NCBI GenBank assembly: GCA_002633005.1
Contig: NMRA01000055.1
Span: forward strand, 924,282-988,281
Length of the DNA stretch: 64,000 nt
Source of the DNA: Phoronis australis
Taxonomy: Eukaryota; Animalia; Phoronida
Reading direction: 5' to 3'
Position numbers and translations under genes: made by a program. The notes beneath the pieces are model-generated. The model was not told where the DNA came from and did not search any database. It saw only the letters and a program-made list of their open reading frames with translations. Shown in pieces: positions 1 to 64,000 of this stretch; position 1 is the first letter of the stretch, and each line of letters begins with the position of its first letter.

Positions 1-3000
1 TCTCAAAAATCTTGGAGAGAGCTGACAGTAAACTCACTGTTGTCATGAAGCACAGCGCCTTGTTTATTATTTGAATACATATTTGTAAGAAGCAGTTCTC
101 GTGGACTAGTTAATGATAGAAAGAACATTAAACTTGCAGGTAATATGAATTTCTGTGTTTTAATTAGCCATACCAGATTGATTTTTGTAATTAAGAGTTT
201 ACATGAACAGGATGATGATTAAAAGACAATTACAACTGCAGGTGATACCAGTATCCGCTGATTTAATCAGTCACACCGTCTTGTATAAATTTCCAGTTGT
301 CATTTGATGTAGATAAGGCATGCGATTAAGACGAGGATTCACAATTAACTTCGAGATTGAACACCAAGGAACCTGCACGTGGTTAACTAAGCATCAGGTA
401 AACCACTTTTTCAAGAAAACTTTTCATTAAGAAATGAAAATTTTACCACTGGCGTAAGAACTCATGGATAGCTTGCAGGCGAGAAAAGGCTTTTGTACTA
501 TTTTAGTATGAACTCGAGATAAATGTCTTTAGCTTTGTGGCTGAGTACATTGCGGTTCACGCAGATGAGCAGTCAGACAAAATTCACACTTTGAAGTAAA
601 CAATTAATATAACTGCTTCGCTGTCCCATCGTGGTGTTTTCTCCAGTTTTCGATTCTGTTTAAGGTTCTCATTCGCTTGAAACAGATATAAACGGCTCAA
701 ATAAAAAATAACAACAAAAAAATCGCGGGCAGCTGAGTGATGGACCGGCAGTACGTTCCACCAGGAAGACGCTGAACTCGCAACAGGACAAAGGTCCAAA
801 ACTGCGAGTAAAGCACCTACTATTTCTTCAACTTACTTAACAATTCTTCAAATATCCGTAGATATTTCTTACATCTATGTTTCAACTTCTGACGTTGTTA
901 CACAGATTCAAAACTACGCAAAAATTCCCCCAAAATATCCCTAACAAGTCCTAAATCAACTACCCGTGTTCTATTCACTTTTCTTGCTCCTGCAAACGTG
1001 ACCTTTTCATTCATAGTGTTACTACATGAAAAGTGGAACGTGCATGTTCATTGGCTTGGAAAAAAATGGAAGCTTAAGTTCTAATTGGCTGTGCCGCAGA
1101 AAGACGTCTTGCTTTGGAAACCAATTGTCGTCGTTTAGTGAAATCTACCTACAATGCATGGTAGACGAAATAAAAACTGCCGCCAGCCACCTCGTTAGCT
1201 TGTGAACTTATTCGACGAGGTCTACCCAGTTTATGGGCCATCGCATCTTGCCTAGCTCAAGTCCTGGCTCCACGCGAGAACGTGCATTTTTCATTCTTGG
1301 TCCTTTTGCTTATACTTTAAAGCCTTCATACCATGGTCACCAATACTTGAACCCAGTTACCAACAATTTTGGTATGATATTTTAAGTATTTATTCTTCAA
1401 TATTTGTACCTGTAATCAAAAAATAAACGCAAGAGTTAAAAACTTTAAAATTTTGTGTGACGTCATTAGTGGAAGTCCGGTCTCCGCCACTGTGTTGTTC
1501 TACACCAGCCGTGAGCTGGAGTGGTCTGAGTGGTATCACGGGCAGTTATTGGTCTTCATCTGAACCGTCCACGGTAGAAATATATACGAACTAAGAGTAA
1601 TTGAGTGTAACTGAACCGAAATACACGCAGTAGCCGGGTTTTCACAGCGTTTTATTTCAGACAATGAACTGTCGATAAGCTCCGAACATCGATTAACAAT
1701 ACTAGTCGGCCATATTTTTGACAAGAAAATTACAAAAAAGATAGTTAAGTGTCAGATAGATCGTGAACATGAAAGACATGGTTTTTTCAGTCTTTCGATT
1801 TACTACAGATAAACGATTATTTCGAGTATGTCAGCCGGACAACGTTGCCACCTGTTCGTTTGGCTTCAGTCGTGTTTGTCTCCGTTCGAGTTTCTCGGCA
1901 TACCTGTTCCGAGATTGTGCTTCTTTTTACAACAGGTCCACCGATTCCAAAAACTTTTGCGTTAATCAGTCACCAATGCCTAGAACTACATTTAAGCGCC
2001 GCAATTTTCGAATCCATTCTTTTTAATTATTTACCGACCACGGCATTCAAGATGCCGTGGGAGAATTGCTTTCACGTCTTTTTTTAAAAGTCCGAGGAAT
2101 AAAGTTGCTAAAAATGAAGCCGCATACAAGCGTTCTTTATACTTGTATTTAGCCTGAATAATGCAAGTGTTTCGAATATACGACGACAATTTATATTTGC
2201 AGAAATGAAAAAGATAGATTTAAGATCACTTTTTCCAATACAATTACTAAGTCAAATTTTTGATGTTCCAAAGATCGTAAACTGTTGGTTATCATTCAAA
2301 ACACTGTTGCAATGGCAACAAAGAAGCATATGAAAATATCGATGATTTAAAGTAGAGGGAGCTTTACAAAGCACAAAATGCATCGTTACTCAACACCATT
2401 TTCGAGTATGAAAATGAAATTTGGGATCGACAATTCAAACCATACCAAAATTCCGGAAGTTGTTGCTTCAGTACTTTAATTAGCTGCTGGCATGCTATTG
2501 GCTGCAAATCTACTCGTGTGGTTAACTGTATCAACAGTAATCTCCCTTCGCGGGACTTGCACTGTCGGCTACACTCACCCGACGATACCGCTGTTCTGGT
2601 CCAGTGCAAGTATACATGGTCCTGCACCAAGTAAATACAGTATGTCTTCAATAACCCTTTATGGCCCTAGTGTGTACATCATTATTTTCGTTACGCTATT
2701 TATGTTGCGCTCTCGAAACTCCAGAGGCTCATCAAAAGGAAAAACTACTGCATTTGTTTTCCATTGTATTTAACACGCCCCATACACTAAGACGTACGTT
2801 GCCTGTCTATGATTCACTGGCAAACACTACTTGAATTGAAAATTACACTAACCTTGCTTTGCCTTTAACGTTCAATTTTTATGAAAATTTTGTATTTTTC
2901 AAGATTTGTAATGCCTTCTTAATTCATTATGCGCCGCATTTAAATTGTCTTAATGACCTTTGTTTTTAACAATTTTACACCAAGTGCGGCCGAGTGAGAA

Positions 3001-3045
3001 TTAAACGGTGTATGATTTTGTAATTTTACTTACCGTATTCATTGG

Positions 3046-3231
3046 TATAATGGTTTTAAATACGAAGTCTGTGTAATCAGTTTACTTCGCAGACACCGAT
3101 TTGGGAAAGTATAATTAATTTACCCTGTGAGAACGGTACGTGGAGAATTACCGGTAATTGTTTCTGGCTCACTGACCCGCTCGCCTTCTCTCACCGCGCA
3201 CGAGTAAATGAAGATTTAATTAATATTTCAG
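3046..3231 (+). promoter_or_regulatory. Putative core promoter, 5'UTR exon and first intron of the peptide precursor gene
   Basis: TATAA at 3046-3050, Inr-like TCAGTT at 3077-3082 about 30 nt downstream, donor ACG|GTACGT at 3136, acceptor TTTCAG at 3231, 11 nt before the ATG. Confidence 0.45.
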
Positions 3232-3242
3232 AAGGAAGGAAG

Positions 3243-3527
3243 ATGAAGTGCTCTCAGGTTCTCTTCACGCTTCTTATACTAACTTCTGTCGTCGTTTTGA
3301 CATCACAAGCCGCAGAAGTTCCCAGTAAACGTGCCTGTCCGCCGCCGTGTCGTTTGTCAGAAACAAAACGATGGATTCACACTACTCCTTCTGGTGGCGA
3401 AGAAGGAAAACGATGGATTCAGACTACTCCTGGCGGCGAAGAAGGAAAACGATGGATTCAGACTACTCCTGGCGGCGAAGAAGGAAAACGATGGATTCGG
3501 ACTACTCCTTCTGGAAGAAAGAAATGA
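3243..3527 (+). CDS. Secreted multi-copy peptide (neuropeptide/prohormone-like) precursor, 94 aa
   Basis: ATG in aagATGa context just after a ttttcag-type acceptor (3231). Hydrophobic signal peptide MKCSQVLFTLLILTSVVVLTSQA. Five KR sites plus terminal RKK. Units ACPPPCRLSET, WIHTTPSGGEEG, WIQTTPGGEEG x2 and WIRTTPSG, with Gly before the basic sites (amidation signal). Confidence 0.88.
   Translation: MKCSQVLFTLLILTSVVVLTSQAAEVPSKRACPPPCRLSETKRWIHTTPSGGEEGKRWIQTTPGGEEGKRWIQTTPGGEEGKRWIRTTPSGRKK
3366..3515 (+). repeat. Coding tandem repeat, 39-42 nt unit, about 4 copies
   Basis: Unit aaacgatggattcagactactcctggcggcgaagaagga. Copies at 3408-3446 and 3447-3485 are identical. Confidence 0.95.
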
Positions 3528-4132
3528 ATCAAAACTGGTCACCAGAGTAACTTTATTTGAAATTTACTCATTCGCAACATNGTCGTTACTATGATGCTTG
3601 ACAACTGACCAAGATGCCACAAAATATGATCTAACTTTTCGAAAACATTTATTTTGCACGGACATATTTTGCTTCGTCGCGGCGTATGGCAACGACCCAA
3701 CGCTTCCGAATCTCAACGTCTTTAGAGATTGTAAAGCAGACAGTTGCATGTCCGTATTTTTTTTAGCCGTTCGCGGAACAACACGGACTGAAACACAGAC
3801 TCCTAAGCCGATAAGCTAACAGAGCTATCGTAGCGAGCCTCGTTTTGGAACGCGCCTCCTGTCGGCGTGAATAGGGTCTATGTCGACGACTCAAATAGAA
3901 AATCTTGCAGAGCGGGTTCGAAACAGGCCTCGGTTTCCCGCCAAAATGTTATCTAACGCCGTGTAATAACTAAATGGGTTATTACACGGTTATATTGGCC
4001 ATTCGAGGCTAATATTGTGGTATAAATATAGATGATTAGATGGCGAAGTCGTTATCCCCCGTATTCTAGAGCCCGAGTGGATTTTGGAGAATTATTGAAA
4101 TCTTGGTTTTTAGCGAAGTCCCAGGGTTACTG

Positions 4133-4566
4133 TGCCCGTTTGCATGAAACAGTCTCAAATAGGGACTCGACTAAGTTCTCTAAATCTACTGCGTATTTTT
4201 GGACATGTAAAACACCAATTGTCCTTTCTTGTATTGTTTTAGTTTCATTGCTAAGTCAAGTTTTCACTTTGATACAACTCGAGAGTGAACTCTACGTTGA
4301 ATTGTCAATATTATCGGAAATAATTAGGGGGTCTTTTCATGCAACACCCCCAATTTAAGGACTGAGTCCCTATTTATTTTCAATGACCTCTGTGCTCAGT
4401 TTTTAGTAATAGTGTTAAAAAATGTCATTAATGAAAGAGGCGCTCATAATAAATATGAAATGATAGACAAATATTGCATCTGTGAGTCCATTAAGACACA
4501 AATACACAGAAAGACTTAGGAACCTTAGTTGAGTCCTTATTTGGGACTGTTTCATGCAACCGGCCA
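4133..4566. mobile_element. MITE, PIF/Harbinger-like
   Basis: About 50-bp imperfect TIRs (tgcccgtttgcatgaaacagtctcaaatagggactc... / ...gagtccttatttgggactgtttcatgcaaccggcca) flanked by a 3-bp TSD CTG (4130-4132, 4567-4569). Confidence 0.8.
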
Positions 4567-7500
4567 CTGAACTCTACCGTTCAGGCCTTTGTAAGTCCCG
4601 TGAAAGAAAAGGGGGCGGGTCGGGTTTGACAGCAGCCGTTTTGTGAACTCAATGGGAAGGGATTACCACGAATGGTATTCAGTTGTTCCTTTGAAGTTGT
4701 TTTTTTTTGAGTAAATTTAATCCAGAAATTTGGCCTCTGCTCTTGTCTACGACGGATACCGATGTGCCGTTATTTTCAGAGCACATCCTTGTTGAGCCCT
4801 TCAAGTTGGTGCGAATCCAGGGTGGAGCTCAGAACACTAGAACATCGCCGAAAGCAAGACTTCGTGATATTAGATGAAATATTGCCGTTTACTTTAAATG
4901 AGATCACGTGATTTTGGCTATATTTTGCGAAGTTCTACCATTAGTGAGAAATTGCCAAAAATCTGGTTGGTAATGACATATTTTAACTTCACGAATTTTC
5001 TGTAATCTAGTTAAAGAACATCCCGATCATGGTCTCCTTTCTTGCACCGGGGCCGTCTTGAATTTGTGATTTTAGGTAAAAATGGCTAAAATCGCACTTT
5101 TTGGTCATCTTAATGTGGCATCTCCTTTTTACCGGTGGACGTAGCAAACAAGACATGACTTTGTTGAATTCCTTCAACTTTGAGAAACCCCATGGAGAGC
5201 AGGCCTACTTTCTGTCAGTTATGCTTTTTTCAGGTGATAGGATTCAAACAAAGGCTTTCTTAACCTAGACCAGCGATAACGCCTAAGTCAGTCACTCGAA
5301 CTGTGGTCTTGGTTCTCATATCAGATGAGGAAGCGGAACCATGTTACGCACGCAAGAGACCTATATCGTCTTTGCCGGTTACACGCAAGACTTCGCGAGA
5401 TATCGCCATGTATTACAAGCGAAGCACATGTTCCTTGCTTACCGAGATTCATGCGTCTACGAAACTACCCTGTACTGAACCCAAAGCACCCGTTACTGGA
5501 AATGTTAATTTTAAAATTATTTAAAAATAATTAGCCTAGATATCCTGTTAAATATGTACCGAAAACCCACATATCTTATTGATTACGATGCAACTCAATT
5601 ACCTGTTTGTTTATGCAGTGTGTTCCTAGAATTTTATTTTTTTGTGTTAATTTTTGTAAGACTGTCTTTGTCAACGCTGAAGAGGGATGTAGTATCCTGG
5701 AGTGATTCATGTCACATAATTAACCATATACTAAATGATGACGTAGTATATTCTTGGAATATCCTGCTATTTGGGCATGTGTTCTAGGAATATTCTTCTT
5801 TAATGGTAACATCTTTAGCCTACTTGTATTGACACGTCATACGTGACAACCATTATGAAAGTCACGTGTAAAAATTTCATTGATAAAAAGCTGTTCTTTG
5901 GTTTAAAAGCAATACCGGCACTTTTGAAACAATCTGTGCTGGACGATTTAAACGAATTTAGGTGCCACGAATCTTCATGTACAGAAACAACCTTGCCGAC
6001 TAATCGCTGTGTTGCTAGGGTAGGCTCTCGAGGATTCTCTCACATTTTTACGAATTCTGGCGAAGCTAGGTCAAGGAAGCGCTCTGCGCGGGTAGAGCTC
6101 GCAAGAACTTCGCCGAGGTACATGTAGCTAGCTAGGGCAATAACGTTATGTACATGGGGACATCTCACAGTCTTGCGTTCTCGCCTCCACAGAACGCACG
6201 CCTCGCGTGTTCAACCCGTAACTTGAGGGCTGCGTACGAGTCAGTGCGACTCCAAAAACCACCGCAACGAAAAAATAAGACACTTAGTGCTTCTCAAGTC
6301 CAGAGGCGGAGTTCAAATCCCCCTCGGGACAAGATCAAAAATAAAAAAATTCAATGAAAACAAAATCAGCTACTTAAACCAAAAAATCTTCCCTCCGCTC
6401 CGGCGGCGCTACGCACCTCCAATTCGAGCGTATCCTAAACCCCGCCCCCTTAATGAAAACCTAGATCTGCCACTTTAGTCAGCATACACTTCTTTACCAA
6501 AATTTATATGCAGTTGCCACATTTTGCTTTTTTCACCACTTCTTTAGCAATATCCACATTTAAGGAGGTCCACTTATTGGATCACGTCTTCAAAAATGAC
6601 ACGTAGAAAAGGTCTCGTTTTTGGGGTCCCAGGTATGCTGCCTTAAGAACTTTTCCAAAATCCCTTGTAACACGGGTACTCACGTACATATTGAACGCCC
6701 AAAAGAGTGTAGTACCCTGTTGTCAGAGCAACCGCACAGAGGTATCTTACGGTAGTGGTGGGAGCAATATCGTAGTATACTGTAACAACTGAAATTCCAT
6801 TTTTAATTACTTAATTCATTCTCTAAAATGAAAGAAAACAACACAATCGAACATTATTACTTTTATTTTGCGTGAAGATTTCACGATGAAAAAGATGAAT
6901 GAAAACTGTACAAGAAAACACAATGAACATTGAACATGGCAGAAAACTGATCGTAATAAAAATAACCCTTTATTTACATTTAGAACCAACAGAGGCCGCA
7001 CTCGTTCGTATAATGTTATAGCTACTTTGATGAGTGGCAGATTTCAATACAAACATCACATTTGTTCATAAAATTTCACTAGTCCTCATTAGAAGACTTC
7101 CCATAAAATACAGAATGGATAAATAATTTAAGTAACTACCACTTTTTCACATCTCATCGTACTTAAGACAACATACACTCCACATATTCAGTATATCCTT
7201 TAAAGCTACTTCAAGTTTACTGATAGAGAATATTATTTCGCCTTAACCTCAAAGTACAGGTATGTTTAAAAGTGCAATAATTAAAAACTGTCTGGTAAAA
7301 TTATTAGCGGTGAAAAAAAAAGGATATCAGCTAGGGAAAACTCAAAAAGATCTCCCCACGACAGAATTGCACTAAAACACAAGTTCTAGGATAGGGCCAA
7401 AAATAGCATTGACCTTTTACAACCCAAATCTGAATTCTGCACGAATACGTCTGAACTCACCGATTTTAGAGCAACATCAGACCAATAAGCAGTAAAGGAA

Positions 7501-8079
7501 ACCCAACTTATTTCAGAAAAACCACGATCTTTCGAAAGACAAATGTGTCCACATTTTTGATTTCAGCTTATTAGTAACCATTTCAGTCAGTAAACACAAA
7601 CTATGAGAAATAAAAGTGTGTTTTCTTATTTCCCATAATAGACACTAAATGCAACCACTGTTAATCACTATGTTTATTTAACAATAAACAGAACTGTTCA
7701 AGAAGTCCCTAAAAATATGCACGTCAAGGTATACTCTTCAGGCTCAACATTCAAACCATGATAATTTAGACTAGGCTGCCAGGGTCAAATTTATCTTCTC
7801 TCTAGTTAAAGATCACAAAACTAAGCTGAAAATAGTCACAAATGGACGAGCAAAATCTCTTATAAAAACAAAATCTTGTGGCATCATGGAAGCCTTCTCT
7901 GAAAGGTCAGTAAATATTGAGACCCTCTATACCTCGCTGTGTCACATGGGCACGTCACGTGAGCTTGAATCAACTTCTACTATAACCACACTGATCTTGA
8001 AACAATTTGCCTCAATTGGCAAACTGTTTACGAAAGCCATTTAAAACTGGCTTATTCAAAAACTATTAAAAATAAAAAA

Positions 8080-8262
8080 CTATAACGCAAAATCATCGTC
8101 ACTGTCGTCAAAAGATTCTTCATCTTCTTCACTGGACGAGATGTACTTCTTCTTCTTTTTCTTAGATTTCTTCTTCTTTTCTTTCCTACTAGTGGAGTGG
8201 CTACGTTTCTCCTTCGCTTCCTTCACCTTAGCCAATGGAATGACGATCTTCAACTCTCTCAG
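8080..8262 (-). CDS. NIPBL: NIPBL terminal exon (distal; basic/acidic tail, TAG stop)
   Basis: cag acceptor, phase 0; LRELKIVIPLAKVKEAKEKRSHSTSRKEKKKKSKKKKKKYISSSEEDEESFDDSDDDFAL*. Confidence 0.85.
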   Translation of the reverse strand: MRELKIVIPLAKVKEAKEKRSHSTSRKEKKKKSKKKKKKYISSSEEDEESFDDSDDDFAL

Positions 8263-11200
8263 CTGTTGAGAACAAGAAAATATAGTGTTACAGCTGAACT
8301 TATTTAATTGTAACTAGGTAAAAAATGTGGACGAAATTTTAACACAAGGAAGACGCGATGTTTTGAATGTTGTGCACAAAAGAGCACTAGAAAAGAGAGA
8401 CGTAAAGGCCAAGAACTACTTAAAGGGGTCCCAGATTTTGAGTGGAGAAGACTGGTTCTCACAATGCAGGACCCCTGTAACTATTACCGTTATGCACAAA
8501 GAACTGTCAATGCCATGTCACTGTCAGTATGTCAATACTTCAAAAGCAGAACATAGTCAACCTTTTGCACTTGAGTAGATAAATGCTAATGGTCAAATCA
8601 AATACCAATTAGGAGAAAAATTGATCATGAACCAATTTTCTAGCTCGGCTTTTATTGTATATTAAAAAAGCATAAAAATGTTTCCAGGTGATAAGTGCGA
8701 TGGTCCCACCTGAGTGGCCTGTTCACTTTTGGTGCAACGTGGACCAGACTGTTTGTTTTTTTAACCTTAAGAGCAAAAACAAAACATCTGGCATGTACAT
8801 TGTTTAAATACTGACCGGGGACTTACTTCTTTACAAGAACCGCCAGATTCTTTTCTGCATATGATGTGGCGAAAACTGACATTATCAGTTCATCTCTTTC
8901 AAGTGTTTTCAACATACATGTTTATTATCAAACATTTTGAGACAGTTGATGACATCACCAACAAAAAGAATAGCGTTCAGGACGAACAGCAAATGTTCTT
9001 CCAGCAACTGTCAGCGTGTTTTACCAACAAAAACAAAACAAGAACGGAAACAACAATTATTAACAGGAAAATGGAAAAATTTTAACCTCAACTTCATCCG
9101 TTCACCTCTATTTACGTAAGATCGTAAAAATAACAGACTCGACAAATTCCATTCTGTACCAATCAAAAACTATCCGTCCAAACAGCACTTTGGACTGGAC
9201 ACGTGACAGACGAATTTGAACACTCACTATCTCTGTACCGATGAAGTTAACTCGTGACGAGAACTAACATAATCTAGAACAAAACTGGAAAACAACGCTG
9301 GAGGCAAAGACGCCCTAACAAGACAGACCACAACAGGCACTTCTGTTACTCCTCTTTACCGACTCTGGCCCGTTTTGTCTTAGATATTTTATTGGCAGTT
9401 TTGAATATTTTTTTGTCGGACTTGCTGGATGACCGTGTTACTCTCCGAGGCTAGAGAAGAAGGTGAACACCTCTGATAGTTATCCGTCAAATTAAGACAG
9501 AAAAGTTGCAAAATATTTCATTTAGTAAACTTTGGTAACAATACTTTCAGCAAACATGTAGTGAAAAAAATTTGACAGCTTTCGTTTAATTCAAGAAAGC
9601 GAAAATAAAATCTTGTGACTGGAGTTAAATCCATGAAGCGATCAGACAGTTACTTTACGGATCAAACTCCAATCACAAGATTTTTTTCGCCTCCTTAAAT
9701 GCAAATTATTCAAGATCGTGCGCAATGTCAAATTTTAAACACTACACATTTCATTTTAAGAGTTACTTGTACTTAAATGATGGCAATTTTCTTAATTTAA
9801 TTTTAAATCAACAATGCCCTTCTGTTCTATCATAAAATTCACTTGACAAACTGAACCGTTTTAAATCAATAAATGTACTGCAGTTGCAACTAATTAGACC
9901 AATCAAACTGAACTTAGCATTGGGTTTAAAATTTTCAACTATTGGAAGGGCTTGCCAACCTCATTCTTTGCCGAAGTGACACAAAACCCAATTACAGCAA
10001 GGAGCACTTTAAGGCCAGTTTGCATTTAGTTCTTTTGGACAGCTAAACAGAAGAAAATATAGTCCTAAGTTGGCTGATCACAGAAAACAGCTGTAAGTGA
10101 GAGCAACTGTCTACAAGGCAACAGAATCACACCAAATCACATGACCGTACTGGACACTGCGCAGACACATTCAGGAGGGCTGCATAATAGTCCGAAAGTT
10201 ATCCGCTACGCTGCTTTGACTAACCTTCAACAGTACATGCTAAAACAACAAAAGAAAATGACACTGGCCGAAACCGTAACTCTCCCCGTCGGGGCAGACG
10301 AAAGCAAGAGTAATTCAAGAGAGCAACAGGGTGGGTCCTTCTAGCCCACTATTTTCAGCTGCGATTACATAATAAGACGATAATCAAAAGCAGGAATTCT
10401 CCACTCACCGGAACCTGCGGTTCTGCAGCAGTATTGGACGGACCCGGCTGTTCTTCCTCCTCCTCTGACTCATCAGTGTCAGCAGCGCCATCTGGTGCCT
10501 CGTTGGCGCTCTCTTCGTCCGTCGCGTCATGGGTAGGCGGAGCCAGTTTGGTGCGGATCACGATAGGCGTGACGCGTCCCGTCGACTCATCCTCACTCGA
10601 CTCCGCCGGATCAATGCTCAGGATGAGCTCCTTGAACTGGCAAGGGAGATAATTACATAATTGGTGAATGACAAGGAGACAATGAGAAACTGGCTATCGA
10701 CAAGTCACAATTATTTATGCTAAAAAGTTAACATTTTGCACAAATGACACATAACATTTACCAGAAAAAGTATTGAACACGGAATTAGTTAACATCTAGC
10801 AAGGGTTCTGTTACACCAGAGCTGCATAGTTCATACAGGACCTTTGTAAAAATTCATAAGGATCATACGAGTGTTGTGAATACAGAGTAATTTACGAAAA
10901 AAACTTTTTACTGAACTTTCATAGAAGTGAGCGAAAAGTCAATTTGACACAATTTTAGCAACACATGCCAGATCACAAAGTAACCATTGAGCACGTTGGG
11001 TTCACAAGACTGGTCACTGCTTGTGTGCTTTCACATGTTTCAGGTAATGAGATCTAACTTCAGTGCCATCCATGCCTCCAGAATTTACATACAAATCTTT
11101 TGCTAAACTATTTATCAATGCAATGCATTTTGATGCTCATTTCAATCCTTTAATGTTGCATGATTGTCTCATAGTTTAACTCGCACCAAAAAGTATGTTG

Positions 11201-14200
11201 CAGTGGACCTCTACATCCAACCGTGCAGTGAAATGACAAGTGTTGTTTTCAGTCATGTTTAGATGTCACCAAATTATCGCTGATGTCACATGATATTCAT
11301 GTTTTGGGATGCAACCCTTTGTTAAGTTTTCTTGTTTTAATACAGCGAGTAGGCCTTCACAATTACACATACAAGTTTCATTGCCGCCAACATATACTAA
11401 CTACACATATTAACAAAACCAAGGATTGAAAGGAGTTCATTGGTTGTAGCTAAGGAAAAATTCACCACCACTAATTAGATTGTCTACAGTTTTGAACTTC
11501 GACTTGATCAATTACACAGGGCAAAATACAAGAAATGTAGGACCTCACCGCCATGTCTGTATCTATCTAAATATCCACAAAGCTGTAGAAAAAACTATGT
11601 GAAGCATACATTTTTAGACACCAGAAAGTATGCAGACTTGGATAATCAACTTTGTATCAATCTGTCATAACTTGGGTCAAATGACAATTTAGCAAAAAAG
11701 GTACATTCATACCAAAAAAGGTACATTCATACCAAAAAAGGTACATTCATACCAAAAAAGTTACATTCATACCAAAAAAAGAAACAGTATCAGTATCAGT
11801 CAGATACCATTCATATAAATGTCTAAGATGAAAGCTCAAAGATATTGTTGCAGTTTCGGATTTTGTTTCATGCAACTTATGACTTTTAATCATGAAAATC
11901 ATAAAAGTCTTATTTTGACAGCATCTCATGCAAAAGAGGAATATTTCAAAAACAACGCTTTGGAAAACATAGCATAAAGCATAGTATGCCAGAAATTCAC
12001 GTGCATCTGACCAGCCATCTCTGAGATACGACGTTCTGAAGTTGTCCAAACTTTATAATTTTTCTGGCGTCCACGTAACTTAAGAATATGACTCACGTCG
12101 AAGTAACACTGAAGGAGTTCTACACGCGCCTTTGTGTCCAGAGTTTCCGGGGGCGAGCCACTCCGTAGACACTCGAGCGCCTCCTTTGGGTGGAACTTGG
12201 GCTCGGTCTTCCGGCTCAGAGGTTTCTCCCACACTTTGGCGGCCTCTGTTGGTGAGTACTGATGAAGCTTGCTGTAAAGGTTAAGAAAGCTCGTATTTCA
12301 TAAAGGGACTGCAGAACGGTGATTAGAATGTGCAAGGCAGCACTATGGAGAAGGGAATAATGCATGTCATCAATTCATTCAGTAGGTGTCAGTAAACATG
12401 GGCGGGGTTTACTGTAAAAGTCAAGAGAGTTTGTTCCATCATGGGGACTGTCAGAGGAAACGTTGATTACCATCCTTGAAGGGACGGTTATCCCAGACAT
12501 TTATTCCGCTTAATGCAGCTTTTCGTAATTTTGATTAATTATTCATTCTCTATTCCAGAAGTGACGTTTTGGGAGGCAAGAACTTTGCTTTTGTTTACGA
12601 GTCAGTCAACATGCCACACAAATGCTGCGGGATGTATTCTGTGTACTTAGAAAAAAATCTACAAAACTGTAGATTTAACTCGATAAAACTATATTTTCTG
12701 TAGAATTTGATCTGTGACATTATAGCAATAAACCATGTCTTTTTAGTAAAATTAAGCAAAAATGAAAGGTATACTCTAATCAAAGCAAAACAACTTCAAT
12801 CACAGACCAAAATTCATTTGATATTAACAGAATAATCTCAAAAAACATTACCAGTTCTCAAAATTTTCATTTGTTTTCATTTGAGGCCGCATTTGACTTT
12901 TTCACAAAAATTATTTTTGATAGTCCCTCATGCAAATCACACTCAGTGAATAAATGTAAGCCCATCAGCAACAGGGGGCGCTGGCTGTGCGCAGCCTTTG
13001 CTTTTCAGAAGTATGGGTACTGTAATATCAAAAACTAATTAGAACTCCTAGCAAATGGCTATGTTGTGAGAAGCCAAAAGCATAGGTCAAAGGTCAATAG
13101 TCCACCCACCTGTCAGTAAAGCCAAACATCTCCTTGAGATGTTGCTTGACCTTCAGCAGCAGGACACAACCTTGAGATGTCAGCATGATCCGCTGAAGGA
13201 CACTAGTGTCATCAGGCAGGCAGTCTGGATTGAAATAACACAACAACATGAATACGTAACACAAAATCAGATCTGTTAGGTTCAGAAAATACACGGTTCT
13301 CTCACACCAAGGCGATTCTCAATAGGAAGTTAAAAACAGAACTGCGAAGGAACCGACTAAGCACTGTGCAGTCCCAGTAAAAATCTCGCAGTCAGAGTCG
13401 CTTTTGAGGCATGTTTTTGGCCAAAGTTTGCTCATTTCTGCCTATCCCAAGCCCATTTCTGAGAAAGGGTTTAGTTGATTGCTACACTTCCGAAATTCCA
13501 TTGCTCATCAACAACTCCAATACACACCACAAGTATTCAGACAAAATTACCCAGAATTCCCCGTCATGATGGCTAGGTGGAAGCCCAATTACTCGTCAGA
13601 GTAGTCTTCCCACAAGACCGAGAATGACAGGGAATTAACAAGAAAGTTAGCAAGGTGCATAAGGCATTCTATGATCAGAATTTTGCGCCTAGGTGGTAAT
13701 TGCCAGCCGCTTTTTTGCTGTTGACAGAATTAGGCATCATGACAGGGAAATAATAAAAAAAAATAATTGCAGGCGGTCTGATACATGTTGTACCAGACGT
13801 GCACAGGCCTCGCATGTGGGCCCATTGCACTGATCACCTGGAAATATTTTTATGCTTTATCAATATATGGTTAAAACTGAGCTGAGGAGCTAGAAACCTG
13901 GCTCAAGGGTTTAGCAGTGTGACATGGTGGAACTCGAGCCCACAACCTCGAGTAAAGAAAGCGGGCACTTATCAACCAGGCCACACTGCCTCCTTGACAG
14001 GGAAATGGTCTGATTGCTTTTGTCTTGTAGTGTATCACCCAACCCAAGCCTCAAGTATGTACATAACAACTTCTTACCCCTAAACCCTAAACCCGATCCA
14101 CCAACCCTGTGGTACTAAATCAATACCAGGGTCCCTTAACTCCGCACACCTGCACAAAATGCTCCACGCCCGGTGACCAGATTCCATTAAGAGCCAAAGT

Positions 14201-17200
14201 CTGGAGCTTGGTCAGCAGGTACGGAGTTTGGTCATCGGCTAGGGAGGATTTTTATGCATAGATGGCGCTTTAGGTCACAAGCATGGAATATCTATCATGG
14301 GATTGGTGTTTGCTGATTTGGGCTTCAGGTTAAGGGGATGAAGGAGATGAAAAGGCATTATTTTCATTACCTAACACATTGTTGAAGTCTTCATCCTCGA
14401 TATCTGCCAGGGCAGTGTTCTCCCCTAGCTTCTCCCCAGTATAGGCCTGAAATAGAGGCTACTAGTGTCAGCCAATACATCAACAGGAGCAAGACCAACA
14501 AAATGACATCAGCTATGGTGCTCAAGATCACTAGCTGCATCTAGTGTCCGAGTGTGTAACCAGCCTATTGCTTTTGGCGCATAAAATGACAAAGCTATGG
14601 ATTCTAACTTACGGGACCAGCCCTCAGCTGTAATGATTTCTCAGTTCTATTCAAGCAAACAAAATATTTTCTAAACCCAGTAAGCTATAAGTAGGCAAGT
14701 TGGTACTATAACAAAATTTTACTATGAAAAATGATTTTGCACATCTCAACCATTCCTTTCTTTTTTGCAAACTATCTTTCAAAACGGTGAAAGCGAAAAC
14801 TAAAAAAACAGCCCCTTTTTCAACAAGAACATAGACAACTAACCATGAACACTCATAGGAACTAGTTGACACTGTTGCTTAAGTCACTGAATGCTGAATG
14901 ATTTCGTCAGACCACTCTTTACTGATCTAGCAAATGTAGTCTTTACTCCAAGTATCAACTATCATACATACCTCTCTGAAAGACTGGATTAGGTTTGGCC
15001 CGGACACTGACAATATAATGTCTATCTGATGCATAATAAATAAGGGTTCGTCCATTGCAAGGTAAGGGAAGAAGGCTAGATTGTCTGCAATGTAGACCAG
15101 CTCGGCTAATGACGTTTTCTGAAAACAGAAGAGAAAACCAGTTTACTTTTTGTTCAGTACTTGTAACAGGGAGCAATTGTTTCATGACTTACAGCACAAC
15201 AAAGGAGCTTAAAATTCGTGAGGCTTTACATATCAGTTGGTGCAAGCCCAATCTCAATAGGCAACTGACACACCACAGGTTGTCATTGTTGGTCTAGTTC
15301 ATTGTCACTCCCTGTACTGACTGTATCTGTGCTTCATTACTTGTTGCTGGGCCTAGCTAGGTGGCCACTGTATTATGACTTCTGAGGATGGTGTTTAATA
15401 AATGACACCGAAACATGTCAAGTTTTAAAACCGTTGTTGTTTTCGTGAACTTACAGCACAGCTTTTAATTCATGTCACCTGACAAAATAGCACCCAATAT
15501 GATGTGTGTTGCAGCCCACAACGCAGCAGGAATACTTTGTTGTCAATGGAAGGACAACAACAAAAAGCATGTGCAACTACAATGGTGCAAATATGAGGTT
15601 ACATAAGTGCTCAACAGATATTGTGGCATTGTGGGTAAATACAGCGAGATTTTAAGTGTCGCTGTGTAATCCAGGATGTCTCTATTTGCTAATAAATCTA
15701 TTGAACTTTAGTAGACACACGTTCAATAAAAATTGGGAGATCGAAGCGAGACAGAACCCCAACTCCCAACCAACCAAAATAAGAACCCCCGCCTCTGATC
15801 TGGCCCACCATCACAAATCCCACGCCTAAATATAAGCATACATAGCCCACATCCTTGCCACTAGTGTATTAGAACACAAAAAGAAAAGTTGGTTCTGGTA
15901 TTTACCCTGACTCATCTTGAGGCATGCGCTCACCAACTAAAAAAGTCTGCCTCAATTATTTTCTGCCAAGGTTTCACGATTTTTTGAAAGGTACGTAAAC
16001 ACGATAAGTGTAAACCAGGCTTAAAACACCATGATTTGCCAGGTGATGAAAAAAACAAAACCAATCAAAACCAAACAAAAAACAAAGCATAAAATATCGT
16101 TCCTGTCTAGGGTGGATTTTCTTTTTTGGAAAATATCGCACCACTGATTCAATTTTCAAAAAACAAAAAAGTCCAGAACAACCTATGTTTCTCTGATCTC
16201 AGGCCACAAGTCTTCATTTCTTAGTTGCAAAAGCACACATATTACACTTTAAACCCTGGACAATGTCCAAGATGCTATATTCCATTGCTGAACCCCCCCT
16301 GCAGTACACACCAGTGTTCTCAGCAAATGAAAACTCAAATGTGTTGGAAGTGGGTGATTACTAACAAAAGAGAGGTAAATGTGTGCTGGCATTCTCTGTA
16401 GTGCACATTTACCTGCCTTGTTACCCACTTAGCATTTATTCTGTTTTCATGGGCTACGGCCAGTTGCTGCTGAGCGTAACATAAAGAACTAGACATTGTT
16501 GGCAGTGTCTTTTTTCTAACTTGTTTCTATTTTTTCAAACACGTCGCAGGCCATTCAAGCATGTCACAAGTGTTGGCAAACAGGTCGTAGTGACAGGTTG
16601 AAATAGAGAGTGGAGAACACAGCACATTAACTCAAAAAAACAATGCTCGCACTCACAGAGCTGTCGTCGAAGAGATTCAGCAAGGAGAGCAACAGCCCAC
16701 GACGGTGTTGCCGGTTGGAGCGCACAATGGTGTACAGGAAGGCATTGAGGCTCTGGGGGTTGGACTCGTCCCGTATACCCCTCACTGGCTCATACAGGTC
16801 CTGCTGTATCAGCTGCTGTAGGCGGTATGAGAACTTGACACCTTGCATTGCTTTCATCTGTAATGTAACCAGCAATCAAAACTAGGTAAGGTTACGTATA
16901 AGTGTCTAGAAAAATACCTAATTTTGGACAACTTCGGAATGTCCTAGCTCAGAAACGGCTGATGGGATTCATACAAGACTTTCACACAGTACACTTCATA
17001 TACTGCTCTTCAAAACTCTGTTAGCAATTTTTATTGTGATTTTCCACTTTTGTACGAGACGTTATCAAACAGTTTGCCTTTTATTGTTTTCATGATACTG
17101 ATGACTCAGAATTCCCCCCATGACGGCTGGGCGGAAGACAAATTCGAAGTCAGAATAGTCGCCTGACTGAGAATAATGGAAAGTTAGAAATGTGGTTAAG

Positions 17201-20200
17201 CCATTCTGTAATAAGAATTTTGCTACTCTAATAGTTATTACTATAATGACAGGGATAGCTGTATTTTGTCCGATTACTTTTGTCCTGTACTGTACATAGT
17301 AGAAATGCATTGGACAGCCTTAACTGCCATTTTCATATGACAGCTTCAAATTAACAAATTACTAATAACAACCACTTACATGGATAAAGCCAGGATATTT
17401 CTTGTCAATTTCCTTTAGCTGTTGTTCTGATTTATTGCGTATAAGTGGTTCACAGTCTGTCTCTATGGCAACCAAATACGGAACACACTGCAAGTCAAGA
17501 CACAAACAAACATGTGACAAAAATTTGCAGTTAATCGTAGTTGCAAGATTCATATCCTGTGCCGACCATCAATACTGACACGGCTTCTGCTATTCATTGA
17601 CCATGCAGTCACGATGCCTCGTAGACGTTCTGCTGTGTTGCCTAAGTCCTTGCAATGAAACTGAAAACTTTTAAACAAATTCACAAAAATCTACAGACAC
17701 AACTGCAAGTTAAGCGAAGTTGCTCTCACGAAATTTCCAAATTCATTTGGTAGAGACTATGTAGCACAATCCAAAGGTGAACAGTAATTAAATAAGACAA
17801 TCAACTATTCAGCCGTGACACACGTAATATTTGGGACCCCCCCTTGATGCACCCCGACTGAATGGGTGACCCCCTTACCTGGACAGGATGAACTAGCCCC
17901 TGCTGAAGGACCAGCTGTATCACACTAAGGGCTGTACTCCTCACTTGAGACTGTGAGTGGAAGAAGCTTTCCAGTACGTGTTTTAAGTATAGTTGCATTA
18001 TCGTACTCGCCATCCTGCCAAAAGAAAACAATACGCAATGAGAAGGATGGATTTTAAGTACAGTTGCAATATCGTACTCGCCATCTTGTGAACATAAGGT
18101 GATATAGAATGAAGAGCAATGTTTCGTATACTGCTACATTTATCATACGTCACAACGTAAAAAATAACAGTTAAACTATGAATGATGTAAACATATCTCA
18201 CAATAACTGAAATCATTATTTCATAACTTGCCAATAAACCTGTTTCTCAACTTAGCACTGGCCACTGACTTTGGGGAAAAAATGAAAATATGGATGCTGT
18301 TTGCAACATATAGTGACAGCCTACTATTCAAAGACTGCACGTTAAAAAACAAACACGATATTGACAAAATGCAAGACGTACCATTCCAATTCTGTCTAGT
18401 CAAAAAAAAGACTTCTCACTTCTGTCTAAAGTCGAAAGACAAATTCAATACACACATCACACCAGTCGTCTTGCCAGCCAACTATTTCAGACCAATGCTA
18501 AAAAAAAACACGTCAACAACTACTGACCCTGACTGGACGTCACACATTTCCTTGAGATCTTCTTTCTTCGCTGTCTTCTTCCACTCTGCATCAGCCTTGA
18601 ACATCTTCACCTCCTCGTCTGTCAGGTAGTGCTTTAGGTTCTGTAACACCTGTGTAAAGACAAGGGGGGCGTGTCACAACAGGAAGAAGGAATGCAGGCA
18701 ACCAGGTGCAGGAAGACTGCTGTATGCCGCGTTTACACAACTTTGACATGGGACAAAATTATCCGGAACAATATGTTCTGGTGCAAGTCTGACTGGAATT
18801 TGTTCCATGCCAGTCTTCATCCAGACGATGTTATAACGAGATAATGAGCTTTGGTTGTTAGTTTAAAGCCTTGAACTAATTAACACTACATTGGACTTTA
18901 ATGTAAAGTAATAATATAGCTAACATAATAAAAACGGTACGTCACAGAAATAAAAACTCATGAACTATGCATCAGCTCATACAACTCCTATTAGCAGCAG
19001 TTTTGATTTGTCCACTGCATTAAAATTTTGAAAGAGCTACCTATTCTGCTTTTGTTCACTGACATACAAGTCATTGCTTACCTGACATTTTAACTTGACT
19101 GAAGAGTTGGTTTCCGTCAGGAGTGAGTGATAGAGAGATTTCATCTTGTTTCCCAGCATGTATTCATATTTCCGTGAACATAAAAAGCCCAGGCCAGTTA
19201 GACTCTTGGCCTTGACATTCTCGTCTTCGTGGTCGACGAAGTACATGAGAACATCGAAGACACGGTCGGACACACACACCTGCAAATGCAGTAAGAAACT
19301 GGATATGAATAACTAAAAAAAATATTGAGTACCAAAGGACGAGGCAAGTGTTAAACAAACAACCTAATAAATGTTATAATTACAGTCACAGAGGGCGAAA
19401 AAAAAGCATCCGTGCATTTTGTAGGACTTGACCCATAGCAACATGACAGCCTAGTATAACTCTAGCCCAGTGATCTTGGTTCTGCACCATGAGGGGTGTT
19501 AGTGATTCAGCATATTTTGTTATGTAATGATTTTATCCTTTGTGCATAATGACAGTTGCTAAAGTTTTGATGGTGCAATGACAGATTTCAAAAGTATACA
19601 AAAGGGCCCATTTTTCAGTCTACACCAAATGTCACCAGATAATCAGTTTTCTGCCGATTACTTCTGACGTGTACTGTCACACAAAGGATTGCCATCCAGT
19701 GCAGCACTGCCAACGGACGCAGATACATGATCTGTAGAGATCGCTTTATTTTAGTAGTACTTCAATCAGCCAGAAGACCAGTTTACCATAGATGCGAGTC
19801 AACAGGAAGTACCTATCCAAACCGACCCTGAACAGATGAATGCCTTAGTAACACTCTGGAGTTTGCGTCAGATGACTCACAATCCTATGCCCTCGGATGC
19901 GCACAAAAGACTCATTAAGGATTTGAAAAGTGAGGGTCCAAATCTGCGAGATTGACATTCGCCTTATGTAGTATTTCGTATGAGGTCACCGTGACAGGGA
20001 TGTATTCCTCCAAAAACATGGTAGCTAAAAATGGAAAGTAACCTCGATTTCTGTCTGAATGTTTATAAAACAAAACAACAAAGTGTAGGTTCAATAAAGC
20101 TAAGCCTTATTAACCAGAAATGTTAAAATTCTCCATTCCGCTGCCATGCCGAAATTGCCATGAAACAGGACATCTTTTCTTTTGTTTGGTCGTGCTGTCC

Positions 20201-23200
20201 AAGCCGTCATTTTTAAAAACTGGCCATACCAGTGACCCTTGCTAGATGAGTTCCCGGTACACATACATAGATTTTTGATATCCTTAAAAAGGTCAATCCA
20301 TGGAGAGTATTTCAAAATAATGAACAAACCTTTGTCTCTCCCATTTCTTTGGCATCAAAGTCAAAGTGTTTGCACAGCAGTCCGACTGTGAACAATGCCC
20401 TGAGTAAAGTTGGTTTGCTGGCGTGTAGCGCTGGGTTCTTGAAGTCAGTCTTGTGTTCTGACATGATCTTGCACACGGCGCCTGAGAATGAGGGAAGACA
20501 GAGTGAACAAAGGTCTTTAAATAAACTGCAAGTTTTAAGTTTTGTTAAAACGAGCTGGATTTGGCCAGAGACATTTTAAGAGAGTGAAAAGTTGTGCCAA
20601 TGACCCCTGCCTGAACTTAAAAAGCTGCTATCAACCAAGTTCTGGTGTAAAAAAAGGTCAACTTTCTTCACAGATGTATTTACCCGTCTAAAGGCACATT
20701 CTGATCCTTTATTTGAACTGAAATGGGTTACAAAAAATTGCCCAGAACTTGATGAATGTACTGTTTTGATGACTAAAACTGACTTTAAGTGCTAAGCAAC
20801 TTTAGGGTCTGCTATCAAACAGTAACATCGGACAGTTCGTCTCGAGCTCAGAATTTATTTCTAATCTGAGCAACGAACAAGCAGAGACTGATTGGTTCAG
20901 CAGCTCAAATCAACAGTTGGTTTCAGACAGGAGTGGGTTTATTGACCTTTTAAGTTTTATTGAAATCATTACATTACAATGTTAACTATTAAAATAGGGA
21001 CCAAGATTTTGATGAGACATCTACAACTGTAACAGTACAAGCCAAAGTATTCGGACAAAATGACCCAGAGTTTCCTGTCATGACGTCTGGGTGGAAGTCG
21101 AATTTCATCATCAGAGTTGTCTCCCCTGATGATCGAGAATGAAGGGGAATTAACAGGAAATGTAGTAAGGTGGCCGAGTCATTCTGTCATTAGAATTTTG
21201 TCGCCATAATTTTTATTACCAGTACTTCTGCTGCAATCAGAATTAGCCACGACAGTATTTTGTCTGGATACTGTTGTCTTGTACTGTCAGTTTGTAAACA
21301 GAACTAATATTTATGACCAGAAGACACAAAGCTGAGGAAATTAACTTCCAGTGAAACGAATGTGAAGACAACACTAGGACTTTGCTTTGTACTTGACATA
21401 CCGAAGAACTTTTGAAAGCAATCCCTGACTAGCTTGTAGTTATGTGACACTTGGTTCACCGAAGCCCCTAGACAGCTAACACAGGCTTGCAGAACCTGAA
21501 AGTCAGAATTCAGGAGAGTTTACCGTCAGGATTCACAGTTAACAGAGTGTGCTTACATAAACAGATCAATACCTTCAACATTAATGGCCAGAGTACAAAA
21601 CTCTTCATGCAAATAGTGCTGACTGAACAACAACAGGAATTTACACCAGAAAGGTAAAAGTGAACTTGACACGCACACAACATCTGTCCCAAGAAACTTG
21701 GTCGGAACTGTAGGAAAATCGGATGCATACCAACCTCTGCAGGGGTAGATCCAGGATTTTGAGTTGGGGGAGGGGCAGAGTATTAGCCAAGATTTTGCCC
21801 ATAAAACACTTGCACCCCCGAACTGCCAAATGGAATTTGGGAAAGTTTTTTTTTGGGGGGGGGGCAAAACCTTCTTGCCGCCCCTTAAATCCGCCACTGC
21901 TATGCACATAAGCCCAGTATGATTACAACATTATGTTTAAATTTTCAAATACCTGCTGCTTCAAGTATAAGGGCTTCAATCCCAATAAAAAAATACGAAA
22001 CAGAATGTGAGAAAGGGCAACAGTCTGACATAACATGCTCGTAGTTTGAGAACCAGTTTTCTCTGCTGAACAACGGGCATCAAACTGGTTCTCGTAACGT
22101 GGGCCCATTACGGTATATCCAACTATTGCCTGATTTTTCGTCAGAATTCCTGGGTTTCAACAGAAATTGTCAACTTTTTTAGAACTACTGAATTATAGTC
22201 ACGCACCATCTGGCCATGACGTAAGATGAGCTTCATCATGTCCGTCTCCAGCTGAAGCAGGAAGGACTCTCCTGGGTTGGCCATTAGAGGTACGACTAGC
22301 TCCAATATGGAGGCCACATGGTGCAGTACTATGTTGTCATTCTGCGTCTGAAATTGAAAGTTTAGTAGAATGGGTACAAACTGAATGGGAACATAGTAAA
22401 CAGTACACCACTTATCACATATATGTTGAGAGACTGGCAATATAAACAGCAATACAAAAGTAATTAGAGAAAATGCCGTTTACCATCGAGATGGCCAATT
22501 CTGTTACCAGCAAAAATTACAGGTAATAGGTGTAATAATTACAGATAATAGGTGTAATAATTACAGGTAATAGGTGTAATAATTACAGGTAATAGGTGTA
22601 ACAATTACAGGTAATAGGTGCAATAATTACAGGTAATAAGTGTAATAATTAGATAATAGGTGTAACAATTACAGGTAATAGGTGTAATAATTACAGGTAA
22701 TAAGTGTTAATATAATTACAGATAATAATTTTTATGACAGCAAAATTGTAATTACAGAATAGTTTAGCCACTTTACTAACTTTCCTCTTAATTCCCCTTC
22801 ACTCTCGGTCATCAGGGGAGACTACTCTGGCGACGAATTCAGCTTCTGCCCAGAATGCTTTTCGCTTACACTGTATCTAGTGACTGGGTAAAAACTTTTG
22901 ACCACCACCTAAATTTGCTTACCTTATAAGCAATATTCAAATACGGTTGAAGGGTTTGCGCATGAGGTACGAGTAATTCAGGCTTGATTTTAGTGAACAG
23001 ATAAAGCGTTGATAGGCAAGCGACGAGACGAGCACTGCTAGTACCGCCGCTGCCACTGGTGGCGCTCTTCTCCTCTAGCCGCAGAACATTCTCGACCAAA
23101 CAGTCAACAATTTGGCGGCAAGCCTTGGCCACAGCCTGAGCTTGACTCTCTGATTCTTTTTTAAAAAGCTGTAACAGAGTTGAACAAATGGCTTAAGGAA

Positions 23201-26200
23201 ATGTTCATCGAGTCACCTGAGCAAAGCATCCTACTACACAGATTAATTTAACGTACAGAATATTGAGATCAGGCTGTTACGCAACATGAATAAGCTTAAA
23301 CCTACTAAGTTATAGTGTCCTTAAACAAATCCCTAAACAAAGTAGGGGGTAATAGTCACAGATATGGATCCCACATATTGAATCCAGTGAAGTTCAAAGG
23401 TTAAATTAAACCTGACCCATATAACCACTCACATCACTCAAGAGCTGTTCCAGGAAGTCAAATCCTGTGTCTTTACTGGCCGTCACTACATCTGTGATGT
23501 TCATGACCTTAGTCAGAAGTTTGTGAGTGTCTCGGTCACGCACTGGCGTGAACCACATGTTCTGGAACACGTCGTTTACCAGTTTCTGTAAGAGGATGGT
23601 TGTGAATGTATATGAATTACAGCTAACAGCAAAGTGCTAACAATTCATACCAACAGCAGTTTCTGTAAGATGATGGTTATATAATTAATGCAAACGAATT
23701 ACAACTACAGCAAAATGATATCCATTCATAGCAACAGCAGCATTTAGTCTAATTCAATTTGTCATGTACCGTACTACAGCAACCTATACCTACCTTAATT
23801 CCTTCCTCATCATTTACACGACGGATCATCTTGACGCACATTTCAGGAATTTTCTGAAAATCCGGCTGATCCAAGCAGATATCACGGAATATTTTGATGA
23901 CTCGCTTCCTGACGCTAATACCAGTATCCTGGAGAAGGGGGAATGGACATTTTGTTCAATTAATGACCAGTGACTCTTAGTTTTAAAACGAACTTGTAAA
24001 AACCATGAGTAACTCAATGAAAAACGAACTGCCAATTAAGTACAAACTGGTAAAGTTCATGAAAGATCGAGAACTATTTCTCTATTGCAGCTATGTTGAA
24101 AATCAAAAAAGCAAATCTGAAGAATGAATTGCACATCATAAGATTTTTTTCTCAGCAAATTCATCAATTTTGCTACCACTAAACACTCGTAAGTTTTTCA
24201 AAAAACTGTAGTACTTACCAGAATCCGTTCTGACAACATATCATAGTATTGCTCTGTCAGCTGGGGCTGGACCAGTATAAACTTGCCGACCAACTCCACC
24301 GCGGCCTCTCTGACCGCTGTTGAGTGGTCAAGGAACCTCCCATGGACCCCTGACCTCATATCTTTCTGTTAGACAAAAAATGACAACGCATGACAATGAA
24401 CTGCTGACAATAAATACTTGAATGAACAAGATTTAGAATTAAACTAGAAATCAACGATGCACTGCAACAAAAAGTAACGGACTCGAGAGAATATTTCTAA
24501 TTCTCGGCCAAGACCAATGTCCTCCTATGCAATGTCCTTTCTTTATTAATGCTTTTCTTGAAATGTAAATACTTATCCATCCAAGAAAGTTCAAAATCAA
24601 AGGGAAATCAAACCAGTTCAACTGGACTACGAAACATACTACTAATATCCTAAAGCTATCGGGTCTATTGAATGAGAAAAAAAGTGAGAATACAACACCA
24701 ATAATGAGAACGCTTTGCAGAGTGTGATCTGAAATATCTACCTAGAGTCTAATGCAAAAACTATTGTACTGACCATACACAAAGAAACAAATTTTAAGTG
24801 GAAAAAACATTACAAAAAATTGGCTCACTTGTCACCTTTGCTAATATTAGCAAGTGTGCTCCAGTAGTAAAATTCAAGGATCCGAGATGTCAGTAAAGAA
24901 ATCTACACTTACTGGATAACACATCCTGTGGATCAGTCAACTCGGAAGGAAACAACATCAATTCGACGTTAGCTACAGGTTTTATTTCTCTATACAACAA
25001 TTGTAAAGTATTGACAATATAACTACTAGTAAATAAATTTCATATCATTGACAACTGGTAACAACAATTTCCAAAATGAATTACCCTGGCCAGGATCCCG
25101 GGATCGGCTTCAACTACAGCTGTGAGACATTTCATAGCTTTTGTTCGGACTGCAACTGCAGTTTCACATAGCACCTTTAAAATCTGGAAATAAATTTTAA
25201 TCGTGATGTATAGTATTACTTCTGCAACAATATTTAAAACGTGAAACTCAATAGGTGGCTTCAAACAGAGAATAAAAATTTGAAGGTAAATATTTAAAAA
25301 CACTGCTTTACACACCACCTGTGGGTCACAGTTACAGTAACTCGAGGATTCAAGTCTGAAAAACCCAGTCCCGAATGTTTTTACGTCAGATCTCTGGACC
25401 ATCAAGAGTGAACTTGGACTAAAGGCCCCACCTGAATAAACCATTACTCGAGAGCACAATCGTAGCCACTTGTCTCGAGTTTGTACTAATGATAGTAGAA
25501 CAGAAACTACCATAAACAATTTGGATATTGAGTTTGTTCTCATGGAGTTTGTTAAACGACAAATTTACTACTCACCTGTGTTAGATAGATATCAAAACTC
25601 TGTGAGAACGGTCTGTTGGATGCAAGATATCTGGCCACAAGACATGAACTATCATAGTCGAGCTTGCATAGAGATGGTCTACAAAGTAACGGTAAGTCTT
25701 CATACAAACTGTTGATATGGCCAAAAAAAATAAAGTTGGCACCGTCAATGTTTTTTTTTGGAAAATCAAGTCGGTGCTGTGATGTTTTATAGTTGCTCAC
25801 TTTTTTTTTAAAAAGAAAATCCCCCACTTTGTTGGATTTATTCATTTTTACTGATTACTAGCTAAACCATGGCTTTTCAAACCTTGCTTACATGCCTTTG
25901 TGCAGCTTCAAAAAAAAAACACACACAAAACCTCGGCTGAAATTGTTGCAGACCATCACAGGTCTTAAAATGAGTCGGTGTAAAGACCAGAAAGAACTTT
26001 GCATTCTATGGCCTGTTACTCAGATAAAAACTACAAACTTTTGTTCTGGTCAGTGCTAAACTCATATTAAAACCTTCAGCTCAAAGCTGGCAACAGGAGA
26101 TGCTGGGAAGAAAAGAAGGTGATGGTGGAAGTGAAAAAGATATCCAAAATTTTCAGCTGGCATCAGACGACTTTTTACATAGACTAGAACATCTGCTTTT

Positions 26201-29200
26201 AATTAGAAGCGCCAGTCTTTGATAAGAAAAGTTCCAGATTGAGAATTTTACCACGCAAGTATTCTAACTCGAAATCCTTAATTTCATGGCAAACACAGAG
26301 CATCTAGCTAAAAACAAATGGAGTCTAAAATCACCCTTGAGAGCCTAAATAATCAAGTGACTTTAACTTCTGTTAGATCCTCTGTACAGTAACAAGCTTT
26401 GAATAGATATATTTCAGAACATGAAACAGCCCTACACACTTACAGGAGTCCCAGGTGTTTTTGAGACCCACTAGTAGGTGCTCGTTAATCATAGGCGGAA
26501 ACAGGTTCTCAAAATCAGGAATCCCTGTAAGTGACTACTGTCCATGAAACAATGCATTTGTAATATCTACGGACAAGCAATCAATTTCTGAAGAGAACAC
26601 CAGAAATGTGATTGCACAGTGGCACGTAAAAATGTGATTGATCAATGTACGAAGACAAAGCAGGCTGTTGTCTTCTTCATTTCAAACCTATTTTTAACCA
26701 ACATAATCTCATCAGAGGTGGGCACTGCTTTCCGTGAGGGCTCTCAACACATGCGCACAAGTACAAGCCAGGGACAATATTATTGTCAATGCTCATAGTA
26801 AGTTGGCAAACTCAGGACTCAAAAGACGTCCATCCTGAAGTGAACTTTCCTCTTTTGTGGAGGTAGAAAAATACAATGCACACTTGACCTACTAGTCCAA
26901 ATGTCAGGCACTCCCCAGTTGATTAACTCAGCACTGATATCTGGTCGTCAACTGATTTCTTGGAGTCGGTATTGCTACTCAAAATGCAGTTTGCCTGCAT
27001 TACAATGATGAATTACATAATTAGGATAAAATAGTGACTAGTACTGCATGTGGAGAAATGTGAGAAAGCAGGACAGGTGCTTGACACATGTGTTGCATTG
27101 TGGGTAAATCCCTTAGAATAACAGTGGTGCTGTGCTATTTCAGGACAGGCCAATCAGCCGCAAGTGAGAGTCTGCAGCAAAAATCACTTCGCTATTCCAT
27201 TGCCCTTACCATGGTTTATGGTGCCACTAATCAGAAGATAATAAAGGCTGAGACACACCGACTTACCTGTAAGAGGCGAAGGCGCCCAAATTGGTAGGCA
27301 CCTGAGACATAAGGAAATGTTTACTTCGCTCCACCTGTTGGAGAACACGAGTAGTTTTTTCTGTCTCTGACTCCTCGGCCTCCTTATCGGAACCCGCGTC
27401 GTCCTTGGAGTCACGTGACGTGTTGTGCTGTTGATTGGATGCCTTCTCGGCGGTGACAGTGGAGTCGCGGTACCACTGGGCGATGTAGAACTTCCTGGCA
27501 AACTGTGGTGAGGAGTGAAAAAGGTGTTGGGAAAATTTATTTAACAGGGCATAGAGGGAAGGGGGGATGTAAACACAGCACGGGTGTTAGCACAACAAAA
27601 TGTTGACACATCGTAAGCTTAGTAGAGGGGGGAAGGGGTCCCATTCCTGGTTCCCAGGTTTTTTTGGCCCTTTTCCCAATGTCAAATTCATTTCAATCCC
27701 AGTTCCAATAAAAATCCATACCCAAAACAGTATTTTCTGCCCGCATTTCCCGAATCACGGCCACAAAGGGGGCCTGATCACAATTCCCAAAAAAGCCATT
27801 CCCCTTCGTCTTAGAAAGAATTACTTGACTTTAATGTACAGGAAATAAGTTTGCAAACTAACGTTTGTGTTACTACCATTGCCTGAGGTTTATAATATTA
27901 CCAAGTGAACTCAGCAAACATACAAAACGATAAACACTAAATAGAAGAAAACTCCCAATTTAGGATAATAATCACATACAACCTGCTTGAATTTTGAGAA
28001 CCAGTTTTCTCTACTAAATAATGGACATCAAACTGGTTGTCAAAATCCAGACACATTATATTCGACTGTTGCCAATTTTATTGCCTGAAGCTTCAGTTTC
28101 AAGTGCACATCTTCCAATTGCAAATTAATCAACATTAACTGACACCGCTCAATCCTAGCTAAAACTTTCAAAAACAAATTACCCAAGTGGTGAGAATTTT
28201 AATTGGAATTATTTTGATATATACTCACATCCAGCGCAGGGTCATTCTGGGAATTATAAGCTAAATAGTCCAACATGGCTTTCTGTAGTATGTGGGTTTG
28301 GTCCTTTTCAGAGTCCAGCTGTAAACAACACCAATAGAGATTCAGTCAGATTGTGAGTTGCAAACTAAGGGGTTTTAGCAATGAATAGCTGCAGACCACC
28401 ATCTTGGCATAGTTATGACTGTTAATGATTGTAAACTATTTGTCACTCGAGTACACAATCGCTTATATCGCAAATGAGAAGTTTACAAAGACGTGTTTGC
28501 ACCAAATGTGACTACAACCAAACGTATGGCTATCATGTTTGATTACTTGGCCTCTGGTTTTATACAAGTGCATCTGCGACCAATTAATTTGTTGTTTAGC
28601 AGAACACAGAGAACTATAGCCTGTGGACCGGCCAAGAATAATTCATTATACTTTGAGAGCTACAACCCGTGTTAAATTGAAACAACCAAAAAACAAATTG
28701 TCATAGCTGCACTCGTAGTCACAGTCTCTTCAACTGCATGACTGTGTAAAAAATTACTGAAGGCATATCAAGATATTATTTCGTCAAATAATATAGTCAA
28801 AAAGTCTATGCGTTTTGGAATAAATTACTGGATATCCCAGATCAGATATCCCAACACAAACATCTTAATTAGTCCTAACATCAAAAACTAGTATTGACAT
28901 CTGCCTCTCACAGAAAGAGAAGACACACTGCAGACATATGTTCCATAGATACAAGGCCCTTGCCAAAATGCAAGATCACGCAAGACATGGTGAGATATCG
29001 CCAAGTATTACAAGCGAAGCATGTGATCACGCTAGCTTCCTTCGTGAGATTCTTGCATCTACGGAGCTCAACCCAGTTGGCATCAGGTGATGCTGGGAAA
29101 AAAAGTAGGATCTCGACCAATTTCAAGTGGCATCAGGTTTTCGTATTTTCTTCATGAAAAAAATTATATAATCTTTCAAACAAGAACACAGACCAGACCC

Positions 29201-32200
29201 ATGTGATGCGCTATTTTTGTTCAGCCTAATGTTTCGAACTACATAAAGGAAAATTTCATCTTGAATTCTCTGCCTACACATGCCTGCATTGCACACTGAA
29301 TCACTGACAAGTAAGCTCAATATGCCTTCAGGGGAATAACCTTTCAACAAAACAAAAACGGAACAGTAACAGTCTTACTGGACACGTAGTTCGCTTCTTC
29401 TTCCTTTTGCCCTTGAAATCAACAGTGTCAAAGTATTGTAAACTTGAAGGAAGTAAACATCACCTTATGGGATGTAAACACATGAGCTGTGTACAGTAAG
29501 TCCTTACTTATTTAGCACACAATGTGGTCGACGAGTGAAATTATATTTTGTTAAACTTCCAACACAAAAGTTAAATTGAGAACATTTTAGTCTTGTTCCA
29601 GCATGGTTGTAGTGCGAAAATGTCATAAAATAACATTTACTAAAATTCCCATTATTTGTAAAAATATAATCAAAACTTGAAAAACGGAAAAATGACCATT
29701 TTGGTAATTCTTTTTAGCGAAGTGGAGAATCACCGTAGTAACCAGAATTGATTTCTAGGCTTGAGAGACTTACTATAAACAATTCCAATGTAAAAAAGGA
29801 TAGGAATGCAATGATATTGCTTTGTACAGCAAATGCACTTCAGAAAACAGTTCATGTTTTTGACACCAGGATATGGTTCGGAACCACTTAAACTAGCAAT
29901 CGAAGAAAAATGTACAATGAAAATTACAACCATGACCTCTCAGTCTAGTTCAGAGGTTAAACGTTCAAAAGTGAACAGCTACAGTTCTACATAGGGGAAG
30001 ATGGAGTGGATGTGGGGACGACCGGGATTTTCCATCATTTGCATAGTATCCTCCTGGTGAGAGAAAGCCCTGAATGTTATCGACTTAGCAGGGTTTGTAA
30101 TGACCAACAACAAAAAAGAGGAACGTTTCCAGATGATGCATCGTTCCACAAATAGGCTTATATGATGAAATGTTTTCGTATGATTAAATCAAAACAATGA
30201 TAAAAAAAGAGACAAATGCGAAACTTTACATCAAATCCAATTAAAGAGGAAATCCCCTTAAAAGTGGAAAATTCCAAGCTCTGAGTTTGATTAATCACTC
30301 GAAGTTTCGCTATACCTGCGGTGTCTTTCGACCACTGTTGGAATCTTTATCGTCTTCCGTAACTCGTTCAATGATTTCTTCAATGACGTCCTGATTCAAC
30401 TGACTAGATATGGCGTCCTTCCGCAGCCTAGCCGCAACTATGCCCAGATAGTCAAGAGAGGCGACTCTCATTGACATCTCCACTGACTTGTTGCTAAATT
30501 GTTGCACCTGAACAGATGGTGAGAAATTACACTTCACAAACCTTTGACGCCAAAGTGAGGAATTTTCATTGCACCAGACTACGTCTCAATTACTTTTCAC
30601 CGACTCAATAAGGCCACAAGATTGTAAAAATTTACAGCAGTCACCATTTGATACATGATGGCCAAATCTAGACCTTAATCTCTGCACGACCACGAAGTCA
30701 AACAATCTGTGTTTTTAAAACAACCAGTAACTGTCCGATTCTAATTAACTTACATTCAAAACACAAAAAGGCACAACACTAGAACAAAATCTTGTATTGT
30801 ACAGTGCATGTCAAGCATACTCTGACAAAATAACTGGGTGTTTCCTTTCATGACAGCTAGCAGCAAATAAAATTTACTCTTAAAGAGACTGTCCAGGGTT
30901 GTCAGGGAGTTTACACTACTACAGTTTGGATGTTGTCAGAATTACGAGTAATCATTTTCGACACATGAGGCGCTAGCTGTCACAATGTCAACTCGGGACG
31001 TGCTCCTATGACTTCTGACATGTTCCGTATACAATTTTCTTTTAAGATAGCGTGCAACGTACCAGTAATCGTCCTAACAAACTGAGAAGCAGCTCAGCGG
31101 CGGGCCACTCGGGCTTGTTAACCGTGGCTAAAAGATCCTGCACAAAGTTCTCAAACAGCGGACGGTAATCTTCCTCACCTTTGATTGCACATCTACAAAC
31201 ACACACGCAAGGTCAAAGGTTAACGGACGGCTAATCTAATTATTATAGCCTTGGTAACCAAAACTAGCCTACAGTTGTTGATTGGAAAACTGTCAATCAT
31301 GTACTGTTCTACAGGATTTAAGTGCCGCTGATAAACAAGTAAGGAGCTCTGCCCTACACTTGAGCACAATTGATCTCGCGTTAACACATGTCAATGTAAT
31401 GCAGGGTTGACAGTTTTCCAGTTGTAGACCCGGTTTTAGTGCCAGTGTGACTGGGCCTTTATGCAAGTTTAATGAATAAATCCATGACAGATGACCTTCA
31501 GAAATTAGTCAGAAATCATAACAATGGCTTAATTAATTTAGCTTATGCAGCCCTATTTTAATCTCTGTTAAAATATGCATCTCTTACTGGAAGCAAGTAA
31601 AAAATAGAAAATACCACAGAAATAGCTTGTTACTAAATTCCCATAGCCTTGGTTCACAGATGCGGCTTTCCCCATCTGCGCTAGCGCCCCCCCCAAACCG
31701 AAACTTTGACCACACGCGCATGACCACTCACTTTTTGAGAAATACTGATAGAAAATTATGCCCCGTTCTCATGGCAGTCTCGTACGACGTGACAATTACA
31801 ACTTCCTTGTCTACGTCCGTGGCTTTTTGAACCTCGGCTGGGTCTTCGACAGGCGATGCAGGCCGGTCATTCTCGACGACGGGCAGTTTGATGACGCACT
31901 GTATAAGCTGCAAGGCCAGGGCCGTCACCATCTGAATGTTCTGATCAGAGTCCATCCTGAAAATGGTAAAATTAACACTGAGAAGTGATTTAAATAAGGG
32001 ATTTCCTTCTCACTAACAGATGGAACATGCAAAGCAAGAAATAGCTGCATTTCTAGCTTCAATGCTTCAACAACAACTCTTAACTGAAACGCTTTGGGGT
32101 TTAAAGAATATTACAATCGTCTGATCAAGAATCATTGCACGACTCGTTCACGAAACAGCCTCTGGTGTGCCTGGCTCACCTATAACTCCTCAGGTTCCGT

Positions 32201-35200
32201 TTACTGCTGGGTAGCCGCGCGAGCGAGGAGAATATGTCCTCCAGTATCAGTTGACGGTGTTTCTCGTACTTGGAGAAGGTCGTCGTCACCAGCTTCATGG
32301 CATTGAGCTGAAGCTCGCTGATGTTCTCCACGAAGAATGGGGTGACACCTAGTGAGGACATCTGAAACGGAAGAGGGAGAATTGGTACAATGCTTTTACT
32401 AGTGGTGGAGATCGGTAAAGTTTTTCAGAATCGATTAATCATGTTTTCAATTCAAGGCTCGATTATGAATACTACCCACCTGTAAGATGACTGTATCAGT
32501 CAGTTCCTGTACATCGACCAATTCACTGAGGCTACCTATGATCTCTGTCAGCTTGTTGTACAGAGACAGAGTTGACTTGTGTTTCACATGCTTGGCGTGC
32601 GCACGCTTCATACGCACACTCATGTATTGTCCTGGAGCAAACAAAAGATAATGTGAAACAAACGATCCTTAATGACAAAATACAATAGCCTTCATGCCAC
32701 CACCAACTTTGAATTCACAAGGTGGTTTAATCGAAACAATGAACTTGCCTGAAAAACATGAACAACAAGGTACAGTATCATCGGAATTTATCTGGCTCAT
32801 GGCAAAAAATCCAGAAGGAAAAAAGACAGAAAAAGAAACACTGAATCACATGAAAACTAGCTGACCATTGGAAATTTCGCCAATTTTCAATGAGAGGAAA
32901 TTTCATCATTTTCTGAACAACTTCTGCAGCTAACAAAGCTTGAAGCCGATTGTGTCTTTTAAGTCATCAAACAAAACTTGACTTTCACAAAGTCACATGG
33001 ACAATCGAAATAAACTTGAATTATAACCTGTTCACTTGCTACAATCCAGCTCTCACGATATACCGGTGAGCTCTAGAATATGTAGGCAAAACAATCTTGG
33101 ATAATAATGGCTAAGCTTAAATGGCATTGGTCAAGCTTGAATAAGCTCATACCTTTTTAAGCTTAATTAATACACCCCCATGAACTTAATGAAGCATAGC
33201 TTAATGCCAGTAGGAAACAACTTCAGTACCCACCTTTGGGCGTCTCCTTGTACACTGGATCAAACTCTGGATATATAGTGTTGATTAGCTGATATTTGGT
33301 GAGGAATACCAGCCTGTCGATTACGTCCTCAATGTAGACTTGCTTGGGCATATTAGGGGAGGTCATCACATGCAGGGCGGTCAGCGCGGCGTCCACGCTA
33401 CGGTTGACCCTCTCCATGGTCAGTTCCTTCCACAGGCGAGACTCTTCCTCCCCTTCATCGTCCTGACCAAAATATTAAATATCAATAATATACAAAAATA
33501 TTGAAGCAAAATTGATTGTGCACATCCAGGGCTCATAAACAGGATCACTATTGTCTTGGGACACACAAGTATTTCATTGGCAAGTCACGTTTCTAGCCTT
33601 AGAACGAACGAAAAGCATGTTCTGTAATCAGAAAGTTTCACTTAAATTTTCCCCAATTAAACCTTGTCTGGACTGAACACCTTGTCAAGGCTGTACTTTT
33701 GGAGAGTCAAGCAGTCTTGAACTTCTCTAACCTCAATGTGAAGTTGTGAATTTTTGGGCTTCAGGGTTTGAACTTGCTTTTGGAATATGGAAGCATATTT
33801 CAGCTTCCAGTTAGGAAAAAACAAAACATCGAAAACAATAAAAATATGCAACTCAAAGGTTATTTCAATATCTGTCTAAACATTGATTTAATTTCTAATT
33901 GTCTACTTTCACATTATTAACCCCCTCTGAAAAAAGAATTCATATAACAAAGCAATAAGCGAATGACAATATTTGCCTGGGGAGGCTGATCAAAAGACTG
34001 AACAGCCCAGGCCACCTTCATCGCCAATCTATCAATCAAAATTCCAACACACCCCACAACACTAACACTCACGTTTTCTGTAGGCAACATGAGCACCCTT
34101 GCCCCATCACGTACATTCCACTGTAGAATTGTTAGCAGTTTCACTAGCCTCTCATAAGGAATCTGAAAGCATGCATCGTGTATCATAATACAACCACAAC
34201 AACCTTCAGAGAACTGTGCTTACAGCCACTGCAACCTAGCTAGACCTACGTACAGGTATCGTCAACACTGGCTTTCATCATAAGCGCACTTGCTCTTGCA
34301 AAGCAACGCCACCGCATTTTTTGCATTGAAATTGGTTGCAATAAATCGCCTGAATTCTGATGGCCATATTGCCTTGGTGGCTGGAACATGACGTGATAAA
34401 GGGAACTTAGCGTGCATGATCTGAAGCTATGGCGACATGTCGGTTCTCCACAAGCCTAGAAATGTCTAACCTGAGCAAGGAACAAGATGAGACCGATTTC
34501 ATAGCATTACGTGGTCTGAGTCAAAACATGGTTGTAGATAGAAGGCTACATATATTTCATAGCATTACATGGTCTAATTCAAACTTGGTTGCAGATAGAA
34601 GGCTACATATAACTTGTTGCCACTCTAACTGAACTGACTTCCCTTCAGACGCTTATTCCCAGCTTATTCCCATAGTCACAATAACCAAATGAGAAATTCG
34701 AAAAACTATAGCTATTTGAAATAACAAGTTATATTGTGTTCAGCTTCTTAGGCGTTAGTCAACAAAATAGATCTCCATATAAAAGAGACACAGGGAACTT
34801 TCTCTACAGAACCAGAGGCTGTACAGTTTGACACAAGGCAACAACATTTTTTGCCCATGTTCCCAACAATGAAAGTGTGAGTCGGTTAAAACACAGACAA
34901 TGAACATTATGAGATAGAGTAAGGTACAAAGCCTCCCATATCACAGTCATAACAAATACAGCTTTTCTCTTTTGGTACGTAATTTTTTGAAAAGTTTCTT
35001 AATACGGAAATAAGTGAGTAAACTGATTGACTTTGTGGTACAAACCTCATTCATAACACCCATTGTCTTCAACTTCGCTGCCTCACTGCACAGATCTGAG
35101 AGAAGATTTCGTCCAATCAAGGACTCCGGTGGACATGCAGCGTCGTCGTCCTCTGCAACAACAGAAAACATCATCCGAACTGACAAACCGACGACAATTC

Positions 35201-38200
35201 AACGATTAAGTGAGCTAGCTTAATACCATGTAGACCTGATCAAAAAACATTCGACATAACGTCCATAATTTGCATTGAGGTAATCAGCTCCTGAAGCTCA
35301 GAATAATGACAATTATTTCTGTGTGAAATAAAACACCATACCATTGCTCGCATTTTCACTAAAGGTGAAGAAATTTTGGTACTCCAAAAACGTCATTTTG
35401 AGACAGGTTCTTTTGCTTACACCAACTCACGTGTGTTCTCTTACTCATTCAATCACAACCCTGACTACAACTGACAATATATTGCTAGTAATGACAAACC
35501 TAGATCTATATTAGTTAAGTCAACTTCTTCAGCCTGGTCCAGAATGGTATCTATGTAGCTGTTGAAGCGCTTGAATGTCGCCGTTTCCATCAGCTCATCA
35601 GTCGACAAGTTTGTATCGATAACGGGTCTTCGTATTTTTTCCTTCTTTTTCTTCTTTGGCACTGTAAACAGTGAAACGAGGCGTAAGGTACGACCAGTCA
35701 CACATATAATGTATATGTGCCCATTTAGGCCCGCGTAGAGTTGTATTTGAAGCTACGCCTATATTCGAAGTAAGGCCTGTATGCAAAAATTTTAGTAAAA
35801 CCAAGGTCTGGGCTTGATTTGGTGACCTGAAGGACACCAATGCGGTTTCAGGTTTTGTTTGATGACCTGGTAAAATCCCAGGTCGCCATGTCACATTCGA
35901 GGATGCAATCAAAATACTACAGAAAGTTGGAAAGATTCCGCAATAACTGAAAGGATTTGACTGTGTTCGTTTGCTCCGGGACGTGGGTTTAAGCTCGAGA
36001 TATTGGTCCGAAAAGAGAGAAATTGGTTGTCAATGAGGACGCAGGACGCTCCTAATTTTCCATTCGAGCAAAAAAGTTCCCATATGGCAACCTGGGAATT
36101 TGACTAGATCGTACTAGGAAAGTTGTGGTTAAGATAGGCATACAGCTCTGAATGTGCAAGATAAAGATGTTTAACTGTTTTCACTTCAAAAAGGAAAATG
36201 ACTGAAAACTCATAAAGGACAGCCATTTAAGACATGATCACCTGAGTGTACAAGAGACACTCACCTACATGTGAAGCCTTGGCACATGTGCCCTGTACGA
36301 GACACATAAACAAAAATTATCTTCCAAAAAAACACATTACGCATGTCAAGCATATATGTACGGGTCTAAATACGCGCTTATGACAATGGCCACATCAAGA
36401 CACACCGTTAGAGGGCGACTCCGGTCTGTACTCTGTCAGAGTTTCCGTCATCGTAAACTCTCTGGTAGGGGGCGCTTCATCCTCATCATCGTCCTCATTG
36501 TAGTTGACTTGCCGGCTCCGCCTCCTCTTGACGCGCTCTGTCAGCGACGCCGCAAACTCGCCGTAAGCGTTAAATTCTGCACTGGGATCCCACTCGCTGT
36601 CTTCACGATGTCTTTTTGTACCTGAGAGAAATTTTGAGAAACAGTCAGTGTAAAATCACGTAAATGAGCAAGTGAATTTATAATTGACAGAAAAAAATAA
36701 TGAGTAAGAAACAAAACCAGCGGCATATCAACAACAATGTGTTTTTGAAACTTCATATCAACAAAACTTGGTGTGATCATTGATTTTTTTGTGAATTTGG
36801 TCTTCCTACTGCTGGTTCAAAAATTAATATCTTAAAGGCAAGCGATGCAGGAAATGCATACATAATTCGAAAAATTCGATACACTGTATCCTTATACTCA
36901 CACAAATGTTTCGGGAGTATCAAGCTACATTTGTCAGTGTGGTGTCCCTGATTTGGTTAGCCATTTTTTTACAGCTGTAGACATGGTGGTTATTGAGGCA
37001 TATTTTGTGTACAAAAATTAAGTACCCAAAAGTTTTCAGTTTGCGCCGACAACGTGGGAAATCAGTGAAGCTTGGTGTTATATCAGAGAATGGAGTCATG
37101 TTTAATGACAAGTGACAACTTGAAACATTATATCAAAATTTTCAAAATATCAGAGAAGTCTCAATTGTCGGAGCTTTTTTTGGTGATTTTTGAATGTGTA
37201 AGTCACATCAATTTTGCCATTGTCACATATACGAGACATAGTACTTTCAGTGATAACAATGAATTTAATTCTACAATTACAGAAAAAAAGGAACCCAACA
37301 CAAATTACTTGGCTCAACATTTTGTCACGTAATTCTCAAAATGAATTTCAGGCAAGTAGGTTTTGTCACAGAATGTCACCATGTTACAGGGAGTCACAGA
37401 ATATCACCATGTCTCAGGGAGTCACAGAATGTCACCATGTCACAGGGCGTCACAGAATGTCACCATGTCACAGGGAGTCACAGAATGTCACCATGTCACA
37501 GGGAATCCATTCTCTGTTGTATAATTGACGCAGATGTAAAGACAAACTGGTTTTCACAGCCTGCAGAATCTTGGAATGACATTTGTTTTTGGACAACACT
37601 GATTATCATTTTTGAAAAATTCAATGCGAGTGTTTTTGATGGCGATAGACTTCAGCTTGAGTAGTGCACCATCTTGTTCACTAAGGTACCTACTACACTT
37701 CCTCTTATTGTTGACATCATGGACTAGAATAATGAATATTTATCTCCATACGATATCAATAATATAAGGCAGCAAACTGCCGCGTAAAGGCATCAAAGCA
37801 GAATAATACTCACCTCTTTTAGACGAGTCGTACCCACTTGCTTTAGTTGATGTTCTACCTTTCAAATCCAGTTTTGTTACTGCAAAGAAAAGATAACAAG
37901 TTTAATAGCAAGCTCAGACAGTACAACACACCCTAGAACATACTTCTGGTTAAGGTATCATAACATTACAAGTTTAATAGCAAGATCAGACAGTACAACA
38001 CACCCTAGAACATACTTCTGGTTAAGGTATCATAACATTACAAGTTTAATAGCAAGATCAGACAGTACAACACACCCTAGAACATACTTCTGGTTAAAGT
38101 ATCATAATCATACAATTCTTAACACATAATTGAATTGACCATGAAATAAATTTGGCTTCCTGAACAACGTTCAAGACCTTGTATCGTTAGCAGTACAAAT

Positions 38201-41200
38201 TGGCTTCACAAATGTAATTCCGACTATTTTGAGAACATTTGTGTACACCAGCGAAGGCAGGTACTGGTTTGTGATAGAAACTTGTCCAGAAACATGAGTC
38301 TTCCGAGTGAGGTGAATGTTTGATGAATTCAAGCAAGTAACAAAGGCTTGAATATATTCACTTCCAAACCCAGACTTTAGAAAGTATTAATAGCCCCACA
38401 TCAGTTTTATAGGAAAATATCCATGACGCTACTTCACGATGTGAATCCCTCATGACAAGAGGTATGGATGACTGTACAAAATCAATCATCAATTCTCCAC
38501 CAGTGTCATTAACATTAAAAGGACATTATTGGCAAGAAAAATTGTTTTCTAAGATCAGCCCTAGCATGGATTAGAACACAAAACCTTCACTGTCCCAGTC
38601 AAAGATTTTGCTAGCGGACCTAAATCCAACTCGATAAATGGTGGAGTATTTTAAGCGCACGTAACTGGTTGAGTGACCAGCCACGATTTCAGTGAACGTT
38701 AGGCAGACAATGTCAAGAACGGGTGACTTGCAATACAATCTCAAAAACATTATGGATTTTACTGCTATGTAGCTTTAGCAAAAGCTAATAACTTCAGCAA
38801 GTCTATCCCAACCAACAATACCCAAAATGCCTTTTTCGGATGCAAATCCGATTGTTTTGCCTGAATCCACGTCCGTGTTTGTGTAAACAATATACTCACA
38901 CTTCAACTGCGGTGTCATCAACTGGATTCCCTGAAATCAAAAAACAAGCTGTGTAAACACAAAAAAGCAAGGAATAAAAAAATACACCATTCACAGTAGG
39001 AGCTAAAAGTATTTAAATAAAATGACCCGGAAATCCCCGTGATGATGGCTGTGTGGAAGCTGAGCTCGGTAATACTTAGTCTTCCCACAAGACCGAGTAT
39101 GTACAGGACAGTAAATAAGGTGGCTGACCCTTTCCATAATAAAAATTTTGCCGCCCGAACAGTCATTGCTACTAATTTTTGCTGTCAATAGACTTTGCTG
39201 TCACGACAGGAAAACGGTATTTTGTCCGATTACTTTTGTCTAAACATGGAAATTGTGGACAAGATGTCTTGTACTGCATTTGTCTCATGTATGACAAAGA
39301 CATTGTCGATTGGTCTTTGAAAACTACTGTAGCAGTGAATTCGGTGTAACCAGCGCACCAACACGTAGAGATTTCACGGCAAAAGACTACGAAGGCATAT
39401 CTTAGAAAATGATATAAACTAGACCTTGGCTCGTTACACACCTCAAAGGTATTGGACTGATCGTGGTCTGCTGGGGTGGCTGGGAGACTCTGTGGCAAGA
39501 CCTGGAATAAAAACACGACACGTCTTAAATATCTGCAATAAAAACTGACCTATTGAGAAGCTCGTTATGCAATGACTTAAGGTTATGTAGGACCTTATCG
39601 AGAAGCCTGTATTTGGCCAAATATCAACAAAGTATAGATTTTTAAAACTTAGTAAAAGAATGTTTTCTAAAAGTTGAAATCTTGTAAAGCAATGATTTGT
39701 AATCTCCCTGTACTATTGGGTCACGTGACTGTATCTTTTCTGGTAAAATTTAACAAAAAAGAAAGATGCATTCATTGCAAAACAATAGTGACAATAACAC
39801 TATTAAGTTTCATTTGATACAAATGTTCAAGATGCAATCTCAAAAGCGCTCTTACAGTTGCGTAAATCATCATTTCATTTTTTGCAACTGCTATGACGAT
39901 GAACTCAGCTTCTACCCTGCCGTCATGCTGGGGGATTCTGGGTAATCTTGTCGGAATACTTTTGGCGTGTATAGCACTACTTACACTTTCATCTAAGGGT
40001 TCAATCATCACGACAGGCTTCTTCGTTTTGCTCTTTTTCTTTCTCGTGTCTCCTGTGCTAGACCTGGCTTCCACACCATGACTGGAAAAATAATAACAAA
40101 CATTTACTTTATCGACACTTCACAGCCCAGAAAACAAGACTTGAAACGTTATTTGGAGTTTACAAGTCACTTTTGAAAAATGACTTATTCACAATGTCTC
40201 AGTAAGTTAAACAGAAAGAAGAGTTAGCCACAAGGAATATGGGAAACAGTGCTCAGCTCAGATTACATTTAAATTTAATCAAAATTTTCAAACGTGGAAA
40301 TATGCACCATAGCGCATCAAGTTTTGGTAAATTAAAAAAAATTCTCCCTTAAGGACTTATCAAGATGATAATGCATGACCTCTTCCACACCATCAGTAGG
40401 TCACACATGTACTAGTGAAAAATCAATGCATAATCCCCGTTCATATTGTAATCTTATTATACTTGAGCTTACTGCAAGTTTTCCAAGAAGCGAGTTTTAT
40501 TTACCACAAATTTCCAACAAAACAATTTCGACAACCCGTCGCTACCAATTTTCGCCACTTTTCATGAGAGAGAACAATGCATATAGAAANACTGCAAGTT
40601 TTCCAAGAAGCGAGTTTTATTTACCACAAATTTCCAACAAAACAATTTTGACAACCCGTCGCTACCAATTTTCGCCACTTTTCATGAGAGAGAACAATGC
40701 ATATAGAAATCCACAACAAGCGCTCTTTTCACAATCCCGCACCCGCCGATGAGAACACACAAATACGAAAAACAAAACAAAATACCAGTACCTAGTATCT
40801 GTCGTGGCCGGTGGCATTTCGAGATGAAACGATGGCTCAATCTCGTCGAGGGAGCTCACGTGACTATCCCCGTCCTGCCGATGGTCGACAAGCTGTAGCG
40901 GGTCCTCAGAAAGGGGAGCGGCATTCGCTTGAGCAGGTGAAGAAACTGAAGGACAATGGCAAGATTATTACTTTGTGTCCAAATATCATTCCCCGTAATG
41001 AGTGACCACGCTCCAGTCAGTGCTCCACTTCGGCAAAATCAAGCACATTTCCTAACATTTCACAGGGCACAGACAGAAATCAGTTCGTAAGGTGGAAAAT
41101 ACGGTACGCACATGACAGATATGGACAGAGAGAAATTTAAATACTTTTCAAATGACACATCTACCGAGACCACCAAACACTACTCGAGACTCCAAATGTC

Positions 41201-44200
41201 TGTTCCATAGACCTGTCTTGGATTGAAATCTCCTGATACGGAGGTACAAAAATGCACTGTACCACAGTCCCACTTTGGAATTAATTAACAATTCATTGCG
41301 AACACAGCACTGACTAGACAGTCTGTTCTCCGAACGCATTTTTTCAAACAAGGAAACAAGGTAATTTATGCTCCGTCAAAGCTCATTGACAGTTTTGAAG
41401 ACCCCATTGTGATTAACTAAGGTCTAGCTGATGATACAGTGTACCTGTGGAAGACTTCCTTCCTTGCTGAGCTCTGTTAAGCTGGTACTGTCCTTGGCTA
41501 CCACCATTCACAGCTGCAGCGGCTAAAAACAAATTGTTAAAGCGTCATTTTTTAAATGAAGATTAATAAATAATTAAAACAAAACAATTCTTTCCACTGC
41601 AGTTCATACAGAATGAAAACATCTAAAACACTAAATCCAACTGGGCAACTTGACGACTATTTTATGATACTGAAGAAAGGGGTCTCTTTCTTTCACTTGA
41701 ATAGCTAGACTCAAGAAAGCTGTTCGTCTTGCTTGTACTCCACGAAACCATGTTGAAAACATACCCGGGTAACCCTGAGGGGAGGCGAAGTTACTGAATT
41801 GCTGCTGGAATTTGTTCTGCTGTTGGTGACCGGGGAAGGAACTATTCGGCTGGTTGACAAAGCCAGCTTGACCATGGACGGCGGGGCTGTGGGTCTGCTG
41901 TGGGTACCTGCATGGGTGGAGAACAGTATTACATTGAACAATTGGCGGTAAACATTGGACACTCTCAATGCAGTCACGATTCCTTGATTTCTATCCGAAG
42001 TAGAATTTCTATATTTAAAGACTCTCTACATTTTGAGCGGATGTACACAAATGGAGTTGCATGACAGCTGAACGTAAAGTATAAAATCATAGTAACAACA
42101 GAGAAGCTTTTTTAACAATTAGACAATTTCACATCTCTTATGAAAGCAACAACACTGACAACTTTCACACCGCCCACCTAAATGATGGAAACTCTACAAG
42201 ACTGCATACCCGTTGTCAAGGCAACCTGTATGGCTTACCTTGCTGGACTAGTGGGCGGATAAGGCGACATATGGCCCGCGGCATATGGCGAGTGTTGACC
42301 CCCAGGCTGATAGGGGCTCTGGCCGCTATGATACGGTGACTGTTGACCATGGTAGGGCGAGTGCTGCTGGAAGCTAGGCTGGCTGGCATATGGGGACGCC
42401 TGGCTCATGGGGAACCCCGCCGGTGGAGGCTGCTGGGGGTGATACGCTCCGTGGTTGCCATAGTGATTCATCGGTTGTCCCGGATACGGGTACTGTTGTT
42501 GCTGCTGGTGATGGTGCTGCTGCATGGCTGGATAACGTGCAAAATAGTAAAGCACAGTTAAAGGCCTGTCACATGCACCTTCTCAACAACTTAACAATGA
42601 GTCATGCTATAATGACATCATGACTACATCATAGCATAAGTAATGACTCTAAAAGTGCACAGTGGATTATGTCTAAGTTAAAGGAGATAGTGTAAATAGT
42701 CTACAAAATATATAACTGAGGTATTTGTATATTAGTTATTTTAAATAAAGTCAATGGACAATCTTTTGATACAATGGCAACAAATGAAACTATAATATGT
42801 GGAAACAAAGAATTTTAACTGGATCAACACATTCAAATGAACAATGCCTGCAATCTCTTTCAAGAAGCATTCATCGCTATGCTAGGCTCTGAGAAACAGT
42901 CATGCAAGTAGCTATCCGAGTTTTTGAAAATGGGTGACCCGTTACAGATTAACCAAAGATGCACGTAACGATTGCACACGAAGCACAACAAATCTATTGA
43001 AGCAGAAAAAAAACCCTTCCATCACGAAAACCACCTTTTGATTTAGACCACTAACCGTTATGGAATTGGTCACAAATTGTTCCTCAATCAAATTGGAGAT
43101 GATTTCAGGGCTTCTTAAGTACTGACAGTTTGTAATTACTTGGGACCATGCTCTACAAGTTGGCTTGTCACCGTGTCATTTTACGTGCCCAGCATGGTGT
43201 CAAGGAATGGCCAACTGTCAGTCCTTTGCAAACCCAGAAATCACTCTCATCTCAATAAGGAACAAGTTAAGACCAAATTTACAGAACAGGGATTAGAATA
43301 ACCCATGACAAAAAAGAGGAAAATTTTCCAGGCGATGCATCATTCTACAAAGAAATAGGCTTATGTGATAGAAAAATTGTTTTGTGTTGTAGAATTTAAC
43401 TGCAAGAAACTTTTTTTGCGTGAATAGTCAAAATGATAAAAAAAGAGATAAGAAATTCGAAACTGGAAATCATATAAGAGGAAATTGAAACTAAAAAAAG
43501 CAAAAATTCCAAGCCCTCATAGCAGTGATAGATCAAAATCAAGTTTGCTTCTTGCAAACAATGTCTCCATCATCTCTCGTACCCCAATTATCCTGCATCC
43601 TGCCTCCTTTGAACACATTGGGGTTTTGGTTCAGCACGGCTCTCAACAGTTCCGGAATCTCCCCCTCTATCTCATCATTGGCAAAACCATCCTTGAGTTG
43701 ACTACAACACAAAATGTACCAAGTGAATTATGGTAGTGTTTCCCTGAATTCGAACAAAAGTAAGCACCAACATTGCCATTCTACCATTTTTCAAAAGCTA
43801 AACAGATTACCAAGAACGCTCGAAATTTCACCATTTTTTTTGTTGATGACACGCGTATATTATACGACTTCCATATAAGGAAGCAGTTTTCTTTCCGTTT
43901 ACTTTTATTGGATTTTTATGAAATGATAATTCACTGTTTGGCCATATTGTTTTCTAAATAGAAGAATGTTTACTACAAACAGTGAGTAAACCAAAGACAG
44001 CTGAACTTTTAGACACGAGTATTTGCACGAGAAAGATATGTCACTACCATTCCTATCGAGGTGCCTTGATTTAGGAAGAATATCTATTGAAAAACTGTTT
44101 CTTGAGAAGTTTCAGTAATAGGGAAATGTGTGTGCATGGTCAATTTGTTGGTTCAGCACTGATATTTTGGCAATATTTTTTCAAACCAAAAATACTTTTA

Positions 44201-45783
44201 TTGGCTGTTTGGAACTGACCAACACAACAACACAAAAGGTAAAAAACTAAGTGCCTAGGTAATACATTTCATCGTTTGTACAGGAACACTGGGTGTGTCC
44301 TATAGTAATTTAGCCTCATTTAAAGAGATTGTCAAGTTGCCACCTGTAACTGAAACAGGGTCCTGGGGCTCAGTTCATAACCAGAGACACTTGCGAAATA
44401 CTAGAGGAGAGAAATCTCTTATAGAACAGAACACGTGAATTTCCTAAAAATCAACACTTGAGGCATGACAACTCATCACTTCAGTGGTGGCCATTTTGAT
44501 AGTAATGTTCCGAGTTAACTAAACGAAATCTAGCCATTTTGTGAGTGTTATGACAAAATGCTTCGCAGATTATCAACACCACATTAGGTACTCACATGTT
44601 ATCTGTGTTGGTCTGTGACAAGGCGTTGACCAGCTGGGACACTAGGCTCTCATCTGGGGTCGCCAGTAGTCGACGGGCGCGGTCAGCCAGCTGCGGGTGA
44701 TACAGCAGGCTACTGTTGTTGTGGATGGTCTCAGGCACCGGCGTTGGCAGGGGCAACTCGGGCAGAACTGGAACACAAGACCGAGGATTTCAATTAAAGC
44801 TGTTGAGTTTTTTTAATTTTCATAAAAATACTTGACACTATTTTTCAGGAAGTGATGTTAAGTAAAAGCCCATGCACTCTCTTAATGGAATGAATATGGG
44901 CACAGATCTCACTAAACCGACAAGTCAGGTCTCTTGACAAGAATGAATTTGACAGTCAAAATGGAATTTGTCTTTGTGATTGCCAAAAGTTTTTAAGAAC
45001 GAGTTTTGTGTCGAAAATGATCCGCTGTAAATCACTAAATGGTGTCCAGTATGTATTGTGACGTGCTTTTGGGAAATAACACTGCATGATACTGGCTATG
45101 TGAGCCCCCAAGGTACGTCATTAGAGCAAAGGTCAACTACTTGCAGAATGTTTTGTTTTCACATATACAAATTGTCAATGAATACAACTGCACTTTGTTT
45201 AGCACAAATTATGTTCAAATAGCATTGTCATTTAGTTCCTGCTATACATGTACATTAGCATAGTTAGGAGCATGTAAATACGTCTTTAAACTAGAAGGAA
45301 CAAAAGTGTATTCACTTCCTTAAGACAACAGTCGGTTAGCTCCACAAAATCTCTGATGCCTTTGCACCTAGATGCTTGCTGGAGATCCACCTTCTCAGAC
45401 AGAAATGAATAGCAGCCACACTTCATTTTAACAGCAGTGCTTTTTATAACGACAGGTTTACAGTTTTACACAGTTTATTAAACTTCTGCCATGGGCTTGT
45501 GGCTTTATTTTGAAACTTATTGTTTCTTCCTACGACTATGTGCCAACATTGAAAAAGTCAATTAAAAAACTCTAAGTACCATCTTGTTTGCACACAGACA
45601 ATTTCAGATCCGTTTTAATAACCAACACATACACTTAAGGTTAAATTCTACAAGGTACTAATAAAAAGAAAACTTAAGCGCAATATTTAAAATAAACATG
45701 AATAACAAAGGTATCTTACGATCGGAAAGGCTGGCTATACCAGCTAAGGTTGTGATAGGAACACTGGGTATTTCACCATTCAT
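8080..45783 (-). CDS. NIPBL: Nipped-B-like protein (cohesin loader Scc2/NIPBL), whole multi-exon CDS, about 2090 aa
   Basis: N-terminus MNGEIPSVPITTLAGIASLSDLLPELPLP matches the NIPBL MAU2-binding start. HEAT-region peptides EDYRPLFENFVQDLL, PEWPAAELLL, DTGISVRKRVIKI and YIADNLAFFPY are present. 44 GT-AG exons sum to 6276 nt with consistent phases. Confidence 0.97.
9346..9450 (-). CDS. NIPBL: NIPBL alternative terminal exon (proximal)
   Basis: cttctctag acceptor, phase 0; PRRVTRSSSKSDKKIFKTANKISKTKRARVGKEE*. Minus-strand AATAAA at 8921-8926. Confidence 0.55.
   Translation of the reverse strand, partial: PRRVTRSSSKSDKKIFKTANKISKTKRARVGKEE
10409..10636 (-). CDS. NIPBL: NIPBL exon
   Basis: FKELILSIDPAESSEDES...EPQVP, GT-AG boundaries. 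Confidence 0.9.
11693..11780. repeat. Minisatellite, 20-bp unit x about 4
   Basis: (caaaaaaggtacattcatac)n. Confidence 0.95.
12097..12271 (-). CDS. NIPBL: NIPBL exon
   Basis: KLHQYSPTEAAKVWEKPLSRK...QCYFD. Confidence 0.93.
13110..13224 (-). CDS. NIPBL: NIPBL exon
   Basis: CLPDDTSVLQRIMLTSQGCVLLLKVKQHLKEMFGFTD. Confidence 0.93.
13752..13994 (-). mobile_element. Full-length tRNA-derived SINE inserted in a MITE
   Basis: Minus-strand head ggaggcagtgtggcctggttgataag (A box) ... ggctcgagttcc (B box), T/ATT-rich tail, 12-bp TSD tgacagggaaat at 13740-13751 and 13995-14006. Confidence 0.8.
14371..14446 (-). CDS. NIPBL: NIPBL exon
   Basis: AYTGEKLGENTALADIEDEDFNNVL; phases fit the neighbouring exons. 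Confidence 0.85.
14972..15118 (-). CDS. NIPBL: NIPBL exon
   Basis: KTSLAELVYIADNLAFFPYLAMDEPLFIMHQIDIILSVSGPNLIQSFRE. Confidence 0.95.
16657..16857 (-). CDS. NIPBL: NIPBL exon
   Basis: MKAMQGVKFSYRLQ...RRGLLLSLLNLFDDSS. Confidence 0.95.
17380..17487 (-). CDS. NIPBL: NIPBL exon
   Basis: CVPYLVAIETDCEPLIRNKSEQQLKEIDKKYPGFIH. Confidence 0.95.
17879..18014 (-). CDS. NIPBL: NIPBL exon
   Basis: MASTIMQLYLKHVLESFFHSQSQVR...QGLVHPVQ. Confidence 0.95.
18528..18649 (-). CDS. NIPBL: NIPBL exon
   Basis: VLQNLKHYLTDEEVKMFKADAEWKKTAKKEDLKEMCDVQS. Confidence 0.93.
19082..19279 (-). CDS. NIPBL: NIPBL exon
   Basis: VCVSDRVFDVLMYF...SSVKLKCQ. Confidence 0.93.
20330..20481 (-). CDS. NIPBL: NIPBL exon
   Basis: AVCKIMSEHK...KPTLLRALFTVGLLCKHFDFD. 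Confidence 0.93.
21033..21286. mobile_element. MITE with CAGTACAAG termini (family also at about 13520-14032, 17100-17292, 22740-22860 inverted, 39010-39276)
   Basis: TIRs cagtacaagccaaagtattcggacaaaat / attttgtctggatactgttgtcttgtactg. The internal core cccagaattccccgtcatga...gtggaag...cgagaatga..gggaattaacaaga recurs five times in the window. Confidence 0.75.
21402..21495 (-). CDS. NIPBL: NIPBL exon
   Basis: VLQACVSCLGASVNQVSHNYKLVRDCFQKFF. Confidence 0.93.
21740..21899. mobile_element. Short hAT-like MITE
   Basis: Termini caggggtagatccagga / aaatccgccactg; G/C-run-rich interior. No clean TSD seen. Confidence 0.55.
22207..22347 (-). CDS. NIPBL: NIPBL exon
   Basis: TQNDNIVLHHVASILELVVPLMANPGESFLLQLETDMMKLILRHGQM. 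Confidence 0.95.
22516..22728. repeat. Minisatellite, 22-bp unit x about 9-10
   Basis: (aattacaggtaataggtgtaat)n. Confidence 0.95.
22923..23168 (-). CDS. NIPBL: NIPBL exon
   Basis: LFKKESE...KACRQIVDCLVE...HAQTLQPYLNIAYK. Confidence 0.95.
23433..23585 (-). CDS. NIPBL: NIPBL exon
   Basis: KLVNDVFQNMWFTP...FLEQLLSD. Confidence 0.95.
23794..23928 (-). CDS. NIPBL: NIPBL exon
   Basis: DTGISVRKRVIKIFRDIC...RRVNDEEGIK. Confidence 0.96.
24219..24365 (-). CDS. NIPBL: NIPBL exon
   Basis: KDMRSGVHGRFLDHSTAVREAAVELVGKF...ERIL. Confidence 0.96.
25085..25183 (-). CDS. NIPBL: NIPBL exon
   Basis: ILKVLCETAVAVRTKAMKCLTAVVEADPGILAR. Confidence 0.96.
25576..25678 (-). CDS. NIPBL: NIPBL exon
   Basis: PSLCKLDYDSSCLVARYLASNRPFSQSFDIYLTQ. 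Confidence 0.95.
27267..27502 (-). CDS. NIPBL: NIPBL exon
   Basis: FARKFYIAQWYRD...GAFASY. Confidence 0.94.
28229..28318 (-). CDS. NIPBL: NIPBL exon
   Basis: LDSEKDQTHILQKAMLDYLAYNSQNDPALD. Confidence 0.92.
29379..29411 (-). CDS. NIPBL: NIPBL candidate 33-nt microexon (GKRKKKRTTCP)
   Basis: atttcaag acceptor and gtaag donor; phase 0-0, in frame between exons 30316-30507 and 28229-28318. Confidence 0.55.
30316..30507 (-). CDS. NIPBL: NIPBL exon
   Basis: VQQFSNKSVEMSMRVASLDYLGIVAARLRKDA...KTPQ. Confidence 0.95.
31063..31192 (-). CDS. NIPBL: NIPBL exon
   Basis: CAIKGEEDYRPLFENFVQDLLATVNKPEWPAAELLLSLLGRLL. Confidence 0.97.
31732..31956 (-). CDS. NIPBL: NIPBL exon
   Basis: MDSDQNIQMVTALALQLIQC...SYETAMRTGHNFLSVFLK. 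Confidence 0.95.
32180..32361 (-). CDS. NIPBL: NIPBL exon
   Basis: MSSLGVTPFFVENISELQL...LARLPSSKRNLRSY. Confidence 0.96.
32480..32631 (-). CDS. NIPBL: NIPBL exon
   Basis: QYMSVRMKRAHAKHVK...LTDTVILQ. Confidence 0.93.
33234..33462 (-). CDS. NIPBL: NIPBL exon
   Basis: DDEGEEESRLWKELTMERV...MTSPNMPKQVYIEDVI...IYPEFDPVY. Confidence 0.95.
34073..34162 (-). CDS. NIPBL: NIPBL exon
   Basis: IPYERLVKLLTILQWNVRDGARVLMLPTEN. Confidence 0.93.
34500..34610. repeat. Tandem duplication, about 58-bp unit x2
   Basis: catagcattac.tggtct...ggttg.agatagaaggctacatat occurs twice. Confidence 0.8.
35046..35152 (-). CDS. NIPBL: NIPBL exon
   Basis: DDDAACPPESLIGRNLLSDLCSEAAKLKTMGVMNE. Confidence 0.93.
35500..35661 (-). 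CDS. NIPBL: NIPBL exon
   Basis: PKKKKKEKIRRP...LSTDELMETATFKRF. Confidence 0.92.
36406..36621 (-). CDS. NIPBL: NIPBL exon
   Basis: TKRHREDSEWDPSAEF...ERVKRRRSRQVNYNEDDEDE...ESPSN; phase 1-1. Confidence 0.85.
37366..37504. repeat. Minisatellite, 28-bp unit x5
   Basis: (gtcacagaatgtcaccatgtcacaggga)n. Confidence 0.95.
37814..37879 (-). CDS. NIPBL: NIPBL exon
   Basis: TKLDLKGRTSTKASGYDSSKR; strong splice sites, phase 1-1. Confidence 0.78.
37897..38107. repeat. Tandem repeat, about 72-bp unit x3
   Basis: acaagtttaatagcaagatcagacagtacaacacaccctagaacatacttctggttaaggtatcataacatt. Confidence 0.95.
38900..38930 (-). CDS. NIPBL: NIPBL 31-nt exon
   Basis: GIQLMTPQLK; tttcag acceptor and gtgagt donor; needed to bridge phase 0 to phase 1. 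Confidence 0.72.
39442..39501 (-). CDS. NIPBL: NIPBL exon
   Basis: VLPQSLPATPADHDQSNTFE; phase 0-0. Confidence 0.75.
39985..40081 (-). CDS. NIPBL: NIPBL exon with PxVxL-like HP1-binding motif
   Basis: HGVEARSSTGDTRKKKSKTKKPVVMIEPLDES. Confidence 0.82.
40471..40709. repeat. 120-bp tandem duplication joined at an N
   Basis: 40471-40589 and 40591-40709 differ by one base; ambiguous base n at 40590. Confidence 0.9.
40792..40945 (-). CDS. NIPBL: NIPBL exon
   Basis: SSPAQANAAPLSEDPLQLV...EMPPATTDT; phase 1-2. Confidence 0.8.
41445..41522 (-). CDS. NIPBL: NIPBL exon
   Basis: AAAVNGGSQGQYQLNRAQQGRKSST; phase 1-1. Confidence 0.75.
41765..41907 (-). CDS. NIPBL: NIPBL exon
   Basis: YPQQTHSPAVHGQAGF...FASPQGYP. 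Confidence 0.83.
42239..42527 (-). CDS. NIPBL: NIPBL exon (Q/H/P/Y-rich, SPY repeats)
   Basis: MQQHHHQQQQQYPYPGQ...MSPYPPTSPA. Confidence 0.88.
43583..43701 (-). CDS. NIPBL: NIPBL exon
   Basis: QLKDGFANDEIEGEIPELLRAVLNQNPNVFK. Confidence 0.93.
44596..44767 (-). CDS. NIPBL: NIPBL exon
   Basis: LPELPLPTPVPETIHNNSSLLYHPQLA...LVSQLVNALSQTNTDN. Confidence 0.94.
45720..45783 (-). CDS. NIPBL: NIPBL first coding exon
   Basis: MNGEIPSVPITTLAGIASLSD, 64 coding nt then gtaag. The acceptor at 45806 implies an upstream non-coding exon. Confidence 0.96.
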
Positions 45784-48108
45784 CTTTAGTGTGAACCGAC
45801 TTGGTCTGAAATACACAACACATTAATATGAACAATTAATCATTATTAGAAGTCAGTGCCACTGTCAAAACCAAACACAAATTTACGACTAAGCATGAAA
45901 TATGTATCCCTTCCGACGGAGGAAAAGACTTGATTATCTGACGATGAACGTGTAAATTACAAAGAAAAATGAACAAAAAATGCTAACTGTGAAGATACAA
46001 AGAAGATAATTCTATTTGTGACGGACATACAATCACACAGCAATGTCATCAAATGTGAGAAAAATTTTTCATTCAAGGAAAATGACACATCAATTGTTAG
46101 GCCTCCTTGACATCTTTCCATATAACAACTTTTGTTTCATCTCAGAGATCGCGATGAAAAATCTTTTTTTAACTTTATGTGAATTGCAGTCTTATTTTTT
46201 ATTTTATACGACTTAGCAGAATGTTTTGTATCTTCTAAATATTTTTTCCAGACAACTCCATGCAAGCAAGTAAGTGTGACGGACTGACGGACGTATGCTC
46301 TGAATTTCTAGTATAAACCATTTGTTGTGGCTAGGATGTCAGTTGGAAATCTCTCAAATTTCAGTGTATATTCTAATAGTGGTCTTGCAACGGAACATAT
46401 ATTTCTGACTTTTATGTTGAATTTTTCACCAACTAGCATTTAGGAAAACTGTTTGATGTGTTAAAAAGAATAGAAAATAAATGTAAATGCTTCTATCCTA
46501 AATAAAAATGCAAAAAAGTGTAATGTAAAACACAACTAATGCTAGTGCATAAAAAGCTTTTCAATTATTTCTTTTACAAATCAAGAGTCTCCTTAAGCTT
46601 GCACAGACTTATTGTATGGGTCATGTACCTAATCCTTCCGACTCATGTCCATATTAATAAATGAAGGGGGTGTTTTAAAGTATTAAAGTAAGAGGATTTC
46701 AGTATCTTCTTGTAACAAAGTGTCAAGTAAGCAAGTGGTTTAGCATGGTTTAGCTAACAACATGACATTCATATTTAGATCCATGACATACAGGGTTTCC
46801 CATGGGTTTTGAAAGGAGCATGGTGGTTGGTGGTGAATGGCCAAAACGGGGTGCAAAGCCTGTTGTGGGATGCCCCTATTGCCTGGGTTTCGAAAGGGGG
46901 CGAGATCCTTGTTTGGCCAGAAATATGTAAAATCTGAAGACGTCAATCATTTACTATGAAATCAATTCAGAAAAGCCACCAAAGACACTAAAACCAGTGG
47001 GTGCTCAGTAAAGGTGCTGATAAAAATAAAGAATAAAGTAAATCACAAATTGCTACAACTTAGAAATTCTCAATAACACTTTTTCACCACAAAACAGAAT
47101 TACGGGTCAGAGCGGAAATAAAAAGTTGATTCTAATAGACCAGTAACATGTGTAAGCCAGTTTGGAAGGTTTTTGTTTCTGTAACTTTCCAAAACACTAA
47201 GGATATCTTTACAAGTTCACAAGAACAATCAAGTTGATAAACTGACATGTTGCTGTACTTGTTATGTGTTCCAAATGCTCAACTGACATGTTGCTGTTCC
47301 TGTAATGTGGGCTTAACGCCCAATTTTAACAAGTTGGATTCCATTAAGAATAAGTAGACCATGCAGTTGAGTATAAATATTCAGCAAATACCTTTCTACT
47401 GCAGAGAGGGTGTCTAAATCAGTAGCTACTTCTTTGATTGATTGTATAACTATCTAGATATTTTAAAATTCTAAATTCTTAAGTTTCAGGCAAATTCTAT
47501 CTTTAATATGCAAGTAGACAAAGTAGATTTATATAAACAGAAAAATTGTATTTCATGGGTGTGACAGACGTACATGATGGACGTACGTGATGGACATATG
47601 TGACAGATGTACGTATGTGAATGACGTACCTATGTACATGACAGACATCTAAATATCACGCGATTTCTGACTTAAATGCTCAGATCAAAAATTTCGGTCA
47701 CTAATATTGATAAACACTTTACAAGAGAACCTGAATTTATTTTGATTTTGATAAAAAACTTGACACAACTTAACTTTTCCGTCCTTCTTGTTTGCACATA
47801 CAGCGCCACAACATAATTTTTGAATAGTTTAAGTAGGCATCATGTGCTTGCACAAACTTGATAATATAGTGGAATTTCGGTAATAGTCAGATAGGTGGGA
47901 ACCTGATTTCAAATGGATTTGAGAACCAGTTAGTACCATGAACAACGGGTGTTCTTCAGTGAGAGAAACTGGTTCTCAAATCACGACCATGTATCCATCC
48001 AACTATTACTGGTATTCCCATTATTTGCCCCTGTATAAAAATTAAAAAGTGGTTCACAGGTCGTATATTCTCAGATATTAAAAACTACACTCTTCCAAGA
48101 GTTAACTA

Positions 48109-48939
48109 CTGTACTCGTACGGGTTACTGCCCATGCTTGGCTTGCTGCCCAACCCCGAAATTTTCAAATTTTCAGTTTTAAGTGCCTATGCTCTGCTTAC
48201 CGCCCACCCCTAATTTTTCAAGATCGCGATTTCCTGAAAAGTATCTGTTTCTGTGAACGTTCGTTGCTCAAAACTAAAATTACAAAACGTGCGCAACTTG
48301 CTTACCCTTCAGTGACAATCAATCAGTTTTAGTGGAACCGGGAACTTGCCTTACTATGGTGGTAAAACACTCGTATTCTCATGAACTTTACTGAAGGAGA
48401 CACAATTATTTCATTTGGCTCATGCGCGGAACTCGTGTCGGCATTTACTGATGACTGAGACAGCGCTTGTCGATTGTATTTCATTGCCGTGGAAGAACAA
48501 GCAAAGCAGTACAAGAATTTGAAGTCCCTGTTCTACCTTTCTGTGATTCCCCGTATGTGCCCTGACAGTACACATGAAACATCACCACCCTGAGCAATGA
48601 AATAAGAAAAAGCACGACCACACCAACATTATTTTGGACGCATTGTTTTGAATATAAGCAGACACGAGTTATTGTGACAAGCCAACTAGGCTCGCTGTTC
48701 CCTGCCTTGGCCAAACGCATTGATAATGGCTCATTCCCGACACCAAATGGAAGCGCCCAACCACAATAGAAGCGCCCAACCAAAAACAACAGCGCGAGGG
48801 TAAAGTCGTTCCTCCGTACAATAAGCACCCACTCCTGACTTTTCAAAAATTTCAATTTCAACCGCCCATGGCTTGCCGCCCACCTCGTTTTTTAGATTCA
48901 AAATTTAAGCACCCTGGGCAGTAACCCGGAGGAGTACGG
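48109..48939. mobile_element. Non-autonomous Tc2/pogo-like DNA transposon
   Basis: TIRs ctgtactcgtacgggttactgccca / tgggcagtaacccggaggagtacgg, TA on both sides, subterminal ccgccca/gcgcccaacca repeats. Confidence 0.8.
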
Positions 48940-49780
48940 TAAATGACTTGCCAGTGTTGCAAAAATTGGCGTTCTACCGTTATTCTGCAGCTATAGTTGT
49001 GGAGCGAAATATTGCGTCACCAATTGGCCAGTTTCTTTTTTCCCCGATTCTTCAATCAGCTGTTCTTCTTCCACAAAGTTGAGTACATGTCACTACATAT
49101 TATCAGAACTGGTTTTATTTCGTTACAAGTTTTTAGTATTTCAACTCATTCCTCCCTGATCCCGCCATATGGCGTGACTGTTAGTTTTCACTCAGGACCT
49201 GATGCTGTTCGGAGGCGTTATCTAAACAATGCATCTCACAGGCGGATCACACCTTCAGGAGGGATAGAAGGCAGCGATTTATTGGTTTAAGTTTAAATAT
49301 ATCTAGGGTATTCCCAGTTTTCTATCCAATGAGGATTGAGACACCAGACTCTGTATTAACTTATTGTTTGTGAAGTTAATGCCTATTAGCTATTATTCTG
49401 GACTTTAGAACAGTTTCTCCACAAGCTAATTATCAACTTAAGGAAAAACCAGGAAGCGTGTTAAATATGTAGTGGTTGTTACAACTTTTGAAAGATTATA
49501 GAGATGTTCTTTCAAGAAATATAATATGTTTGTTTGATTTGAAGACTAGATTGAGGCTAATTGCTCTGAACTGGAGCCTAATTGGTGTTACATAACACCA
49601 CTTAATCACGTGAACATGAGATATGCAGAATCAATCTTTGATGCGTTTCATTGGCAAGCATTTTCGACCACTTTTGCAAATTTCCAGATTCGCCGAAGAA
49701 AGTTTCGGGCCACTGCATAACATGTGATAAAACGTCACAAAGCAGCGGTGTTTCTATTAATTCTTAAGCGATCAACTTAC

Positions 49781-50580
49781 CAAACTTTGTGGTGGACAAA
49801 TACGTTTATTTTTCGCGTAAGATGTCCTTATTACATGTACAAAATATCCACGACAATATCCCTGATATCGCACTGCCGCACTGGTCGGTCCTGTTGTTAG
49901 CGTGCAAGTGGTCCCGGCAGACAATCGTGACTGAGAGATGTATGCCTCGTTTATATCCCATAAGACAGCCAAATTGAAAATGACAGCCCTATTAATCGCC
50001 AAACGACGATCACACCTTTAATTTCAGTTGCCAAGAAATTCTCAAACCCTTTCTTGTTTCTAGAGCTACATGCGCGGAATATGATTCGTTTTTCACACGT
50101 TGTTGTCAACGTAAAGTATAGGCCTATTCCAGCGATTCAAGTGCGTGAACTCACGCATGCGCACCAGTTCAAAACTGCACGTCAAAAGAGAACAGCGACA
50201 GTCCTACATGAAAGGGTATACCAGCTTGGCTCTGTTAAGCACCCGGGTGCCAATGGTTTATTTGAAAATGAACTCATAGATTCGCGGCAGTTATAAAAGA
50301 CCCGATGCTTTACGATATTCACCCTCGACTGACAACCCAGAACTGATGTCTTCCGGTTCCGATGTTTCCCAGAGTTCGATGTTCTCTAAACCAGATATTC
50401 TATGCCCGTAGCCAGCTATTGCAACTAAATGGGTACTAGATACGAAATTGTGGTTAGCGAACTTTTTATTCTTCTCTTCATATACCCCCCCTTCCCCGCC
50501 AACTTTTCGCTCTCCGGACCACCGCCGCTGCCGTAAAAATGTTCAGACTCCAATATAAACAATCTTGTTCCGGTTGAAGC
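49781..50580 (-). promoter_or_regulatory. NIPBL: Putative NIPBL promoter and non-coding first exon
   Basis: Locally CpG-richer region with ETS-like ttccgg sites (about 50352, 50568) and a GC-box ccccgcc (about 50494). Strong minus-strand donor TTG|GTAAGT at 49780. The TSS cannot be determined. Confidence 0.4.
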
Positions 50581-51640
50581 CCACAATTAAAAACGAAATT
50601 ATTCTGGGTGGCTAAAAAAGGTACAGTGTAGGTGGTAACGATATCCAGAAAGTTACCCCTACTAGATAGAGTTTGCCTCGCAAAATCGTATTAATATATG
50701 ACCGCGCGTGGTTTAAAATTGACACACAGCCTATATGGTGTGTCACTCTCATTTTACATGCCAAATTCAGTTTTCAAAAAAACATCTTTCTCAATAGGTA
50801 AAAACCAAATCTCGGCTTTGTCTCCGAAAGAAAGTTAACACTAGTTACATGCGTGTCATTTTGTGACTGACCTATTTTACCCGTACTTGGAAGGTATTGA
50901 GGAGCAAACTTGCCATTACCCGATGGAAACCCGCAAGGAGGGAGTCGGGAATTATTTTGAGGCTTTTCACTTTCATAGAAAACTAATTGTTGAGTATGTA
51001 AACAGCATAAGTACCACATTTTTGTTGTAAAATTTGCACTGAATTGTTCATTTGGTTAGGGCATTGTTTCACTGATTTTTTTCTCGAAAGATGTTTCTCA
51101 AACGTCGAGTTAAGTTGCAAAATTTAGGCTGCGAACAAAAAGCGGAGGAAATTTGTACTCGGAGTTGGTTTGAATCTTTAACGACTTTGATGACTGCCAG
51201 TAGCAGGTCAGACCTAGCAAAATCCCAGATACTTTTTCAACGGGCATTTTCTCCCTTTTCACATTGCAGACTTAGCTACTCGAATGCACGTATCAGTTAG
51301 AGAGCACTAATTCAACATTCACGGAGACAACTTGCCTTGCGCTCTAGAGCCTTTCAATGGCAGTCGTGAAGAACAGAAACGCCGTACCTGCATGAACGAA
51401 CCCAGTTTTGCGATATGCAATTTGTGAGTATTTAACGCTGCAGTTAAGAGCATAATCTAAACATTTTCTCGATGATCCAAAAAATCAATTTTGGCACGTA
51501 AAAATAGCAGGAAAGTTTTGCGACCTGGCATTTATGACTCAGGTTCGAAGGAGTTAATACCATCAAACTGAAATTCAGAACAAATTCTGCTGCTGCAGAG
51601 CTGCCATCATCTCCCGAGAGATGTCCCAAAGAATTGGGGT

Positions 51641-51754
51641 ACTAGTCGGATATAATGTACCATGATTTAGAGAACCAGGCAATCAATGAACAATGGCTGT
51701 TATTAAGTGGATGAAACTGGTTCTCTAAATCAGGGTCCATTATATCCGACTAGT
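51641..51754. mobile_element. Small hairpin MITE family (other copies about 22044-22140, 27990-28075, 47870-48020, 57668-57740)
   Basis: Palindromic arms actagtcggatataatg...gatttagagaaccag / ctggttctctaaatc...cattatatccgactagt. The core gagaaccagtt...aaactggttctc is shared by all copies. Confidence 0.75.
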
Positions 51755-52088
51755 GCCGGAAATGGCGCGTCACGAGTGAGCTGTTTTCAAAATGACGACA
51801 AACTTTCATTTGTTACAAAAGGCAGAAAATTATGCAAGAAAATGATGTACATTATATTGTTTTTCACTTAAATGACTCCCAGGCAAGTTGGTTATCTTGA
51901 ATTCCAGATTTTGCATGCACCCCCTGTTGGTCTTTAGCTCTACATGTTGTTACAGGTTTCACGGCGAAGTGACGAGCAGAACTACCCTGGCTAAGTTCAA
52001 TTTCGAGGTCTGACGGTGCTCAATGCACAGTGGTAGCGAGCTGTATTTTGACGATAGTCTTCATACAGCTAGCTGGCTGGCTAAGTGA

Positions 52089-52821
52089 TAGGCAACACGT
52101 AGCCCCTCAGTTGGCCGGTTAGGGGCTACAATACTTCCCATCGCTTTCAGTACGCATTTCGTCCCATGTATTTTAAACAGGTGGTTGGCCAAATCCAGCC
52201 GATTTTTAGTTTTCACCTCGTCAAAAATACATTCTACACTCAAAACTAGCAATTAAAAATGAGCTTGCTTTCTTAAGTGATCCTTTCTGCTTCTTCACGT
52301 CTTCTATGAAGCATATCTACTAGAATTAAGGTGACGTTGGAGAAGAATTCCAACTCCACTTTTTGGTCACCGTTAACTTTTTCACCGCGCGTGCGATAAC
52401 CACAAAGTATGTCAACTGAGTCACGTGAGTTAGACAAATGCTAGCGCGAGACTGAGCGAAGCGCGTGACACTAGAGCGCGACACTTGCAGAATAGCATGA
52501 GAAGGTATCAGGTGAAACTTGTAAGATGTGTGTCCCTTGGACTTTATATTCGGCAACATGCGTGATTTCGCGTAACTTCACATAACTTCCTCAAAATGGC
52601 ACCCGGTAAGAGAAACTTGAGCAAACCGCGACAGGTTTTCAACGATTTGTTCAAATTATCTTGACTGAATTGTTTTCAGACTTATGGTTGTTTATAACTT
52701 CACGTACATAATATGCACATTTCATTTGATTTTATTTCCTGTATATTGAAATGAGTAACTTTTTGTGGGGATGTACTATTGCCCTGGATGCCGCAGGCAT
52801 CCAGGGTGATGTAATTGCCTA
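52089..52821. mobile_element. TIR element with 9-bp TSD
   Basis: Termini taggcaa / ttgccta, TSD gctaagtga (52080-52088, 52822-52830). A homologous copy lies at 56573-57049. Confidence 0.8.
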
Positions 52822-52990
52822 GCTAAGTGATAGCCTGCCTAGCTGTATTTCGACAATAGTCTTCATACAGCTGGCTGGTTGAAAAATCCAAAGTGAGTCA
52901 TGGAATGATCGCAATTATTGGAGAAGGGCACCAGCCTGCAGACACTTTTGTGGCCTGAGAACCAACTACAAGCCACTAACTGGTCACGGT

Positions 52991-53612
52991 CACAGGCGTC
53001 CTCAGCTTCTAATCGCGTCCCCAATATACTACATATAATACTACAAGGTTATGACACTCGGGACTAGAAATTCCACAGGTGCTTCGATTCAGCTGTCCAT
53101 GTCAAAGACATAACTCAATAAATTTACACAAAAAAGGGGTTCAACAAACCATGAGAAATTGATTTTTCTTATAATACCATTCACGGTGTCCTGCTCCAGT
53201 GAGTTCGCAAGAAATTCGCAGTCAAAGCACAAAAATGTTCCCAAAATGCCAAACACACTTTGCACTTTGACGGTTCGAGGTCAAGGACGGCACGGAAATT
53301 GCCAGTTTGTCGCTTAAAGTCACGATGTCGATAACGCCGTAATTCATAGGTAATTTCTGTACCGTCCTTAATCTCAAACCGTGCTTTGACAGCAAATTTC
53401 TTGCGAACTCTTTGAAGCAGGACACCGTGAATGGTATTATAAGAAAGAACAATTTCTCATGGTTTGTTGAACCCGTTTTGAACTTTATTGAGTTTTGTGT
53501 TTGATATGGACGGCTGAATCGAAGCACCTATGGAATTTCTAGTCCCGAGTGTCATACCTTGTAGTATTATATGTAGTGTATTGGGGACGATCAGAAGCTA
53601 AGAACGCCTGTG
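52991..53612. mobile_element. Foldback-type element with about 225-bp TIRs and 8-bp TSD
   Basis: 52991-53217 is the reverse complement of about 53395-53612. TSD gtcacggt / gtcatggt. Confidence 0.85.
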
Positions 53613-54166
53613 GTCATGGTTAGTCAACAATTATGATCCAAAACAATACAATTTGAATTTCAATGAATAAGGACCTCAACAAGAAGTGGAGCCAGAACTC
53701 ATAAGCATGTCAAGCACCACTTAACTTGATGCTACTTTCCAACGACTGGTAATCAATGTCTACGGATAACAACGGGCCTGCTGGAGAAAATGAATGACAT
53801 GTGAGGCAAGTTGTATACCGGATTTAGATCTCAGACATGTCTGCCAGGCAGTGGACACCATTCAGACAATGTAACTCACCAGTTTAGCGACACGATCGGC
53901 GGCTTGTTAGTCTATCAACCTGTCATAATGGTTGATGTAGGATGCGCTGAGGATCAGGGAACCATTCGGTATCAGCTGAATTTTAAATCAATGATGTACC
54001 GACGATTATTTATGAAAAGTTAGATGGTATCAAAATTAACCCGCGCCAAAATTGCAAAGGCCGAGTCACGGTATAGATGCGCAGCAATCACCTATAAAAG
54101 AGTTCGACAGATTGAAAGTTAATTGCAAAATATCCTATGTTTGTTTTCAATTACGCTTGACAAAAT

Positions 54167-54179
54167 AGGTCACAGGTTA
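54167..54179 (+). promoter_or_regulatory. DR1 nuclear-receptor element (PPRE-like) upstream of SCP2
   Basis: aaaat-AGGTCA-c-AGGTTA about 140 nt upstream of the ATG. TATAAAAG at 54093-54100. Confidence 0.4.
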
Positions 54180-54319
54180 TATTTTATTTGAAATTTCACA
54201 CATAACGACAAAAATAAGTTCGGAATTTTGAGCGAACAATTACTCGCGGAACAGTTTTGACATTTAGAGCAAGATCTTTGAAAGTAGTCCTCATCCGGGT
54301 GATCCATAAATATTCCAAG

Positions 54320-54367
54320 ATGTCAGCGCCCAGGAAGGTTTTTGTGGTCGGCGTCGGAATGACAAAG
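54320..54367 (+). CDS. SCP2: Sterol carrier protein X / peroxisomal thiolase, coding exon 1
   Basis: MSAPRKVFVVGVGMTK matches the SCPx N-terminus (RRVFVVGVGMTKF), followed by a GT donor in phase 0. Confidence 0.92.
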
Positions 54368-54803
54368 GTATTCTCAAATGCAACTTTTTTGCGGGAAAAT
54401 TGTTTAAAATCTTTAATAATTAACAGATAATGACGCAACTTACTGTCCATAGTGTGCATGTTGTCCTTGTCTAAGGTAGCTGTGTCTGTGAGTGAGACCT
54501 TGACCTGGGCTGGGGCCCTGTCATTTTGTCAGTGTCACTGAGCGAGTCAATGCTGATTACGTAACCAGGGAGGGTAATGATCTGATGAAGGTCTCGGGTT
54601 TCTGGACTGGTGATTTTCTGACAACTCCTTGTCATTAGGTGACATAGAATAGTTGATGGTCTGCTCGAACTTCATTCTTTTTTTCTAGTACAAGAATTTT
54701 ACACTATTAATTACAGTTACACAACTTCACAAGTGCGTGATGTATAATTCAGTACTCACAGTAGCGCCAGGGTGCTGTGGCACATGATGGACCCTGCCCA
54801 GCT

Positions 54804-55594
54804 AAAAATTGGGTAATTGTTTACAATATGACGACATTGACTTACACATATGATTTTGGTATCGTTTGATTCCTTGCAAAGTTATCTTTCCAAAAATACT
54901 TAGAAATTCGTCTTACCCCATTCTTTTAATACTTTATCGGGAAACTTCTGCTCGCACTATTTCCCGGTACGCGGTAGTAATACCGCCACGTTGAATGCAA
55001 GGAGTCACCTGGTGGTCAAAAACTTAACTAATCTACCGACTTCTATAGATTGTAGCTTTTCATAAGGTCAAATTGACCGAGACTCGTTTTTCTCCCGCCC
55101 GAGTTACGGTGCCAAGGGTTCGAATTCGATCCTATAGTGACCCTGGTACGCATCTGTTAGCACGAAACCGCGAAAAAAGCGGAAGCTGTTTTTGAGGTTC
55201 TTATTTGTGAAAATGGTATCCACTTCAGACAATTTCGTGGAAAAATGGTCAAATGGTCACAATTATAAAAAAATTGGAACAGGTGAAATGCTGCTACTAA
55301 TTGTTCCTCCATATCATGTCGGAAAAACTTTAGCTGGAATCTCGCACAGGCAAACACCATTCAAAATCAATGATGCTGTTTCATTCATTAACAACAGGTG
55401 TCGCTGTAATCTTGAGTTGAGCTAACATGGCGGTGTCAACCGGGAAATAGTGCGAACCGAAATTCGACAATAAAATACGGAGGTAGGGGATAAATTCATA
55501 TATTTTTGGAAAGATAACGTTTCAAGGAATTGAACGATACCAAAATCATGTGTGTAGGTCAATGTCGTCATATTGTAAACAATTACCAAAAATT
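54804..55594. mobile_element. Long-TIR DNA element remnant in SCP2 intron 1
   Basis: About 115-bp inverted arms: ggtaattgtttacaatatgacgacattgac...gttatctttccaaaaata and tatttttggaaagataac...gtcaatgtcgtcatattgtaaacaattacc. Confidence 0.75.
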
Positions 55595-56572
55595 GACTGT
55601 CGGACAACCATCGTCCGACAGTTGGAGTTCGCTAATGCAAACACAATAGCCCATTGAATTCAGTCCAGCTGCTTGGGCTGCATAGCCACACGTACGTAAT
55701 CCTTTACTGACACCGCATTTATGCCATTAAACTACATACCTGTCGACTGTTGGCAAAAAAACTGAAGTTTATTTAAAAAATGTACCTGCTTAACCAAATT
55801 TCTCGCGAGAAACTAAGCATTTTAGAACTTTGAATTTTCTTTCTAGGCCACTGAAAGTGAAGTTTTTATTGATGTAAGAATTTACTACCTTGTGTATGAG
55901 CAGAGCATATGAATTTACAAAGGGTATGTTGTGATTCGTCTCCACGAGGCAACTTATAATTTCCAACCAAAAGACCAAAATGTACCATAATCATTTTTTT
56001 GCAATAAAACGCAAGTCCCAGAATATATCATATTACACAATAATGAGAAATATTGAAATGAATAGCAACTGAGAACTTGTTTTTAAGCGTAGGTATACAT
56101 TAGTCATTTTCCGAAGTAAACAATCCCACGTGCTTCAGTTATCGTGATGTCTGAGCAGGTAGTATGCGATGGCGGATTTTTTCATAGTAGATGAGAAGTG
56201 CCATGCTGTGGGTACTAGTAAGTGTGGCTACTGGGCAGTCGCTGACCGGATGAGCGTGTAAGCACTAATCTGTTTCGCTAAGTTTCCAGACTGGCCTGGA
56301 CACAAAACTCGACGGAGAGGTGGACTCAAGTGAAATTTGACACCATCCACTACAAAGCTCATGGGCTAGAGGTAAGTACTAAAGGCTAAAGTAGACAGTG
56401 ATAAGATAAAATCAGAGAATGGTGTGCATTTTAACGTATTACTTCTTGTGCGTTAGGTCTACTATTTTTGTTATGGGTCGAAATTAAATTGAATTGCATG
56501 TGAAACTATTACTGGCCTTCCCCGTATCAATTGTTTCTCGCAAGCCTGTTTCCATGTAAGTTGGCCTCCCCC

Positions 56573-57049
56573 TAGGCAACACGTAGCCTCTCGGCTGACT
56601 ATGTATGGGGTAGGAGCTACATTACTCATATTCTGTTGGCCTAATGATTTCATCCCGTGTATTTTACACAAGGGGGTAGACGAAATCCGCTTTAAATGAC
56701 ATTTTCATATTGTCAAAAATGCATTTTGCGCTTAAAATTTTCACTTAAAAAAGTGCTTACTTTCTTCAGCGATTCCTTTTGGTTGCGTACATATCTTCCA
56801 TGAAGCATGTTTATAGGAAGTAAGATGACTTTGGCGAAGAATTCAAACTCCACCTTTTAGTCTGACGTGAGTTAGGCAAGGATAAGCGCAAGACTGAGTG
56901 AAGCGCGTGACCTGGCGCATGACACTTGCAAAAATAGCATGGGAGATATCAGATGGAATTTGTAAGATTCGTGTTCCTTGGACTTTTTGTTTGTCAACAG
57001 GCGTGATTTCATGCAACTTCCTCGGCATTCAAGGCGATGTAATTGCCTA
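56573..57049. mobile_element. Second, internally deleted copy of the TAGGCAA-TIR element
   Basis: Same termini and internal similarity as 52089-52821. Degenerate 9-bp TSD gcctccccc / acctacccc. Confidence 0.75.
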
Positions 57050-59189
57050 ACCTACCCCTAATAACTAATGTCTTTCAGAGTTCGATTTTAAGCTGAATTG
57101 TTGGTCTAGGGGTCCAATGTTCATTCATGGTTTTAAGTTGCACTTGTAAACACAGGCACTTCAGCAGCGGGAAATTTGGGGAGGGTGGGGATTTTCATAG
57201 GCTTCAATAATTGCATTCAAAAGTGATGAAACCTTCAACATTAAAAAATATAGAATTAGTCTTTTGTTTTAACTAATATTTTTCCTTCTGTACACTTCGT
57301 GTTTCATACTTGCCTTTGAGGAAAAGTGAATGGGGTTTTCAACAAGTCGGGTATGTGTTATGAATTCTAACTTTGTATGCCTTTTTTCAGTCAGTGGAAT
57401 TGTCAGAAGGAAACAAAGCAGAGGTCCCAAAGCAAGAGCGTCCTCCCACTGGAAAACATTGGTTGATGGTGATACAGTGAACTACTTAACACGAGATGGA
57501 GAACAAACAAGGATTACAAAATCCATGAATGTTTTTATGCGAGAAGTAGCTAAAGAAGAATTAGGAGTGATAAAATGGGAGGACATAATGCCAGTTACGA
57601 ATGACAGTTCACACTTCTCGTCACATTGGGTTAATTGCAGCATCCCCTGCAATAGTCCTATCTAACATGCTGAGAACCAGTTTTGATGTCGTTTGTTCAG
57701 CGGAAAAAACTGGTTCTCGAAATGTAGGCATGATATATACCACTGTGGGTTGTGGCAGTACCTTGCTGTTTGCTAGGTGCTAGTTTTGAGCTGTGCTATA
57801 GAGAAGTGCTATATGAACATCGTTATTTAAACTTTGCTTCAGTTTTGTAAATGAAAGCTATGTGATTTTATCATTCATTTTTTTGAAATTTCCAGTTTTA
57901 AGTCCAAACTTGTGGCAGTCTTTCTGTATATCACACAATGTCGTTGGCATGATTTTTTGTTCCCACAACACGACGTGGGAGACTTATTCACAAAGGTCTG
58001 TCTGCGTGTCATACAATGTCATTGGCGTGACGTCTCGAAAGGGAATCTGCAGATTTTTTTTATATTTTACACTGAGGTGTAGGGGGGACACCTCCAAGCG
58101 TCATTTGATATTGCTTTGAATAGGGGTTCTGCCATGCTCTTAAATTCCCCTTGTATTTTTACAAACATGAATTTATCAATATTTCAGTTTCGTGAAGCAG
58201 TTGCCAGGCTTATTTCTTATATCAAGCTTTGCTCATTTCGTTTTGATGTAACCTTCAGGTTCATTTCTAATGTTGTGGAGCAGGCCAATGACTTGTTGCT
58301 GCTGTTTGTGTTGTAATTGATCTCACACTTAAACAAGTGTTGTAGAATATTAAAAGGGGTTCTATTCTATAAAGTATATTATTGTACATACTTCATTGAT
58401 GTTTAGACTTATTGTACAGTCTACACTTGTCATGCTGGTGTTTAGTGTATACTTTGTGTCAGTGATTATTAAGTAATTCTGATGTTGATGTTAGTTGATA
58501 CAATCTGAAGTTTTACATTGTATTAAACAGTACACACCATGGATTTTTGCACATTTTGAATTACCGGTGGCCACAGAATAAATGTATGACGTAAAATTTA
58601 GCAAAACCCATGTTTATTTTGTGTAATTAGCTCGAAATTTTGATTTTTCTTTCAATTTTGCCAGTTTTCACATTTCCCGCCATGTGACGTCATGGGTTGA
58701 ACACAACTGATCAGTGACTAGCATTGAACAATGGCGGAGAGCAGTAAATTTGAAAGCGACGTCGATTATGAGCAAGAATTGAATGAATACTATGAAGAAA
58801 CGTACGGAAACCCACCTTTTGATCCCTCTACGAACCTTCTCGACGCTAAATGTACTTTGCTTTCACTTCACTCCATACACTTTGTCTCTGATCCGAACAG
58901 TATGGCGAACGACTTGGGTTCAACCCATGACGTTGTTCATAATTATTATTTTTTCAAGTTTTGCGTGTTTCTTTATGAGCTGTGCACTAAAGGCACTGAA
59001 ATCAAGTAAGATATAATAATAAAATTTATTTTGAGGTACTAGAGTCATGTTGTGTACAATTAAAAATAAACATCTCTCTTCCTGTTGCATGTAACAAAAG
59101 TGTCAATGGCTTGGCTCCAACATGTCTCGGCCACAAATTCAGTAGCAGTTCTATATACTTTACACGTTTCTTCTGTTATTGGTAATGTT

Positions 59190-59590
59190 TCTTTTAAAAG
59201 AATTAAATCCGAGATCGGCAAGAGATCTTTTATTTATGCTGCTGCTACAATATGGAACTCTCTTAGTCCAGTAATTAAATGGCCCAATTCAATTAATACT
59301 GTCAAACGTAATATTAAAAAGTGGCTGTAATTTACTTACCCATTCTTACATCATGCCTTTCTTAATTATGTCATTTTTCATTATTGTACTTGTTCTCACT
59401 ATTTAGTATCATCTCTTTATTTCATTTCTCTTGATCAAAATTTCATCCTCAACCTGTTTTAATTGCTGCTTTGTTACCTGTATCTAATTATTGTTATACC
59501 ACTTTATGGCTGTTGTTGATTGTACCCTTGAAAAGCTCTGCTGTCACTGAAGAGGCTACCTTCATTTTAACTATTAAAATAAATTAAATA
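59190..59590 (+). mobile_element. 5'-truncated CR1/L2-clade LINE 3' end
   Basis: ORF2 C-terminal signature KSEIGKRSFIYAAATIWNSLSPVIK...NTVKRNIKKWL*, then a T-rich 3'UTR ending in an aaataaattaaat tail. Confidence 0.7.
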
Positions 59591-62500
59591 GTTGATGCTT
59601 GAGCCGGATTTACTGTATAGTTGTGATGTCGTGATCTTTGCGTTTTAGCCTGAACAAAAGAATAATTTTTATACTATTTATTGCAGTTGTTAACTGACTG
59701 TAACTTGTATTTTGGTTATGGCTGGTTGGCAAAAGCAAAAGAACAGTTAAGGTAGTTTTTTTATCAGAAAAAAACTAATATTATGTAATTATCTTTTGGA
59801 ATATGAAACCAAATATAGAGGTGAAAAATTATATTTCTGCCATGACCTAAATACCAGGCTTAAAGGTATGGTAGGAACTTTAAAATCAGTGCATATGTAA
59901 ACAACATATTGTCTTGATCGATGTTTCCGTTTATTGTGTCTTGCGTACCTGTACAGTATGATCTACACCTGTATCACCTGATTGGAATATTGTGAATTTT
60001 TTCTTGGGAGACAATAAACCGAAATGTCGATAAATATGCTGTTGTTTACATATGGGCCGATTTTGAAGTTCGTACTAATAATTTGGCTAAAAACAAATGT
60101 GATTAAAGGTATGCATAAGTTTTTCTGTTATCACAAGTTAATTGTAACGGTTTGTTTCTACCTCCAATAATAAGTATTTTGTGGTTGTTGTCGGTGTTTA
60201 CATGTGCTGATTTTGAAGTTCTTACTTGTATTTTGGCCAAAACAAATGCAATTAAAGGTATGCATAATGCTTTCTTATTATCACAATGGTACTGGTCCAT
60301 TTCTTCGTCCGATAATAAGTATTTTGTTGGTTATATTTTGTAAGTTGTAGATTATGTAAGATAGAATTTGTGGTATTTATATATGTTGATGCTCAGCACT
60401 TATAATGTTGTGTATTTGTTAAAAGATCTCGTGTTGTACGTCACTAGATTCTCAATATTATTTTTCATAAACTGGACTATTGTACATGCATGTTTATTTT
60501 TTCAGACAAAGTTGTTTCCTTTTCCCTATTATATGTATTTGTATGTATGTTTTAAAAATAAAACTGTGTGATTAGATATAGTGCTTATCTTTATATTATT
60601 GTATTTCATTTAAAATAATTACAATGTATAAGTACAACCAACCTATTGGGATGTGTCATTTGGAAAAAATTCCTTCTCAGCCATTGTAACCACCATATAA
60701 GAGGTTTGTGATTGTCATCCATGTGAAAATTCCAGTGGAAGGGAAGGTAGTAGGTCAATTTAGTTGGAGAATTTTATGGTGCCATCTTAACTGAAGCAGC
60801 CCAGCCAGCTGGCTCTCTATTGTGTTGGCAGGGAATGGGTAATTGAAACTTGCGCTTCAGCTAACAAACATGGGTTTTGGGTTGAATTTTCAGCAGGAAT
60901 AGGTCCCTCATGATATTTATATGGCAGAAATGTGTAATGTCTGAAAGTGCCCATGAATTGCATAAATTGCGTTTTGGCATCCTCATCTTGAATGGTCTTG
61001 TACACCAGAATTATAGATAGTTGTGCTTTCGAAACATCATAAGAGTTACATCACCAAATGTTTCCGATTAGTCCGCTAATATATATAGGAAGTGTATGCA
61101 GAGACTAGCAAACCATTGACGTTTGTATCGGGGGTTTCCTAGAGCAAAAATTCAAACATATTGCAACTTCCACGTCATGCTTTTGTGTCCTAATTTGCTT
61201 TCTGTTTATTCACAAAACGCCTATTGCTTGTATATTAGTTTCACTGGCTGAGCATGTCACTAACGCTTTCACTACAAAATAATACAAGTAAATACCATTT
61301 TATGCAACACTATTTCAATCATTTGTCTTCTTCAGCAGAAAAAATGGCTTTTGAAGCATATGTCTGACATAAATAATTGACTTTTAAACACGGTTCAGGG
61401 CTTTTCAAACACATGACTCTAAACAAAAAAGCAATACTTCAAACATGGTTTGAATACATTTCGAGGGGAACACTGTGTAGAGATTTGCAGTTTGCGGGGG
61501 TTTTTTATTTTCAATAATGTGCGAGAATTGTAGAATACATAATTGGTCTTGGATAACCTGGATCGAAGGTGTGATCAATCTACCCCCGCCCCCTACTTTT
61601 ACAGTTTACTTGCATACTATTGACCCCCCTCTACTTTCACAGCGTTCTTGCCTCCTGCTTGATTTAACAACCCCTTGTTTTTTTACTTCACTTTAAAGTG
61701 GCTGTAAATCTGTCTTCTATCAGCATACCTTAGCTGTTTTTACTTGTTCTTTGTCCTGATCACAGCTTATTCCTAGGCTTATGAAGAACATAAAGTTTGT
61801 TATTGATCAACAGATCAGACTCAATAAGTATGACCTGTCAGAACGGGTCACTTAATCTACCTAGCATTGTCTCAAGCATTACTGAATAGTCAATACTTAC
61901 CTAGTCAAGAAATCACTTCTCGTCCCACTGAGGAATCAGTTGAGACCAATTTCGTAGTGGTGAGCGGTCTAAAATCATTTATAATAGTTTATTTAAAAAC
62001 CGGACGATCGCTGCACAAATGAAAAACATTTTTATTTGTGCGGCGATTGTCGGGTTTTTGATCTTATTGTGGCCAAAAACTGATTTAAATAGTTTATTTG
62101 TCAGCGAAAGGGAGGTTTTCCAGTTAAATACGCCATATTGTCTTTCTTTCTTGTCAACTTGGAAAATTATCCCTTTTCTCTAATTAATCTAGTCAATTTT
62201 CTGGTGTATGCATTCATTTCCCATTTTCCTTGTTTGTAAATTAATATAAAATCAATCAGTAAATAGCCTCCTGGGTGCTACTGATGGTTGCCTTTGCGTA
62301 CAAGTTAATAATTCTATAAACTTCTGTATTATTGCATAGTGATGTAAGCGTGGTTGAGTTTTATTTGAACGTTCACGTTTTAATGTTAATGAGTATGTTG
62401 AGGTTGCCAACACTCAGGATACTAGTACGGAGTTATTGCAGCAGTGCCTCAGGCCAAGAGTGAGCTTGGCAAGATTTTATCTTAAATGTGTCCAGAATTA

Positions 62501-63648
62501 AGGTAAACGAATACTTTCAGCAGAAATATTGAATTCAAACTGGTGGTCAGATACTAGAACTGGGCCATTTTTAAAATTTTCGATTTTAAAGAAACGGTGA
62601 TGTAGTATTTAAACAATAGAATTGGAGTAGGACAAGTTGGAGGGTCTTGTTAAACAGTACATTGTGGACTGACTATTGTGGACGTTGTACAGTGCTTTTG
62701 CAGTTGAAGTTTTGTCTTCTGTGTGTAGTTATAGGAAGAAAAAAGACCCACTGGTAAAAGTGAGCAAAACATGGTGAAACTAAATTTAACCTCCTTCAAG
62801 TTAAAACCTCAGTGGTTGCCATGGTTGAAATGCATGTTTTTGTTATTATTTGGGTTTTAACTCAGTGACTGTGTTCCCCTTTTTATTAGTTTTTTCATTC
62901 GTGGATTTTCTAACCGGGCTATGACTAGAGCGCAGTCACAAAATGATATTGTGCGATAGTCATGGTCAGTTACTGTTGACTTCTCTATCGATATAATAGA
63001 GCTACTTTGGCTTGTTATCAGATACGTTGGACTTTAAAACACTCACTGAACTGTGAACTATAATCAATGATCCAGGTAGTTAGGACCTCCAGAGCAAATA
63101 TTCAGCAATTACTCTGAAGGCCGAGGTTGAAAACTGACAGTTATAAGTGCACACTTGATAATAAAGCCCACTGTTTTTCATGTTACAAGTTTTATTATCC
63201 TTCAAAAAGCTGTTTGGAATGATCAAGTGAGGTTTTAGCTTTTCACTTAACAACTTAAAATCAATATACCTGAGAATGTGTGCTTGCAACCACTGCTTTG
63301 GAAGCATGTTATAGTTTTCTGGATAAAATTGTGAGTTTTGGAAACTTTTCCAAAACGAATTCTCAAATATGAAGAATGTTTATCTGAAAAGTTGCCAAGA
63401 TATAAAAAAATAATTGAGAAAGTTACATTTTTAAAATTGACTCTTAAAAGTGTCTTAAGTCAATAACTCTGTGGCTAATTTATTTTGTTGATGAATCCAG
63501 AGCATATATTGGCAATTGGAACTGTCAGTTGGATAATCTATGTGTAATTTGTTTTATTCAAACTAAAGAGTGCTTTTTCAAGGGTGTTCTATTCTTTTTG
63601 TTCAGGACTCAACTTGTGTAAAATAACATAACTAGAAATATCTTTCAG

Positions 63649-63706
63649 TTTGAAAAACCCGGACGCCGGGAAAACTTTGACTATCCTGACATGGCAAAAG
63701 AAGCAG
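63649..63706 (+). CDS. SCP2: Sterol carrier protein X, coding exon 2 (gene continues beyond the window)
   Basis: tctttcag|FEKPGRRENFDYPDMAKEA|gtaag; continues the SCPx thiolase N-terminus in frame with exon 1. Confidence 0.93.
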
Positions 63707-64000
63707 GTAAGTCATTTGTGAAACATGAACTAATGATAAACCATAGCTTTGATTTTCTCTTGGTCAACCCTGGGTATGAGAGGTTTTTCTCCACATAATG
63801 GATAGGTGGTGGTGCCAGCAAAATACCTGTATAACCAGGCAAAATGTGTTCCCAAAAGAACACCAGTAGGTGACTTTCAGGAAGCAATGGGTGCTGATCA
63901 CAACATCAGATGGCCAGTGATCTATCACCACTCGGCGGTGCCAAGAGGTACTTCTTTGCATAAAACATAGTTTGACTTCATGAAAAGACCCTGTACTCTG

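What the first reader, a model, noticed from the sequence alone, without database searches (positions are those of the whole stretch)
3243..3527. Orphan secreted precursor encoding a family of WIxTTP peptides: candidate new signalling or bioactive peptide system
Seen in the sequence: a 23-aa signal peptide, a short pro-piece (AEVPS), then KR-delimited units WIHTTPSGGEE-G, WIQTTPGGEE-G (x2) and WIRTTPS-G-RKK. Established knowledge: signal peptide plus dibasic sites plus C-terminal Gly is the prohormone convertase / carboxypeptidase E / PAM route. It predicts WIHTTPSGGEE-NH2, WIQTTPGGEE-NH2 and WIRTTPS-NH2. The conserved part is the N-terminal WI-x-TTP motif, not the amidated C-terminus as in most neuropeptide families, and Glu-amide ends are unusual. 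I recognise no known family (RFamide, Wamide/MIP, orcokinin/pedal peptide, SALMFamide and so on). Inference: a lineage-specific neuropeptide, pheromone/gamete-signalling peptide or defensive animal RiPP-like product. At 94 aa with one coding exon, it could easily be missed by annotation.
Basis: partly seen in the sequence, partly recalled or inferred. Interest (0 to 1): 0.88.

Follow-up and report, generated by a model that had tools for sequence, protein, structure and literature searches.

The report
Expressed orphan WIxTTP peptide precursor
This is a real, spliced and expressed gene of an invertebrate animal whose 94-residue product is predicted to be secreted and cut into four look-alike WIxTTP peptides and one two-cysteine peptide, likely signalling molecules, with no match to any peptide family we could check.

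Summary
Window 3243-3527 (+) encodes 94 residues: a signal-like N-terminus, five KR sites and four Gly-ended WIxTTP units. The gene is transcribed. RNA reads join a non-coding exon (about 320-397) to the coding exon (from 3232) across a GT-AG intron: 6, 21 and 24 reads in three runs, plus a contig in a fourth, all raw reads from one strand. That contig's variants keep the frame. No homologue or family match turned up in Pfam, three protein searches, PDB, five neuropeptide supplements or four paper searches. The neighbouring NIPBL gene points to a bilaterian, probably a lophotrochozoan outside the sampled molluscs. Best reading: a lineage-restricted proneuropeptide-type precursor processed by convertase, carboxypeptidase and PAM. 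Processing, tissue and receptor are untested. The claim that the N-terminal motif is the conserved message is not shown: the copies are nearly identical even at silent sites, so they are recent duplicates. Lineage-specific precursors are routine in such animals and a Glu-amide has precedent. It is a new member of a known kind, of moderate interest.

The parts
284..290 (+). TATA-like box (TATAAAT), about 30-50 nt upstream of the observed 5' ends
   Evidence: Read from the sequence; function inferred from position
320..397 (+). Exon 1, 5' untranslated; start approximate
   Evidence: X1 contig maps from 322, a pile-up of molecule ends at 332 in X3, stranded depth in three raw-read runs; 30-nt match at 364-393
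398..3231 (+). GT-AG intron, 2,834 nt
   Evidence: Joint 393/3228 'cut +4', 6/21/24 reads from 3/12/16 start places in X2/X3/X4 and one contig in X1; donor and acceptor letters printed
3232..3580 (+). Exon 2, holds the whole ORF; 3' end not determined (at least 3580)
   Evidence: Stranded depth through 3580 in X2-X4; repeat-derived reads of both strands obscure the region beyond about 3600
3243..3311 (+). Predicted signal peptide, residues 1-23
   Evidence: Hydropathy and (-3,-1) rule; helix 3-23 in the model; SignalP not run
3312..3332 (+). Pro-piece AEVPS and first KR
   Evidence: Translation
3333..3365 (+).
   Evidence: Translation; X1 contig carries an in-frame 3-nt insertion here
3366..3407 (+). 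KR + WIHTTPSGGEE-G
   Evidence: X1 contig has two replacement changes here (3380, 3390)
3408..3446 (+). KR + WIQTTPGGEE-G, copy 1
   Evidence: (family D4, 39-nt spacing)
3447..3485 (+). KR + WIQTTPGGEE-G, copy 2, identical to copy 1 in DNA
3486..3527 (+). KR + WIRTTPS-G-RKK-stop; its end likely a frameshifted form of the GEEGKR codons
   Evidence: the frameshift origin is read by eye from the codon view (11 of 12 letters agree after a 5-nt gap, in purine-rich sequence)

Best explanation
This is a transcribed two-exon animal gene whose product is likely a secreted, lineage-restricted proneuropeptide that convertases would cut at its five KR sites and terminal RKK into four WIxTTP peptides, predicted to be amidated, and one two-cysteine peptide, which likely signal through a cell-surface receptor. 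Shown: the ORF, its layout, splicing, one-strand expression and a frame-keeping variant. Inferred from established prohormone biochemistry: signal removal after Ala23, cleavage by PC1/3 or PC2-type enzymes, trimming by carboxypeptidase E, and PAM conversion of terminal Gly, giving WIHTTPSGGEE-NH2, WIQTTPGGEE-NH2 (two copies), WIRTTPS-NH2 and ACPPPCRLSET. Inferred with least support: release from neurons or neuroendocrine cells and action on a GPCR. The four units arose by recent tandem duplication of a 39-42 nt unit.
For: Layout: signal-like N-terminus, 5 KR, 4 Gly-before-basic ends. Spliced GT-AG transcript in 4 of 4 runs laid, from 2 studies; on both exons every raw-read bin has first mates on the minus strand only. 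Crude level of 6, 17 and 19 RPKM-like units in X2-X4. Both length differences seen inside the unit array or upstream keep the frame: the 3-nt Ser codon between copies and the 3-nt insertion in the X1 contig; the listed X1 changes leave the KR, W-I and Gly codons intact. Two KR sites lie outside or at the edge of the repeat, so they are not only a by-product of it. Short lineage-specific precursors of this build are reported in related animals: nemertean PSLamide, phoronid LKFL, Platynereis-specific precursors.
Against: No peptide was detected; no tissue or cell type is known; no orthologue in another species was found, so conservation of cleavage sites across species is untested. Differences between copies and in X1 are mostly replacements (His/Gln/Arg, Ser/Thr, indels), which fits a fast-evolving gland product or relaxed selection as well as a neuropeptide. 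PAM works poorly on acidic residue-Gly ends (recalled; one search found no usable paper), so three units may stay Gly-extended. X1 shows no coverage past 3464.
Confidence: 0.58

Rival explanations
1. The same processing, but the peptides are exocrine: a pheromone, gamete cue, mucus or defensive secretion released from gland cells to act on other individuals or species.
For: No relative in 5.8 billion clustered proteins or 1.84 billion representatives. Copies are recent and differ mostly by replacements. The X1 contig differs at 2 replacement sites, 1 silent site and 1 inserted codon among the rows shown. A Cys-pair peptide is co-encoded. The closest architectural hit is a fungal Kex2-type repeat precursor (P0003), a class that includes pheromone precursors (search listing).
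Against: The peptides are neutral or acidic apart from the last (+1), unlike typical membrane-active defence peptides (recalled). Moderate level in X2-X4, not the very high level usual for gland products, though the tissue is unknown. Only one copy in the window.
Confidence: 0.27
2. A young or decaying gene: a coding minisatellite inside a transcribed locus gives a small secreted disordered protein that is not cut, or has no selected function.
For: Units are nearly identical at silent sites, so their likeness needs no selection. The last unit looks frameshift-derived. No orthologue found. An upstream ATG at 320 opens a short frame whose stop overlaps the main ATG (read by eye), which could lower translation.
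Against: A TATA-like box, a spliced non-coding first exon, an A at -3 of the ATG, a signal-like N-terminus, KR sites outside the repeat, Gly before four of the basic sites and frame-keeping indels together are hard to get from drift.
Confidence: 0.08
3. A strongly diverged member of a described family, most plausibly the nemertean PSLamides (aromatic-x-x-Thr-x-Pro-Ser-Leu-amide).
For: WIRTTPS-G lines up with WSLTSPSL-G at Trp1, Thr4, Pro6 and Ser7. The host may be a lophotrochozoan.
Against: None of the four units has the defining Pro-Ser-Leu-Gly end, three carry an acidic tail, and the precursor is 94 aa against several hundred with many copies for the PSLamide precursors shown. The resemblance is four residues and was not tested statistically.
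Confidence: 0.07

Closest known systems
Repetitive amidated proneuropeptides of bilaterians (FMRFamide-, MIP-, FxRIamide-type build)
   Same: Signal peptide, KR-delimited tandem copies, Gly amide donors, terminal basic cluster
   Different: No shared peptide motif; acidic residues lie inside the predicted peptide C-terminus rather than in separate spacers; very short; carries a Cys-pair unit
Nemertean PSLamide (PMC8557429, supplement part 25 read)
   Same: Aromatic first residue directly after KR, Thr at 4, Pro at 6, Ser at 7 in two units, no spacers between copies
   Different: No Pro-Ser-Leu-amide end; GGEE tail in three units; far fewer copies
Nemertean AGEamide (PMC8557429, section 6 and supplement passages)
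   Same: Predicted Glu-amide end from Glu-Gly-dibasic; found by mass spectrometry, so the end is feasible
   Different: Single copy in a 254-aa precursor; no sequence likeness otherwise
Platynereis WI proneuropeptide (PMC3890597, passages)
   Same: Trp-containing peptides with 'WI' in the name
   Different: Those are non-amidated MIP relatives with two Trp and W-I/L at the C-terminus; here W-I is N-terminal and there is one Trp
Fungal Kex2-processed repeat proteins (P0003 from Neocucurbitaria cava; class seen in search listing only)
   Same: Signal peptide plus KR-delimited Thr-Pro-Gly-Gly repeats; best architecture-matched hit, E 7e-9
   Different: Fungal; the likeness comes from low-complexity repeats; no Trp-Ile start; an analogue, not a homologue

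Membership tests
Proneuropeptide / prohormone-type precursor (broad kind) | N-terminal signal peptide | tested here: met
   Crude hydropathy and (-3,-1) rule, helix 3-23; SignalP not available
Proneuropeptide / prohormone-type precursor (broad kind) | Dibasic convertase sites flanking repeated short peptides | tested here: met
   5 KR plus terminal RKK; 4 similar units
Proneuropeptide / prohormone-type precursor (broad kind) | Gly amide donor before the basic site | tested here: met
   4 of 5 units end in Gly; the Cys unit does not
Proneuropeptide / prohormone-type precursor (broad kind) | Transcribed as a spliced mRNA with intact frame | tested here: met
   4 of 4 runs
Proneuropeptide / prohormone-type precursor (broad kind) | Cleavage sites and motif conserved across species | tested here: inconclusive
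   No orthologue found; no animal genome collection could be searched by tblastn, and unannotated short genes are missing from protein sets
Proneuropeptide / prohormone-type precursor (broad kind) | Mature peptides detected; expression in neurons or neuroendocrine cells; receptor | not testable with these tools
   Needs peptidomics, in situ or single-cell data and receptor assays
PSLamide | C-terminal Pro-Ser-Leu-amide | tested here: not met
   0 of 4 units
Wamide / MIP / Platynereis WI peptides | Two Trp residues 6-7 apart with C-terminal W-amide or W-I/L | tested here: not met
   One Trp per unit, at position 1
Hexacorallian neuropeptide families (PMC7523074) | Cnidarian host and one of the listed motifs | tested here: not met
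   NIPBL groups away from Acropora; WIQ and WIH occur 0 times in that paper's main text (tables and supplements not seen)
Animal RiPP-like product | Tailoring enzymes beyond the general secretory set, linked or co-expressed | tested here: inconclusive
   None recognised in the window; animal pathways need not be clustered

The most novel reading that the evidence does not exclude
The founding member of an unrecognised peptide system that packs two message types in one tiny precursor: a disulfide Cys-Pro-Pro-Pro-Cys peptide and Trp-Ile-x-Thr-Thr-Pro peptides read from the N-terminus, with acidic Glu-amide tails and possibly O-glycosylated Thr. It is released outside the body as a fast-evolving pheromone or defence signal, with its own orphan receptor.
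Probability: 0.15. Interest if true: 0.7.

Novelty: new member of a known kind. Interest (0 to 1): 0.42.

Why it matters
It adds a verified, expressed and apparently undescribed peptide precursor, with exact masses to look for, from a lineage whose peptide inventory is thin. Orphan ligands like this are the missing partners in GPCR deorphanisation screens. It also shows a precursor in the act of being built by tandem duplication, with copies diverging at one position. It would matter more if the peptides proved to be external signals or if the Glu-amide and Cys-Pro3-Cys products were confirmed. As it stands, lineage-specific precursors are a common outcome of invertebrate neuropeptide surveys, so a specialist would be interested but not surprised.

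Tried and rejected
Homologue searches: Pfam 0 families at E 10; 0 of 212 candidates near length and 0 of 778 longer candidates, with shorter lengths not searched; 12 hits among 1.84 billion representatives, of which I read 9, all repeat or fibronectin-type-II noise, with P0002, P0005 and P0013 not read; the exact sequence is absent from the 15-billion collection; 4 metagenome loci at 37-43% over about 40 residues, not followed up; PDB best E 0.12; Rfam 0 in the window. The ESM Atlas gave no result, which is no evidence. No whole genome is held, so paralogues elsewhere are untested; in the window the motif occurs only in this ORF. The run search listed no indexed RNA holder on record; the evidence comes from laying the runs. 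My first guess of a stony coral was rejected: NIPBL pieces are about 54-55% identical to Acropora and 57-62% to molluscs. The idea that the Cys unit is a decayed WIxTTP copy was not supported with the window's own letters (shuffle p 0.06-0.32). Papers: 0 hits for WIQTTP, WIHTTP or WIRTTP, TTPSamide and six further motifs; one search gave 22 papers, the 10 listed being unrelated WIQT strings. A PAM-specificity search gave nothing useful. The bacterial promoter scan does not apply. Earlier scan findings: none.

Full report
Observation. Window 3243-3527 (+) is an ATG-to-TGA frame of 94 residues. It has a hydrophobic stretch at residues 6-19 and a Ser-Gln-Ala cleavage-type site after residue 23 (my own crude rule; SignalP was not available). 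A single-sequence AlphaFold model shows one helix, 3-23, and no fold after it (mean pLDDT 57.9). After the pro-piece AEVPS come five KR-bounded units: ACPPPCRLSET, WIHTTPSGGEEG, WIQTTPGGEEG twice, and WIRTTPSG followed by RKK and the stop. In the window, 1 of 73 ATG-ORFs of 60 aa or more combines a signal-like start with three or more KR sites, and 0 of 3,646 simulated ORFs did. That simulation makes no tandem repeats, so it is a weak control against a repeat origin.

It is a real gene. Four runs were laid. Reads cover 3232-3580 and about 320-397; between them reads fall mainly on one repeat near 1300-1530, with only traces elsewhere. A joint skipping 2,834 nt with GT..AG ends is seen in 6, 21 and 24 reads of X2, X3 and X4 (3, 12 and 16 start places) and in one contig of X1. 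The intron is 398-3231. On both exons the first mates lie only on the minus strand, while repeats nearby draw both strands, which fits a plus-strand mRNA in a stranded library. A TATAAAT box lies at 284-290. The level is modest, about 6, 17 and 19 RPKM-like units by a crude sum. The four runs come from two studies, and tissue is not given. The X1 contig differs from the window by five letters and a 3-nt insertion; the three letter changes shown are one silent (3302) and two replacements (3380 His to Gln, 3390 Ser to Thr), and the insertion adds a codon inside the Cys unit. X2-X4 read the window's letter at those places. X1 has no coverage beyond 3464. The 3' end is unknown.

Host. No genome is held. 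The large minus-strand gene from about 8,100 to 45,800 is NIPBL (Pfam Nipped-B_C; tblastn; C-terminus read). Its matched pieces are 57-62% identical to mollusc proteins, 49-57% to arthropod and 54-55% to Acropora. Two trees put it beside, but outside, the sampled bivalves, limpet and cuttlefish (support 99, 94). An AU test rejected molluscs plus arthropods without it at p 0.019 (14 rows, chosen from the 46 homologues, one long outgroup). No named annelid, brachiopod, nemertean, chiton or deuterostome was in the set, so a slow-evolving deuterostome is not excluded. The safe statement is a bilaterian, probably a lophotrochozoan, and not a coral.

Relatives. None found: Pfam, near-length and longer protein searches, exact look-up, 1.84 billion representatives (12 weak hits, 9 read, all repeat noise), metagenome contigs (4 weak loci) and PDB. 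These sets hold called proteins, and a short unannotated gene of a congener would be absent, so this does not show that the gene is unique to one species. Full-text searches gave 0 papers for the peptide strings; one search gave only unrelated strings in the 10 of 22 papers listed. Supplement searches showed no such precursor in PMC8557429 (TTPGG occurs once, in a GPCR), PMC3890597 (files 2 and 4-7 not searched), PMC6425005 (files 2 and 3 cut when stored; TTPGG and TTPSG 0 times in the two reference-precursor files), PMC7737342 (only 24,247 characters held) and PMC6188537. Only the first passages of each term were shown. Subscription papers, figures and bioRxiv supplements were not visible and could hold a description.

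Mechanism. By established prohormone biochemistry the chain would enter the ER, lose residues 1-23, be cut after each KR and at RKK by PC1/3 or PC2-type convertases, be trimmed by carboxypeptidase E, and have terminal Gly turned to amide by PAM. The products would be WIHTTPSGGEE-NH2, two WIQTTPGGEE-NH2, WIRTTPS-NH2 and a non-amidated two-cysteine peptide. None of these steps is shown. PAM is slow on acidic-Gly ends (recalled), but a nemertean AGEamide was found by mass spectrometry (PMC8557429, section 6 and supplement passage), so the end is feasible. I put neuronal or neuroendocrine signalling through a GPCR at 0.58, an exocrine pheromone or defence role at 0.27, an uncut or unselected product at 0.08 and a diverged known family at 0.07.

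A caution on the motif. The codon view shows the four copies share AAA CGA TGG ATT and ACT ACT CCT letter for letter, silent positions included, and copies 2 and 3 are identical. Their likeness reflects recent duplication and is not evidence of selection. Three of four share the GGEEG end just as well. The last unit's Gly-Arg-Lys-Lys end matches the GEEGK codons in 11 of 12 letters after a 5-nt gap (by eye, purine-rich sequence), so it likely arose by a frameshift of a full unit. Which end a receptor reads is open. What does vary is mostly replacement change (His/Gln/Arg at position 3, Ser present or absent or Thr), on very small numbers. A test of whether the Cys unit is an old copy of the same repeat was not significant.

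Comparison. The build is that of ordinary repetitive proneuropeptides. The nearest look-alike is nemertean PSLamide (supplement part read), which shares an aromatic first residue, Thr4, Pro6 and Ser7, but its defining Pro-Ser-Leu-amide end is absent from all four units. Platynereis WI peptides are two-Trp MIP relatives (passages) and do not fit. The best database hit by architecture is a fungal KR-repeat protein, an analogue only. PMC8557429 and PMC3890597 both report several lineage-specific precursors (passages), so an orphan of this kind is an expected find.

Verdict. A confirmed, expressed and apparently undescribed peptide precursor of a known kind. Function, tissue and receptor are untested, and no orthologue is in hand. 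Interest 0.42.

Noticed in passing
window about 8100-45800, minus strand: NIPBL (cohesin loader) gene with many exons, convergent with the peptide gene; CpG observed/expected falls to about 0.5-0.7 over it against 1.14 at 1-4000, as expected for gene-body methylation of a housekeeping gene beside an unmethylated one.
   Followed up: partly
window 320-397 joined to 3232-3246: An upstream ATG at 320 opens a 30-codon frame across the splice whose TGA overlaps the main ATG; it lies at the very 5' end and may not be in most transcripts (sequence, read by eye).
   Followed up: no
window 54383-54430, plus strand: A short first-exon-like piece ending VFVVGVGMTK resembles the start of sterol carrier protein x / thiolase (recalled); Pfam gave no hit on the 70-aa frame.
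   Followed up: partly
window 53016-53589, 54809-55590 and 4132-4567: Elements with long inverted arms (84-97% complementary), likely MITE-type transposons; the one at 4132-4567 draws many divergent reads from both strands.
   Followed up: no
window 40471-40709: Two 119-nt copies at 99% identity flanking a single N at 40590, probably an assembly join artefact.
   Followed up: no
window 22490-22729, 37337-37535, 37890-38115, 11690-11789: Intronic minisatellites with 22, 28, 72 and 20 nt units.
   Followed up: no
window 3600-5450: The region just downstream of the ORF is a patchwork of dispersed repeats that attract divergent reads from both strands and hide the 3' end of the transcript.
   Followed up: partly
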